Positions 1 to 48,835 of a stretch of 48,835 nucleotides of DNA are shown here, in pieces; position 1 is the stretch's first letter, and every line of letters begins with the position of its first letter. Source of the stretch: Gemmatimonas sp. (GTDB taxonomy: Bacteria > Gemmatimonadota > Gemmatimonadetes > Gemmatimonadales > Gemmatimonadaceae). The notes beneath the pieces were generated by a model. It searched no databases and was not told where the DNA came from. It saw only the letters and a list, made by a program, of their open reading frames with translations. Made by a program: the position numbers and the translations under genes. The stretch spans positions 1 through 48,835 of the forward strand of contig JANNVQ010000031.1 in assembly GCA_031414535.1 (NCBI GenBank), given 5' to 3'.

Positions 1-114
1 GGCAAGCCGACGAAGGTCGCGCTCACCGCGTGCATGCGCCGCCTACTCATCATCCTCAACGCCATGGTCCGCAAGCAGGAACGGTGGCAGGCCATCACGC
101 CCACCACCGCTTGA
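1..114 (+). CDS. IS110-family transposase/recombinase, C-terminal fragment (5'-truncated by window)
   Basis: Manual translation of frame 1 (not in ORF track): GKPTKVALTACMRRLLIILNAMVRKQERWQAITPTTA*, matching the typical IS110 C-terminal motif GKxxKVALxACMRKLLxILNAM; TGA at 112-114. Confidence 0.85.
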   Translation, partial: GKPTKVALTACMRRLLIILNAMVRKQERWQAITPTTA

Positions 115-131
115 CTTCCAACACAGCCTCT
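1..131 (+). mobile_element. IS110-family insertion sequence, right end
   Basis: Transposase stop is followed by a short end cttccaacacagcct and CT (130-131); TTGACT (-35-like) at 111-116; the flank after CT matches the host repeat arm. Confidence 0.75.
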
Positions 132-142
132 TCGTGGTGAAC
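130..142. repeat. Residual arm of REP-like family A repeat interrupted by the IS110
   Basis: CTTCGTGGTGAAC is identical to the terminal arm of the intact copy at 39864-39876. Confidence 0.7.
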
Positions 143-160
143 CGAAGGTCCTGAATCAGT

Positions 161-2350
161 TCAGCCCTTGAACGCGCGAAATTCCGCCGTGCTCGAAGGC
201 GGACGACCCGGCTGCTTAGGATCGCGGCGAAGTGCGCTAACCTCGAAGGTGAATGCGCCGCTCTCGCGGCTCCCCCCCCAACTGTCCCGCAGCAGCATAC
301 GGTGCGTCGCGCGTTCGCCGCGGCCCTCTTCCGGATGCCGCTGCACGTACGAGCCGTCAGCCTGCAGATCCCAAGCTTGGCGGTTATCCGACAGGCAGAC
401 CTCGAGCACCGACTGCAACCGCTTCTGGAACAGATGGTTGAGCACGGGAGTGACGACTTCCACGCGCCGATCCAAATTGCGCGGCATCCAGTCCGCCGAG
501 CCAAAGTAGTACTCGGGCTCCCCTGCGTTACCAAACATCCAGATGCGCGAGTGCTCGAGGAAACGCCCGATGATGCTCAGCACGCGGATGTTGTCGGAGA
601 GCCCTACCACGCCCGGCCTCAGACAGCAAATGCCACGAATGATGAGGTCAATCTCGACGCCGGCCTGCGAGGCCTCATAGAGCGCCTCGATGATGTGCGG
701 ATCAACGAGGGCATTCATTTTGGCGGTGATACGTCCGCCGTGGCCCGAGCGCGCGTTGGCCGTCTCGCGCTGGATCATCTCCATCACGCGGTCGCGCATA
801 TTGACAGGCGCGACGAGCAGGCGACGGTACTCCGTCTGACGCGAGTACCCGGTGAGCGAGTTGAAGAGCTCTGAGATATCGGCCGCGATAGACTCGTCGC
901 AGGTGATGAGACCGAGATCCGTGTACAGGCGAGCCGTGCGCGTGTTGTAATTGCCAGTGCCGATGTGCACGTAGCGACGGATGCCATCGGCTTCCTTGCG
1001 TACCACGAGCGCGGTCTTGGTGTGCGTCTTGAGGCCAGGCAGGCCATAGACCACGTGTACGCCGAATGATTCCAGCGTGCGCGCCCACGCGATGTTGTTT
1101 ACTTCGTCAAATCGCGCCTGCAGTTCCACCAACACGGCCACCTGCTTGCCGCGCTGCGCGGCCTCAGTGAGGGCCTGCACGATGGCACCATCACCGCTGG
1201 TGCGGTACAGTGTCATCTTGATGGCCAGCACGTGCTCATCACGCGCCGCGCTCTCGATGAAGGTCTCGACGGAGGCGCCAAACGAATCGAAGGGATGGTG
1301 CAGCAAGATCTCGTTTTCCCGCACCACATCGAAGATGGACCGCGTGGTGTCGCGCAGCTCGGGCGGCACCGCAGGAATCAGGGGCGCATCGCGATGCTCC
1401 GGGAAATCGAGCCCACCGAGTTGCAGAAAGTCCGAGATATCGAGGAAAGGGCCCGGCTCGTGCACTTCACGCTGCGAGAGGGGCGCCATTTCTGGGGCTT
1501 CGCTCGCACGGAGTTCCTCGAGCAGAAGCTCCTTGAGGTGCGCCGGCGTGCCTTCCTGCACCTCAAGGCGCACCACCTCACCGAAGCGACGCTGGAAGAG
1601 CTGCTCTTCAATGGTCGCGAGGAGGTCTTCCGGTTCCTCGGTATGGGAGATTTCGAGGTCCGAGTAGCGCGTAAGGCGGAAGGTCCAGTGGCCCAGGATG
1701 TCCATGCCGGGGAACAGCGCATCAATGCGATCGCCAATGACTTCTTCGAGGGGCACGAAGCTGTTGGTACGTCCGGTCGGTACCCAGCGTGGCAGGCTTT
1801 TGGGCACCTTCACGCGCGCAAAGCGCACATCGCTTTTATCGGGGTCGCGCAGCTCAACGGCCAGCGAGAGCGAAAGGTTGGAGATGTATGGGAAGGGGTG
1901 TCCCGGGTCCACGGCCAAGGGCGTGAGTACTGGGAACACTTGATCGCGGAAGAACACGTCGAGGTTGGCGCGCTCGTCCGGCTCCAATGCATCGGGCGAC
2001 AGGATGCGCACGCCGATCCCGCGCAGCGCGGGCAGCAAGGTGTCCGCGAGCAGGGCGCGCGAGCGCACGTGCAACTCGCGCACGCGCTGGTCAATCAGTG
2101 CCAACTGCTCACTCGGCGTCAGTCCATCGGCACCACCGTGAAGCACGCCGGCGGAGAGCTGCCGGCGGATACCGGCGACGCGCACCATGTAGAACTCATC
2201 CAAGTTGGAGCCGAAGATCGCGAGAAACTTCACGCGCTCTAGCAGGGGCGTCCGCTCGTCCTCGGCCTCATGCAACACTCGCGCGTTAAACTCGAGCCAC
2301 GAGAGCTCGCGGTTCAAGAACGAGGGATTCTTGGAATCAAGCGGATTCAT
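161..2350 (-). CDS. ppk1: Polyphosphate kinase 1
   Basis: NRELSWLEFNARVL, NLDEFYMVRVAG, LTPLAVDPGHPFP, KTHTK, GTGNYN, GRFLEHSR, SADWMPRNLDRRVE motifs. Confidence 0.98.
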   Translation of the reverse strand: MNPLDSKNPSFLNRELSWLEFNARVLHEAEDERTPLLERVKFLAIFGSNLDEFYMVRVAGIRRQLSAGVLHGGADGLTPSEQLALIDQRVRELHVRSRALLADTLLPALRGIGVRILSPDALEPDERANLDVFFRDQVFPVLTPLAVDPGHPFPYISNLSLSLAVELRDPDKSDVRFARVKVPKSLPRWVPTGRTNSFVPLEEVIGDRIDALFPGMDILGHWTFRLTRYSDLEISHTEEPEDLLATIEEQLFQRRFGEVVRLEVQEGTPAHLKELLLEELRASEAPEMAPLSQREVHEPGPFLDISDFLQLGGLDFPEHRDAPLIPAVPPELRDTTRSIFDVVRENEILLHHPFDSFGASVETFIESAARDEHVLAIKMTLYRTSGDGAIVQALTEAAQRGKQVAVLVELQARFDEVNNIAWARTLESFGVHVVYGLPGLKTHTKTALVVRKEADGIRRYVHIGTGNYNTRTARLYTDLGLITCDESIAADISELFNSLTGYSRQTEYRRLLVAPVNMRDRVMEMIQRETANARSGHGGRITAKMNALVDPHIIEALYEASQAGVEIDLIIRGICCLRPGVVGLSDNIRVLSIIGRFLEHSRIWMFGNAGEPEYYFGSADWMPRNLDRRVEVVTPVLNHLFQKRLQSVLEVCLSDNRQAWDLQADGSYVQRHPEEGRGERATHRMLLRDSWGGSRESGAFTFEVSALRRDPKQPGRPPSSTAEFRAFKG

Positions 2351-2357
2351 TCGCGCC

Positions 2358-3389
2358 TCAACCGCGCATGGTCGCGACGATCCAGTACGACGCGGCTGAC
2401 ACCGCGGCCGAAGCCGGAATCGTGATGATCCACGCCCAAATCATCTGACTCGCCACGCCCCAGCGCACCGCCGACAATCGGCGGGTGGCCCCGACGCCTA
2501 CGATAGCGCCAGAGATGGTGTGGGTTGTGGACACAGGAATGCCGAGGAAGGTCGCAAGAAAGATGGCGGACGCTCCACCCGTCTCGGCGCAGAAGCCACC
2601 GATGGGCCGCAGGCGTGTAACGCGCGAGCCCAGCGTGTGGACAATGCGCCAGCCCCCCATCAAGGTGCCAAGCGCGATGGCCATGTGTGCACAGAGCTTG
2701 ATCCAAAACGGAATTTCGTCACCGTTGGCCAAGTAGAAATGCCGCAGGAATCCCGTCTCTTCTACGAAGTACGCGTTGCCGGCCACAAGGAGCGACACGA
2801 TGATGCCCATCGTCTTCTGGGCGTCATTGGCCCCGTGCGACAACGAGAATAGAGCCGAGCTCGTGATTTGCATTCCGCGAAAGAGCGGGTCGAGTTTTGC
2901 CGGATGCTGCTTTCGAAAAATCCACGTGGTTGCCACCATAAGGCCCCAACCGGCGGCCATACCGATGAGCGGCGAGAGCACGATGAAGAGAATCGTCTTC
3001 GTCCATCCAGACGCGATGATCGCGCCGAACCCAGCCTTCGTAATCGCGGCTCCGGCAAATCCACCAATCAGCGCATGCGACGAGCTCGACGGAATGCCGT
3101 ACCACCAAGTGATGAGATTCCACGTGATGGCACCCAGGAGTGCCGCTAAAATGACATCGGGGTTCACAATCGCCATATCAATCATGCCGGTCCCAATGGT
3201 CTTGGCGACCTGCGTGTCGAACAGGAACAGAGCGAGGAAGTTGAACGTCGCCGCCCACACCACGGCGGTAAAGGGGCTCAGCACCCGCGTACCCACGATC
3301 GTCGCGATGGAATTCGCCGAGTCGTGGAAGCCGTTGATGTAGTCGAAAATGAACGCCACTAACACAATGGCGAGGATGTACCAGACCAC
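2358..3389 (-). CDS. pit: PiT-family inorganic phosphate transporter
   Basis: NGFHDSANSIAT, PSSSSH, HGANDAQK and PVSTTH signature motifs; hydrophobic throughout. Confidence 0.96.
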   Translation of the reverse strand: MVWYILAIVLVAFIFDYINGFHDSANSIATIVGTRVLSPFTAVVWAATFNFLALFLFDTQVAKTIGTGMIDMAIVNPDVILAALLGAITWNLITWWYGIPSSSSHALIGGFAGAAITKAGFGAIIASGWTKTILFIVLSPLIGMAAGWGLMVATTWIFRKQHPAKLDPLFRGMQITSSALFSLSHGANDAQKTMGIIVSLLVAGNAYFVEETGFLRHFYLANGDEIPFWIKLCAHMAIALGTLMGGWRIVHTLGSRVTRLRPIGGFCAETGGASAIFLATFLGIPVSTTHTISGAIVGVGATRRLSAVRWGVASQMIWAWIITIPASAAVSAASYWIVATMRG

Positions 3390-3397
3390 TTAGACGC

Positions 3398-4009
3398 TCA
3401 GGAGTTCTTGAGGGAGATGCTCTCGAGCACGTTTGCCACGTCCTCGCACTCGTCCACCGCATGCTCAAGGTTGTCGTATATCTCCTTCCACTTGATCACT
3501 TCGAGCGCATCGGGCTTGCCCGCGAACAGCTCGGAGACGGCCTTGGAGTACAGTGCATCGGCCTTCTCCTCAAGAACCTTCACCTGCCGTGCCGCCTTGT
3601 GTACGGCCTGGGGGTTCCGGATCTCCTTCACGCCGACGGCGAGGACGGCGCACGTCTCGGAGAGTACATCCACCAAGTCAATAGCTGGCTGGCGACGTTC
3701 GTTGATGTGGAACATGATGGCGCGGCGTGCTGTGCCATCCATCAAATCCACCACGTTGTCGAGCCGGTTCGCGAGCATGTGAATGTCCTCGCGGTCTAAG
3801 GGCGTCACGAACGAACGATCAATGCGTTGCATGATGTCGTAGGTGATGGTGTCCGCCGCATGCTCCTCGGCCTTGATCTGCACCACCAGTTCCTCAAGGC
3901 GCTGCGGCTGGTCAAAGAGCTGGTGAAGAAGCGCGGCCGCAGAAGTCAGGCGCGCTGAGAGCTGATCGAAGAGGCCGAAAAAGCCTTCATCCTTCGGCAA
4001 AAATCTCAC
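3398..4009 (-). CDS. DUF47 / PhoU-like phosphate transport regulator
   Basis: EHAAD...FVTPLDREDI, EEKAD, WKEIY..LE...D.CEDVA repeats; directly upstream of pit. Confidence 0.93.
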   Translation of the reverse strand: MRFLPKDEGFFGLFDQLSARLTSAAALLHQLFDQPQRLEELVVQIKAEEHAADTITYDIMQRIDRSFVTPLDREDIHMLANRLDNVVDLMDGTARRAIMFHINERRQPAIDLVDVLSETCAVLAVGVKEIRNPQAVHKAARQVKVLEEKADALYSKAVSELFAGKPDALEVIKWKEIYDNLEHAVDECEDVANVLESISLKNS

Positions 4010-4106
4010 GGAGGGTCCGCAGGGGCGGTGGGAGAGTGGTACGGGTCCAATCGTAACGCGACCGGAGGTGCGGGGAAACTTACCCGCGTCCCGGGGGGGC
4101 GAGCAA

Positions 4107-4141
4107 ACTATAATGTGGACTCCGTAGCAGAACTGTTACTA
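4107..4141 (-). promoter_or_regulatory. Candidate promoter of DUF47-pit-ppk1 with Pho-box-like/palindromic site
   Basis: Minus strand TAGTAAC-AGTT-CTGCTAC (4141-4124), then 11 nt, then TATAGT (4112-4107); the site is also an imperfect inverted repeat. Confidence 0.3.
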
Positions 4142-4145
4142 GAGC

Positions 4146-4922
4146 CTAGGTCTCACTGGTTAAAAGGCCGCGCTGCAACAACATAGCTCGCCTGCGCGAC
4201 ACCAGCTCCTGGCGCACAAAGAGCCGCACGAGAATCGCCCCCGTCACAAAGCCCCCAACGTGTGCCCACACGGCCACGCCACCGCTCTGCCCAGACACCG
4301 CGGCGAGGTCTGGAAGCGCGAGCAGCAGCTGGAGCACAAACCACCACAGCAGCACGCCCCAAGCCGGCAGCGGGATGATCCGGAACACGATAATGAAGAT
4401 GAACAACATCCGGACTCTGACCTTGGGAAACAGCACGAAATACGCACCCATGGCTCCAGAGATGGCACCTGACGCCCCCACGGTGGGCACTATAGAGCCG
4501 GGCTGCATGAACACGTGCACGGCCCCCGCCGCGACGCCACAGAGCAGGTAGAAGAGGAGAAACCTCCCCCGCCCCATCACGTCCTCCACGTTGTTGCCGA
4601 AAACCCACAAAAAGAGGGCGTTCCCGAGGAGATGCGCCCAGCTGCCATGCAGGAACATCGAGAACAGGGGCGTCAGCCAGTTCGAGGGTTGGGCATCCAC
4701 CACGCAGAGCAGACTGCGCGTGATGGGGATACCGGAGCCCAGCGGCGCGCCACCCGTCAGCTCCGCCGGCACCAGCCCGAGATTGCACACACTCATGGCT
4801 AGGGTCTCAAGGTCGAAACCGGCCCCTTGGATGATCACCCACGCCGAGGCCATCCCCGCGAGCAGGAGGATGGTCATCACTGGCACCCGAACGGTCGGAT
4901 TGTCGTCGCTGAGTGGGATCAT
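4146..4922 (-). CDS. Rhomboid-family intramembrane serine protease
   Basis: MIPLSDDNPT start; SMFLHGSWAHLLGN, GASG catalytic Ser, AHVGGF catalytic His. Start trimmed from ORF 4146..5012. Confidence 0.95.
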   Translation of the reverse strand: MIPLSDDNPTVRVPVMTILLLAGMASAWVIIQGAGFDLETLAMSVCNLGLVPAELTGGAPLGSGIPITRSLLCVVDAQPSNWLTPLFSMFLHGSWAHLLGNALFLWVFGNNVEDVMGRGRFLLFYLLCGVAAGAVHVFMQPGSIVPTVGASGAISGAMGAYFVLFPKVRVRMLFIFIIVFRIIPLPAWGVLLWWFVLQLLLALPDLAAVSGQSGGVAVWAHVGGFVTGAILVRLFVRQELVSRRRAMLLQRGLLTSET

Positions 4923-5042
4923 GTTGCCAAAATGGCGTGAATCTCTGGCCCAGCCCTTGCCGTCTATTATCGACGTAACTCTGCCCGTGACTAGAACCTT
5001 GCGGGCGGCCACTTCCGAAAAGCTACCTCTTAAGAGGAACGA

Positions 5043-6980
5043 ATGGCAGACAAGGTGATCGGCATTGACTTAGGCACCACAAACTCCGTGGTGGCGGTGA
5101 TGGAGGGCGGCGACCCCGTCGTCATCCCCAACGCCGAGGGTGGACGTACTACCCCCTCCGTCGTGGGTTTCAGCAAGGACGGCGAGCGCCTCGTTGGCCA
5201 GATCGCCAAACGCCAGGCTGTGACCAACCCGCAGAACACGGTCTTCTCCATTAAGCGCTTTATGGGCGCCAAGATGTCGGAGACGCTGGCCGAGACGGCC
5301 CGCGTCCCGTACAAGATCGTGCGCGGCCAGAACGACCTCGCCTCGGTTGAAGTCCAGGGCAAGACGTTCACGCCGCCCGAGATCTCGGCGATGATCCTGC
5401 AGAAGATGAAGCAGACCGCAGAAGACTACCTCGGGCACGCCGTGTCCAAGGCCGTCATCACGGTGCCTGCGTACTTCAACGACGCGCAGCGCCAGGCGAC
5501 GAAGGACGCCGGCAAGATCGCCGGCCTCGAAGTGCTCCGCATCGTGAACGAACCGACGGCTGCGGCTCTTGCCTACGGCCTCGATAAGAACAAGAAGAAG
5601 GATGAGAAAGTCGCGGTGTTCGACTTGGGCGGCGGCACCTACGACATCTCCATTCTCGAACTCTACGAAGTAGACGGCACGCGTCAGTTCGAAGTGAAGT
5701 CCACCAACGGCGACACGCACTTGGGAGGCGACGACTTCGACCAGAAGGTTATTGATTGGCTGGTTGCTGAGTTCCGAAAGGATCAGGCGATTGACCTCTC
5801 CAAGGACCCGATGGCGCTCCAGCGCCTGAAGGAAGCCGCGGAGAAGGCGAAGGTCGAGCTTTCTGGCACCATGAGCACCGACATCAACCTGCCCTTCATC
5901 ACGGCTGACCAGTCAGGGCCCAAGCACCTCAACTACCAGCTCACGCGCGCCAAGTTCGAGCAGCTGGTGGATGACCTCATGCGCCGCACGATTCCGCCGA
6001 TGGAGAAGGCGTTGAAGGATGCCGGCTACAAGGTGGAAGAAATCGACGAAGTGATCCTGGTCGGCGGCTCAACGCGCATGCCGAAGATTCAGGAGATTGT
6101 GAAGGAGTTCTTCAAGAAGGAGCCCAATAAGGGCGTGAACCCGGACGAAGTCGTTGCGGTGGGCGCGGCCATTCAGGGTGCGGTGCTCACCGGCGAGCAG
6201 AAGGACGTGCTGCTGCTCGACGTGACGCCTCTCTCGCTTGGCATTGAGACGCTTGGTGGCGTGACCACGGTACTTATTCCGCGCAACACGACCATCCCGA
6301 CGAAGAAGTCGGAGACCTTCTCGACGGCCGACGACAACCAGACGACGGTCGAGATCCACGTGCTGCAGGGCGAGCGCGAGTTGGCACTGCACAACAAGAC
6401 GATTGGCAAGTTCCAGCTGACGGGTATTCCGCCGGCCTCGCGTGGCATGCCGCAGGTGGAAGTGACCTTCGACATTGACGCGAACGGCATTCTCCACGTG
6501 ATGGCGCGCGATAAGACGACGGGCAAGGAGCAGAAAATCCGCATCGAGGCGTCGAGCGGTTTGTCGGACGCCGAAATTGACCGCATGGTAAAGGACGCGG
6601 AGTCCAACGCGACCGAAGACAAGCGCAAGCGCGAGGAGATTGACACGCGCAATCGCCTGGACACGCTCGCGTACCAGGTGGAAAAGGAGTCCAAGGAGTG
6701 GGCCGACAAGGTGCCGGCCGACGTGAAGACGCGCTTGGACGGCGCAGTGGAACGCGCCCGCAAGGCGCACCGCGGCGAAGACATGAACGAGGTGAAGGCG
6801 GCACTTGAGGAGCTGACGGCTGCCTTCCAAGCCGCGGGACAGGCGGTGTATGCCGCCAGTGCCGCCCAGCCGGACGCCGCTTCGGGAGCCGAGGCTGAGG
6901 GTGGCGCTGAGGCCAAGAAGGACGACGTCGTCGAGGCCGATTTCGAGATCGTGGACGACAAGAAGACGGAAACGAAGTAG
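5043..6980 (+). CDS. dnaK: Molecular chaperone DnaK
   Basis: [33 protein letters not shown]-terminal VVEADFE; SD gagga upstream. Confidence 0.99.
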
Positions 6981-7047
6981 GGCGGTTCGGAAACCATCCA
7001 CCCTCTCATCGGTACTTATAGGGTGAGAGGGGCGATTGCCCGCAGTG

Positions 7048-7072
7048 AGGGCCGCCCCCGGCGGCCCTTTTT
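7048..7072 (+). terminator. Intrinsic terminator after dnaK
   Basis: agggccgcc-ccc-ggcggccct 9-bp stem followed by a T run. Confidence 0.75.
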
Positions 7073-7086
7073 GCTACCTTCAACAC

Positions 7087-8625
7087 ATGAAAATTCACAT
7101 GTCACGCAGCAAGATTATCGTTGCCGCTACGGCGGCCTTCGTCGGTGGCGTGTTCTTTGCCTCGTCGATGGATTGGACCGACCGCATCTTTGCGCAGGGT
7201 GCGGGCACGACCGCCGCACCGCGTCCGCGCACGGACGAAGTTCGCTCCATTGCTGAAGCGTCCAATGCCTTCGTGAGCATCAGCGAGTACATCACGCCGG
7301 CGGTGGTGTCCATTCAGACGGAGCGCGACCCGCGCGCCAACAGCCGGCGCCGACAGGGCGGCCAGCAACAGCAGTTGCCGCCGGGCTTCGAGGAGTTCTT
7401 TAGGCAGGATCCGGCGCAGCAGCGTCCACAAGAGTCCAGCGGGTCTGGTTTCATGGTGAGCCGCGATGGGTACATCCTCACCAACAATCACGTGGTTGAG
7501 GGTGCCGACCGCATTCGCGTCGCGATGCAGGACCGGCGCATCTATGACGCGAAGTTGATTGGGCGCGACCCGTCTACCGATGTGGCCGTCCTCAAGATTG
7601 AAGGCCGCAACTTCACGGCGCTCAGCTTCGGCGACGACGAGTCGCTGCGCGTGGGCGAGTGGGTGCTGGCCATTGGCAACCCGCTTGGCCTCGACTTCAC
7701 CGTCACCGCTGGTATTGTGAGCGCGAAGGGTCGCGGCCTACCGGGCCTCAATCCCGACCAATACGCCATCACGGACTTCATCCAGACAGACGCGGCAATC
7801 AATCCGGGTAACTCGGGTGGCCCGCTTGTGAATTCGAAGGGCGAAGTCATCGGCGTGAATACGGCGATCGCCTCGCAGACGGGTTTTTACGCCGGGTACG
7901 GCTTCGCGATTCCTATCACGCTGGCCAAGCAGGTGATGGATGACCTCATCGCGCACGGCGAGGTGCGGCGCGCGGTGCTTGGCGTTGGCATCAATGAAGT
8001 GACGCCCGAGGACGCGCAGGTGGCGGGCCTCCGCACGATTGCTGGCGTGAAGGTGAGCGGCTACTCCGGCGAGGATTCGCCGGCGCGGCGCGCGGGCCTG
8101 GAGCCTGGCGACATCATCGTGAAGGTGGATGGGCGCGCGGTGGACCGCGTGTCTGCGCTTCAGAGAGCTGTGCGCGCCAAGAAGCCGGGTGACAATGTGG
8201 AGCTAGAAGCGATGCGCTACGGCACGCGCCGCACCTTTAGAGTGCGTTTGGCCGCCGCGCCGAGCGAGACGCGCGTGGCAGCGGCAGAGGCGCCGAGCGC
8301 AATTCCGCCGACGACCTCGCGGTTGGGCATCAGCGTGGAGCCCGTCGGTTCGGACTTTGTCACGGCACGTAGGCTCCCGGAGCAGTACCGCGGACTTCGC
8401 GTAGCGAACGTCGAGGTGGGAAGCCCGTCCTACGAGCGGCTGGGCACAAACGACGTGATTGCCGAAGTGCTGTACCCGCAGCCGAAGCAGCGCCTTCAGA
8501 CCCTCGATGACCTGCAGCGGGCCTTAGATCGGGTGAAGGCGGGTGACATTCTTTCCTTGCTCGTGTTCCGCGGGGTTGAGGGGAATGGCGGGGGCACGGT
8601 GGTCGTCAATATTCGAGTGAACTGA
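7087..8625 (+). CDS. degP: DegP/HtrA (Do family) serine protease with two PDZ domains
   Basis: N-terminal signal, TNNHVV, D, QTDAAINPGNSGG triad, PDZ domains. Start 7087 or 7099. Confidence 0.93.
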   Translation: MKIHMSRSKIIVAATAAFVGGVFFASSMDWTDRIFAQGAGTTAAPRPRTDEVRSIAEASNAFVSISEYITPAVVSIQTERDPRANSRRRQGGQQQQLPPGFEEFFRQDPAQQRPQESSGSGFMVSRDGYILTNNHVVEGADRIRVAMQDRRIYDAKLIGRDPSTDVAVLKIEGRNFTALSFGDDESLRVGEWVLAIGNPLGLDFTVTAGIVSAKGRGLPGLNPDQYAITDFIQTDAAINPGNSGGPLVNSKGEVIGVNTAIASQTGFYAGYGFAIPITLAKQVMDDLIAHGEVRRAVLGVGINEVTPEDAQVAGLRTIAGVKVSGYSGEDSPARRAGLEPGDIIVKVDGRAVDRVSALQRAVRAKKPGDNVELEAMRYGTRRTFRVRLAAAPSETRVAAAEAPSAIPPTTSRLGISVEPVGSDFVTARRLPEQYRGLRVANVEVGSPSYERLGTNDVIAEVLYPQPKQRLQTLDDLQRALDRVKAGDILSLLVFRGVEGNGGGTVVVNIRVN

Positions 8626-8633
8626 GCGCTCTG

Positions 8634-8724
8634 GACGGAAGACGGATGACGGAAGCTTGATGGGGGCGGGCCGAGAGATCGGGCCGCCCCCATCGCCTTT
8701 GGCATCCTTCATCCGTCAGCCGTC
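8634..8724. repeat. Family B heptamer-based palindrome (GACGGA[A/T])n ... (TCCGTC[A/T])n with GC-rich inner hairpin
   Basis: gacggaagacggatgacggaa ... gatgggggcgggccg/cgggccgcccccatc ... catccttcatccgtcagccgtc. Confidence 0.75.
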
Positions 8725-8769
8725 CCCGCGCTGTCGCAGGCCCACTCACTGGACTATGATTCCTCACAC

Positions 8770-8851
8770 GCGAATGTGGCGGAATTGGTAGACGCGCGAG
8801 ACTTAGGATCTCGTGCCGCAAGGCGTGTGGGTTCGAGTCCCACCTTTCGCA
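8770..8851 (+). tRNA. tRNA-Leu(TAG)
   Basis: D arm GGCGGAATTGGTAGACGC, anticodon arm cgaga-ctTAGga-tctcg, long variable arm, T arm gtgggTTCGAGTcccac; discriminator A; CCA not encoded; TATGAT -10 upstream. Confidence 0.96.
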
Positions 8852-8920
8852 TTTCCCCCTTTGGCCCCCAAGCTGAGATTGCTGCGAACTATTTGAAGGC
8901 CCTCTCGCGTTAAGGCACGT

Positions 8921-10438
8921 ATGCGCATCGTCGTCATCGGAAGTGGATTTGGGGGTTTGGCCGCAGCTATTCGCTTGCAGGCCCAGGGACACGAGGTCAC
9001 GATCGTGGAGCAACGCGATCAGCCGGGTGGCCGCGCCTACGTGTACAAGCAGGACGGTTTCACCTTTGACGGTGGGCCGACCATCATCACCTCGCCGTGG
9101 CTCATTGATGACCTCTTCACGTTGGCCGGCAAGGAAACGGCGGACTACGTGAACATCGTGCCGATTGATCCGTTTTACCGGATTCGGTTCGAGGATGGGA
9201 GCGTCTTCACGTACAACAGCGACCGCGAGGCACTGCTCAGGCAGATTCGCAGCTTCAACCCGCCTGACGAGAAGGGCTACCTGAAGTTCGTGAAGGCCAG
9301 CGAGGCGGTTTTTGACGCTGGCATGTCCCTGATTGATAAGCCCTTCTTGACGATGGGCTCGATGGCGAAGGTGCTGCCCGATCTCATCCGTTTGCGGGCC
9401 GACCGCACGGTGGCCGGCTTGGCCAACATGCACCTGTCGGACGAACGCCTGCGTCAGGTGTTTTCCTTCCACCCCCTGCTGGTGGGCGGGAATCCCTTCC
9501 AGACCACGAGCATCTACGCGCTGATCCATCACTTGGAGCAGCAGTGGGGCGTGTGGTTCGCGATGGGCGGCACGGGCAAGCTCGTGGAATCCTTCGTGAA
9601 GCTGTTTGAGGACATCGGCGGCAAGATTCGGCTGTCGACGACGGTCGGCGAGATCACGGTTGATGATCGCACGGGCAAGGCCGATGGTGTGCGCCTCAAG
9701 ACCGGCGAGCAGATCCGGGCCGACGCGGTGGTGAGCAACGGGGACGTGGCGTTCACCTACAAGAATCTGATTGCATCCAAGTACCGCAAGAAGAACACCG
9801 ACGCCCGCATTGACGGGCTCGATTACTCGATGTCGCTGTTTGTGATCTACTTCGGAACGGACAAGAAGTACGAGGACATCGCGCATCACGAAATCCTGAT
9901 GGGCCCGCGGTACAAGGGCCTGCTGAACGACATCTTCAATACCAAGAAGCTGTCGGATGATTTTTCACTGTACCTGCACCGCCCCACGGCCACGGACCCC
10001 TCGTTGGCGCCACCGGGCTGCGATGCGTGGTACGTGCTCTCTCCGGTGCCGCATCTCGGTGGCAACACCGATTGGAAGACGAAGGCGCAGCCGTATCGCG
10101 ATTCCATCATCAAGTATTTGGAAGAGCGCTACATGCCCGGGCTCTCCAAGCACATCGTCACGGAAACGCGCATTGATCCGCTGCACTTCCGCGACACGCT
10201 CTCAAGCCATCTTGGCTCGGCATTCTCAGTGCAGCCGACGCTGATGCAGTCGGCGTACTTCCGTCCGCACAACAGGAGCGAGGACATTCCGAACCTGTAC
10301 TTCGCCGGGGCTGGCACGCATCCTGGCGCAGGACTGCCCGGCGTGATCAGTAGCGGGAAGATTGTGGCCGATCTTATCGGTGAGGCCAGTGGCGACGTGC
10401 GTCGGCGCTCGGCACACGTGGACTTGGCGGCCGTCTAG
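8921..10438 (+). CDS. crtI: Phytoene desaturase
   Basis: GSGFGGL FAD-binding site, FTFDGGPTIIT, GAGTHPGAGLPGV C-terminal motif. Confidence 0.95.
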   Translation: MRIVVIGSGFGGLAAAIRLQAQGHEVTIVEQRDQPGGRAYVYKQDGFTFDGGPTIITSPWLIDDLFTLAGKETADYVNIVPIDPFYRIRFEDGSVFTYNSDREALLRQIRSFNPPDEKGYLKFVKASEAVFDAGMSLIDKPFLTMGSMAKVLPDLIRLRADRTVAGLANMHLSDERLRQVFSFHPLLVGGNPFQTTSIYALIHHLEQQWGVWFAMGGTGKLVESFVKLFEDIGGKIRLSTTVGEITVDDRTGKADGVRLKTGEQIRADAVVSNGDVAFTYKNLIASKYRKKNTDARIDGLDYSMSLFVIYFGTDKKYEDIAHHEILMGPRYKGLLNDIFNTKKLSDDFSLYLHRPTATDPSLAPPGCDAWYVLSPVPHLGGNTDWKTKAQPYRDSIIKYLEERYMPGLSKHIVTETRIDPLHFRDTLSSHLGSAFSVQPTLMQSAYFRPHNRSEDIPNLYFAGAGTHPGAGLPGVISSGKIVADLIGEASGDVRRRSAHVDLAAV

Positions 10439-11437
10439 ATGGTATTGCCGGGCTTCCTCCGCGAGGACGACGCGCAATTGGCGCGTTTGGACGCGCAGCA
10501 TTGCGAGACGCTCACGCGGGCGCACGCGCGCACGTTTGCGTTGGCGAGTTCCTTCCTCCCGCCGCGGAAGCGTCGCGGGGCATTCGCGGTGTATGCGTTC
10601 TGCCGACTGGCCGACGACATCGTGGACCGCAATCAGGGGAAGGACTCGACGTACCTGCAGGCTGAGCTCGATGCGTACCGAGCGGGTGTGTCCGAGGCAA
10701 TCACTGGGAACCCCGATGGCCCAGTGTTCCGCGAGCTGTGGCGCTGCGTCAGCGAGTACAGCGTGCCCGCCGACGTGCTCGAGGAACTGCTCAATGGCGT
10801 GGCCCGCGATGTGCATCCTCAGGGGTACAGCACCTGGGCCGAGCTGTCGCAGTACTGCGAGGGCGTGGCCGCTTCGGTGGGTGCCATGTGCACCTACATC
10901 TTCGGCGTGACGGGCGACGCGGCAGTGCGAGATCGCGCCGTGAAGTACGCGCGCACGCTCGGGGTTGCCATGCAGGTGACGAATATCCTGCGCGACGTCG
11001 GGGAAGACGCGGCGATCGGCCGCTGCTATCTGCCCGACGAGGTGCTCTCGGCCTTTGGCATCAGCGCCGAGCGCGTGCTCAACGATTCGACGCTCAAGGA
11101 CGATCCGAACTGGAAGCGCTTGATGCGGCACGAAGTGGCGCGCGCGCGCGCCCTTTACCGTGCGGCCTCGCCGGGAATCGCCTTGCTTGAGCCCGACGCC
11201 CAGCGCTGCGCCCGCGCCTGCGCGGATGGATACGCGGCGATTCTCGGAGCCATCGAGCGCAACGGGTACGATTCGTTCAGCGTCCGTGCCCGGGTGGGGA
11301 ACTGGGCGCGTGCTGGACTACTTTGGAATGTGTGGCGCTCAGGGGCAGAGGTCCCACCGGCGCACGCCAACGGCCCCGTGATCGAATGGGGCGCACGGCA
11401 ATTATCCCGACCAGAAGAGATGGTGCTCAGCCGATGA
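10439..11437 (+). CDS. crtB: Phytoene synthase
   Basis: YAFCRLADDIVD, YCEGVA, QVTNILRDVGED and GRCYLP motifs; follows crtI. Confidence 0.94.
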   Translation: MVLPGFLREDDAQLARLDAQHCETLTRAHARTFALASSFLPPRKRRGAFAVYAFCRLADDIVDRNQGKDSTYLQAELDAYRAGVSEAITGNPDGPVFRELWRCVSEYSVPADVLEELLNGVARDVHPQGYSTWAELSQYCEGVAASVGAMCTYIFGVTGDAAVRDRAVKYARTLGVAMQVTNILRDVGEDAAIGRCYLPDEVLSAFGISAERVLNDSTLKDDPNWKRLMRHEVARARALYRAASPGIALLEPDAQRCARACADGYAAILGAIERNGYDSFSVRARVGNWARAGLLWNVWRSGAEVPPAHANGPVIEWGARQLSRPEEMVLSR

Positions 11438-12366
11438 ACTCGACACCAACGTTGCGAACTGAACCGTATGCCCTCGACAAGGCCGCACAGGGACTCCTGT
11501 GGGGCCATCTCGCGCTGATTGCCTTCGCGACCGCCGCGATGGTGACCATCCTCGCCGGTGAGTTCCCCGTGTGGATGCAGGGCCCGTACACAGCCACGGT
11601 CTACAAGCTCGGCTGGAAGTACTCGGGTCAGGTGTACATTCTGCTCGGCACCTTTGCGGTGTTGATGCACTCGGCGCCGCGGTTTGGCTGGGGCAAGGCC
11701 ATCACGCTATTCGTGGTCGCGAGCGGCGTGGCCCTGCTCTCCGAACTCGGCGGCACCAACATCGGATTCCCGTTCGGTCCCTACCGCTACACCGAGATGC
11801 TCGGCTACCGCATCGCGAACGATGTGCCGTATCCGATTCCGATTTCGTGGTACTACATGCTCTACTGCTGCCTCGCGTTCTGCGGGCGCATTCTGAGCAC
11901 TGACGACTCGCAGAAAACCAAGTGGACGTGGTCGCTCATCTCGGGCGCCTTCCTGACGGCTTGGGACGTGCCAATGGAAGTGCAGATGACCAACGTGCAG
12001 CCCCCGCACTGGGTGTGGGAGCTCGACAAGTTTGCACCTTGGGTGCCTGGCTGGATGAGCGAACCGATCTTTTATGGCATGCCGCTGTCCAACTGGGTGG
12101 GCTGGTACATCACAGGCGTGGTGGTGAGCCGACTGATGCTGGCCATCGTGCCGCCAACCAAGTGGCGCGAAACCACGGCGGCTTTCGCCTTCCCGCTCGT
12201 GCTGTACGCCACCAACGGAATCATGCCGATTGCCACGGTGGCGAGGCACGGTTACTGGTGGGCGGTGATCTTTGGCGTGGTGGCGATGGGTGCCCCGCTC
12301 TGGCTAGCAATGCGGGCCCGCCGCCGAGTCGTTCCCGCCCTTGGAGCCACCCCCGCAACCGCTTAG
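11434..12366 (+). CDS. cruF: Carotenoid biosynthesis membrane protein, CruF-like 1,2-hydratase
   Basis: SELGG...GFPFGPYRY, WDVPME, GMPLSNWVGW motifs; ATGA overlap with the crtB stop. Confidence 0.8.
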   Translation: MNSTPTLRTEPYALDKAAQGLLWGHLALIAFATAAMVTILAGEFPVWMQGPYTATVYKLGWKYSGQVYILLGTFAVLMHSAPRFGWGKAITLFVVASGVALLSELGGTNIGFPFGPYRYTEMLGYRIANDVPYPIPISWYYMLYCCLAFCGRILSTDDSQKTKWTWSLISGAFLTAWDVPMEVQMTNVQPPHWVWELDKFAPWVPGWMSEPIFYGMPLSNWVGWYITGVVVSRLMLAIVPPTKWRETTAAFAFPLVLYATNGIMPIATVARHGYWWAVIFGVVAMGAPLWLAMRARRRVVPALGATPATA

Positions 12367-12467
12367 TTTTAGCGGTTCAGGCAGCCTCCCGCCCCGCCTC
12401 GGCGAACCTCGCCCGGGCGGGGCGGATTGCTCTGACAAAGCCCTCCTCGAAGCCGATACCTATTCGT

Positions 12468-13712
12468 ATGGAAATCCAGATCACCGCTACCAAGGCCGAA
12501 GGCGCAGAGCGCCGCCTCCAGGTGGCTGTCCCGGCAACTCGCGTTGCCGAAGCCCGTAACAAGGCTGCCGCGCGCGTCTCCAAGCAGGTGCGCATCCCCG
12601 GCTTCCGTCCCGGCAAGGCGCCGGCGGCAATGGTCCGCAAGCAGTACGCGCAGGCGATTGACCAAGAGGCTGTGGAAGCGCTCCTGCGCGAGGCCTTTGA
12701 GCAAGTGCTCTCCAAGGAAAATCTGGACCTCGCCACCCAGCCGCACGCGCACGACGTGAAGTTCGGCGAAGACGAGTCGCTCTCGTTCGAGCTGCATTGC
12801 GAAGTGCGCCCAACGCTTGAATTCAACAAGCTCGAAGGCTTCCGCGTGATGCGGCCGAAGTCTGAGGCAACCGACGAGATGGTGCAGGAACAGCTCGACC
12901 GCCTCATGGAGCAGCGTGCCACGTGGACGCCGGTGGAAGGCAAGCCCAGCGAGGGTGATCTCGTGACGGTGACGCTGGCCACCGCCGAGGAAGACGGCAC
13001 GATTCCGGAAGGACGCGAGTACCGCATCGTGCTCGGCGCCGGACAGGCCATCGTAGGCATTGAAGAACTCGTACTCAACCTCGCGCCAGGCGAGACGGTT
13101 GAGCAAAGCGTAAAGTGGCCCGATGATTTTCCCGACGAGGCGCAGCGCGGCAAGACCAAGCCGGTGCGTGCCACGCTCACGGAAGTGAAGCGCAAGTCGT
13201 TGCCGCCCATGGACGATGCCTTTGCTGCCGAGATGGGCGACTTCGCGTCACTGCAGGCGCTCAAGGACACGGTGCGCAAGGATCTGGCCGAGAACCTGAC
13301 ACGCGAAGCCGATGCGGCGGCGCGCACCCAGTTGCTCGATGAGATTGTCACGGCAAATCCGTTTGACCTGCCGCCGAGCTGGGTGAAGCAGATGGTGAAG
13401 GCCTACGCCGAGGCGTATCGCATTCCCGAGGAGGAAATCGTCAAGTTCGGTGATGAGATCAAGGGGATGGCCGAGCGGCAGGTGCGTCGCGACTTGATTC
13501 TCGACACGCTGGCCGAGCGGCACTCGCTGACGGCCGGCGAATCTGACGTGGACACAAAGGTTGCCGAGATGGCCGAGAAGCGTGGTGAGGATGCGGGCAA
13601 GCTGTACGCCTCCTTGCAGAAGGCTGGTCGCCTCCGCGAGCTTGAGAGGAGCATCACCGAGGAGCGTGTGTTTTCGTGGCTCCTTGAGCGCAACACCATC
13701 GAGCAGGCGTAA
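12468..13712 (+). CDS. tig: Trigger factor
   Basis: IPGFRPGKAP ribosome-binding motif, FKBP-like domain; precedes clpP. Start trimmed to MEIQIT. Confidence 0.96.
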   Translation: MEIQITATKAEGAERRLQVAVPATRVAEARNKAAARVSKQVRIPGFRPGKAPAAMVRKQYAQAIDQEAVEALLREAFEQVLSKENLDLATQPHAHDVKFGEDESLSFELHCEVRPTLEFNKLEGFRVMRPKSEATDEMVQEQLDRLMEQRATWTPVEGKPSEGDLVTVTLATAEEDGTIPEGREYRIVLGAGQAIVGIEELVLNLAPGETVEQSVKWPDDFPDEAQRGKTKPVRATLTEVKRKSLPPMDDAFAAEMGDFASLQALKDTVRKDLAENLTREADAAARTQLLDEIVTANPFDLPPSWVKQMVKAYAEAYRIPEEEIVKFGDEIKGMAERQVRRDLILDTLAERHSLTAGESDVDTKVAEMAEKRGEDAGKLYASLQKAGRLRELERSITEERVFSWLLERNTIEQA

Positions 13713-13794
13713 GACTGGCGTAGTGAGACTGGCGCAAGAGACGAGTCACCGTCGGCGGATGGCCGGCGGTGCTGTACCCCGAGAGGAGTAGCAC

Positions 13795-14466
13795 ATGGCG
13801 ATCATTCCGAATCCGTACGTCATTGAACGCAGCAGCCGTGGCGAGCGCAGCTACGACGTGTACAGCCGCCTGCTGATGGACCGCATCATCTTTCTCGGCA
13901 CGCCGGTGAACGATGACGTGGCCAACATGATCATCGCGCAGCTGTTGTTCCTTGAGGCCGACAACCCCGGCCGCGACATCCACCTGTACATCAACTCGCC
14001 GGGTGGCAGCGTCTCTTCGGGTCTCGCGATCTACGACACGATGCAGTTCCTGAAGTCGCCGGTGAACACGATCTGCATGGGCTTGGCCGCCTCAATGGGA
14101 GCCTTCCTGCTGACGGCTGGCGCCAAGGGCAAGCGTTCGGCGCTCCCCAACTCGCGCATCATGATCCACCAGCCCTCGGGCGGTGCGTCGGGCACGGCGT
14201 CGGACATCGAAATTCAGGCTAAGGAGATTCTCTATCTCCGCGGCCGCATGAACGACTTGATGGCCAAGCACACGGGCCGTCCGCTGGAGCAGATCGAGCG
14301 CGACGTGGATCGTGACCGCTTCATGAGCGCCGACGAGGCCGTGAAGTATGGCCTGATTGACCAGGTGATCACGAACCGGTTGGAAGCTGAGGCGACGGCG
14401 GCCAGCGCCGCCAGCGCAGCGACGACAGGCGCCGCCGTCACGGCGGCCCTCGCGAGCACCAAGTAG
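13795..14466 (+). CDS. clpP: ATP-dependent Clp protease proteolytic subunit
   Basis: [32 protein letters not shown] gaggag. Confidence 0.99.
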
Positions 14467-14479
14467 GGCGTTTTTCTTG

Positions 14480-14525
14480 GCTGGAGGGCTTGTGAATCTT
14501 TTCACGAGCCCCCAGCTGTTTTCTT
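14480..14525 (+). terminator. Probable terminator between clpP and clpX
   Basis: gctggagggcttgtgaa / ttcacgagcccccagc stem followed by tgttttctt. Confidence 0.55.
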
Positions 14526-14640
14526 ACCGCGGTCCCTGCCCTAGCGTTACGTAGGTGGGTTCGTAGAAGTCGAAGGAGGCCGAGTCTCCAACGATTTAGG
14601 GCTCCACCCGATACTAGTAGTACGTGAAGTGGCAGTTCGC

Positions 14641-14661
14641 ATCCGTTTTCCGTCTTCCGTC
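14641..14661. repeat. Family B half-element upstream of clpX
   Basis: atccgttttccgtcttccgtc, three degenerate heptamers. Confidence 0.5.
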
Positions 14662-14669
14662 CCAACGCA

Positions 14670-15910
<1,241 letters not shown>

Positions 15911-15914
<4 letters not shown>

Positions 15915-16570
15915 GCGGGTCAGACGGGGCGCCGGAAAAGTCCGCGCCCGACCCGCTGCCGATTCGCAAGATCGACTACCTAGGCCCGATGGCGGCGGCC
16001 GGTGGCTGGCGGCCCGAGACGACGCTACCCGAAGTGGCCTTCAGCGGCCGCTCCAACGTCGGCAAGTCCTCGCTAATCAATGCCTTGGTGCGCCGGAAGG
16101 CCTTGGCGCGCGTATCGAAGACGCCGGGCCGCACCCGTGAGATTCACTTCTTTGGCATCAACGATCAGTTCACGCTCGTGGACTTGCCTGGGTATGGCTA
16201 CGCGAAGATCTCTAAGGATCGCCAAGCCGAATGGCGGCCGCTGATCGAGGGATACCTACGGCACGCGCCGAGCCTGAAGGGGATTGTTCAATTGTTGGAT
16301 GTGCGCCGCGAACCGACGGAAGAGGATTTCGCGATGTTCGAGATGCTGTCTGATCTTGGGCTTCCGACACTGGTCTGCGTGACGAAGACGGACAAGCTGT
16401 CGAAGAGTGCGATTGCCAAGCAGGTGGACTCTTTGGCGCAGCAGTTGAACTTGGATCCTGAGCAGGTGATTGCGTTCTCGGCGGTGACTGGCGCTGGGCG
16501 GCAAGAGTTGGCGGAGGCGGTGATGTCGCTCGTGTCGTTGCCGGAAGTTGTGGCGGAGCCCACGGAGTAA
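15911..16570 (+). CDS. engB: Ribosome biogenesis GTPase YihA/EngB
   Basis: [24 protein letters not shown] motifs; overlaps the clpX stop. Confidence 0.96.
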
Positions 16571-16585
16571 CTGCTGACGGCTTCT

Positions 16586-16705
16586 TCACCACGGAGGCAC
16601 GGAGGCCCGGAGAACTGCAAAGAGCAAAGCCTTTTTGTGGGGTCCGGCTCCGAATGTTCCGCGTGTGCTCTGTGCAGTCTCCGCGCCTCCGTGTCTCCGT
16701 GGTGA
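16586..16705. repeat. Family A REP/REPIN-like palindrome
   Basis: tcaccacggaggcacggaggcccggaga ... tctccgcgcctccgtgtctccgtggtga; arms have 8-nt periodicity. Confidence 0.85.
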
Positions 16706-16733
16706 TTGTTGTTTCTTCGTGAGGATACGCTGA

Positions 16734-17567
16734 ATGCCAAGAATTCCGCTGCAGAAGCTGCCTCCGTTAGCAACCGAGAAGGTCGAGGACGCGTGGATTG
16801 CACATCTCTCCGCGCGACTGGCTGATGCGAGCACAGATCGTGCCCTGCTCTGTCGCGACACCCTGCTGGAGCTGAGCTATCCGGGGATGGTGGGGCGCTA
16901 CGAGGAGGCGATGGCTGATCTGAAGACGCCGCTGGGTGCGCAGTTGGCGCTGGCCGCGCTAGATCCGCGCAACATCACGCTCGAGCCGGAGTACTACGGC
17001 GACTGCGATCAGGCCAAGTTCCAGCGCGTCAAACCGCTGCTGTGGCTCTGGTATTCCTTTGATCGCCTACCGATTGGCGGACAGAACGTGCAACTCGGCG
17101 TGAAGCTGAGGCGAGCACTCGCGCCGCACATCTTCAAGCGGGTGGGCAAGAACTTCAAGTGTTTTCAACACGTGGAGTTCACCTTCGGTTACAACCTGGA
17201 AGTGGGGGATGACGTGGTGGTGCATCGCCACGTGCTGCTCGATGACAGAGGGGGAATTCGCATGGGGAATCGCGTGAGCGTCTCCGACTACGCCAACATC
17301 TACTCGCACACGCACAGCATCGTGGACCAAGTGGATGTCACGAATGCGTTGACCGTGTTGTCCGATGACGTGCGGGTGACGTACCACGCGACGGTGCTTG
17401 CCGGCGTGCACGTGGGCGAGAACGCGATGGTGGGAGCGAATGCCGTGGCGACGAAGGACGTGCGGCCGTATCACGTGAATGTCGGCATTCCGGCCAAGTC
17501 GGTGCGCGTGAAGCCGAATGCGCCAACTGGGCGGGTGTCGCTGGCTACGGATCGGGCGAACGAGTAA
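16734..17567 (+). CDS. Hexapeptide-repeat (LbH) acyltransferase
   Basis: Hexapeptide repeats VGDDVVVH, MGNRVSVS, VGENAMVGANAVATKDV...VGIPAK. Confidence 0.88.
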   Translation: MPRIPLQKLPPLATEKVEDAWIAHLSARLADASTDRALLCRDTLLELSYPGMVGRYEEAMADLKTPLGAQLALAALDPRNITLEPEYYGDCDQAKFQRVKPLLWLWYSFDRLPIGGQNVQLGVKLRRALAPHIFKRVGKNFKCFQHVEFTFGYNLEVGDDVVVHRHVLLDDRGGIRMGNRVSVSDYANIYSHTHSIVDQVDVTNALTVLSDDVRVTYHATVLAGVHVGENAMVGANAVATKDVRPYHVNVGIPAKSVRVKPNAPTGRVSLATDRANE

Positions 17568-17574
17568 CTGCTTC

Positions 17575-17727
17575 TCACCACGGAGGCACGGAGGCTCGGA
17601 GACTGCCACCGAGGGAACTGCAACTGCATCTTGAGGGGGGCTCGCACCGATATCTCGGCGCGAGCCCCCCGAGGCCATCTTGCTCTTGTCGTCTCCGTGT
17701 CTCCGTGTCTCCGTGTCTCCGTGGTGA
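17575..17727. repeat. Family A REP/REPIN-like palindrome with inner hairpin
   Basis: tcaccacggaggcacggaggctcggaga ... (ctccgtgt)x3 ctccgtggtga; inner ggggggctcgc/gcgagcccccc hairpin; lies between convergent genes. Confidence 0.85.
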
Positions 17728-17740
17728 ACGCCGGTAAGGC

Positions 17741-18205
17741 TCAGCGCACCGGAACCGAAAGCACGTCATGGACTTCCGGCGTACGCAAAAGATCGTACGC
17801 ATCATCGAGATGCCGGCGCTCGTGGGGCCAGCTGTAGCGACGGCGGGCCTGAGAGATGGTGAGCCAGCCGTGCTTGTCGTGCTCATCGCCCCGGACGACG
17901 GGGGCATCGGGAGCCACGACGGCGGCGAAGACGGCCGCGATTTGCACGGTGCTGGTTGGCACAAGGTAGAACGGATGCATCGTGATGCTGAGCAGGCGCT
18001 CTGGCTTGAGACCCGTCTCCTCGAACAGTTCTCGCTGCGCGGCGTCGGGGAGTGACTCGCCTTCCTCCACCTTGCCGTGGACCGTCTCCCAACTGCCGGG
18101 GCAGCGGACGTTGCCACTGCGGCGCAGCGCGAGCACCTGCCACCCGCGCTCCACTGGGCGGAAGGCAATCACATCCACGACGCGGACTTCGATAGAAACG
18201 CTCAT
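17741..18205 (-). CDS. NUDIX hydrolase (NudB-like)
   Basis: Nudix box GKVEEGESLPDAAQRELFEETGL; start trimmed to MSVSIEV. Confidence 0.88.
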   Translation of the reverse strand: MSVSIEVRVVDVIAFRPVERGWQVLALRRSGNVRCPGSWETVHGKVEEGESLPDAAQRELFEETGLKPERLLSITMHPFYLVPTSTVQIAAVFAAVVAPDAPVVRGDEHDKHGWLTISQARRRYSWPHERRHLDDAYDLLRTPEVHDVLSVPVR

Positions 18206-18218
18206 CGGGCCTGCGGGA

Positions 18219-20531
18219 TCATCCCGACTTGGCCTTGCGGTCAATCAGCGCGTGGATGCGCGCCGAGAGCGCGCGGGCGCGGAAGGGCTTGGTGAGATAG
18301 TCACTAGCCCCGTACTCAAAGACGCGGACCTCACTGTCTTCATCGCCCTTTGCGGTGAGCACAATGACGGGCAGCTTGGCCGTGGCCGGGCGGGCGCGCA
18401 GGTGGCTCAACACGCCGTAGCCATCGAGGCGCGGGAGGTTGAGGTCGAGCACCACGAGGTCCGGCGCGAGGCGATCTACTTCGTCGAGCGCGATGACGCC
18501 ATCGCCGGCCTCGAAGACGACGAAGCCTTCACGCTCCAGCAGATCCTTCATCACGCGACGCAGCGCTTCTTCGTCCTCGACCAGCAACACGCGCTTGGCG
18601 GCGGGCCGCTTGGCCACGGCATCGCCGACGAGTTCGAATGAATCGGCGCTGAAGGTGTTGGGCACCGCGTGGCGGGTGCCTGAGCGCCGCGCTTTCGCCG
18701 TCGGCGCAGAGGGACCGTCTTCGTCGTCAATGAGCGGGTTAGCGACGCTCGACGCACGAATGGTCGTATTGGACTGCGGCGAGAGCGTATTCACCTCATC
18801 CGTATTGACGCGGGGGACCGAACCGCTCCTGCTATTGTTCTCCTGCGGCGCCTCGAGCACGCGCAGCAGTTCCTCGATGGTGGTCTCGCCCTTTTTGACG
18901 TGTGCGACGGCCGATTCCCAGAGCGAACGCATGCCGCCTTCCTTGGCGGCGTCGTTAATGCGGTCCACGCTCTCGTTGCCCGCAATTCGGCGCTCGACTT
19001 CCTCGGTGACCTGCAGCACTTCCTCGATGGCGAGACGGCCGCGGTAGCCCGTCATGGCGCACTCGGGGCAACCGACGCCGCGGTACAGCGTGCCCTGTTC
19101 AGGGAAGTACTTTTGCATGCGATCCGGCACCTGGCCCACAGCGAGTTCGCGGCAGGTATTGCAGAGGCGACGCATGAGGCGCTGCGCCACGACGCCCTTC
19201 AAGGCGGCGGCAATTTTGTAGCTCTCGATGCCGATGTCCACCAAGCGCGTCACCGAGCTGGCGGCGTCATTGGTGTGCAGCGTGGAGAGCACCAAGTGGC
19301 CCGTAAGCGAGGCCTGAATGGCGATGTTGGCGGTTTCCTTGTCGCGGATTTCGCCGACGAGGATGACGTCGGGGTCCTGACGGAGGATTGAACGCAGCGC
19401 CGCTGGGAAGGTGAGTCCGGCCTTCTCGTTCACCTGCACCTGCACGATGCCCTGCAGGCGATACTCCACCGGATCTTCGACCGTGACGATGTTCACGCCG
19501 CGGCCCTGCACCGTGCGCAGCATGGAGTAGAGCGTGGTGGTCTTGCCGGAACCGGTGGGGCCGGTGACGAGCACGATGCCTTCGCGCGCCTGCAGCAATT
19601 CCATAATTCTCGTATGCTCGTCGGGCAGCAGGCCCAAGGCATCGAGCGACAGAATGGTGCTGCGCTGGTCGAGCACACGGATGACGACCTTTTCGCCCTG
19701 CGAGGCCGGTAGCGTCGAGACACGCAGGTCCACGCGATTGCCCGAGATGGCCACGCGCGCGCGACCGTCCTGGGGGCGCAAGCGATCGGCGATGTCGAGC
19801 TGGGCCATAATCTTGATGCGGCTCACCAGCGGGATGCCGGCGGCCTTGGGCAGCACCATGGCCTGCCGCAGCACACCGTCAATGCGGTAGCGCACGGCCA
19901 CGCCCGACTCCTCAGGCTCCAAGTGGATGTCCGAGCAGCGGCTCTGGATGCCTTCGGCGATGATGCGGTCCACCAGCTGGATGACAGGACGCTCGCCCGC
20001 GCGGGCGGCGCTGATATCGAGATCGGCGTCCTCGGCCGACTCGTCTACCGTCTCCACGTCGTAGGTGCCTTCTACGCGCTCGAGAATCTTCTCGAAGACG
20101 TTCTCGGGCCGATACACCTCTTCAATGCGATCGCTGATGCGGCGCGGCGCGGCGATGCTCATGCGCACTGATCGGCCCAACGCGAAGGCCAGCGTGCGCT
20201 CGCAGTCGAGGTCGAGCGGATCGGATGTAGCGATGTCGAGCGTGGAGTCCGAGATGGCGAGCGGCAGGATGCGGAACTTGCGGGCCAATGCCTCAGGCAC
20301 GAGCTCACGCGCCTGCTGCGAGACGGTATTCACGTCGCCCACGCGGAAGCGAAAGCGGGCCGCCACGGCCTGCACGATGGCGTCGTCCGTGAGCCAGCCG
20401 CGCCGGACCGTGTCTTCCCAAAGACTTTCGGGAGGTGCGGCCTTAAGTCCCGAGATCTGCTCCGCTGTCAGGAGCCCCTCAAGGGTTGCCCACATCCACT
20501 CGTCGCGAGTCGGCTTGGCGCTACTGCCCAT
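18219..20531 (-). CDS. GspE/PilB-type secretion ATPase fused to a C-terminal receiver (REC) domain
   Basis: SDIHLEP, GPTGSGKT, EDPVEY, RQDPDVILVGEIRD, STLHTN, CxxC...CxxC; C-terminal LLVEDE / LDLNLPRLDG / LTAK / KPF; SD gaggag. Confidence 0.93.
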   Translation of the reverse strand: MGSSAKPTRDEWMWATLEGLLTAEQISGLKAAPPESLWEDTVRRGWLTDDAIVQAVAARFRFRVGDVNTVSQQARELVPEALARKFRILPLAISDSTLDIATSDPLDLDCERTLAFALGRSVRMSIAAPRRISDRIEEVYRPENVFEKILERVEGTYDVETVDESAEDADLDISAARAGERPVIQLVDRIIAEGIQSRCSDIHLEPEESGVAVRYRIDGVLRQAMVLPKAAGIPLVSRIKIMAQLDIADRLRPQDGRARVAISGNRVDLRVSTLPASQGEKVVIRVLDQRSTILSLDALGLLPDEHTRIMELLQAREGIVLVTGPTGSGKTTTLYSMLRTVQGRGVNIVTVEDPVEYRLQGIVQVQVNEKAGLTFPAALRSILRQDPDVILVGEIRDKETANIAIQASLTGHLVLSTLHTNDAASSVTRLVDIGIESYKIAAALKGVVAQRLMRRLCNTCRELAVGQVPDRMQKYFPEQGTLYRGVGCPECAMTGYRGRLAIEEVLQVTEEVERRIAGNESVDRINDAAKEGGMRSLWESAVAHVKKGETTIEELLRVLEAPQENNSRSGSVPRVNTDEVNTLSPQSNTTIRASSVANPLIDDEDGPSAPTAKARRSGTRHAVPNTFSADSFELVGDAVAKRPAAKRVLLVEDEEALRRVMKDLLEREGFVVFEAGDGVIALDEVDRLAPDLVVLDLNLPRLDGYGVLSHLRARPATAKLPVIVLTAKGDEDSEVRVFEYGASDYLTKPFRARALSARIHALIDRKAKSG

Positions 20532-20627
20532 CCACACTCCTCAGAAAATTCACTGCTCCAGTAACCTCACAAAGATACCGCGTGGCGCGCCTTGGGCTAG
20601 CATCTGGAGACTGCATTGGGTGGCCGT

Positions 20628-22730
20628 TTACATCACCGGCCACAGCGTACGGCTTAAGTCCAGCGAAAACATCCAGCGACCATCGCGAAGGCCCCGTGCC
20701 ACATCCACCCGAACGATGTCGAAGAAGCCAATCACTCCAAGACCGACCGCTGGGTACCAACCATCGTCACCAGCGGGGCCAGTTGCTCCCGGTCCGCCCA
20801 CCCACGCTCCATGAACGAAAGGCGCCAGAACCAGAGTTCCAGGCACTCGCCCAAAGCGGCCCAAGTTCATGGGAACAAACGGGATACGCCGCTGGAGTTC
20901 CAATCGTTGGCTGAGGCCCTGCCGGCCCACCATTGCATGAAAATTGTACCCCGGCGCCGATTGTGGGCCGCCAAACAGCACCGCGTCCTGCGCCGGCTGG
21001 GCCCCACCGGAAAGGACCGCTGCGATGGTCCTGGATCGGAGCCGGAGAACGCCCACTGAGCCCGTGAACTCCGCGTCCACCGACGCGCGGAAATTGCGTC
21101 CGCCCGCGCTACCATCGCGGGGTGCCCAATCGCTGCCCACGAGCCGAGCGGAGAAGCGCCGCTCGCCCGTGGCATTGCCCAGCTCAAGACCCAGCGCGAG
21201 TGCACGACGCTCGAGTGGAAGCGCAGGGAAGCTAGGCTCGAAGCTTCCGTAGGCAGTCTGGGCGCGCACCACGAGCGCACGCTCATCCTGCAGACTGGCC
21301 TCCATCCAGAGGCGTGGTGCATCCGGTGGGGCGCGCTGCAGTCGCAGGGAGCCGCCGACGACACCGATGGGCTGAGTCCAATCGCTACCAAACTCCTGCG
21401 CGGCAATGGAATTCCGCAGTCCACTCAACTCGGGCACCTCGCCCAGTTGCTGCCAATCGTCGAAGCCCGTGGCCGTGACGCTGAGCCCCGAAACGCGTTG
21501 CCAGCCGAAGCTGCCGCGACCTTTCCATCGTGAGTCTGCGGTTCCGTAGCGGCCGATGACGGCCGTGCTGAAGCCGGCGCCGAGTTTTTGCGAGAGGCCG
21601 GCCCCAAGCGCGAGACCCTCAACACGATCGGACCGGACGAAGTCCGAGATGCGGCGCGCCGCGAGATTGCTGCTGCGGGCGCGGCGCAGCGCCGACTCCT
21701 GCACGAGCCGACGCGCTTCTTCCTGCACCGCGCGTACTTCGTCGGCGTCGAGGGCCCGCACGTCTTCTGGCAAGGACGCGAGAATGTCGCCCGTGAAGGA
21801 GGGATGCTGGCGAAGCTGCTCGCGCGTGCCGGCGTCCACGATCTCTTGACCCGCAAAGACCGGAGAGGCGAGCGAACGATTGGTCTCGACGCAGCAGATT
21901 TCCCAGCGGCCGCGAATGATGCCCTTGGCGGGGAAGTCCATCCAGCTCGCGGAGCGCCGAATCTCAATTTCCTGGCGACGCGGCAACCAGAAGCGTCCGT
22001 TGACGAGCCCGTTCTCGAGGATGATGGAGACGTCCTCAAGTTGGCGGTCGCGTAGCGCGGCACGCGTGAACGAGAAGGTCATGCGGACCACGTTGCCGCT
22101 CGCGCGGTCGAGGTACACGGCCCCAACGGCCGCGGGACGCAGCGGATTCTTGGGGCGCACGCTGACCATCATCACGTCGAGGTTTACACCGCTGCCGCGG
22201 ATGGCCAGCGAGTCAGCGAGGGCGTAGTCGTAGGTCTCGGGCCCCCGCGGGCTCAAGGGGTGGACGACGTCCATCACTTCATCGCCATCGCCGAGGCGGA
22301 TAATGTCGGCGAAATTGTTTTGGATGATGCCGAGGTGGTCGCGATGGTACTGCATGTCGCTGGGAAACAGCAGGGTGTCGCGGCGCCCGACGATGCTTTG
22401 CTTGCTGCGGTCTGGCGCGCCCCAATAAACTTCGAGTTCCAGTTGGTCCGCTTTGACGACGACGGGGCGCGAGAAGGCGCCGTCGCCGAACTGGGCGAGG
22501 AAGGTGACGGTGCCGGTGGCGCGGGCAGAGTAGTCGCGAAGGCCGGTGTCGGCGAGTTGCAGGGAGCGCAGGCGCGTGGCGGATCGGACGAGATCCATGG
22601 TGCGCTCGTCGTTCCATGTACTTTGAGCGCCAAGCGGAGCCACGACAATCACCGACGCGGCGAGCACCGAGGCAGCGAGCACGAACACGGCGGACGCGAT
22701 CGCGGCAAGGGCCGCGCGCAGAGTGGGCAT
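20628..22730 (-). CDS. Exported, probably outer-membrane beta-barrel, hypothetical protein
   Basis: Signal peptide MPTLRAALAA...; C-terminal amphipathic beta strands with aromatic residues; start trimmed to avoid overlap with trpE. Confidence 0.65.
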   Translation of the reverse strand: MPTLRAALAAIASAVFVLAASVLAASVIVVAPLGAQSTWNDERTMDLVRSATRLRSLQLADTGLRDYSARATGTVTFLAQFGDGAFSRPVVVKADQLELEVYWGAPDRSKQSIVGRRDTLLFPSDMQYHRDHLGIIQNNFADIIRLGDGDEVMDVVHPLSPRGPETYDYALADSLAIRGSGVNLDVMMVSVRPKNPLRPAAVGAVYLDRASGNVVRMTFSFTRAALRDRQLEDVSIILENGLVNGRFWLPRRQEIEIRRSASWMDFPAKGIIRGRWEICCVETNRSLASPVFAGQEIVDAGTREQLRQHPSFTGDILASLPEDVRALDADEVRAVQEEARRLVQESALRRARSSNLAARRISDFVRSDRVEGLALGAGLSQKLGAGFSTAVIGRYGTADSRWKGRGSFGWQRVSGLSVTATGFDDWQQLGEVPELSGLRNSIAAQEFGSDWTQPIGVVGGSLRLQRAPPDAPRLWMEASLQDERALVVRAQTAYGSFEPSFPALPLERRALALGLELGNATGERRFSARLVGSDWAPRDGSAGGRNFRASVDAEFTGSVGVLRLRSRTIAAVLSGGAQPAQDAVLFGGPQSAPGYNFHAMVGRQGLSQRLELQRRIPFVPMNLGRFGRVPGTLVLAPFVHGAWVGGPGATGPAGDDGWYPAVGLGVIGFFDIVRVDVARGLRDGRWMFSLDLSRTLWPVM

Positions 22731-22751
22731 ACGACTAAGATCGCGGGGCGG

Positions 22752-24245
22752 ATGACGGCGTACAACCAGCAGTTTGCAGAGCGTGCGCGTGCCGGCGGAC
22801 TCGTGCCGGTGTGGCGAGACACGCTGCTCGACGGCGACACGGCGGTGGGCGCGTTTCACAAGCTGCGCGAGGGTCCCTTCGCCTTCTTGTTGGAGTCCGC
22901 ACCCGCAGGCTCCGAGACCTGGGCGCGCTATTCGTTTTTCGGCAGCGCACCCCGCGGGGCTTGGCGCCTCACGGATGGCGTGGTTGAGGATTGGTCGCCG
23001 AGTGCCGGATGGCATAGCGCGCGGCGACCCGAGGACCCGTTCGCCGACCTGCGCGGCGTTCTTACGAAGCACGCCCCATCCGAGGCGCCAGAGCTCGGCT
23101 CATTCTGGGGTGGCGCCGTGGGCTTCTTCAGCTACGATGTGGTGCGCCACATTGAGCGGCTCCCCGACGCCCCGCCGCGCGGCATTCCCTGCCCCGATGC
23201 CCTGTTCCTGCTCACTGGCACGGTGGTCATCGTGGACAATCTCAAGGCACAAGCGCGCGTGGTGGCAAGCGTCGTGTTGCCGCCGGATCCTGACGAGGCG
23301 GCGATTGCCCACGCATGGGCGGAGGGACAGCGGGAGATTGACGCGACGATTGCGCGGATGCGCTCGGGGGCATCGCTGCCGCCGCTGGAACTCAATGCCG
23401 CAGCCACCCCCGCCGTGGGTGTGAGCAACTTCACTCGCGAGCGCTTCCTTGAGGGCGTTGCGCGCATCAAGGAGCACATTCTCGCCGGCGATGTATTTCA
23501 GTGCCTACTCGCGCGCCGCATCAGTGTGCCACGGGACTTTGACGGGACCTCGCTGTACAGGGCCATCCGCGTGCTCAATCCCTCGCCGTACATGTTCCAT
23601 CTTGTACTCGAGGACCTCGAACTGGTGGGCAGTTCGCCGGAACTACTGGTGCGCGTGGCCGACGGCAAAGTGGTGGTACGTCCCATTGCGGGGACTCGCC
23701 CCCGTGGGCTCACCCCCGAGGAGGATGCGGAGCGCGCGGCGGACTTGCTGGCGGACCCGAAGGAGCGCGCGGAACATATCATGCTCGTGGACTTGGGCCG
23801 CAACGATGTGGGTCGTGTGGCCAAGTACGGCAGCGTGAAGGTGCCCGACCTGATGGTAGTGGAGCGCTACTCGCACGTGTTGCACCTGGTGAGCTCAGTG
23901 GAGGGACTGCTGCGCGACGCAAGCTCGTCACTGGCGACTTTCAAGGCAGTGTTCCCGGCCGGGACGATGACCGGCGCGCCGAAGGTACGCGCGATGGAGA
24001 TTATTGACGCGCTGGAGCCGGAGCGGCGCGGCCCTTATGCGGGTGCCGTGGGCCACATCGGCTGGGGCGACCGTCGGATGGATCTCTGCATCACAATCCG
24101 CACCTGCGTGCTGGCCGGCGACTCCGCCAACGTGCAAGCGGGTGCGGGCATCGTGGCCGACTCAGACCCGGCATCCGAATGGGCCGAGACCGAAGCAAAA
24201 GCGCGGGCGATGCTGACGGCGATAGGGCGTGTGCGCCATATTTAA
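22752..24245 (+). CDS. trpE: Anthranilate synthase component I
   Basis: LLES, NPSPYM, GSSPELL, PIAGTRPRG, KERAEHIMLVDLGRND, GAPKVRAM, QAGAGIVADS motifs. PabB-like function not fully excluded. Confidence 0.88.
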   Translation: MTAYNQQFAERARAGGLVPVWRDTLLDGDTAVGAFHKLREGPFAFLLESAPAGSETWARYSFFGSAPRGAWRLTDGVVEDWSPSAGWHSARRPEDPFADLRGVLTKHAPSEAPELGSFWGGAVGFFSYDVVRHIERLPDAPPRGIPCPDALFLLTGTVVIVDNLKAQARVVASVVLPPDPDEAAIAHAWAEGQREIDATIARMRSGASLPPLELNAAATPAVGVSNFTRERFLEGVARIKEHILAGDVFQCLLARRISVPRDFDGTSLYRAIRVLNPSPYMFHLVLEDLELVGSSPELLVRVADGKVVVRPIAGTRPRGLTPEEDAERAADLLADPKERAEHIMLVDLGRNDVGRVAKYGSVKVPDLMVVERYSHVLHLVSSVEGLLRDASSSLATFKAVFPAGTMTGAPKVRAMEIIDALEPERRGPYAGAVGHIGWGDRRMDLCITIRTCVLAGDSANVQAGAGIVADSDPASEWAETEAKARAMLTAIGRVRHI

Positions 24246-24248
24246 CGT

Positions 24249-25835
24249 ATGCATTTCCGTCTAATCGGCGTCGGAAACGACTTCAACTTTGAGCTCAAGG
24301 GTGTCGGCCCCCACATCGTGGGACGCGCCGTCAACAGCGAGTGCCCGGTGGTGGACCCCACCGTGTCACGCAAGCATGCCGAACTGAGGCTCACGGAGAA
24401 CGGCATCGAGATTATCGATGCTGGGTCGAGCAATGGCACGTTCGTGAATGGCGTGCGCATTGATCAGTCGCATGCGGCACCTGGCGCGGAAGTCACGTTC
24501 GGGAAGGTGGTGTTCAAGCTCGAGAAGGTTGAAGCGCCAAAGCCTGCTGCGGTCACCATGCCGCCGGCGCCGCCCAAGCCCGCTGGGGCGACCATCGTCC
24601 GTCAGATTCCGAAGACCGGCGAGCAGAATTCGCTCAGCGGCGAGGGCGGATCGCTCGGCAAGCAACTCGCGGGCCAAGCGGACCCCGCCGAGAAGGACAG
24701 GCGCAAGCTCGCCATCCTGCTCGAAGTCGCGAAGGGCCTTACGAAGGCCACCGATGTGCACGGCTTGTTGGTGAAGATTGCAGAGTATGCGTTTCAGACT
24801 CTCGAAGCGGACCGCTGCGCGATTCTTCTAATGGATCGCGACGGGCATCTGCACCCGCAGATCTCGCGCGACCGCCGAGGCGCCGCAGCGAGTGGTGAGA
24901 TTCCGCAGTCCATCGCACTGCAGGCCACGTCGGAGAAGGTCGCCATCCTCACGGACGACGCCGGCGGTGACCAGCGCTTCACGGGCCAGTCCATTGTGTT
25001 GCAGAAGGTGCGCTCTGCGATGTGCGTGCCGCTGCTGGGCTCGGAGAACAAGGCGCTGGGCGTGATCTACGTGGACAACTTCTCGCTCAGGCGCTTTGGC
25101 GAGACGGACCTCGACTTCTTGATTGCCTTCTCCGGCATTGCCGCGGTAGCGCTCGAGAACGGACAGTTCGCCGAACGCATTAAGGCGGAGATGCTGGCAC
25201 GCAGCAACTTCGAGCGCTTCTTCACCCCGCATCTTGCCGCACGCATCGCCAGCAGCCCAGACGCAGTGAAGCTCGGCGGCGACAAGCGTCGCGTGGCGAT
25301 TCTGTTCTCTGACATCCGCGGCTTCACGGCGCTGTCGGAGACGATGAGCGCGGAGGCCATGGCGCGCTTGCTCACCGAGTACTTCACCGAGATGGTGGAG
25401 TGCGTGTTTAGACACGGCGGCACGCTCGACAAATTCATCGGCGACGCGGTGATGGCGCAGTGGGGCGCGCCGATCGGCGAGCCCGACGATTGCGACCGTG
25501 CGATGTCGGCGGCGATGGACATGATGGCGGAACTGGACCGCCTCAATGCGCGCTGGGTCGCGGAGAACCGCCCCACGCTTGGCATTGGCATTGGGTTGAA
25601 CGTGGGCGAAGTGTTTGCTGGCAACATCGGATCAGATCGCCGTCTAGAGTACACCGTGATTGGTGACCCGGTGAACACCTCGAGTCGTCTCTGCGGCGCG
25701 GCCGCGGCCGGTGAAATTCTCATCTCCGATGATTTCCGCAACGCGCTCGGCAGTCCGCCGCCGCTTGAGGCGTTGCCGCCGATGGAACTCAAGGGCAAGA
25801 GCCAAGCGCTTCCCGTCTTCCGCATCCGGCGTTGA
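24249..25835 (+). CDS. FHA-GAF-class III adenylate cyclase
   Basis: GR...SRKH...SSNGTFVNG (FHA); RSAMCVPL..GVIYVD (GAF); FSDIRGFT, DKFIGDAVM, YTVIGDPVNTSSRL (cyclase). Confidence 0.93.
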   Translation: MHFRLIGVGNDFNFELKGVGPHIVGRAVNSECPVVDPTVSRKHAELRLTENGIEIIDAGSSNGTFVNGVRIDQSHAAPGAEVTFGKVVFKLEKVEAPKPAAVTMPPAPPKPAGATIVRQIPKTGEQNSLSGEGGSLGKQLAGQADPAEKDRRKLAILLEVAKGLTKATDVHGLLVKIAEYAFQTLEADRCAILLMDRDGHLHPQISRDRRGAAASGEIPQSIALQATSEKVAILTDDAGGDQRFTGQSIVLQKVRSAMCVPLLGSENKALGVIYVDNFSLRRFGETDLDFLIAFSGIAAVALENGQFAERIKAEMLARSNFERFFTPHLAARIASSPDAVKLGGDKRRVAILFSDIRGFTALSETMSAEAMARLLTEYFTEMVECVFRHGGTLDKFIGDAVMAQWGAPIGEPDDCDRAMSAAMDMMAELDRLNARWVAENRPTLGIGIGLNVGEVFAGNIGSDRRLEYTVIGDPVNTSSRLCGAAAAGEILISDDFRNALGSPPPLEALPPMELKGKSQALPVFRIRR

Positions 25836-26599
25836 GCGAAGCAGGTCCCGCCGCACCGCCAGGCTACACGCGCCTCGTGGTTCGCGATGCGACCGTGGTG
25901 GCGCGGCACGATGCCGTGGTGGGAGTGGAAGACGCGCTCAAGGAGACGCGCACGCTGCACGGCTGGGCGAGCACCGTGCCCAGTGCGCGGGCCTTTCAGG
26001 GTCGCGCTACCGCTTGGGGCACTACTCTTCCACGCGGCGGTCCGGCGGTGGTCGTGCGCCACGCGCGGCACGGTGGCTTTTTTGCCGCTCTGACTGGAGA
26101 TCGTTTCTTGTGGCCGGGTCGTGCGCCCTGGGAACTTGAGGCCTCGGAACGGCTACGCTCTGCCGGTGTCCCGACGCCCGCAGTGGTGGCCTACGCGCTG
26201 TATCCCGCTGGGCCAGGCTTCTGCCGCTGCGATGTGGCCACGGCACGACTGCCCGATGGCGGGGATTTGCCTATGCTCTGGGCCGACGCCGACGCGGCGT
26301 CTCGTGATGCGATGCTTACCGCCACGGCGGCGTTAGTGCGAGCACTCGGCTTGGTGAACGCGCATCACGAGGACTTGAACGCCAAGAACGTGTACTTGGT
26401 GCGCGAAGGCCAAGGCTGGCGTGCGTATGCGCTGGATGTGGATCGCGTGCGCTTCCTCGCGCCAGGAGATGGCCGTGCCGCGGAGCTCAATCTTGCACGG
26501 CTCGAACGCTCGCTCAAAAAGGGGCGCCAACAATTTGGCCTCGTAGTAAGCGATGACGATTTGCGCGCGCTCCAACGGCGCGCACTCGGCGCACTATGA
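25832..26599 (+). CDS. Lipopolysaccharide kinase, KdkA/InaA (Kdo kinase-like) family
   Basis: VVRH..HGG, HEDLNAKNV, ALDVDR, NLARLERS motifs; next to GT9 genes. Confidence 0.82.
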   Translation: MSEAGPAAPPGYTRLVVRDATVVARHDAVVGVEDALKETRTLHGWASTVPSARAFQGRATAWGTTLPRGGPAVVVRHARHGGFFAALTGDRFLWPGRAPWELEASERLRSAGVPTPAVVAYALYPAGPGFCRCDVATARLPDGGDLPMLWADADAASRDAMLTATAALVRALGLVNAHHEDLNAKNVYLVREGQGWRAYALDVDRVRFLAPGDGRAAELNLARLERSLKKGRQQFGLVVSDDDLRALQRRALGAL

Positions 26600-27633
26600 C
26601 GCTCAACGTGGCGATGGACCGCACCGCCATCGTGATGATGTCCGCGGTGGGCGATACGGTGCACGTGCTACCAGTGCTGACGGCGCTCAAGCGACACCGT
26701 CCGACGATGCGCGTGACGTGGCTCCTGCAACCAGGGCCGGCCTCACTCGTACGCGGGCATCCCGATGTGGATGAGATTATTCCCTTTCACTACGGGACGG
26801 GACTGAGCGCGTATACGAATGTGCGGCGCGAGCTGGCAACGCGTGAGTTTGACTTCGTGCTCGCGTTGCAGGTGTCGCTCAAGGCAGGGCTGGTGACGAG
26901 CTTCGTCAACGCGCCAGTGAAACTCGGCTTTGACCGGGCCCGCGCGCGCGACATGAATTGGCTCTTCACCACGCACAAGATTGCGCCAGGTAAACGGCGG
27001 CATGTGCAGGACCAATACTTTGAGTTCTTGGCGCACTTGGGCGTGCCGGTTCAGCCGGTGACGTGGAATCTCGGGCCTTGGGATTCAGAGCGCGGCGCTC
27101 AACAGTCCTTTGTATCTCAGGTCGGAAGGCCCTACGCAGCTATCGTGTGTGGCACGAGCGACGCGGACCGCGATTGGATGCCTGAGCGCTGGGCTGACGT
27201 GTGCGACGCCCTCGACCGTGACTTTGGCTTGCAACCAGTGCTCGTGGGTGGCCCGAGTGAACGCGAGAAGGCAACGGCTACGGCTATCGTGGCGGGATGC
27301 AGGCACGCGAAGCCAATCAATGCACTTGGACACGGCGGCCTGCGTGGCCTTGTTGGAATCCTCGACGCGGCGGAACTCGTGCTCTCGCTGGACACTGCCC
27401 CGCTGCACATGTCTGTGGCGCTTGGCCGCCCGGTGATTGCGCTGATGTCGCAGGCGGACCCCAAGCGCACGGGGCCCTACGGCCGCGGCGATGCGCTGGT
27501 GGTGAATGCGTTTGCGGAGCCTAGCGATCCGCCTGACGAAGTGCTGTGGATGCGTCGCCGCGGACGGATGGGCCGCATCACCGTGGACGACGTGCTGACG
27601 CGAGTGCAACGCTGGCGCGAAGGCGCGCGATGA
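26596..27633 (+). CDS. GT9 heptosyltransferase-family glycosyltransferase
   Basis: SAVGDTVHVLP, GFDRARARD, DTAPLHMSVALG, RTGPY motifs. Confidence 0.92.
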   Translation: MTLNVAMDRTAIVMMSAVGDTVHVLPVLTALKRHRPTMRVTWLLQPGPASLVRGHPDVDEIIPFHYGTGLSAYTNVRRELATREFDFVLALQVSLKAGLVTSFVNAPVKLGFDRARARDMNWLFTTHKIAPGKRRHVQDQYFEFLAHLGVPVQPVTWNLGPWDSERGAQQSFVSQVGRPYAAIVCGTSDADRDWMPERWADVCDALDRDFGLQPVLVGGPSEREKATATAIVAGCRHAKPINALGHGGLRGLVGILDAAELVLSLDTAPLHMSVALGRPVIALMSQADPKRTGPYGRGDALVVNAFAEPSDPPDEVLWMRRRGRMGRITVDDVLTRVQRWREGAR

Positions 27634-28697
27634 GCGCGCCGGTGCTGCGAGATGCCTCGGCGCCGTTTGCTGAGGCCAGGCTCGACCGCGTGCTCATTGT
27701 GATGCTGGCCGCCGTGGGCGACGCCGTGCACGCCTTGCCGGTGGTGAATGCCATCAAGCGCGTGAATCCGAGAGCGCGCATTAGTTGGGTGATGCAGACG
27801 GGGGCGCTCACGCAGTTGCTCACTGGGCATCCGGCGATTGACGATGTGATTCCCTTTGCGCGGAAGGATGGCTGGCGTGGTTTTGCGGCCGTGCGCAGCG
27901 AGCTGCAGAAGCGACAGTTTGATCTTGTGCTCGTGTTGCAGCCGTATTTGAAGAGCGGGATTGTCGCCAGCTTCGCGCCATCGCCCATCCGGCTTGGCTT
28001 TGACCGCGCGCGCGCGCGCGATGCGTCTTGGCTCTTCACTTCGCATCGCATTCCTGCGCGTCCGCTGCAGCACATGCAGGATCAGTATCTAGAATTCTTG
28101 GCGGCACTCGGGGTGCCCTCGCCGCCGCTCGAGTGGAAGATTGGCCCCTGGAACGACGCGGAGCGCGCTTGGCAGACGGCCTTCCTCGCGCGCTTCGAGC
28201 GTCCACTGGCGCCGATTGTGGTGGCCACAAGCAAAGCCGCGAAGGACTGGCCCGCAGAGCGCTGGGCGGAAGTCTGCGACGCGCTGTGGTCTGACTTTGG
28301 TTTACAGCCGCTGCTTGTTGGCGGGCGCAGTCCGCGAGAGGTGGAAGCCGAGCGCGTCATCTTTGAGCGTGCGCGCGTGAAGCCCGCCAGCGCACTTGGC
28401 GAGGGTGGGCTGCGTGGGCTCGCGGCGATCATCGAGAAGTCGGCGCTCGTGCTTTCTCCGGACACGGGGCCACTGCATTTGAGCGTCGCCCTCGGCACAC
28501 CCGCCATCTCGTTGCTCGGCTACACCAATCCCAAACGGGTTGGTCCCTACGGCAAGTTTGCAGACTTGATGATTGACGCGTACGGGGAGCCGGGCGACAA
28601 CTACGCGCCGAGTATGGAAAACCGCCCCGATCGAATGAAGCGCATTACGGTGCAGCAGGTGCTGGAGAAGGTGCAGCTCTGGAAGGACAAGTACTAG
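27630..28697 (+). CDS. GT9 heptosyltransferase-family glycosyltransferase (tandem paralog)
   Basis: AAVGDAVHALP, GFDRARARD, DTGPLHLSVALG, RVGPY motifs; ATGA overlap with the previous gene. Confidence 0.92.
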   Translation: MSAPVLRDASAPFAEARLDRVLIVMLAAVGDAVHALPVVNAIKRVNPRARISWVMQTGALTQLLTGHPAIDDVIPFARKDGWRGFAAVRSELQKRQFDLVLVLQPYLKSGIVASFAPSPIRLGFDRARARDASWLFTSHRIPARPLQHMQDQYLEFLAALGVPSPPLEWKIGPWNDAERAWQTAFLARFERPLAPIVVATSKAAKDWPAERWAEVCDALWSDFGLQPLLVGGRSPREVEAERVIFERARVKPASALGEGGLRGLAAIIEKSALVLSPDTGPLHLSVALGTPAISLLGYTNPKRVGPYGKFADLMIDAYGEPGDNYAPSMENRPDRMKRITVQQVLEKVQLWKDKY

Positions 28698-28753
28698 GAC
28701 GGATGACGGAAGGAACCACAGCCAACACCCCTTCCGTCACCCGTCTTCCGTCA
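28698..28753. repeat. Family B palindrome between convergent genes
   Basis: gacggatgacggaagg ... ccttccgtcacccgtcttccgtca. Confidence 0.75.
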
Positions 28754-28762
28754 TATGTCCTT

Positions 28763-29185
28763 TCAGTGGCTCACGCGGTACACGTACGCCGCCACCGCCC
28801 GCGTCCGCTCTTCGGTCAATACGACGCCTCCGTACGGCGGCATCACGCTCGAGAACTGCTTGGGCGCCATCACACCACTCTTGACGGTGTTGTAGATGTT
28901 CTGCCATGACCCGTCACTGTGTAGCCATTCGGCGTCGGTGAGATCGGGTGCCGCGGCCCCAGCCTTTCCGCCGACTCCGTGACAGGCTTGGCAGGAGCTG
29001 GCACCGATCTTTCCATGAAAGAGTGAATCGCCGAGTGCGACCATCGCGGGAGTGATGGTACTGGGATCAAATGAAGCCTGCACCACGGGAGTAGCGGCGG
29101 CGGCGCCACCGGATGCTCCGGCGGTGGAGTCTCCGCTGCCGCAGGCTACGAGAAGAACCACTGGGACAACGAAGAAGCCGCGCAT
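28763..29185 (-). CDS. Monoheme c-type cytochrome lipoprotein
   Basis: Lipobox LVAC, CQACH heme motif, distal Met in MPPYGG; start trimmed to MRGFF. Confidence 0.88.
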   Translation of the reverse strand: MRGFFVVPVVLLVACGSGDSTAGASGGAAAATPVVQASFDPSTITPAMVALGDSLFHGKIGASSCQACHGVGGKAGAAAPDLTDAEWLHSDGSWQNIYNTVKSGVMAPKQFSSVMPPYGGVVLTEERTRAVAAYVYRVSH

Positions 29186-29207
29186 GGGTGTCACTCCGGC
29201 GTGCGAG

Positions 29208-29999
29208 TCAGAAGTCGCGCCGCAGGAAGCGGCGGCGAGCGAGGACAACAGGGAAAGCAGTCCAACAAGCAAGTCCCGCAATAGCGATTGCGGGCCCGAG
29301 GGCCCCATCGAAAAGACGACGGAACAGCGCACCGGTGTATCCGAGGAGGGCGGCCGAGTCGAGCCCGGTGAGCACAAGCACTCGTGCGAGGTCTACCGGA
29401 TTGCCGAGCATGAGCGCGAGCAGTGGACGTTCAAGCGGCCAATCCCCGAACAGCGAGACAACTGCGAGAACCCCGCCATCGTAGCCGATTGTGAGCAAGA
29501 ACCATGCGCCAAGTGCAATCGCCATCCCTTTGAGGCGATCATCTGTACCAAGGGCGATGGTCATGGCAAGGGCGGCGAAGGTAGCAGTGAGGAACGCTCC
29601 TGAGAGTGCAAGTGCAAGAAGCGCAGCTACAGGTGCCTGACTCGCAGTGCCGTGCAAGAGCAGCGGCACGCCTACGCCAAGCAAGAAGGCCGCCACCAGC
29701 GGTAGCGTGAGGCCGAGGTATAAACCGCTGAACACCGCAACGCGTGGCAGCGGCTGGGTGAGCAGCAGTTCGATGAATTCACGGGATGCATAGACGTGCA
29801 TCGTACCGAACACGAGGGCAACGAGCGGCACCAAGAGCAGCGTAGCGTTCAGTAGCGAAAGCACGACCTGCTGCCCGGCACCACCAAACACGAAGAGCAG
29901 CTCTGCAATGCAAGCCAGTGCGAGTCCGTACGCAATGAGCCAACGGTTCCGTGTGAGATCGCGGATGCCGGCGCGCAGTACCAAGGAGAGCGGTGTCAT
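29208..29999 (-). CDS. nosY: ABC transporter permease NosY
   Basis: Multi-TM protein, REFIELLLTQP, NPVDLAR; located in the nos cluster. Confidence 0.9.
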   Translation of the reverse strand: MTPLSLVLRAGIRDLTRNRWLIAYGLALACIAELLFVFGGAGQQVVLSLLNATLLLVPLVALVFGTMHVYASREFIELLLTQPLPRVAVFSGLYLGLTLPLVAAFLLGVGVPLLLHGTASQAPVAALLALALSGAFLTATFAALAMTIALGTDDRLKGMAIALGAWFLLTIGYDGGVLAVVSLFGDWPLERPLLALMLGNPVDLARVLVLTGLDSAALLGYTGALFRRLFDGALGPAIAIAGLACWTAFPVVLARRRFLRRDF

Positions 30000-30721
30000 T
30001 TACGACCTCCGGCTTCGACGCGCAATCCGCGAAGGAGCGCGGCGATGGCCGGCTCGAGCCGACGCGTTCCTGTCTCAGCGAGCAACGCGGACACTGGGCC
30101 AGCGAAACGCAGATGGCCATCAGTAAGGAATGCGACGTCGTCTGCAAGCTCTTCTAGCTCGCTCAGGATATGCGACGTGATGAGCACGGTACGGCCCGCG
30201 GTGCGGGCGCTGCGCAACGCATGCTTAAGAAGCCCCGCGGCGACTGGATCGAGGCCGGCGGTGGGTTCATCGAGAATGTAAACGTCCGGTTTGAAGAGCC
30301 AAGCGGCGGCAAGCGACACCTTCTGGCGCCAGCCGCCACTGAGCGTGCCAACTGGCGTCTCCCACTCCGCGCGCAAGCCGAAGGCATCGAGCAGCGATTC
30401 ATCAATCTCTGCGCTGGGGCGCAGCGCCTTCAACATGGCAAAGACTTCCCCCACCGCAAGATTTGCGGGGAAATGCGGTGCCTGTGGCGCGTAGCCAATG
30501 CGGGCGCGGTACTGGCCAGCGTCGTCGGCTGGATGGCCGTCAAGCAGTAGGCGGCCTGCATCCGCGCGCGCGAGACCCAATACGCACTTGATGAGCGTGG
30601 TCTTGCCCGAGCCATTGGGGCCGACCAGCGCCGAAATGCGCCCTGGCTCCAGCGAGAGGGATACCCCGTCCAGCACGATGCGTGTGCCGTAGGCCTTCCG
30701 CATTCCTTCGAGCGTGATCAT
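29996..30721 (-). CDS. nosF: ABC transporter ATPase NosF
   Basis: GPNGSGKT, LSGG, LDEPTAGLDP; lies between nosD and nosY. Confidence 0.92.
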   Translation of the reverse strand: MITLEGMRKAYGTRIVLDGVSLSLEPGRISALVGPNGSGKTTLIKCVLGLARADAGRLLLDGHPADDAGQYRARIGYAPQAPHFPANLAVGEVFAMLKALRPSAEIDESLLDAFGLRAEWETPVGTLSGGWRQKVSLAAAWLFKPDVYILDEPTAGLDPVAAGLLKHALRSARTAGRTVLITSHILSELEELADDVAFLTDGHLRFAGPVSALLAETGTRRLEPAIAALLRGLRVEAGGRK

Positions 30722-31959
30722 CGTGGAGGCCTCATCAGAGGAGCGGCATCGGCGAGTGGGGGCGTGAGCACGGGGAATACGCGCTCCGCGGCGTCGAGCA
30801 CGAGGGTGATAGGACTACGCAGCATCACCAAAGCCTCTGGGTGCCTCTCGACAATCAACGCGAAGAAGCGCACGGGCCTGAATGGCACGTCACCGCGTCC
30901 ATCGCGATCAAGGTCATAGCCCCGGTAAGAATCCCACCAGTTGCCGTCGAAGGTAGAGCGCAAGGTGCGGCTGTTGGTGGCTACATCGAAGGCATTGCCG
31001 ACAAAGCGATTGCCCGTGAAGTGATTGTCGAGCGCATCGGCCATGAGGCGCACCGCCCATCCGTTACCGCGAAACTCGTTTCCGCGAATCTCAAGGCGTG
31101 AGGCGCCCTCGAGGTAGAGACCGGTGGAACTTCCGATGAAACGATTGCCGATGAGGGCGCCGTCCGTGATCTCCTTCAACAGAAGTGCATAGGCCGCCGA
31201 ACCCGTGGCCTCGCGGAAATCATTCTGCTCCATGGTCACGCCACGGCTGTACATCACGGCCACGCCGGCGCCATTGCGCACGAAGGCATTCCGGGCATAG
31301 CGACACGAGTCGGAGAACATGAAGTGTAGGCCGTAGCGTGCGTTTCCTTCGCTCACGTTGTCTTCAGCCACAGCGCCGCGAGAGAATTCGAAGTAAATGC
31401 CATCGCGCTGACCGCGAATGTGGTTGCCCAGCACCTTGATGCCACGCGAGTGCCAGAGGTGGATGCCGTTACCGTTGCTCGACTCCCCAGCTCCACCGCC
31501 TTCAATTCGGTTATTGCGGAGAGTGCAGTCGCTGGCGCGCTGGAGATAGATAGCGTAAAGCGTGTTCTCAAAGCGGTTGTTTTCAACCACGCAACGCGCC
31601 ACCTCCACCACTCGCAACGCCGCACGGTCCTCCATGTGCGCCACGCCTGTGTTCGTGAAGCGCAACCCACTGACCCTGACTCCATCGGCACGGATCTGCA
31701 TGATCTCGTGCGTCCCGGTGCCGTCGAGCGTAGGCCAGCCTTCGCCGACAATGGTCACACGTGGCACGCGAACCACGATGAGAGGTTCGCGATAGGTGCC
31801 GGCCCGCACACGAATGCTACTCCCAGGCTTCGCGTCCGCGAGGGCTGCATTGAGAGTGCTGTACCGCGCGCCGGGCCCAACCACCAGTTCCTGCGCGCGT
31901 ACCTGCAACGGCATCAGCCCGATTCCGGTGAGCAGCGAGGCGGCGAGCAGGAGATGCAT
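30718..31959 (-). CDS. nosD: Nitrous oxide reductase maturation protein NosD
   Basis: Beta-helix; GNGIHLW, RDGIYFE, RYGLHFMFS, GNWWDSYRGYDLDRDGRGDVP. Confidence 0.95.
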   Translation of the reverse strand: MHLLLAASLLTGIGLMPLQVRAQELVVGPGARYSTLNAALADAKPGSSIRVRAGTYREPLIVVRVPRVTIVGEGWPTLDGTGTHEIMQIRADGVRVSGLRFTNTGVAHMEDRAALRVVEVARCVVENNRFENTLYAIYLQRASDCTLRNNRIEGGGAGESSNGNGIHLWHSRGIKVLGNHIRGQRDGIYFEFSRGAVAEDNVSEGNARYGLHFMFSDSCRYARNAFVRNGAGVAVMYSRGVTMEQNDFREATGSAAYALLLKEITDGALIGNRFIGSSTGLYLEGASRLEIRGNEFRGNGWAVRLMADALDNHFTGNRFVGNAFDVATNSRTLRSTFDGNWWDSYRGYDLDRDGRGDVPFRPVRFFALIVERHPEALVMLRSPITLVLDAAERVFPVLTPPLADAAPLMRPPR

Positions 31960-31960
31960 C

Positions 31961-33043
31961 TCAGTGACCGGCCGAGCGGATTGACGCGCTATCCGTGCGG
32001 ATTGCTTCCCAGCTCAGGGTGTGTCCCCCGAGTGTACTTACGGCGGCAGCGGCGAGCTCTGGGGAGGCAAATGCCGTCACTCGGCCCATGGGCCCGCGCA
32101 GCGAAGCGTCTGTGAGGAACCCAGCTTCGTCAGCGGCAATCCAAGTCCCCGGCGCCTGTGCGTCCAACACCCACACGCTCGCCACGCTTTCAGCGGGAGT
32201 AGAAGCAAGGAAGCCAGCCAAGCACTCCGGCGAGTCGAATACCACTTGGCGGCCAGTTGTCGTCACGACCTGTGCGCCAAAGCGAGCGTCTGAGACTATC
32301 ATGCGACAGAAGCCACACTCGTCCGCATTGAGCGCAAGATCGCGCGGTTGCATCGTAGCGCAACCCGCGAGCGAGAACGCTAGGATTAGTGCGACGGCAG
32401 CGCCTGAGTGTGCAGGACCTTGTCCGGCCGGCTCACCACCAGTCCCCTCGGAACCTGACGCGAGCACCGTACGCTTTTTGCGCGAATCGAACACCGCCAG
32501 CGCAACGAGCCCAGCCGCCAACGTGAGCGCGATTCCACCACCAGACGGCCACGAGGTTGCACGAAAATTGAGCAGTTTCTTGGATCCAATCAGCGGCGGC
32601 TGATAGCTCATGCCAGGAATCTTGATGATGGCCGTCTCTTCATTGAGATTGTGGCCGTAGTCGTAACCCCAGCGCCAATAGTCGTACAGCCCCGCGACAA
32701 GGAGCAGGGCGAGCGCCCCTCCCCAGATGTTGAGAAGGGAGCGCTTCCCAAGTACAGCGACCAACAGGCCGCCGGCAATCAGTGCACCGAGGATCCAGGG
32801 CATGTACTTCAGCTCCGGAATGGCCTCGGGCACGATAGCCTTCATTCCGATGTAGTGATTGAGATTGTTGATGGATTGAAGGTCGTGTTCCTTCAATCCA
32901 CTGACGCCATTCACACTGATGTACAGCCCAAGGCCCTCAGGATACTGCGGCGCGATAAGATCCACGCGCCACAGCGGCAACCAGTACGCCGTCGCCATCA
33001 ACAACGCGGCGATAGCCGCCATCCAGCGGGCCCGGGAGGTCAT
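31961..33043 (-). CDS. NosB-like membrane protein fused to a NosL-like copper chaperone domain
   Basis: N half PLWRVDLIAPQYPEG, NHYIGM, YDYGHNL, YQPPLIG (NosB-type); C half LAGC, CGFCRM, FDSPECL, PMG (NosL-type). Confidence 0.82.
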   Translation of the reverse strand: MTSRARWMAAIAALLMATAYWLPLWRVDLIAPQYPEGLGLYISVNGVSGLKEHDLQSINNLNHYIGMKAIVPEAIPELKYMPWILGALIAGGLLVAVLGKRSLLNIWGGALALLLVAGLYDYWRWGYDYGHNLNEETAIIKIPGMSYQPPLIGSKKLLNFRATSWPSGGGIALTLAAGLVALAVFDSRKKRTVLASGSEGTGGEPAGQGPAHSGAAVALILAFSLAGCATMQPRDLALNADECGFCRMIVSDARFGAQVVTTTGRQVVFDSPECLAGFLASTPAESVASVWVLDAQAPGTWIAADEAGFLTDASLRGPMGRVTAFASPELAAAAVSTLGGHTLSWEAIRTDSASIRSAGH

Positions 33044-33044
33044 G

Positions 33045-35033
33045 TCAGTTTCCTCCGGCGCGGGTTGGCGCCTTGTTGTTGGTGGTCGCCGTCAGGGCAA
33101 CTGTTGAGCCGCGCGCCGAGACGCGCACGTAGCCTTGCATCTCTTGGTGCAGCGCTGAGCAAAAGTCCGTGCAGTAGAAGGGATAGACGCCTACCTTTTG
33201 CGGAACCCATCGCAGGGTCTTGGTTTCACCCGGCATGACAAGCAGTTCAGCGTTCTGTGCGCCGAGGATGGCAAAGCCGTGCGGCACGTCCCAGTCTTGC
33301 TCGAGGTTGGTGACGTGGAAGAGCACCGTGTCACCGACCATCACGCCTTCGATGTTGTCTGGCGTGAAGTGCGAGCGGATGCTCGCCATGCGGACGTGTA
33401 CCAGGCTGCCGCGTCGTTCGATACCCGACTCGCGCTCGCCGCGAATCGCTCGCGGGTGGCGGTTTTCGGCGAGCGCAAAGAAGCGCACTTGGCGGTCGCG
33501 CACTTTGCTGGCTTCAATCGCATTGGCGTAGTGCGGCTCGCCGATCGTCGGGAAATCGAGCAGGAGCTCCATCCGCTCACCCGTGATGTCGAAGAGCTGA
33601 GCTGAATGCGCGAGTTCCGGACCGGTGGGCAGGTAGCGGTCCTTGGTGATCTTGTTCATCGCGAGTGCGTAGCGCCCGTAGGGCTTGCGCGTGCCGCCAC
33701 CAGGAATCATGAGATGGCCCACCGAGTAGAAGGTCGGCTGGCGGTCTACCACTTCCCAGGTGCCGAGCTTCCACTTCACGATCTCGGACGACAGGAACAT
33801 CGAGGTGTACGCGTAGCCCTGACCGTCGAACTCGGTGTGGAGAGGGCCGAGGCCGGGCTCCTGTACTTCGCCAGCGATCGTCGAGTTGTACTTGAGCACC
33901 GGGATGCCTTCGAGCTCGCCTTCGAACGCACGCGCTTCGATGGCGGCGAGCATCTTGGTGGCCGAGTGCACTGGGATTACGGCGGCGAGCTTGCCGCCTG
34001 CGACGATGTATTCGCCGGTTGGGTCAACATCCGCGCCATGTGGCGACTTGGGGGTCGGGAGGTAGTACATGACCCCCGGGCAGTCCGCTGGCGTCATCTG
34101 TAGCACCGAGGTACGGCGCTCGGAGACAGCAGTACGCGTGAACTCATCCATATGATTGTGGCGGTACTCCACCGTGGCGCGACGGCCCTTGCCCGCGCGC
34201 ACGCAGGCTTCGGCGGCGCGATAGTTCACCGCGGCGATGTAGTCCTTGTCTGCCTGCGAGGCGTTGACCTCAAGCAACGTATTGGCCTGCTCGGAGTTGT
34301 AGGACGAGAAGAACATCCAACCAGCCGATGGTCCCTTGCCCGCCCGGGCGAGATCGTAGTTGAAGCCCGGTACTATGAGCTGAAAGGCGATATCCATCTT
34401 CCCCGGCTTGTCAGCCGTGATGAACGAGATCTGTCCTCTAAACTGCGCCTTGTACTCAGCGATTGGAACGTCGCGGTTCGGCATCGGGATGGAGAAGCGC
34501 GTCGAGGATACGATGTATTCCGAGTTCTCCGTAACGAAGGGGGACGCATGATTGCCGGCTGCGTTCGGGATCTCAAGAATCTCCGAGGTTTCGAAGGTCG
34601 TGAGGTCAATGCGAGCCACGCGTGGCGTGTTGTTGCCATTCACGAAGAGCCAGCGACCGTCGTCCTCGCCGTTAGTCTGCGAAAGCGCGGTGTGATGCAG
34701 ATCGTCCCAGGGGATGAATCCATAAGAGGTCTCGAGCATCGGCTTGGTCTCTTCAGAGTAGCCCCAGCCGTTTTCGGCGTTCTGCGAGAAGACTGGGATA
34801 ACCTTGAGCAGGCGGCCGGACGGAATGCCGTAGACCCCCACTTGGCCCGAGAAGCCGCCAGACAGGAAGGCGTAGAGTTCATCGTATTCACCCGGAGCGA
34901 CGTAGACGCGCTGGGCGTTGCCGGCCCCGCCGGCGAGTGAGGAAGTGCGGTTGCCCGCACAGGCATACCCGACCCCGACGGCTCCGAGGAGCACGGCGCC
35001 GAGTATCAGGCGTTGAGGGGAAAGGGAGCGCAT
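33045..35033 (-). CDS. nosZ: Sec-dependent (clade II) nitrous oxide reductase
   Basis: CuZ His motifs DDLHH, GNH, PHG, GPLH, SVGH, EPH; CuA DVPHGF and CTDFCSALHQEM; no twin-arginine signal; SD ggagg-independent agagg upstream. Confidence 0.97.
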   Translation of the reverse strand: MRSLSPQRLILGAVLLGAVGVGYACAGNRTSSLAGGAGNAQRVYVAPGEYDELYAFLSGGFSGQVGVYGIPSGRLLKVIPVFSQNAENGWGYSEETKPMLETSYGFIPWDDLHHTALSQTNGEDDGRWLFVNGNNTPRVARIDLTTFETSEILEIPNAAGNHASPFVTENSEYIVSSTRFSIPMPNRDVPIAEYKAQFRGQISFITADKPGKMDIAFQLIVPGFNYDLARAGKGPSAGWMFFSSYNSEQANTLLEVNASQADKDYIAAVNYRAAEACVRAGKGRRATVEYRHNHMDEFTRTAVSERRTSVLQMTPADCPGVMYYLPTPKSPHGADVDPTGEYIVAGGKLAAVIPVHSATKMLAAIEARAFEGELEGIPVLKYNSTIAGEVQEPGLGPLHTEFDGQGYAYTSMFLSSEIVKWKLGTWEVVDRQPTFYSVGHLMIPGGGTRKPYGRYALAMNKITKDRYLPTGPELAHSAQLFDITGERMELLLDFPTIGEPHYANAIEASKVRDRQVRFFALAENRHPRAIRGERESGIERRGSLVHVRMASIRSHFTPDNIEGVMVGDTVLFHVTNLEQDWDVPHGFAILGAQNAELLVMPGETKTLRWVPQKVGVYPFYCTDFCSALHQEMQGYVRVSARGSTVALTATTNNKAPTRAGGN

Positions 35034-35107
35034 CGGAACCTCTATGGAGGAAGAGTGAGTGATGTCCGGCGCGGCCTGAAGCGTGGGGCCTTGTGCTGGA
35101 CGAACTA

Positions 35108-35130
35108 AAGGTGCATTCTACTTGCATGTT
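35108..35130. promoter_or_regulatory. NsrR-like operator in the nosZ/Rrf2 divergent region
   Basis: AAGGTGCATTC-T-ACTTGCATGTT matches 17 of 22 positions of the 11-1-11 NsrR consensus AAGATGCATTTnAAATGCATCTT. Confidence 0.7.
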
Positions 35131-35193
35131 TCATCCAGTCCGGATTCGCCGGATTTGATGTGAGGGAATCTCCTAGGGGGATCTGGGGACGGA

Positions 35194-35628
35194 ATGCGAC
35201 TGACACGACACAGCGACAACGCGTTGCGGGCGCTCATTTACCTGGGCATCAAGACTGACGATTCGCCAGCCCGCATCACCGACATCGCCCGCCGGATGGG
35301 CATGAGCGAGGACCACCTCGCCAAGGTGATTGCTCGCCTCGCTCAGCTGGGATACGTCGAGACTCTGCGCGGCCGCGATGGCGGTGTACGCCTCGCCAAG
35401 CCTCCGCAGCAGATCGTGGTAGGCGAGGTCGTGCGCGCCACCGAGGACAATCTCAACTTGGTGGAGTGCTTTGACCCGAGCACAAATCAGTGCCCCATCG
35501 CCCCAGCCTGCGCCCTAGCGCCGGCCCTCGACGAAGCACTAAGCGCCTTCTTCGCCGTGCTTGACCGGTACACATTGGCCGATCTCACCGCCAAGCCGCG
35601 CGCCCTTACGCAACTGCTAGCCTCATAG
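35194..35628 (+). CDS. Rrf2-family regulator, NsrR-like with 3 Cys Fe-S ligands
   Basis: MRLT..SD.ALRALIYL, RGRDGG.RLA, LVECFDPSTNQCPIAPAC.L. Confidence 0.9.
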   Translation: MRLTRHSDNALRALIYLGIKTDDSPARITDIARRMGMSEDHLAKVIARLAQLGYVETLRGRDGGVRLAKPPQQIVVGEVVRATEDNLNLVECFDPSTNQCPIAPACALAPALDEALSAFFAVLDRYTLADLTAKPRALTQLLAS

Positions 35629-35650
35629 CATCCGTCTTCCGTCATCCGTC
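35629..35650. repeat. Family B half-element
   Basis: catccgtcttccgtcatccgtc. Confidence 0.65.
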
Positions 35651-35656
35651 AAAACC

Positions 35657-36118
35657 ATGGACTGGTTCGTCCGCGCCTTTCTCAAGTCCAGCCTCGTCTG
35701 GCTCTCGCTCTCCGTGCTACTCGCCCTGACTATGGCATTCGTGCCCACGCTCACGGCCTACCGCACTGCGCACCTTCACATGGCGCTGCTCGGCTTCGTT
35801 GCCCAGATGATTTACGGCGTCGCGCTGCACGTCATCCCGCGCTTCTTTGGTCAGCCACTAGTGATGCGACGCGCGGCGGAGATCCAGTTCTGGGCCGCGC
35901 AAAGCGGCCTCGTGGCCCTCGCGACTGGCTTCATCCTCAGAGTTCACGGCGTCCCTGGCGCGTCGGCACTCATCGCCACTGGCGGAAGTTTGAGCGCGAT
36001 CGGCGCCGGCTGCTTCGTGGTAAACATCTGGCGCACAATTGATGCCAGCCCGATGTCAGCCGTGCACGCGAAGGCGGCGAAGGGGCTGCCGACAATGCCG
36101 CAGGCGGATGCGCATTAG
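35657..36118 (+). CDS. Small four-TM membrane protein with HxH motif (heme-copper oxidase subunit I-like fragment family)
   Basis: AHLHMALLGF...YGVALHVIPRF motif; four hydrophobic helices. Confidence 0.65.
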   Translation: MDWFVRAFLKSSLVWLSLSVLLALTMAFVPTLTAYRTAHLHMALLGFVAQMIYGVALHVIPRFFGQPLVMRRAAEIQFWAAQSGLVALATGFILRVHGVPGASALIATGGSLSAIGAGCFVVNIWRTIDASPMSAVHAKAAKGLPTMPQADAH

Positions 36119-36122
36119 GGAA

Positions 36123-36176
36123 ACGGACGGACGATGGATGCTTGCGCGGTTTGCATCCGTCTTTTGTCATCCGTCC
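36123..36176. repeat. Degenerate family B palindrome overlapping the maf stop
   Basis: acggacggacgatggatgc ... gcatccgtcttttgtcatccgtcc. Confidence 0.6.
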
Positions 36177-36762
36177 CGTTTGAGTCCATCCGCGAAACCA
36201 TAGGTCACGCCGAAGCGAGAGAACAGCTCGACTAAGCGCCGCAACCCCAGGCCCATCACGCTGAAGTAGTCGCCGTCCACACGCTCTACGATGGTCGCGC
36301 CCCAGCCTTGGATGCCGTAGGCGCCTGCCTTGTCCATCGGCTCGCCTGTTGCCACGTACGCCGCAATCTCGGCGTCCGTGAGCGAACGGAACGTGACGCC
36401 CACCTGCTCCACCGCGCTCTCCGCGCGCGCGCCATGCGCGACGGCGATGCCCGTGCATACGATGTGACTGCGGCCGCTCAAGCGGCGGACCATGGCACGG
36501 GCTTCAGCGGCATCCGCCGGCTTGCCCAAGATGTCCCCGTCTACGACTACCGTGGTATCGGCTGCGATCACGTAGGCGTCGGGATGCTGAGCTGCGATGA
36601 CGGCAGCCTTCTCGCGCGCAAGGCGCTCCGTGTACGCCACTGCCTCCTCGCCAACGCGGACATCTTCGTTGATGTCAGCGGGCATCACCTCATGCTCCAC
36701 GCCGATAAGGGCCAGCAGCTCACGCCGACGAGGGGACTGCGAAGCGAGTATGACGCGCAGGG

Positions 36763-36766
<4 letters not shown>
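36167..36766 (-). CDS. maf: Maf nucleoside triphosphate pyrophosphatase
   Basis: [16 protein letters not shown]...[18 protein letters not shown] motifs. Confidence 0.96.
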
Positions 36767-37200
<434 letters not shown>

Positions 37201-37211
37201 CCGTCCTTAAC

Positions 37212-39683
37212 TCACTTCACCACCGTACGCGCCCAGTCCCAACCCTCGAGTCCCTGCGCGTTCACGGCCTTGACCGCCACGTGCCAACCAGCGCGCAATG
37301 CCGATATGGTGGCACGCGGGTTGGTGACCGACACGGAAAACTGCATGGGATTGGTAGGCGGGCCATAGCGCACGATGTAGCGCACCACGCCGCGCTCGCG
37401 AGCGGCATCCCAGCCCACCGTGTTCCCAGCCGCCGTCAGCGCGGTGAGACGCGAAGGACTAGACGCCATCAACATGATGGTCGCCACCGTCGCCTTGCTC
37501 GTCTCCTGCAACTGCCGATGATTGATCGTCTCCAGCACGTCGTGCGGCATGTGGTAGTGCGGATTGCCGAGGATGGGATACGAGCCGATACCGGCAATGA
37601 TGTCGCCCCAAGCGTCGTAGAGCGCCTGCGCATCCGTGCTCTTGTAATAGTAGGCGTCGTAGGTGACGAGGTCTGAGAAGCCGAGGGCCGCCGCGTGCTG
37701 GAGGTCGCGCAGGCCAGGGTTCGAATAGCGGATGGTGTTGTCAATGCGATGGTCGTTGGACCAGCCCATCATGTCGTTGTTCAGGGCTCCCACCACCGTG
37801 ATGGAATCCTTCATGCGGCGAGCAAACTCCCGCGCACCGCGCAGGCCCGATTCCTCACCTGTGAAGGAGACGAACATCACGGACGCCGGAAGCGGTCGGC
37901 TCGCCAGCACGCGCGCGGCTTCGAGAATCATCGCCGTACCGGAGGTGTTGTCGTCGGCGCCAGGACCCTCGGCGCGCGAATCGAAGTGTGCGCCCACTAC
38001 GTACACGAGCTCCGGGTTCACCGTGCCGGGAATCATCGCAATTACATTCGCGACCTCAATCTCGCGGCCTTGCACCGTGGTGAAGCGCTGCTGGCGCGTC
38101 TCGATACCGAAGCTACGATAGGTATCCTCGAGCCACTGAGTGGCGCGCATGTTGCCGGGCTGGACGATGTTCTTGGAGTCAAAGGAGAAGAGTTGCTTCT
38201 CGTATTCATAGATGCGACCGACGCTCACTTCGTTCACTGCGGTACGCACCTGCGCGGCGATTGGAGCGAAGATGCGGCGGCCATTGGCACGGAGCGCGCG
38301 TTCGGCCGTGAGATTGGAATCCACGCGCGCGATGAGCTGCTGACGAGTGACCTTGGCATTGAGGTCCATCAACCAGAGATGGCGGTGCGGCGTGACCGTG
38401 TCACCGTCGCGCTCAGCCACAATAGCCACCCGGGAGCCGTCTGGGCTCACGGCCCAATCGTACTCCGGAGCAACCGTGCGAACAGAATTGTTGTGCTGCA
38501 AACGCGTGCGGGTGCCGCTGCGAATATCGTAGAGATACGAACGCTGGTGTCGCCCTTCACCCATCACAGCAAGCAGGAGACGGTCGCTTAGGAAGCGTGG
38601 CGAGTGGTCGTGCTGGATCTCGCGTGTGACGCGAAACATGCCCGGCGCGCCCGCGTTGCCCAGCGTGCTCGCGGCGTGAATCTCCCAGTCCTCGCGCAGC
38701 ATCAGCGGGATGGCCACGAACTCCCCGCTGGGCGAGAGCACCGGTGCCTGGTAGCGATTCTCCAGCGTCATCACGGCCACGGGAGCCTCATCACCGCGCT
38801 TGGCCCTCACCTGGGCCGCCGTGCCGCTGGCGTCTACCCACGCATAGACGCGGCCGTCACGGCTCCACGTTGGCATCACGCCATTCGTAACAGGACCGAG
38901 CGCATTGTCGGTCAGTTCGGCGAACGCTGTATTCCGCGATTCAGTCGCAAATCCGGGCACCTGCCGAGCGAAGGCACCTTGACGTCCGAGCAGTACGAGG
39001 AGGCGCTGACCATCCGGCGATCGGAGCAGCGACACCGGCTGCATGGCACCGGTGCTCACGGTGCTCCACGTTCCCGCGCTCACATTATACATGAGGAGGC
39101 GCGCGGTGGAATCGCCGAGCGTCCCGGCAATCACGGCCACGCGCACGGGATTGCTCCCAATCACTGCCGCTGCCCCGATGGCGGGCGCGTCCACGGTCAC
39201 GCGCGTGGGCGCACCGCTGGGGAGACTGACCAAGTTGAATCCGGTGCCAGCGGCCGCGCTCGACCAGATCATTGTGCGATTGTCCGCACCGATGCTGGGG
39301 GAGAAGCCGGCCGCTTCGAACACCGAGCTAAGTTCCGCAACCTCCGTGCGGCGCACGCTAAGGCGACGTTGCGCGCCGACGCCGGAAGTGGAAACCAGAT
39401 AGCGCCCATCGGGCGACCACATCGGTGCGGCGGCGTCCTCAGCCACCAAGCGGGTGCTATACACCTCGCCCGTGAGCTCGGCGATGCGGTCGTGGAAGGA
39501 ATCGGCCTGCGGCGTGCTCAGGATGCGCTTCATCAGCACGAGTGCGGTGTCGAACTTGCCCGCGTCCCAGAGATAGTAGGCGTTCTCGTAAGAACGCTTG
39601 GTGCTGCTCATGGAAGGCTGCTGGGCGAGGGCGGGGACGGCGGCCACGGCAGCGAGAAGGGCAATGTACAAAACGCGACGCAT
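37212..39683 (-). CDS. Secreted M28-family metallopeptidase with TolB-like beta-propeller N-terminus
   Basis: Signal peptide; WSPDG repeats; GAHFDS, GADDNTSG, GEESGL, NNDMMG, YHMPHD; C-terminal FN3-like tail. Start trimmed to MRRVLY. Confidence 0.88.
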   Translation of the reverse strand: MRRVLYIALLAAVAAVPALAQQPSMSSTKRSYENAYYLWDAGKFDTALVLMKRILSTPQADSFHDRIAELTGEVYSTRLVAEDAAAPMWSPDGRYLVSTSGVGAQRRLSVRRTEVAELSSVFEAAGFSPSIGADNRTMIWSSAAAGTGFNLVSLPSGAPTRVTVDAPAIGAAAVIGSNPVRVAVIAGTLGDSTARLLMYNVSAGTWSTVSTGAMQPVSLLRSPDGQRLLVLLGRQGAFARQVPGFATESRNTAFAELTDNALGPVTNGVMPTWSRDGRVYAWVDASGTAAQVRAKRGDEAPVAVMTLENRYQAPVLSPSGEFVAIPLMLREDWEIHAASTLGNAGAPGMFRVTREIQHDHSPRFLSDRLLLAVMGEGRHQRSYLYDIRSGTRTRLQHNNSVRTVAPEYDWAVSPDGSRVAIVAERDGDTVTPHRHLWLMDLNAKVTRQQLIARVDSNLTAERALRANGRRIFAPIAAQVRTAVNEVSVGRIYEYEKQLFSFDSKNIVQPGNMRATQWLEDTYRSFGIETRQQRFTTVQGREIEVANVIAMIPGTVNPELVYVVGAHFDSRAEGPGADDNTSGTAMILEAARVLASRPLPASVMFVSFTGEESGLRGAREFARRMKDSITVVGALNNDMMGWSNDHRIDNTIRYSNPGLRDLQHAAALGFSDLVTYDAYYYKSTDAQALYDAWGDIIAGIGSYPILGNPHYHMPHDVLETINHRQLQETSKATVATIMLMASSPSRLTALTAAGNTVGWDAARERGVVRYIVRYGPPTNPMQFSVSVTNPRATISALRAGWHVAVKAVNAQGLEGWDWARTVVK

Positions 39684-39752
39684 CAACGGGGCTCCATGAG
39701 GTTGACCAGACTCGTGGAACCTAGCCGAGTTCGACTGGGACTCCAACTGCGA

Positions 39753-39875
39753 TTCACCACGGAGGCACGAAGGGGCCCCTGCATGCTCTCGGCCCCGCAG
39801 TCCCAAAAAAGAATGGCTTCTTTAGGGTTGCGGGGCCGAGCGTGTGCAGCGAGTCCTTCGTGCCTTCGTGGTGAA
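39753..39875. repeat. Family A REP/REPIN-like palindrome
   Basis: ttcaccacggaggcacgaagg / ccttcgtgccttcgtggtgaa 21-bp stem with one G.T pair, plus inner ctcggccccgca/tgcggggccgag stem. Confidence 0.85.
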
Positions 39876-39886
39876 CGGCCTTGCTG

Positions 39887-41713
39887 TTACTCCACGGTCA
39901 CGGACTTGGCCAGATTGCGTGGCTGGTCTACGTTGGCGCCACGCTTCACGGCGATGTAATAGGCCAACAGCTGCAAAGGCACGGACGCGAGAACCGGCGT
40001 CAGCATGTCAATCGTCTCGGGGATGCGGATCTCGTGATCCACCAGACCTTCCAGCGCCGGTTCGTCGCGTGAGGTGATGACGATGGTCTGACCGCCGCGC
40101 GCTTTCACTTCTTGGATGTTGGAGACGAGCTTGTCGAACACGCCATCGTGCGGCGCGAGGAAGACCACGGGCATCTTCTCGTCAATCAGCGCGATTGGTC
40201 CGTGCTTCATCTCAGCCGCCGGATAGCCCTCGGCGTGGATGTAGCTGATTTCTTTCAGCTTCAGTGCACCTTCGAGCGCGGCCGGGAAGTTGAAGCCACG
40301 ACCCAAGTACAGGAAGTTGTGTGAGTCCTTGAACTTCTCGGCGATGTTCTCGACTTCCGATGCGCGATCAAGGATGGACTGAATCTGCTGCGGCAGATCG
40401 TGCATGGCTTGGGCAATCTCGCGGCCACGCATGACCGAGAGCGAGCGCTTGCGCGCCATCTTGAGCGCGAAGAGTGCCAAGGCCACGACCTGGCTCGTGA
40501 AGGCCTTGGTGGACGCCACGCCAATCTCGGGACCGGCATGGAGATAGATGCCGCCGTCATCCTCGCGAGCGATCGTCGAGCCAACCACGTTTACGAAGCC
40601 AAGTGTGTGCGCACCGCGGCGCTTGGCCTCGCGCATGGCGGCAAGGGTATCCGCCGTCTCGCCTGACTGCGAGATGACGATGCACAAGGTGCTCGGCGTG
40701 ATGATTGGGTTGCGATAACGGAATTCTGAGGCGTACTCGACCTCAACGGGAATGCGGCAGAGATCTTCAATCATCATTTCGCCGATGAGCGCCGAGTGCC
40801 ACGAGGTACCACAGGCGGTGATGACGATGTTATCAATCGCCATCAACTGCTCGTGGCTCATGTTGAGGCCGCCGAGCTTGCTGGTGCCGTCCTCGAGGAT
40901 GAGACGGCCGCGCATCGTGTTCTCGACGGTGGTTGGCTGCTCGAAGATTTCCTTGAGCATGAAGTGGTCGTAGCCGCCGCGTTCAATGGCCGCGAGATCC
41001 CACTCGATGCGCTCCACACTGCGCCGTAGCGTCACGGCATTAATGTCCATCACTTTGTAGCCATCCGGCGTGAGCACCGCGAGATCGCCGTCGTTGAGGT
41101 ACACGACCTGGCGCGTGTGCGCGAGAATGGCGGACGCATCGGAAGCGAGGAAGTACTCGCCCTCACCGACGCCGATGAGGAGCGGCGATCCCTTGCGGGC
41201 GGCGACAATCTTCAGTGGGTCCTTACTGCAGACGACGGCGATACCGAAGGTGCCTTCGACCTTGCGCAGCGCCCCAATCACGGCCTCCTCGAGAGATCCC
41301 TCCCAAAGCTCCTGAATCAGATGCGCGATGGTCTCGGTATCCGTGTCTGAGCGGAAGGTATGGCCGAGCTCGGTGAGTTGCTTGCGCAACACATTAGCGT
41401 TCTCGATGATGCCATTGTGCACCACGGCGACCGTCTCATCTGTGGAGAGATGCGGGTGCGCGTTGCGCTCGGTTGGCGGACCGTGGGTCGCCCAGCGCGT
41501 ATGGGCGATGCCAACCTTGCCGCTCACCGGATCTGCGGCGAGCGCGCCCTCCAGCTTCGCAATCTTCCCGGCCGCGCGACGCGTCTCGATGCCTTCACCG
41601 TCGAACACCGCGATGCCGGCTGAGTCGTAGCCGCGGTACTCGAGGCGCTTGAGGCCTTCGATTAGGAAAGGAGTGGCTTGCTTAGGGCCGATGTAGCCGA
41701 CGATGCCGCACAT
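39887..41713 (-). CDS. glmS: Glutamine--fructose-6-phosphate aminotransferase
   Basis: MCGIVG, HTRWATHG, SQSGETADT, PRNLAKSVTVE. Confidence 0.99.
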   Translation of the reverse strand: MCGIVGYIGPKQATPFLIEGLKRLEYRGYDSAGIAVFDGEGIETRRAAGKIAKLEGALAADPVSGKVGIAHTRWATHGPPTERNAHPHLSTDETVAVVHNGIIENANVLRKQLTELGHTFRSDTDTETIAHLIQELWEGSLEEAVIGALRKVEGTFGIAVVCSKDPLKIVAARKGSPLLIGVGEGEYFLASDASAILAHTRQVVYLNDGDLAVLTPDGYKVMDINAVTLRRSVERIEWDLAAIERGGYDHFMLKEIFEQPTTVENTMRGRLILEDGTSKLGGLNMSHEQLMAIDNIVITACGTSWHSALIGEMMIEDLCRIPVEVEYASEFRYRNPIITPSTLCIVISQSGETADTLAAMREAKRRGAHTLGFVNVVGSTIAREDDGGIYLHAGPEIGVASTKAFTSQVVALALFALKMARKRSLSVMRGREIAQAMHDLPQQIQSILDRASEVENIAEKFKDSHNFLYLGRGFNFPAALEGALKLKEISYIHAEGYPAAEMKHGPIALIDEKMPVVFLAPHDGVFDKLVSNIQEVKARGGQTIVITSRDEPALEGLVDHEIRIPETIDMLTPVLASVPLQLLAYYIAVKRGANVDQPRNLAKSVTVE

Positions 41714-41766
41714 AGGAGATTGTTTCGGAGTAGTGAATCAACGTGAACACGAGATCTTCTTGAACT

Positions 41767-41820
41767 CTGGACGGAAGACGGATGCTAGTACGGTGCCGCT
41801 GGCATCCGTCATCCGTCCAG
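41767..41820. repeat. Family B palindrome between glmM and glmS
   Basis: ctggacggaagacggatgc ... gcatccgtcatccgtccag. Confidence 0.75.
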
Positions 41821-43200
41821 TTACCCCAGCTGAGCGAGCAACGCTCGCCCCTTCTCTACCAACTGTCGAGCGCTCTCCTCCGTACGCCCCTCCGCAATCA
41901 CGCGTACAATCGGCTCCGTGCCGCTCGGCCGAATGTGTACCCAACGGTCCGACCACGAGAGGCGAAGGCCATCCTGCGTATCGGCCTCGGCATCCGCGAA
42001 GGCTGCCTTGAGTGCTGCGTATACGGCATCCAGCGGCTTGTCGGGACGATCGAGCTTGTCCTTAATGATATAGTAGCGCGGGAAGCGCTCCACGATCCGC
42101 GACAGCGGCTCGGCGTCCTCATGCAGTAGTTGCAAGAGCAGTGCCACACCCAGTGGCGCATCGCGGCCCAAGTGCAATTCCGGCAGGATGACCCCGCCAT
42201 TGCCCTCGCCACCGATGACGGCGTCTACGGCGCGCATCTTGAGCGCCACGTTTACCTCTCCCACGGGCGCGCGCACCACACTGACCCCGTACTCCGCCGC
42301 CATATCGTCCACGATGCGGCTGGTGGAGAGATTGGTGACGACCGCTCCCTTGCGGTGTCGCAGGACGACACGTGTCGCAAGTGCCAACGTATAATCTTCG
42401 CCGATGGCGCGACCGTCATCCGCCACGAGTGCGAGACGATCTACGTCCGGATCAGTGGCGAACCCAATCTGCGCGCCAGTATCCCGCACCAACGACTGCA
42501 GCGCCACCAAGTTCTCCGCGATCGGCTCCGGCGGACGCGGGAATCGTCCGTCGGCCTCGAGCTCGATAGACGTGACTTCGCAGCCGAGGAGGTCGAGCAG
42601 TTTGGGAATGATGACGCCGCCAGCGCCGCGGCAAGCATCGTAGGCCACGCGGAACTTGCGCGCGCGGATGCCATCCACGTCAATGAACGGCAGGGCCAAC
42701 ACGGCATCGAGATGGCGCGCCACAGCTTCGGCGTCGAAGTGCACGCTCCCAAGCTCATCCCACTGTGCATACGGGATGCCCGACTCCACGAGCGAACGCA
42801 TCTGGGCGCCCTGTGCGGCGCTCAAGAAGAGTCCATCAGGTCCGATAAACTTGAGTGCGTTCCACTCGATGGGATTGTGGCTCGCCGTGATGCCGAGTCC
42901 ACCGGCTGCGTGATGGTGTTCCACGGCCATCTGCAGCGTGGGCGTTGTGGTCAGGCCGATGTCAATGACATCGGCGCCGACCGACTCGAGCGCCGCGCGT
43001 GTGATGCTGTGAAACAGCGGCCCGGTGACGCGAGAGTCGCGCCCCAGAACGACCGCGCAACGTGTTCCGCGCTGCTTGGCACCAGCCACCGCCCAGGCGC
43101 CAAAGGCAGCTGCATAGCGGGCTACAACTTCCGGTGTCAAACCGTGGCCAACACGGCCGCGGATGCCGGAAACAGAGATCATGAGACGAGGGTCGGACAT
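41821..43200 (-). CDS. glmM: Phosphoglucosamine mutase / phosphohexomutase
   Basis: SVSGIRG, TASHNP, DPDVDR, GGEGNGG, RPSGTEP; upstream of glmS. Confidence 0.9.
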   Translation of the reverse strand: MSDPRLMISVSGIRGRVGHGLTPEVVARYAAAFGAWAVAGAKQRGTRCAVVLGRDSRVTGPLFHSITRAALESVGADVIDIGLTTTPTLQMAVEHHHAAGGLGITASHNPIEWNALKFIGPDGLFLSAAQGAQMRSLVESGIPYAQWDELGSVHFDAEAVARHLDAVLALPFIDVDGIRARKFRVAYDACRGAGGVIIPKLLDLLGCEVTSIELEADGRFPRPPEPIAENLVALQSLVRDTGAQIGFATDPDVDRLALVADDGRAIGEDYTLALATRVVLRHRKGAVVTNLSTSRIVDDMAAEYGVSVVRAPVGEVNVALKMRAVDAVIGGEGNGGVILPELHLGRDAPLGVALLLQLLHEDAEPLSRIVERFPRYYIIKDKLDRPDKPLDAVYAALKAAFADAEADTQDGLRLSWSDRWVHIRPSGTEPIVRVIAEGRTEESARQLVEKGRALLAQLG

Positions 43201-43292
43201 CACAGAAATTTGCGCGTCGGGCGGGGGATTTGCGAGGGCCTCGCGGGCAGAATGGGAATGTCGGCTGAAGTCAGGCTAGCTTTACACTTCAA

Positions 43293-43315
43293 TCATCCGT
43301 CATCCGTCATCCGTC
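43293..43315. repeat. Family B half-element (TCATCCG)x3
   Basis: tcatccgtcatccgtcatccgtc. Confidence 0.65.
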
Positions 43316-43321
43316 CCTTTT

Positions 43322-44842
43322 GTGGATCTCTTAGCGCTTCGCGCCGCCGCTGGTGGCGGTTTCATTGATGATCTCCCCGCCAGCCAGCTCGTGAGCGCGG
43401 GCTTCACCTTGCTGCAGCGCTCGGCGCCGCTTGTGCGGGCGCTGGCGGGCAAGCGAGCCGCGATTCTCCTGCCGAGTTCGCCGCAGTTTCTGGTGGCCCT
43501 CGCCGCCTGCGATGGGCGAGGCGCTGTGCTGGTGAATCCGCTCGCGGCGGCCGCTGAGGTGGCACATCAGATGCGGGATGCTGACGTGGGCGCCGTCTTC
43601 ACTGGAAAGGCGCTGGCCTCCAAGATTCCGGATCACTTGCCGCGCGTGCTGCTCGACGAAGCACCTTCTCGCGCCACCTTCAGCGTGCCCGGTGGAGACG
43701 ACCAAACCGTGGACCTCGGCTCGCACTTCGGGCTCTCACTCGAAGGTGACGCCGACGCGCTTGGGCGCGACGAGGAGTGTGCCATCGTCTACACCAGCGC
43801 CATGCAGGGCATCCCGATGGGCGCGGTGCTGACGCACCGCAATCTGATGGCTAACGCGCGACAGGCGGTTGACGCCGCGGAGAATGTTTCTGGCGACCAC
43901 GTCCTCGCCGTACTCCCTTTCTCCCATCTCTTTGGACTTACCGTCTCGCTGATGGCGCCACTCTTTGTGGGCGCCAAGGTGACGACGATGTCGCGCTTCA
44001 ATCCGATCAACGCGCTGGATCTCCTGGAGACGGCTGGCATAACGGAAATCGTCGGTGTGCCGGCCGTGTTCGCGGGAATGCTTGCAGCGCTGCAGCGCCG
44101 CGGGGGAAAACTCAACAGCACCTCGCTCCGTCTCTGCATCTGCGGTGGCGCGTCCTTGCCAGTGGAGCTCCAGCAGAGCTGGGAGGCCGCGACCGGCGTG
44201 GCCCTGCGCCAGGGTTACGGACTTACCGAAGCATCGCCGGTGGCGCTGTTCAATCGCGTGAGCGAGGCCAATGTGCCTGGTACATTGGGCCTTCCCATGC
44301 CGGGCGTGCAGGTGAGCATTCGCGATGCAGAGTCGAGCCTTGAGCTGGGCGCGGGCGTAGCCGGGGAGATATGTGTTGCTGGCGATACCGTGTTTGCGGG
44401 CTACGTGAGTGAGCTTCAGACTCCGGGCGCGATGCGTGCTCGAGCAGCTGCGTCCGCTGGCGCTGGCGTAGTACCGATGCCTGTTTCACGTGACATCTCG
44501 CGCGGCCTGCGCACTGTGGGCGGCTGGCTACATACCGGTGATCGCGGCTTGCTCAGAGCTGACGGGCGCGTAGAGTTTCTTGGCCTGCTCAAGCGCATGT
44601 TTACACGCAGCGGATTCAACGTGTATCCCGCTGAAGTTGAGCGAGCACTCACGCAAATGCCGGGCGTGGGTTCTGCCCGAGTGTACGCCATTCCCGATCC
44701 TGCGCGCGAACACGATATCGGCGTGGAACTGTGGCTTGATGGCTCGCGTGCCGTCGGCGAGGCCGATGTGAAGCTTTGGTGCGAGGGGCGACTGGCGCAG
44801 TACAAGCAGCCGAGCCGGATTGACTTCGTCGCCGACGCGTAG
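43322..44842 (+). CDS. AMP-binding (ANL superfamily) protein with degenerate catalytic motifs
   Basis: LPFSHLFG, GGASLP, QGYGLTEASP, WLHTGD and NVYPAEVE are present; the P-loop reads YTSAMQGIPMG and the terminal GK motif is absent. Confidence 0.85.
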   Translation: MDLLALRAAAGGGFIDDLPASQLVSAGFTLLQRSAPLVRALAGKRAAILLPSSPQFLVALAACDGRGAVLVNPLAAAAEVAHQMRDADVGAVFTGKALASKIPDHLPRVLLDEAPSRATFSVPGGDDQTVDLGSHFGLSLEGDADALGRDEECAIVYTSAMQGIPMGAVLTHRNLMANARQAVDAAENVSGDHVLAVLPFSHLFGLTVSLMAPLFVGAKVTTMSRFNPINALDLLETAGITEIVGVPAVFAGMLAALQRRGGKLNSTSLRLCICGGASLPVELQQSWEAATGVALRQGYGLTEASPVALFNRVSEANVPGTLGLPMPGVQVSIRDAESSLELGAGVAGEICVAGDTVFAGYVSELQTPGAMRARAAASAGAGVVPMPVSRDISRGLRTVGGWLHTGDRGLLRADGRVEFLGLLKRMFTRSGFNVYPAEVERALTQMPGVGSARVYAIPDPAREHDIGVELWLDGSRAVGEADVKLWCEGRLAQYKQPSRIDFVADA

Positions 44843-44872
44843 GCGCTGAGGCTGAGTCGCTGAGGCTGAGGT

Positions 44873-45481
44873 CTAGGCGCTGAACAGGTCGATTTGCGGT
44901 GGTTCGAGCGGTAGCGCAAGCGCGTGCAGCACCGTTGTCATCCAGCCTGTGCGATCAGCCGCATCCAGCACCACCACCGGCACGTCGAAGGTACGCAACA
45001 GCTGATCAATGAGCGAATCAATCTCCAGCTGAAACTGGCGGCTCACTGCACGTTTCCCGTCGAAGGTCGGGGCCTGAATCACGGGCACCTTAAACAAGGC
45101 ATCGTAGCCCTTGATCCACTCGCCGACGAGTTGGTCAAGTTCTGGCTTGCGACCCACGCGGGCGACCAGATACGCGTAGTTATCGAGCACTGAGCGGTCG
45201 CAGACCACCACTTCGTACATCGCCATCGCCGCAAGCTCTTCTGCCACCTGCGTATGCAGAATCCACAACTGCGCGTCGAGCGTCGTCTGCTCATTGATTG
45301 GCAGCGGGCAGCGCCGCGCGACCTCCTTCACGAGGTCGATGTTGAGATCCAGGCGCTTCAGGTGCGCCGCTAGGTCATAGCAGAGTGTCGTCTTCCCCAC
45401 CCCGTGCGTACCCACGAAGGCAATCTTCAGGCGTCGCCGGCCGGCGGCATCTACGGGAAGCAGGAGACTGGGTTCGGACAT
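44873..45481 (-). CDS. P-loop NTPase (AAA_28 / NadR-like)
   Basis: KIAFVGTHGVGKTT Walker A; VVCDRSVLDNYAY. Confidence 0.8.
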   Translation of the reverse strand: MSEPSLLLPVDAAGRRRLKIAFVGTHGVGKTTLCYDLAAHLKRLDLNIDLVKEVARRCPLPINEQTTLDAQLWILHTQVAEELAAMAMYEVVVCDRSVLDNYAYLVARVGRKPELDQLVGEWIKGYDALFKVPVIQAPTFDGKRAVSRQFQLEIDSLIDQLLRTFDVPVVVLDAADRTGWMTTVLHALALPLEPPQIDLFSA

Positions 45482-45570
45482 CTTGGAGGGAATATAGTCT
45501 GCGCCCAATTGCCATCACTCGCGGGACGCTGATTGTACACGGCGCCACCATTCCCCTTGCGTTAGGACCT

Positions 45571-46620
45571 ATGCCAATGCTTCAGCTACCCGACCCGGAC
45601 CGTGGGGCCGCTCCCGCGCCTGGCATTCTCGATGAGATTGCGACCGCGATGCGCACGAAGCGCTACAGCCCCCGTACCATCGAATCGTACACGGCGTGGA
45701 CGCAACGCTTCGTCCGGTTTCACGGGTTGCGGCATCCCCGGGCGCTGGACGCGCCGCACGTTAAGCGATTCCTCAGCTATCTCGCAGAGGACCGCCGAGT
45801 GAGCGCGAGCACGCAGAATCAGGCCATGGCGGCGCTGCTCTTCGTCTACAACGAAGTACTTGGCATCACCATGGGCGCGCCCGAAGGAATTGCTCCGGCC
45901 AAGCGGAGCAAGCATGTGCCGAACGTGCTTTCCGTCGCCGAGGTTCAGCAAGTGCTGAGCGGGATGACAGGCGCGCGTTGGCTGATGGCATCGTTGCTAT
46001 ACGGTAGCGGCCTCCGTGTTGGGGAGGTCGTGACCGTGCGGGTCAAGGACGTACACCTTGAGCGCTTTGAGCTCACCGTCCGTGGGGGCAAGGGCGCAAA
46101 GGACAGGCGCACGATGATTCCGCAGTCGCTGATTGCCCCCATTCGGAAGCAGATGGACGCAGTGGAGCGGCTGATGAGGCGCGACCGGGCCGCCGGCTAT
46201 GCGGGTGTCGCCCTGCCCGATGCCTTCGGACGCAAGTCGCCCGGGGCGTCCTACGCTCTGGGCTGGCAGTGGCTATTTCCGGCGAGCCGGACGTACGTGG
46301 ATCGCGAGACCAAGCGAATTCATCGGCATCACGCGGACCCCAGCATGGTGCAACGCGAGGTCCAAGAGGCAGCGCGGGCAGCCCAGATTGGCTCGAGGGT
46401 AACCTGCCACACGTTCCGGCACAGCTTTGCGACGCACCTCTTGGAGTCCGGCTACGATATTCGGACGGTTCAGGAACTGCTGGGGCATAGCGACGTGAGT
46501 ACTACGATGATATATACCCATGTCTTGAACAAGGGGGCGCTGGGGGTACGGAGCCCCCTTGATACTGCCTCGTTCTCGCAAGACAACGCGGTGAGGCGTT
46601 CGCGAGGTAAGCGGGGGTAA
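45571..46620 (+). CDS. intI: Integron integrase
   Basis: VSASTQNQA, YGSGLRVGE, GKGAKDR, integron-specific insert GVALPDAFGRKSPGA...WQWLFPA, HTFRHSFATHLL, LLGH, TMIYTHV. Start 45571 or 45577. Confidence 0.96.
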   Translation: MPMLQLPDPDRGAAPAPGILDEIATAMRTKRYSPRTIESYTAWTQRFVRFHGLRHPRALDAPHVKRFLSYLAEDRRVSASTQNQAMAALLFVYNEVLGITMGAPEGIAPAKRSKHVPNVLSVAEVQQVLSGMTGARWLMASLLYGSGLRVGEVVTVRVKDVHLERFELTVRGGKGAKDRRTMIPQSLIAPIRKQMDAVERLMRRDRAAGYAGVALPDAFGRKSPGASYALGWQWLFPASRTYVDRETKRIHRHHADPSMVQREVQEAARAAQIGSRVTCHTFRHSFATHLLESGYDIRTVQELLGHSDVSTTMIYTHVLNKGALGVRSPLDTASFSQDNAVRRSRGKRG

Positions 46621-46689
46621 GGTGGGGTGCTTGAGGGAGTTGCGGGGTTTTGGTACTGGGTGCAGAGTAAGTATTCGTGGGTGCTTAAG

Positions 46690-46711
46690 TTTTGACTAAT
46701 ACACGTTATCC
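46690..46711 (+). other. attI site (crossover G46705|TTATCC)
   Basis: GACTAATACAC-GTTATCC; GTTATCCGG is the reverse complement of CCGGATAAC at the first attC, as expected for an integrated cassette. Confidence 0.75.
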
Positions 46712-46791
46712 GGACGCGCACGCTCTCACCGTAGGAGACCTTCGCGACGACCGCTCCCTTCACCTCCCGACGTTGTCGCGCGACTCTCGGC

Positions 46792-47073
46792 GTGTTGCTC
46801 ATCATCGCTACTACCGGCGTCACGGTACTGCGTGCACGCACCGCTGCTGAACCGCTCGCCGATTTGCCCATCGTCGCACAAATGCACCGCGAGGGCCGCG
46901 CGAGCGACGGCGCCCTGGCCAATGCCCAGTACCACGCCGCCCATGCGCGACGCAGTCACGAGATCCGCTGGACCCTCGCGGGCTATGCCACGCAAGGTAT
47001 TCTCGGCAGCGTGCTCGGACTCACGCTGCTGCTGGCGCGTCGCTGGCAGGACGCACACGCAATCCCGACATAA
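46792..47073 (+). CDS. Hypothetical two-TM protein (cassette 1 ORF A; start uncertain, possibly ACG at 46747)
   Basis: Two hydrophobic segments; inside the cassette; SD aggaga at 46733-46738. Confidence 0.55.
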   Translation: MLLIIATTGVTVLRARTAAEPLADLPIVAQMHREGRASDGALANAQYHAAHARRSHEIRWTLAGYATQGILGSVLGLTLLLARRWQDAHAIPT

Positions 47074-47079
47074 CAATCC

Positions 47080-47334
47080 ATGCTCACCACTCACGATCGT
47101 GCGCTGTTGCGTGACCTCAAGCTGCAGCCCCTCTGGTTGCTCTTCGGCTACATCGCCGTCGGTGTCACGGCACTCGGCGTCGGTCTCGTCCTCGACGACT
47201 CCACCGCGCGCTGGCTCTGCGCCGGCGGAGGATTCCTCATCGCACTCGGCGCGGAGAAGCTCGTGTCCCGACGCATCCGCAACGCGGCCCGGCAGCTGAT
47301 AGATGGCGCCGGGCCTGGGCCCGCCGCCGGATAA
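47080..47334 (+). CDS. Hypothetical two-TM protein (cassette 1 ORF B)
   Basis: Two TM helices; TAA stop lies within the attC R'' box (GGATAAC). Confidence 0.7.
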   Translation: MLTTHDRALLRDLKLQPLWLLFGYIAVGVTALGVGLVLDDSTARWLCAGGGFLIALGAEKLVSRRIRNAARQLIDGAGPGPAAG

Positions 47335-47465
47335 CGATGCTTGCTGCCGTCAGCCGCGGGTAAGGATGCAGTTGTGGGGCGCCCGCGTTATTGTAATGGG
47401 ACGTCCTGCGGCCGCCCCACAACTGCTTTTTATGGAAGCGGCTGCAGCAGAAGCAAACGTTAGCC
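47329..47465 (+). other. attC site 1 (137 bp)
   Basis: R'' GGATAAC, 5-nt spacer, L''/L' with two unpaired bases, 14-bp inner stem gcagttgtggggcg/cgccccacaactgc, 6-nt spacer, R' GTTAGCC. Confidence 0.9.
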
Positions 47466-47478
47466 TGATGCCAACACG

Positions 47479-48648
47479 ATGACGTCTCTTCGCACAGTTC
47501 CTTTGATTGTGTGTTTGCTCGGACTCGCCGCGTGCGCCACCGGCGATCGCGTGCCGGGCGCCGCAACAAACACCGTGGACACCACCGGCGCGTATCCGGT
47601 CTTCCACGCTCGCACCCCCGCTGAACAGTGGCGCGCCGAGTTCGAGGTGGAGATCGGCGCGAGCGAAGATGGTGGAAGTGAGTTTGGTGGTGTACGTTCC
47701 ATCGCACTCGGCCCCGACGGAGTTGTCGCGGTGCTCGACCATCGGACGCCGCAGATCGTCGCGTTCTCGACGGATGGCGCGCGCATCGCCTCGTGGGGCC
47801 GCTCGGGCGCGGGACCGGGCGAGTATCGGTGGCCGTACTCCATCGCATACCTCGGCGACTCTCTCGTCCTCTTCGATCCCGGCCTGTCTCGCATCACGCT
47901 CTACAACCACGAGCGACGCTGGCTCCGGGAATGGCCGACGCCTCGGAACACGGGAGGCGCACCGGTGCGCCTCTACCAAAATCCTCCGACCACCGCCTGG
48001 GTCTTCGCAACGCGCGCGGTGCCGACGGGTCTCGAACGTGTCTTCGTGCGGTATCAGTCGAGCGGCACAACGGACACGATTCCCATCCCCTATTACGAGT
48101 TCCCGCCGAGCGAGTCCGCGAACTGCAACAGCCCTGACGGAAGCATCTCTTTCTACTCGGCTCCATTCTCCCCGTCGCTGCTCAGCACACCGCTTGAGAA
48201 CACGGAGCGCGTCGCGGTCATCACTACGTCGTACCGCCTCGCCTTCTTATCGCGCTCGGGGGATACGCTTCGCGTTATTGAGCGCGCTCTCACGCCGGCG
48301 GCAGTCACCGACTCTCTTTGGGCGGCGGAGACATCCGAGTGGACCGAGTTTCGCCGGAAAATCCCATCCGCACAGTGCTCCCGCGAGTCGTTTACGCGCC
48401 CAGCGAAAACGCCACTCGTGTACGCTTTGTTCTCGGACGAGAGCGGACATCTGTGGGTCGAGGCGCACGGCTCCGAAGGCGTTGTCTATGACGTATTCAC
48501 AGCGGACGGCACGTTCGTGGCCACGGTCAGCGGTCTGCCCGCGAGCAGCGAAGTCGTTCCCAGCGTGCTCAACGGGCGCATAGCTCTTGTCGTCGCGGAT
48601 GCGCTTGGTGAGCAGCGAGTGCGCGTGTATCGCATTTCGCAGCACTAA
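47479..48648 (+). CDS. Lipoprotein, probable 6-bladed beta-propeller (cassette 2)
   Basis: Lipobox LAAC; GRSGAGPGEY, DSLVLFD, DESGHLWV, YDVFTADGTFV blade motifs. Confidence 0.8.
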   Translation: MTSLRTVPLIVCLLGLAACATGDRVPGAATNTVDTTGAYPVFHARTPAEQWRAEFEVEIGASEDGGSEFGGVRSIALGPDGVVAVLDHRTPQIVAFSTDGARIASWGRSGAGPGEYRWPYSIAYLGDSLVLFDPGLSRITLYNHERRWLREWPTPRNTGGAPVRLYQNPPTTAWVFATRAVPTGLERVFVRYQSSGTTDTIPIPYYEFPPSESANCNSPDGSISFYSAPFSPSLLSTPLENTERVAVITTSYRLAFLSRSGDTLRVIERALTPAAVTDSLWAAETSEWTEFRRKIPSAQCSRESFTRPAKTPLVYALFSDESGHLWVEAHGSEGVVYDVFTADGTFVATVSGLPASSEVVPSVLNGRIALVVADALGEQRVRVYRISQH

Positions 48649-48835
48649 GCGCGCGCACAGGCTAACGACGCTTGCTGCCGACAGCCGCGGCGAAGGATGC
48701 AGTTGTGGGGCGGCCGCCAACGATCCCATCCGAAACCGCGGCCCCCCCACAACTGCATCCTTCGCCGCGGCTGTCGGCAGCAAGCGTCGTTAGCCTGTGC
48801 GCGCGCTTAGTGCTGCGAAATGCGATACACGCGCA
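48620..48835. repeat. Perfect 91-bp inverted repeat running off the window end
   Basis: 48745-48835 is the exact reverse complement of 48620-48710. Confidence 0.95.
48660..48795 (+). other. attC site 2 (left arm genuine; right arm probably a fold-back copy)
   Basis: R'' GGCTAAC is complementary to the cassette start GTTAGCC; the left arm is 48/53 identical to attC1. Confidence 0.8.

Follow-up and report, generated by a model that had tools for sequence, protein, structure and literature searches.

Gene-less hairpin repeats are familiar from REPIN-RAYT systems, in which the repeat arms also flank one enzyme gene, and ISPpu9, an IS110 element, reportedly sits in a palindromic repeat. IS621 of E. 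coli, also an IS110 element, inserts in REPs (PMC11208160, PMC11208158); the parts of that literature drawn on here describe screens in which IS621 had low mismatch tolerance and IS110 orthologues some of which have longer right guides (PMC11208160), and a preprint, likewise drawn on in part, states that IS621 excision needs a donor match only (10.64898/2026.08.31.748434). In Pseudomonas putida, ISPpu10 inserts in copies of one intergenic stem-loop repeat, tolerates distal left-guide mismatches and is strict over five positions of its right guide, according to the sections consulted of 10.64898/2026.03.19.712850. ISCro4/IS622 has a target frame of 14 nt, 7+2+5 (10.1101/2025.05.14.653916, excerpts).

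Here we analysed a window of 48,835 nucleotides that starts at the first base of its contig (G000:C31:1-48835, where G000 is the window's genome and other G numbers are the genomes of relatives). The window opens with the C-terminus of an IS110 recombinase, followed by a right end finishing in ACAGCCT, then CT, then TCGTGGTGAAC; positions 130-142 are identical to 39864-39876, and these two are the only exact matches in the window. The recombinase C-terminus, the right end, the CT and the identity of the flank had been described in a first-pass annotation, whose coordinates, including a TTGACT sitting 15 nt before the end of the CT, were correct. We conclude that the window begins in one of six copies of an IS110-group element, very probably a bridge-recombinase element guided by RNA into the arms of a host hairpin repeat. 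The features at this end of the window are as follows.

Positions 1 to 114, forward strand: C-terminus of the IS110 recombinase, an open frame of 37 codons and a TGA stop, the remainder cut off by the contig start.
Positions 111 to 116, forward strand: TTGACT, the predicted -35 hexamer, overlapping the recombinase stop codon.
Positions 115 to 129, forward strand: right end of the element, 15 bp, identical in all six right junctions.
Positions 123 to 129, forward strand: left donor arm ACAGCCT, predicted to be read by the donor guide ACAGCCACT of a bridge RNA in the left end, outside the window.
Positions 130 to 131, forward strand: CT core of recombination, a CT at 12 of 12 junctions.
Positions 132 to 140, forward strand: outer end of the repeat arm; its first five bases, TCGTG at 132-136, form the right target for guide CACGAAG.
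Positions 161 to 2350, reverse strand: polyphosphate kinase 1 gene (ppk1), its 3' end toward the insertion, which served for synteny.

A Pfam search with the 37-residue window fragment alone matched no family; the fragment is, however, identical to the C-terminus of a 311-residue open reading frame at G000:C35:109-1044, for which a profile search returned both PF01548, the N-terminal DEDD domain, and PF02371, the C-terminal domain with its conserved serine. The full frame also passes the NCBIfam model NF033542 for IS110 RNA-guided transposases, with 214.9 bits against a cut-off of 140, and its residues D7, E50, D92, D95 and S230 align with the active sites of IS621 and ISCro4 (IS621 numbering as in the part of PMC11208158 consulted). 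The element measures about 1.15 kb, comprising a 195-nt left end, the 936-nt gene and the 15-nt right end; a long left end, a short right end and the lack of long sub-terminal inverted repeats distinguish the IS110 group from the IS1111 group, and inspection of the junctions by eye gave no inverted ends of 7-17 bp.

Profile search found this to be the sole IS110 element in its genome, and its nearest named relatives, 78-86% identical, come from Gemmatimonas and Gemmatimonadaceae MAGs, which suggests a host from the same group. Right-end copies lie at the starts of contigs C31, C32, C53 and C55, at the end of C12 and inside C35; the six left-end copies lie on C8, C12, C24, C43, C46 and C57. The right end is the same in all six copies, five of the left ends vary at a single position and the reading frame is intact; the C57 left end (L004) has five substitutions in 68 nt, all to A or T and two of them within target guides, and is either a decayed copy or a read error. 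Element contigs in two public runs also end at position 131. One of these runs, X1, may be the window's own source, and its depth of 74 on the element against 11.3 on the flank fits several copies without amounting to a copy number. A second element variant, with 12 differences in 131 nt, was seen in runs X1 and X2, and its contig likewise ends at 131.

The six left and six right junctions in this genome all fall at the CT core within an arm of the hairpin repeat, as the first-pass annotation had expected of other copies. It had also expected the left flank to be the rest of an arm ending in cgtgc or cgtgt before the CT, and all six left flanks indeed end in GTGC-CT (five TTCGTGC, one TCTGTGC), while all six right flanks start with CT-YCGTGGT (five TCGTG, one CCGTG). 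From 9-10 nt past the CT the right junctions diverge, which places the flank outside the element. Intact arms have a single CT (GTGC-CT-TCGTG), and there is no target duplication beyond it; a right boundary with the core placed two bases earlier was rejected, since it would need an extra CT that intact arms lack. The preference for T-type over C-type arms, the two subfamilies of the repeat, is weak (5/6 insertions, P 0.036).

No complete copy lies on one contig of this genome, and left and right junctions were paired indirectly. The window was paired by synteny with the C43 left end: the gene preceding the C43 junction adjoins the 3' end of ppk1 in G032, one of five genomes checked (a more distant C43 match is in G453), and G032 has neither repeat nor IS at that locus. 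On this pairing the pre-insertion site is a remnant of about 30 bp with a 7-bp outer stem only, and no inverted repeat was found within the C43 left flank itself; the window copy most likely sits in such a shrunken repeat remnant, not in a full hairpin. The start of C12 was paired with C35 through a 71-nt overlap and synteny with G453, and C24 with C55 from flanking genes that we took to be lpdA and sucB. Neither a circle junction nor an empty site was found among the listed loose ends of contigs from four DNA runs. Separately, window positions 130-156 are identical over 27 bases, 14 of them beyond the arm, to G000:C8:22586-22612, where the hairpin is intact, hinting that a repeat may recently have been copied together with its flank.

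The left end contains, in order, AAGGTGCCA as left target guide, CACGAAG as right target guide, ACAGCCACT as left donor guide and GTATGGCGCAAG as right donor guide. Guide segments had been predicted there in advance. The right target guide, the reverse complement of CT-TCGTG, matches at 7/7 positions; the left target guide matches the predicted TTCGTGCCT at just 5/9, missing positions 1-3 and 9 at all six sites, and the donor guide matches at 8/9, donor position 7 being mismatched both by it and by one handshake base. When 15 related left ends are folded to a consensus, both target guides stay unpaired between conserved stems. In a two-loop structure edited from that fold, 99.3% of cells are paired and 4/29 pairs have two-sided changes, exceeding all 500 shuffles of a control that ignores kinship. 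A single left end alone folds no better than shuffles (z 0.18), its unconstrained fold pairing part of the guides, and Rfam gave just two chance-level matches on three loci with element ends.

The consensus for a -10 hexamer is TATAAT. Joining the element ends computationally, as in a circle, places TTGACT of the right end 17 nt from TATGTC of the left end, which matches the consensus at 3/6 positions; the -10 that had been forecast in the left end is thus present as a candidate, and the predicted promoter would form only in the excised circle. By analogy with IS621, the element would excise as a circle whose joined ends make a promoter for transcription of the bridge RNA, and recombinase and bridge RNA would then recombine the circle (ACAGCCT-CT-TGTAT) into NNNGTGC-CT-TCGTG.

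The likeness to IS621 extends from the DEDD and serine recombinase (E 1.3e-36), the long left and short right ends and the CT core to handshake pairing and a palindromic-repeat target. The donors are identical at 12/14 positions (ACAGCCT-CT-TGTAT here, ACAGTAT-CT-TGTAT in IS621, given as ACAGTATCTTGTAT in the supplement rows), the predicted junction promoter has the 17-nt spacer of the one in IS621 (TTGCAG-17-TATTAT), and the right donor guide is GTATTTGCAAG in IS621 as against GTATGGCGCAAG here (PMC11208160 and the part of its supplement consulted). The differences are the target itself, a left guide matched at 5/9 positions as opposed to 8-9/9 in IS621, a right guide whose natural match is complete over 7 nt, and a target tied to a GxxExxY gene and not to classical REPs. 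Mechanistically, the element is an IS110-group member that would work like IS621. The earlier proposal of an IS621-like element programmed against a different repeat family is supported. The top structural-database match was ISCro4/IS622 (PDB 9t56, E 6.9e-40); the excerpts of 10.1101/2025.05.14.653916 contain no aim at this repeat. At the level of sequence, the boundaries, the CT core, the catalytic residues, the two-loop RNA fold and guides matching both the element's own joined ends and the repeat arms are established.

None of the six insertion sites matches the three distal left-guide positions, so recognition apparently rests on target positions 4-14 (4+2+5), which appears to be the simplest reading of the weak left guide. 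Three adjacent distal mismatches are the natural state here, in another repeat and another host than those of ISPpu10. The corresponding 11-mer, GTGC-CT-TCGTG, occurs at 57 genomic sites, 48 of them with the arm prefix TTC, and is almost confined to octamer arms, which belong to about 70 hairpins and half-hairpins, so the element would live in intergenic repeats and could also enter a gene-bearing cassette. The 14-mer TTCGTGC-CT-TCGTG occurs 48 times in the genome, against 0.11 expected under a 4th-order Markov model. The genome contains no perfect 14-nt match to the guide, and at 28 sites that are not arms the guide has more matching positions than at the sites used.

It is possible, if somewhat unlikely, that pairing is necessary and insufficient, and that the target hairpin, its tandem octamers or an arm-bound protein provides a second signal compensating the weak left guide, comparable to the stem-loop of ISPpu10, an element that loses over half its activity without it (10.64898/2026.03.19.712850, sections consulted). 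As many as 310 genomic sites match the guide at at least 9/12 positions, 43 of them in arms, yet all six insertions are in arms, as a second signal would predict. The strict rule on target positions T4-T14, however, already places 48/57 sites in arms, and non-arm sites may fall in genes and be selected against; moreover, no full opposite arm accompanies two of the six left flanks (C43, C46), a proportion near the background of 21 solo arms to 52 paired hairpins. The data fit a strict core-proximal rule and help from the hairpin alike.

The repeat itself forms 125 terminal arm junctions in the genome, made up of 52 paired hairpins, mostly of about 100-120 bp, and 21 solo arms; it is intergenic in the examples read, which are not a genome-wide count. 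The window contains three intact hairpins of the target family, all from the inverted-repeat search.

Positions 16586 to 16705, no strand assigned: intact hairpin with C-type arms.
Positions 17575 to 17727, no strand assigned: intact hairpin with C-type arms and three octamers.
Positions 39753 to 39875, no strand assigned: intact, unoccupied hairpin with a T-type arm and the exact 14-nt target, an inverted repeat with 59-nt arms.

An arm-like match ending GGTAAAC lies at window positions 36013-36025. Elsewhere in the genome, the C46 left flank (L007) and C17:18493-18518 are solo arms, lacking an opposite arm, in which the octamer has multiplied to four or five tandem units; the C46 array has the IS at its end. 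Window positions 48640-48810, at the contig end, form a near-perfect hairpin of some 170 bp delimited by CTAAC and GTTAG, with similar sequence at many contig ends of this genome; we take it to resemble an attC site.

The first-pass annotation had called the target a host REP-like repeat; it is an abundant palindrome but, judged by gene content, not a classical REP. A search for RAYT genes (Y1 HUH, PF01797) found none in this genome, which is 98% complete, with the control matched in 6/14 genomes. The single GxxExxY gene of the genome (PF13366, TIGR04256) instead lies between two inverted family arms (C24:46984-47400), an arm-GxxExxY-arm arrangement that recurs in G453 and G067, and we interpret the hairpins as the gene-less form of this cassette. 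This resembles REPIN-RAYT, except that the flanked gene encodes a PD-(D/E)XK GxxExxY protein (TIGR04256) and that the search of the genome turned up no Y1 transposase; we infer that the GxxExxY nuclease moves the repeats. Across the phylum, 29 of 30 GxxExxY loci were taken, one from an unpublished genome being omitted, and the arm motif was found upstream of 14 (three of these matches not confirmed by eye), downstream of 11 and on both sides of 9, against 0/54 control windows. Arm matches are patchily distributed, in 22/55 genomes of the genus.

That the repeats are ordinary host REPs, the GxxExxY gene a captured passenger and the element another REP-targeting IS110 is unlikely. The two-sided arm motif at just 9/29 loci and the several GxxExxY genes in IS-bearing genomes that have other arms or none would suit such a history. 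It fits poorly with the failure to find a RAYT or Y1 gene, with arms lying within about 10 nt of the gene on both sides in G000, G453 and G067, and with the motif-free control windows.

To place the guides in a wider series, we collected 120 loci with a near-full-length recombinase, of which 95 were parsed automatically, two misparsed were replaced and five were parsed with simpler anchors; the six junctions of this genome brought the set to 104 records, and 16 were dropped for short flanks or lack of a guide, yielding 59 distinct left ends. Three named loci were omitted from the guide set as possible duplicates. Guides were located without reference to the target, with registers chosen as best-of-few for real and shuffled pairs alike; one guide pick (L241) is spurious according to alignment A1. 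Guide and flank matched at 8.93 of 12 non-core positions over the 59 left ends, as opposed to 4.21 when shuffled (maximum 5.07 in 1000), and at 9.92 as opposed to 7.06 (maximum 8.44) in the 18 arm-targeters alone; the rows are related, and the shuffles therefore overstate significance. In arm-targeters T1 hardly ever matches (rate 0.07), T2-3 match at a rate of about 0.55, and T4-7 and T10-14 reach 0.94 or more. Their right guides CACGAAG, CACAGAG, CACGGAG and CGCAGAG correspond to flanks TCGTG, CTGTG, CCGTG and CTGCG, respectively, and left-guide positions 4-7 track GTGC, GCGT, GTGT, GTGA, GCGC or GAAC in the flanks. The handshake base pairs with position 7 in 41/48 targets and 38/48 donors, above the shuffled maxima of 35 and 33; at position 6 it is not above shuffles (20/48 and 11/48).

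Decay of the left guide after the insertions, which would make the copies relics of a better-guided ancestor (such as one with GTCGTGCCA, found in L240) and leave them weakly active or inactive, is improbable. The relatives L164 and L240 do match 6/7 left-target positions, and this element's sub-clade has a further guide mismatch at donor position 7. Against decay, the right ends show no differences, five of the left ends vary at a single position and the frame is intact, and the AAG prefix also occurs in L160, a relative that is 86% identical but has another right guide, which suggests that the mismatch has been carried through separate transposition rounds.

Two other groups of relatives had different insertion sites. 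One consists of fifteen distinct IS621-like relatives (52-60% identity) whose insertion site is CT-AAC and whose right guide is CGTTAG, their left guides matching poorly (right flanks of L098-L103, L155-L159, L253-L255, L260, L263, L268 and L283). The CT-AAC site, as we take it, resembles the start of integron attC sites, the targeting of which is reportedly a property of the IS1111 group. A literature search on IS110, attC and bridge RNA returned nothing beyond Durrant 2024. A third group (L251, L252, L258, L261) inserts in nine-base arm variants, with the CT two bases further along the unit.

The association with arms recurs in related genomes. In the complete genome G453, 8/8 copies of two IS110 lineages, 78% and 50% identical to this element, are at arm junctions with both flanks on one contig. 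One of these copies lies in the upstream arm of the GxxExxY gene of G453 and parts its likely start codon from the remaining frame; in G000 the orthologous locus is unoccupied. Another G453 hairpin, beside a gene that is presumably msrA, holds one IS110 lineage in each arm, and its syntenic counterpart in G000 holds the C12/C35 copy. In G248, a related arm is occupied by an IS copy lying some 200 bp downstream of a GxxExxY gene. That the flank is element DNA or an assembly artefact is scarcely credible: the lack of a complete copy on one contig and the indirect pairings of junctions are set against six distinct flanks on each side, and complete copies in relatives, with both flanks on one contig, show the same structure.

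Across the genus, arm-targeting elements occur in 8/18 repeat-rich genomes and in 0/37 genomes with two or fewer arm matches, a count that leaves out fragments in G018 and G033 and includes many incomplete genomes. A quick recombinase tree, built from 46/63 rows after 17 long-branch or near-duplicate rows were dropped, unites 19 arm-targeters with three elements that have other specificities in one well-supported group and places the second lineage in another. The tree gives no support to separate origins for the two arm-targeting lineages, which are 51% identical; they form one side of a branch with support 86.9, and a single origin is possible. We tentatively propose, at less than even confidence, that a family-wide IS110 clade is a specialised parasite of a mobile arm-GxxExxY-arm cassette, with guides re-tuned to each host's arm octamers over an 11-nt window at T4-14, and that it can put the autonomous cassette out of action by severing the start codon from its nuclease gene. 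If this is true, the guides would mark functionally constrained arm bases, likely binding sites of the GxxExxY protein.

The suggestion that this specificity might be undescribed holds in part. We found no publication naming it, but the supplement of Durrant 2024 contains about twenty unlabelled natural arm-type targets (target_seq539-556, 1862-1864, 2323), for example TCTGTGC-CT-CCGTG, and three of these targets come with a left end whose guides are GTGCCC and CACGGAG, one matching guide pair; the portion covered names no host, repeat or cassette for them (PMC11208160). Four junction strings typical of the lineages found here had no matches in the examined part of supplement file 4 of the same work. 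No published description of GxxExxY-linked repeats, or of IS110 in the Gemmatimonad group, was found in a search that covered supplements in part, where a mention could be missed. The mechanism, repeat targeting and, in ISPpu10, distal-guide tolerance are already published, and arm-type specificity is already present in published raw data; the target class is what is newly identified.

The added value accordingly lies in the identity of the target family, in the guide series and in the cases of an IS breaking or doubly occupying a cassette, the mechanism not being new. The 18 distinct arm-targeting left ends form a natural bridge-RNA series in which right guide, proximal left guide and handshake base change with the target while the three distal left-guide positions are free, which is useful for off-target prediction and orthologue mining. 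They also put a name to the class of target, namely the arms of GxxExxY cassettes; our literature searches turned up no description of this abundant repeat family. For the biology of these genomes, they present one selfish element living on another and, in one genome (G453), breaking its gene.
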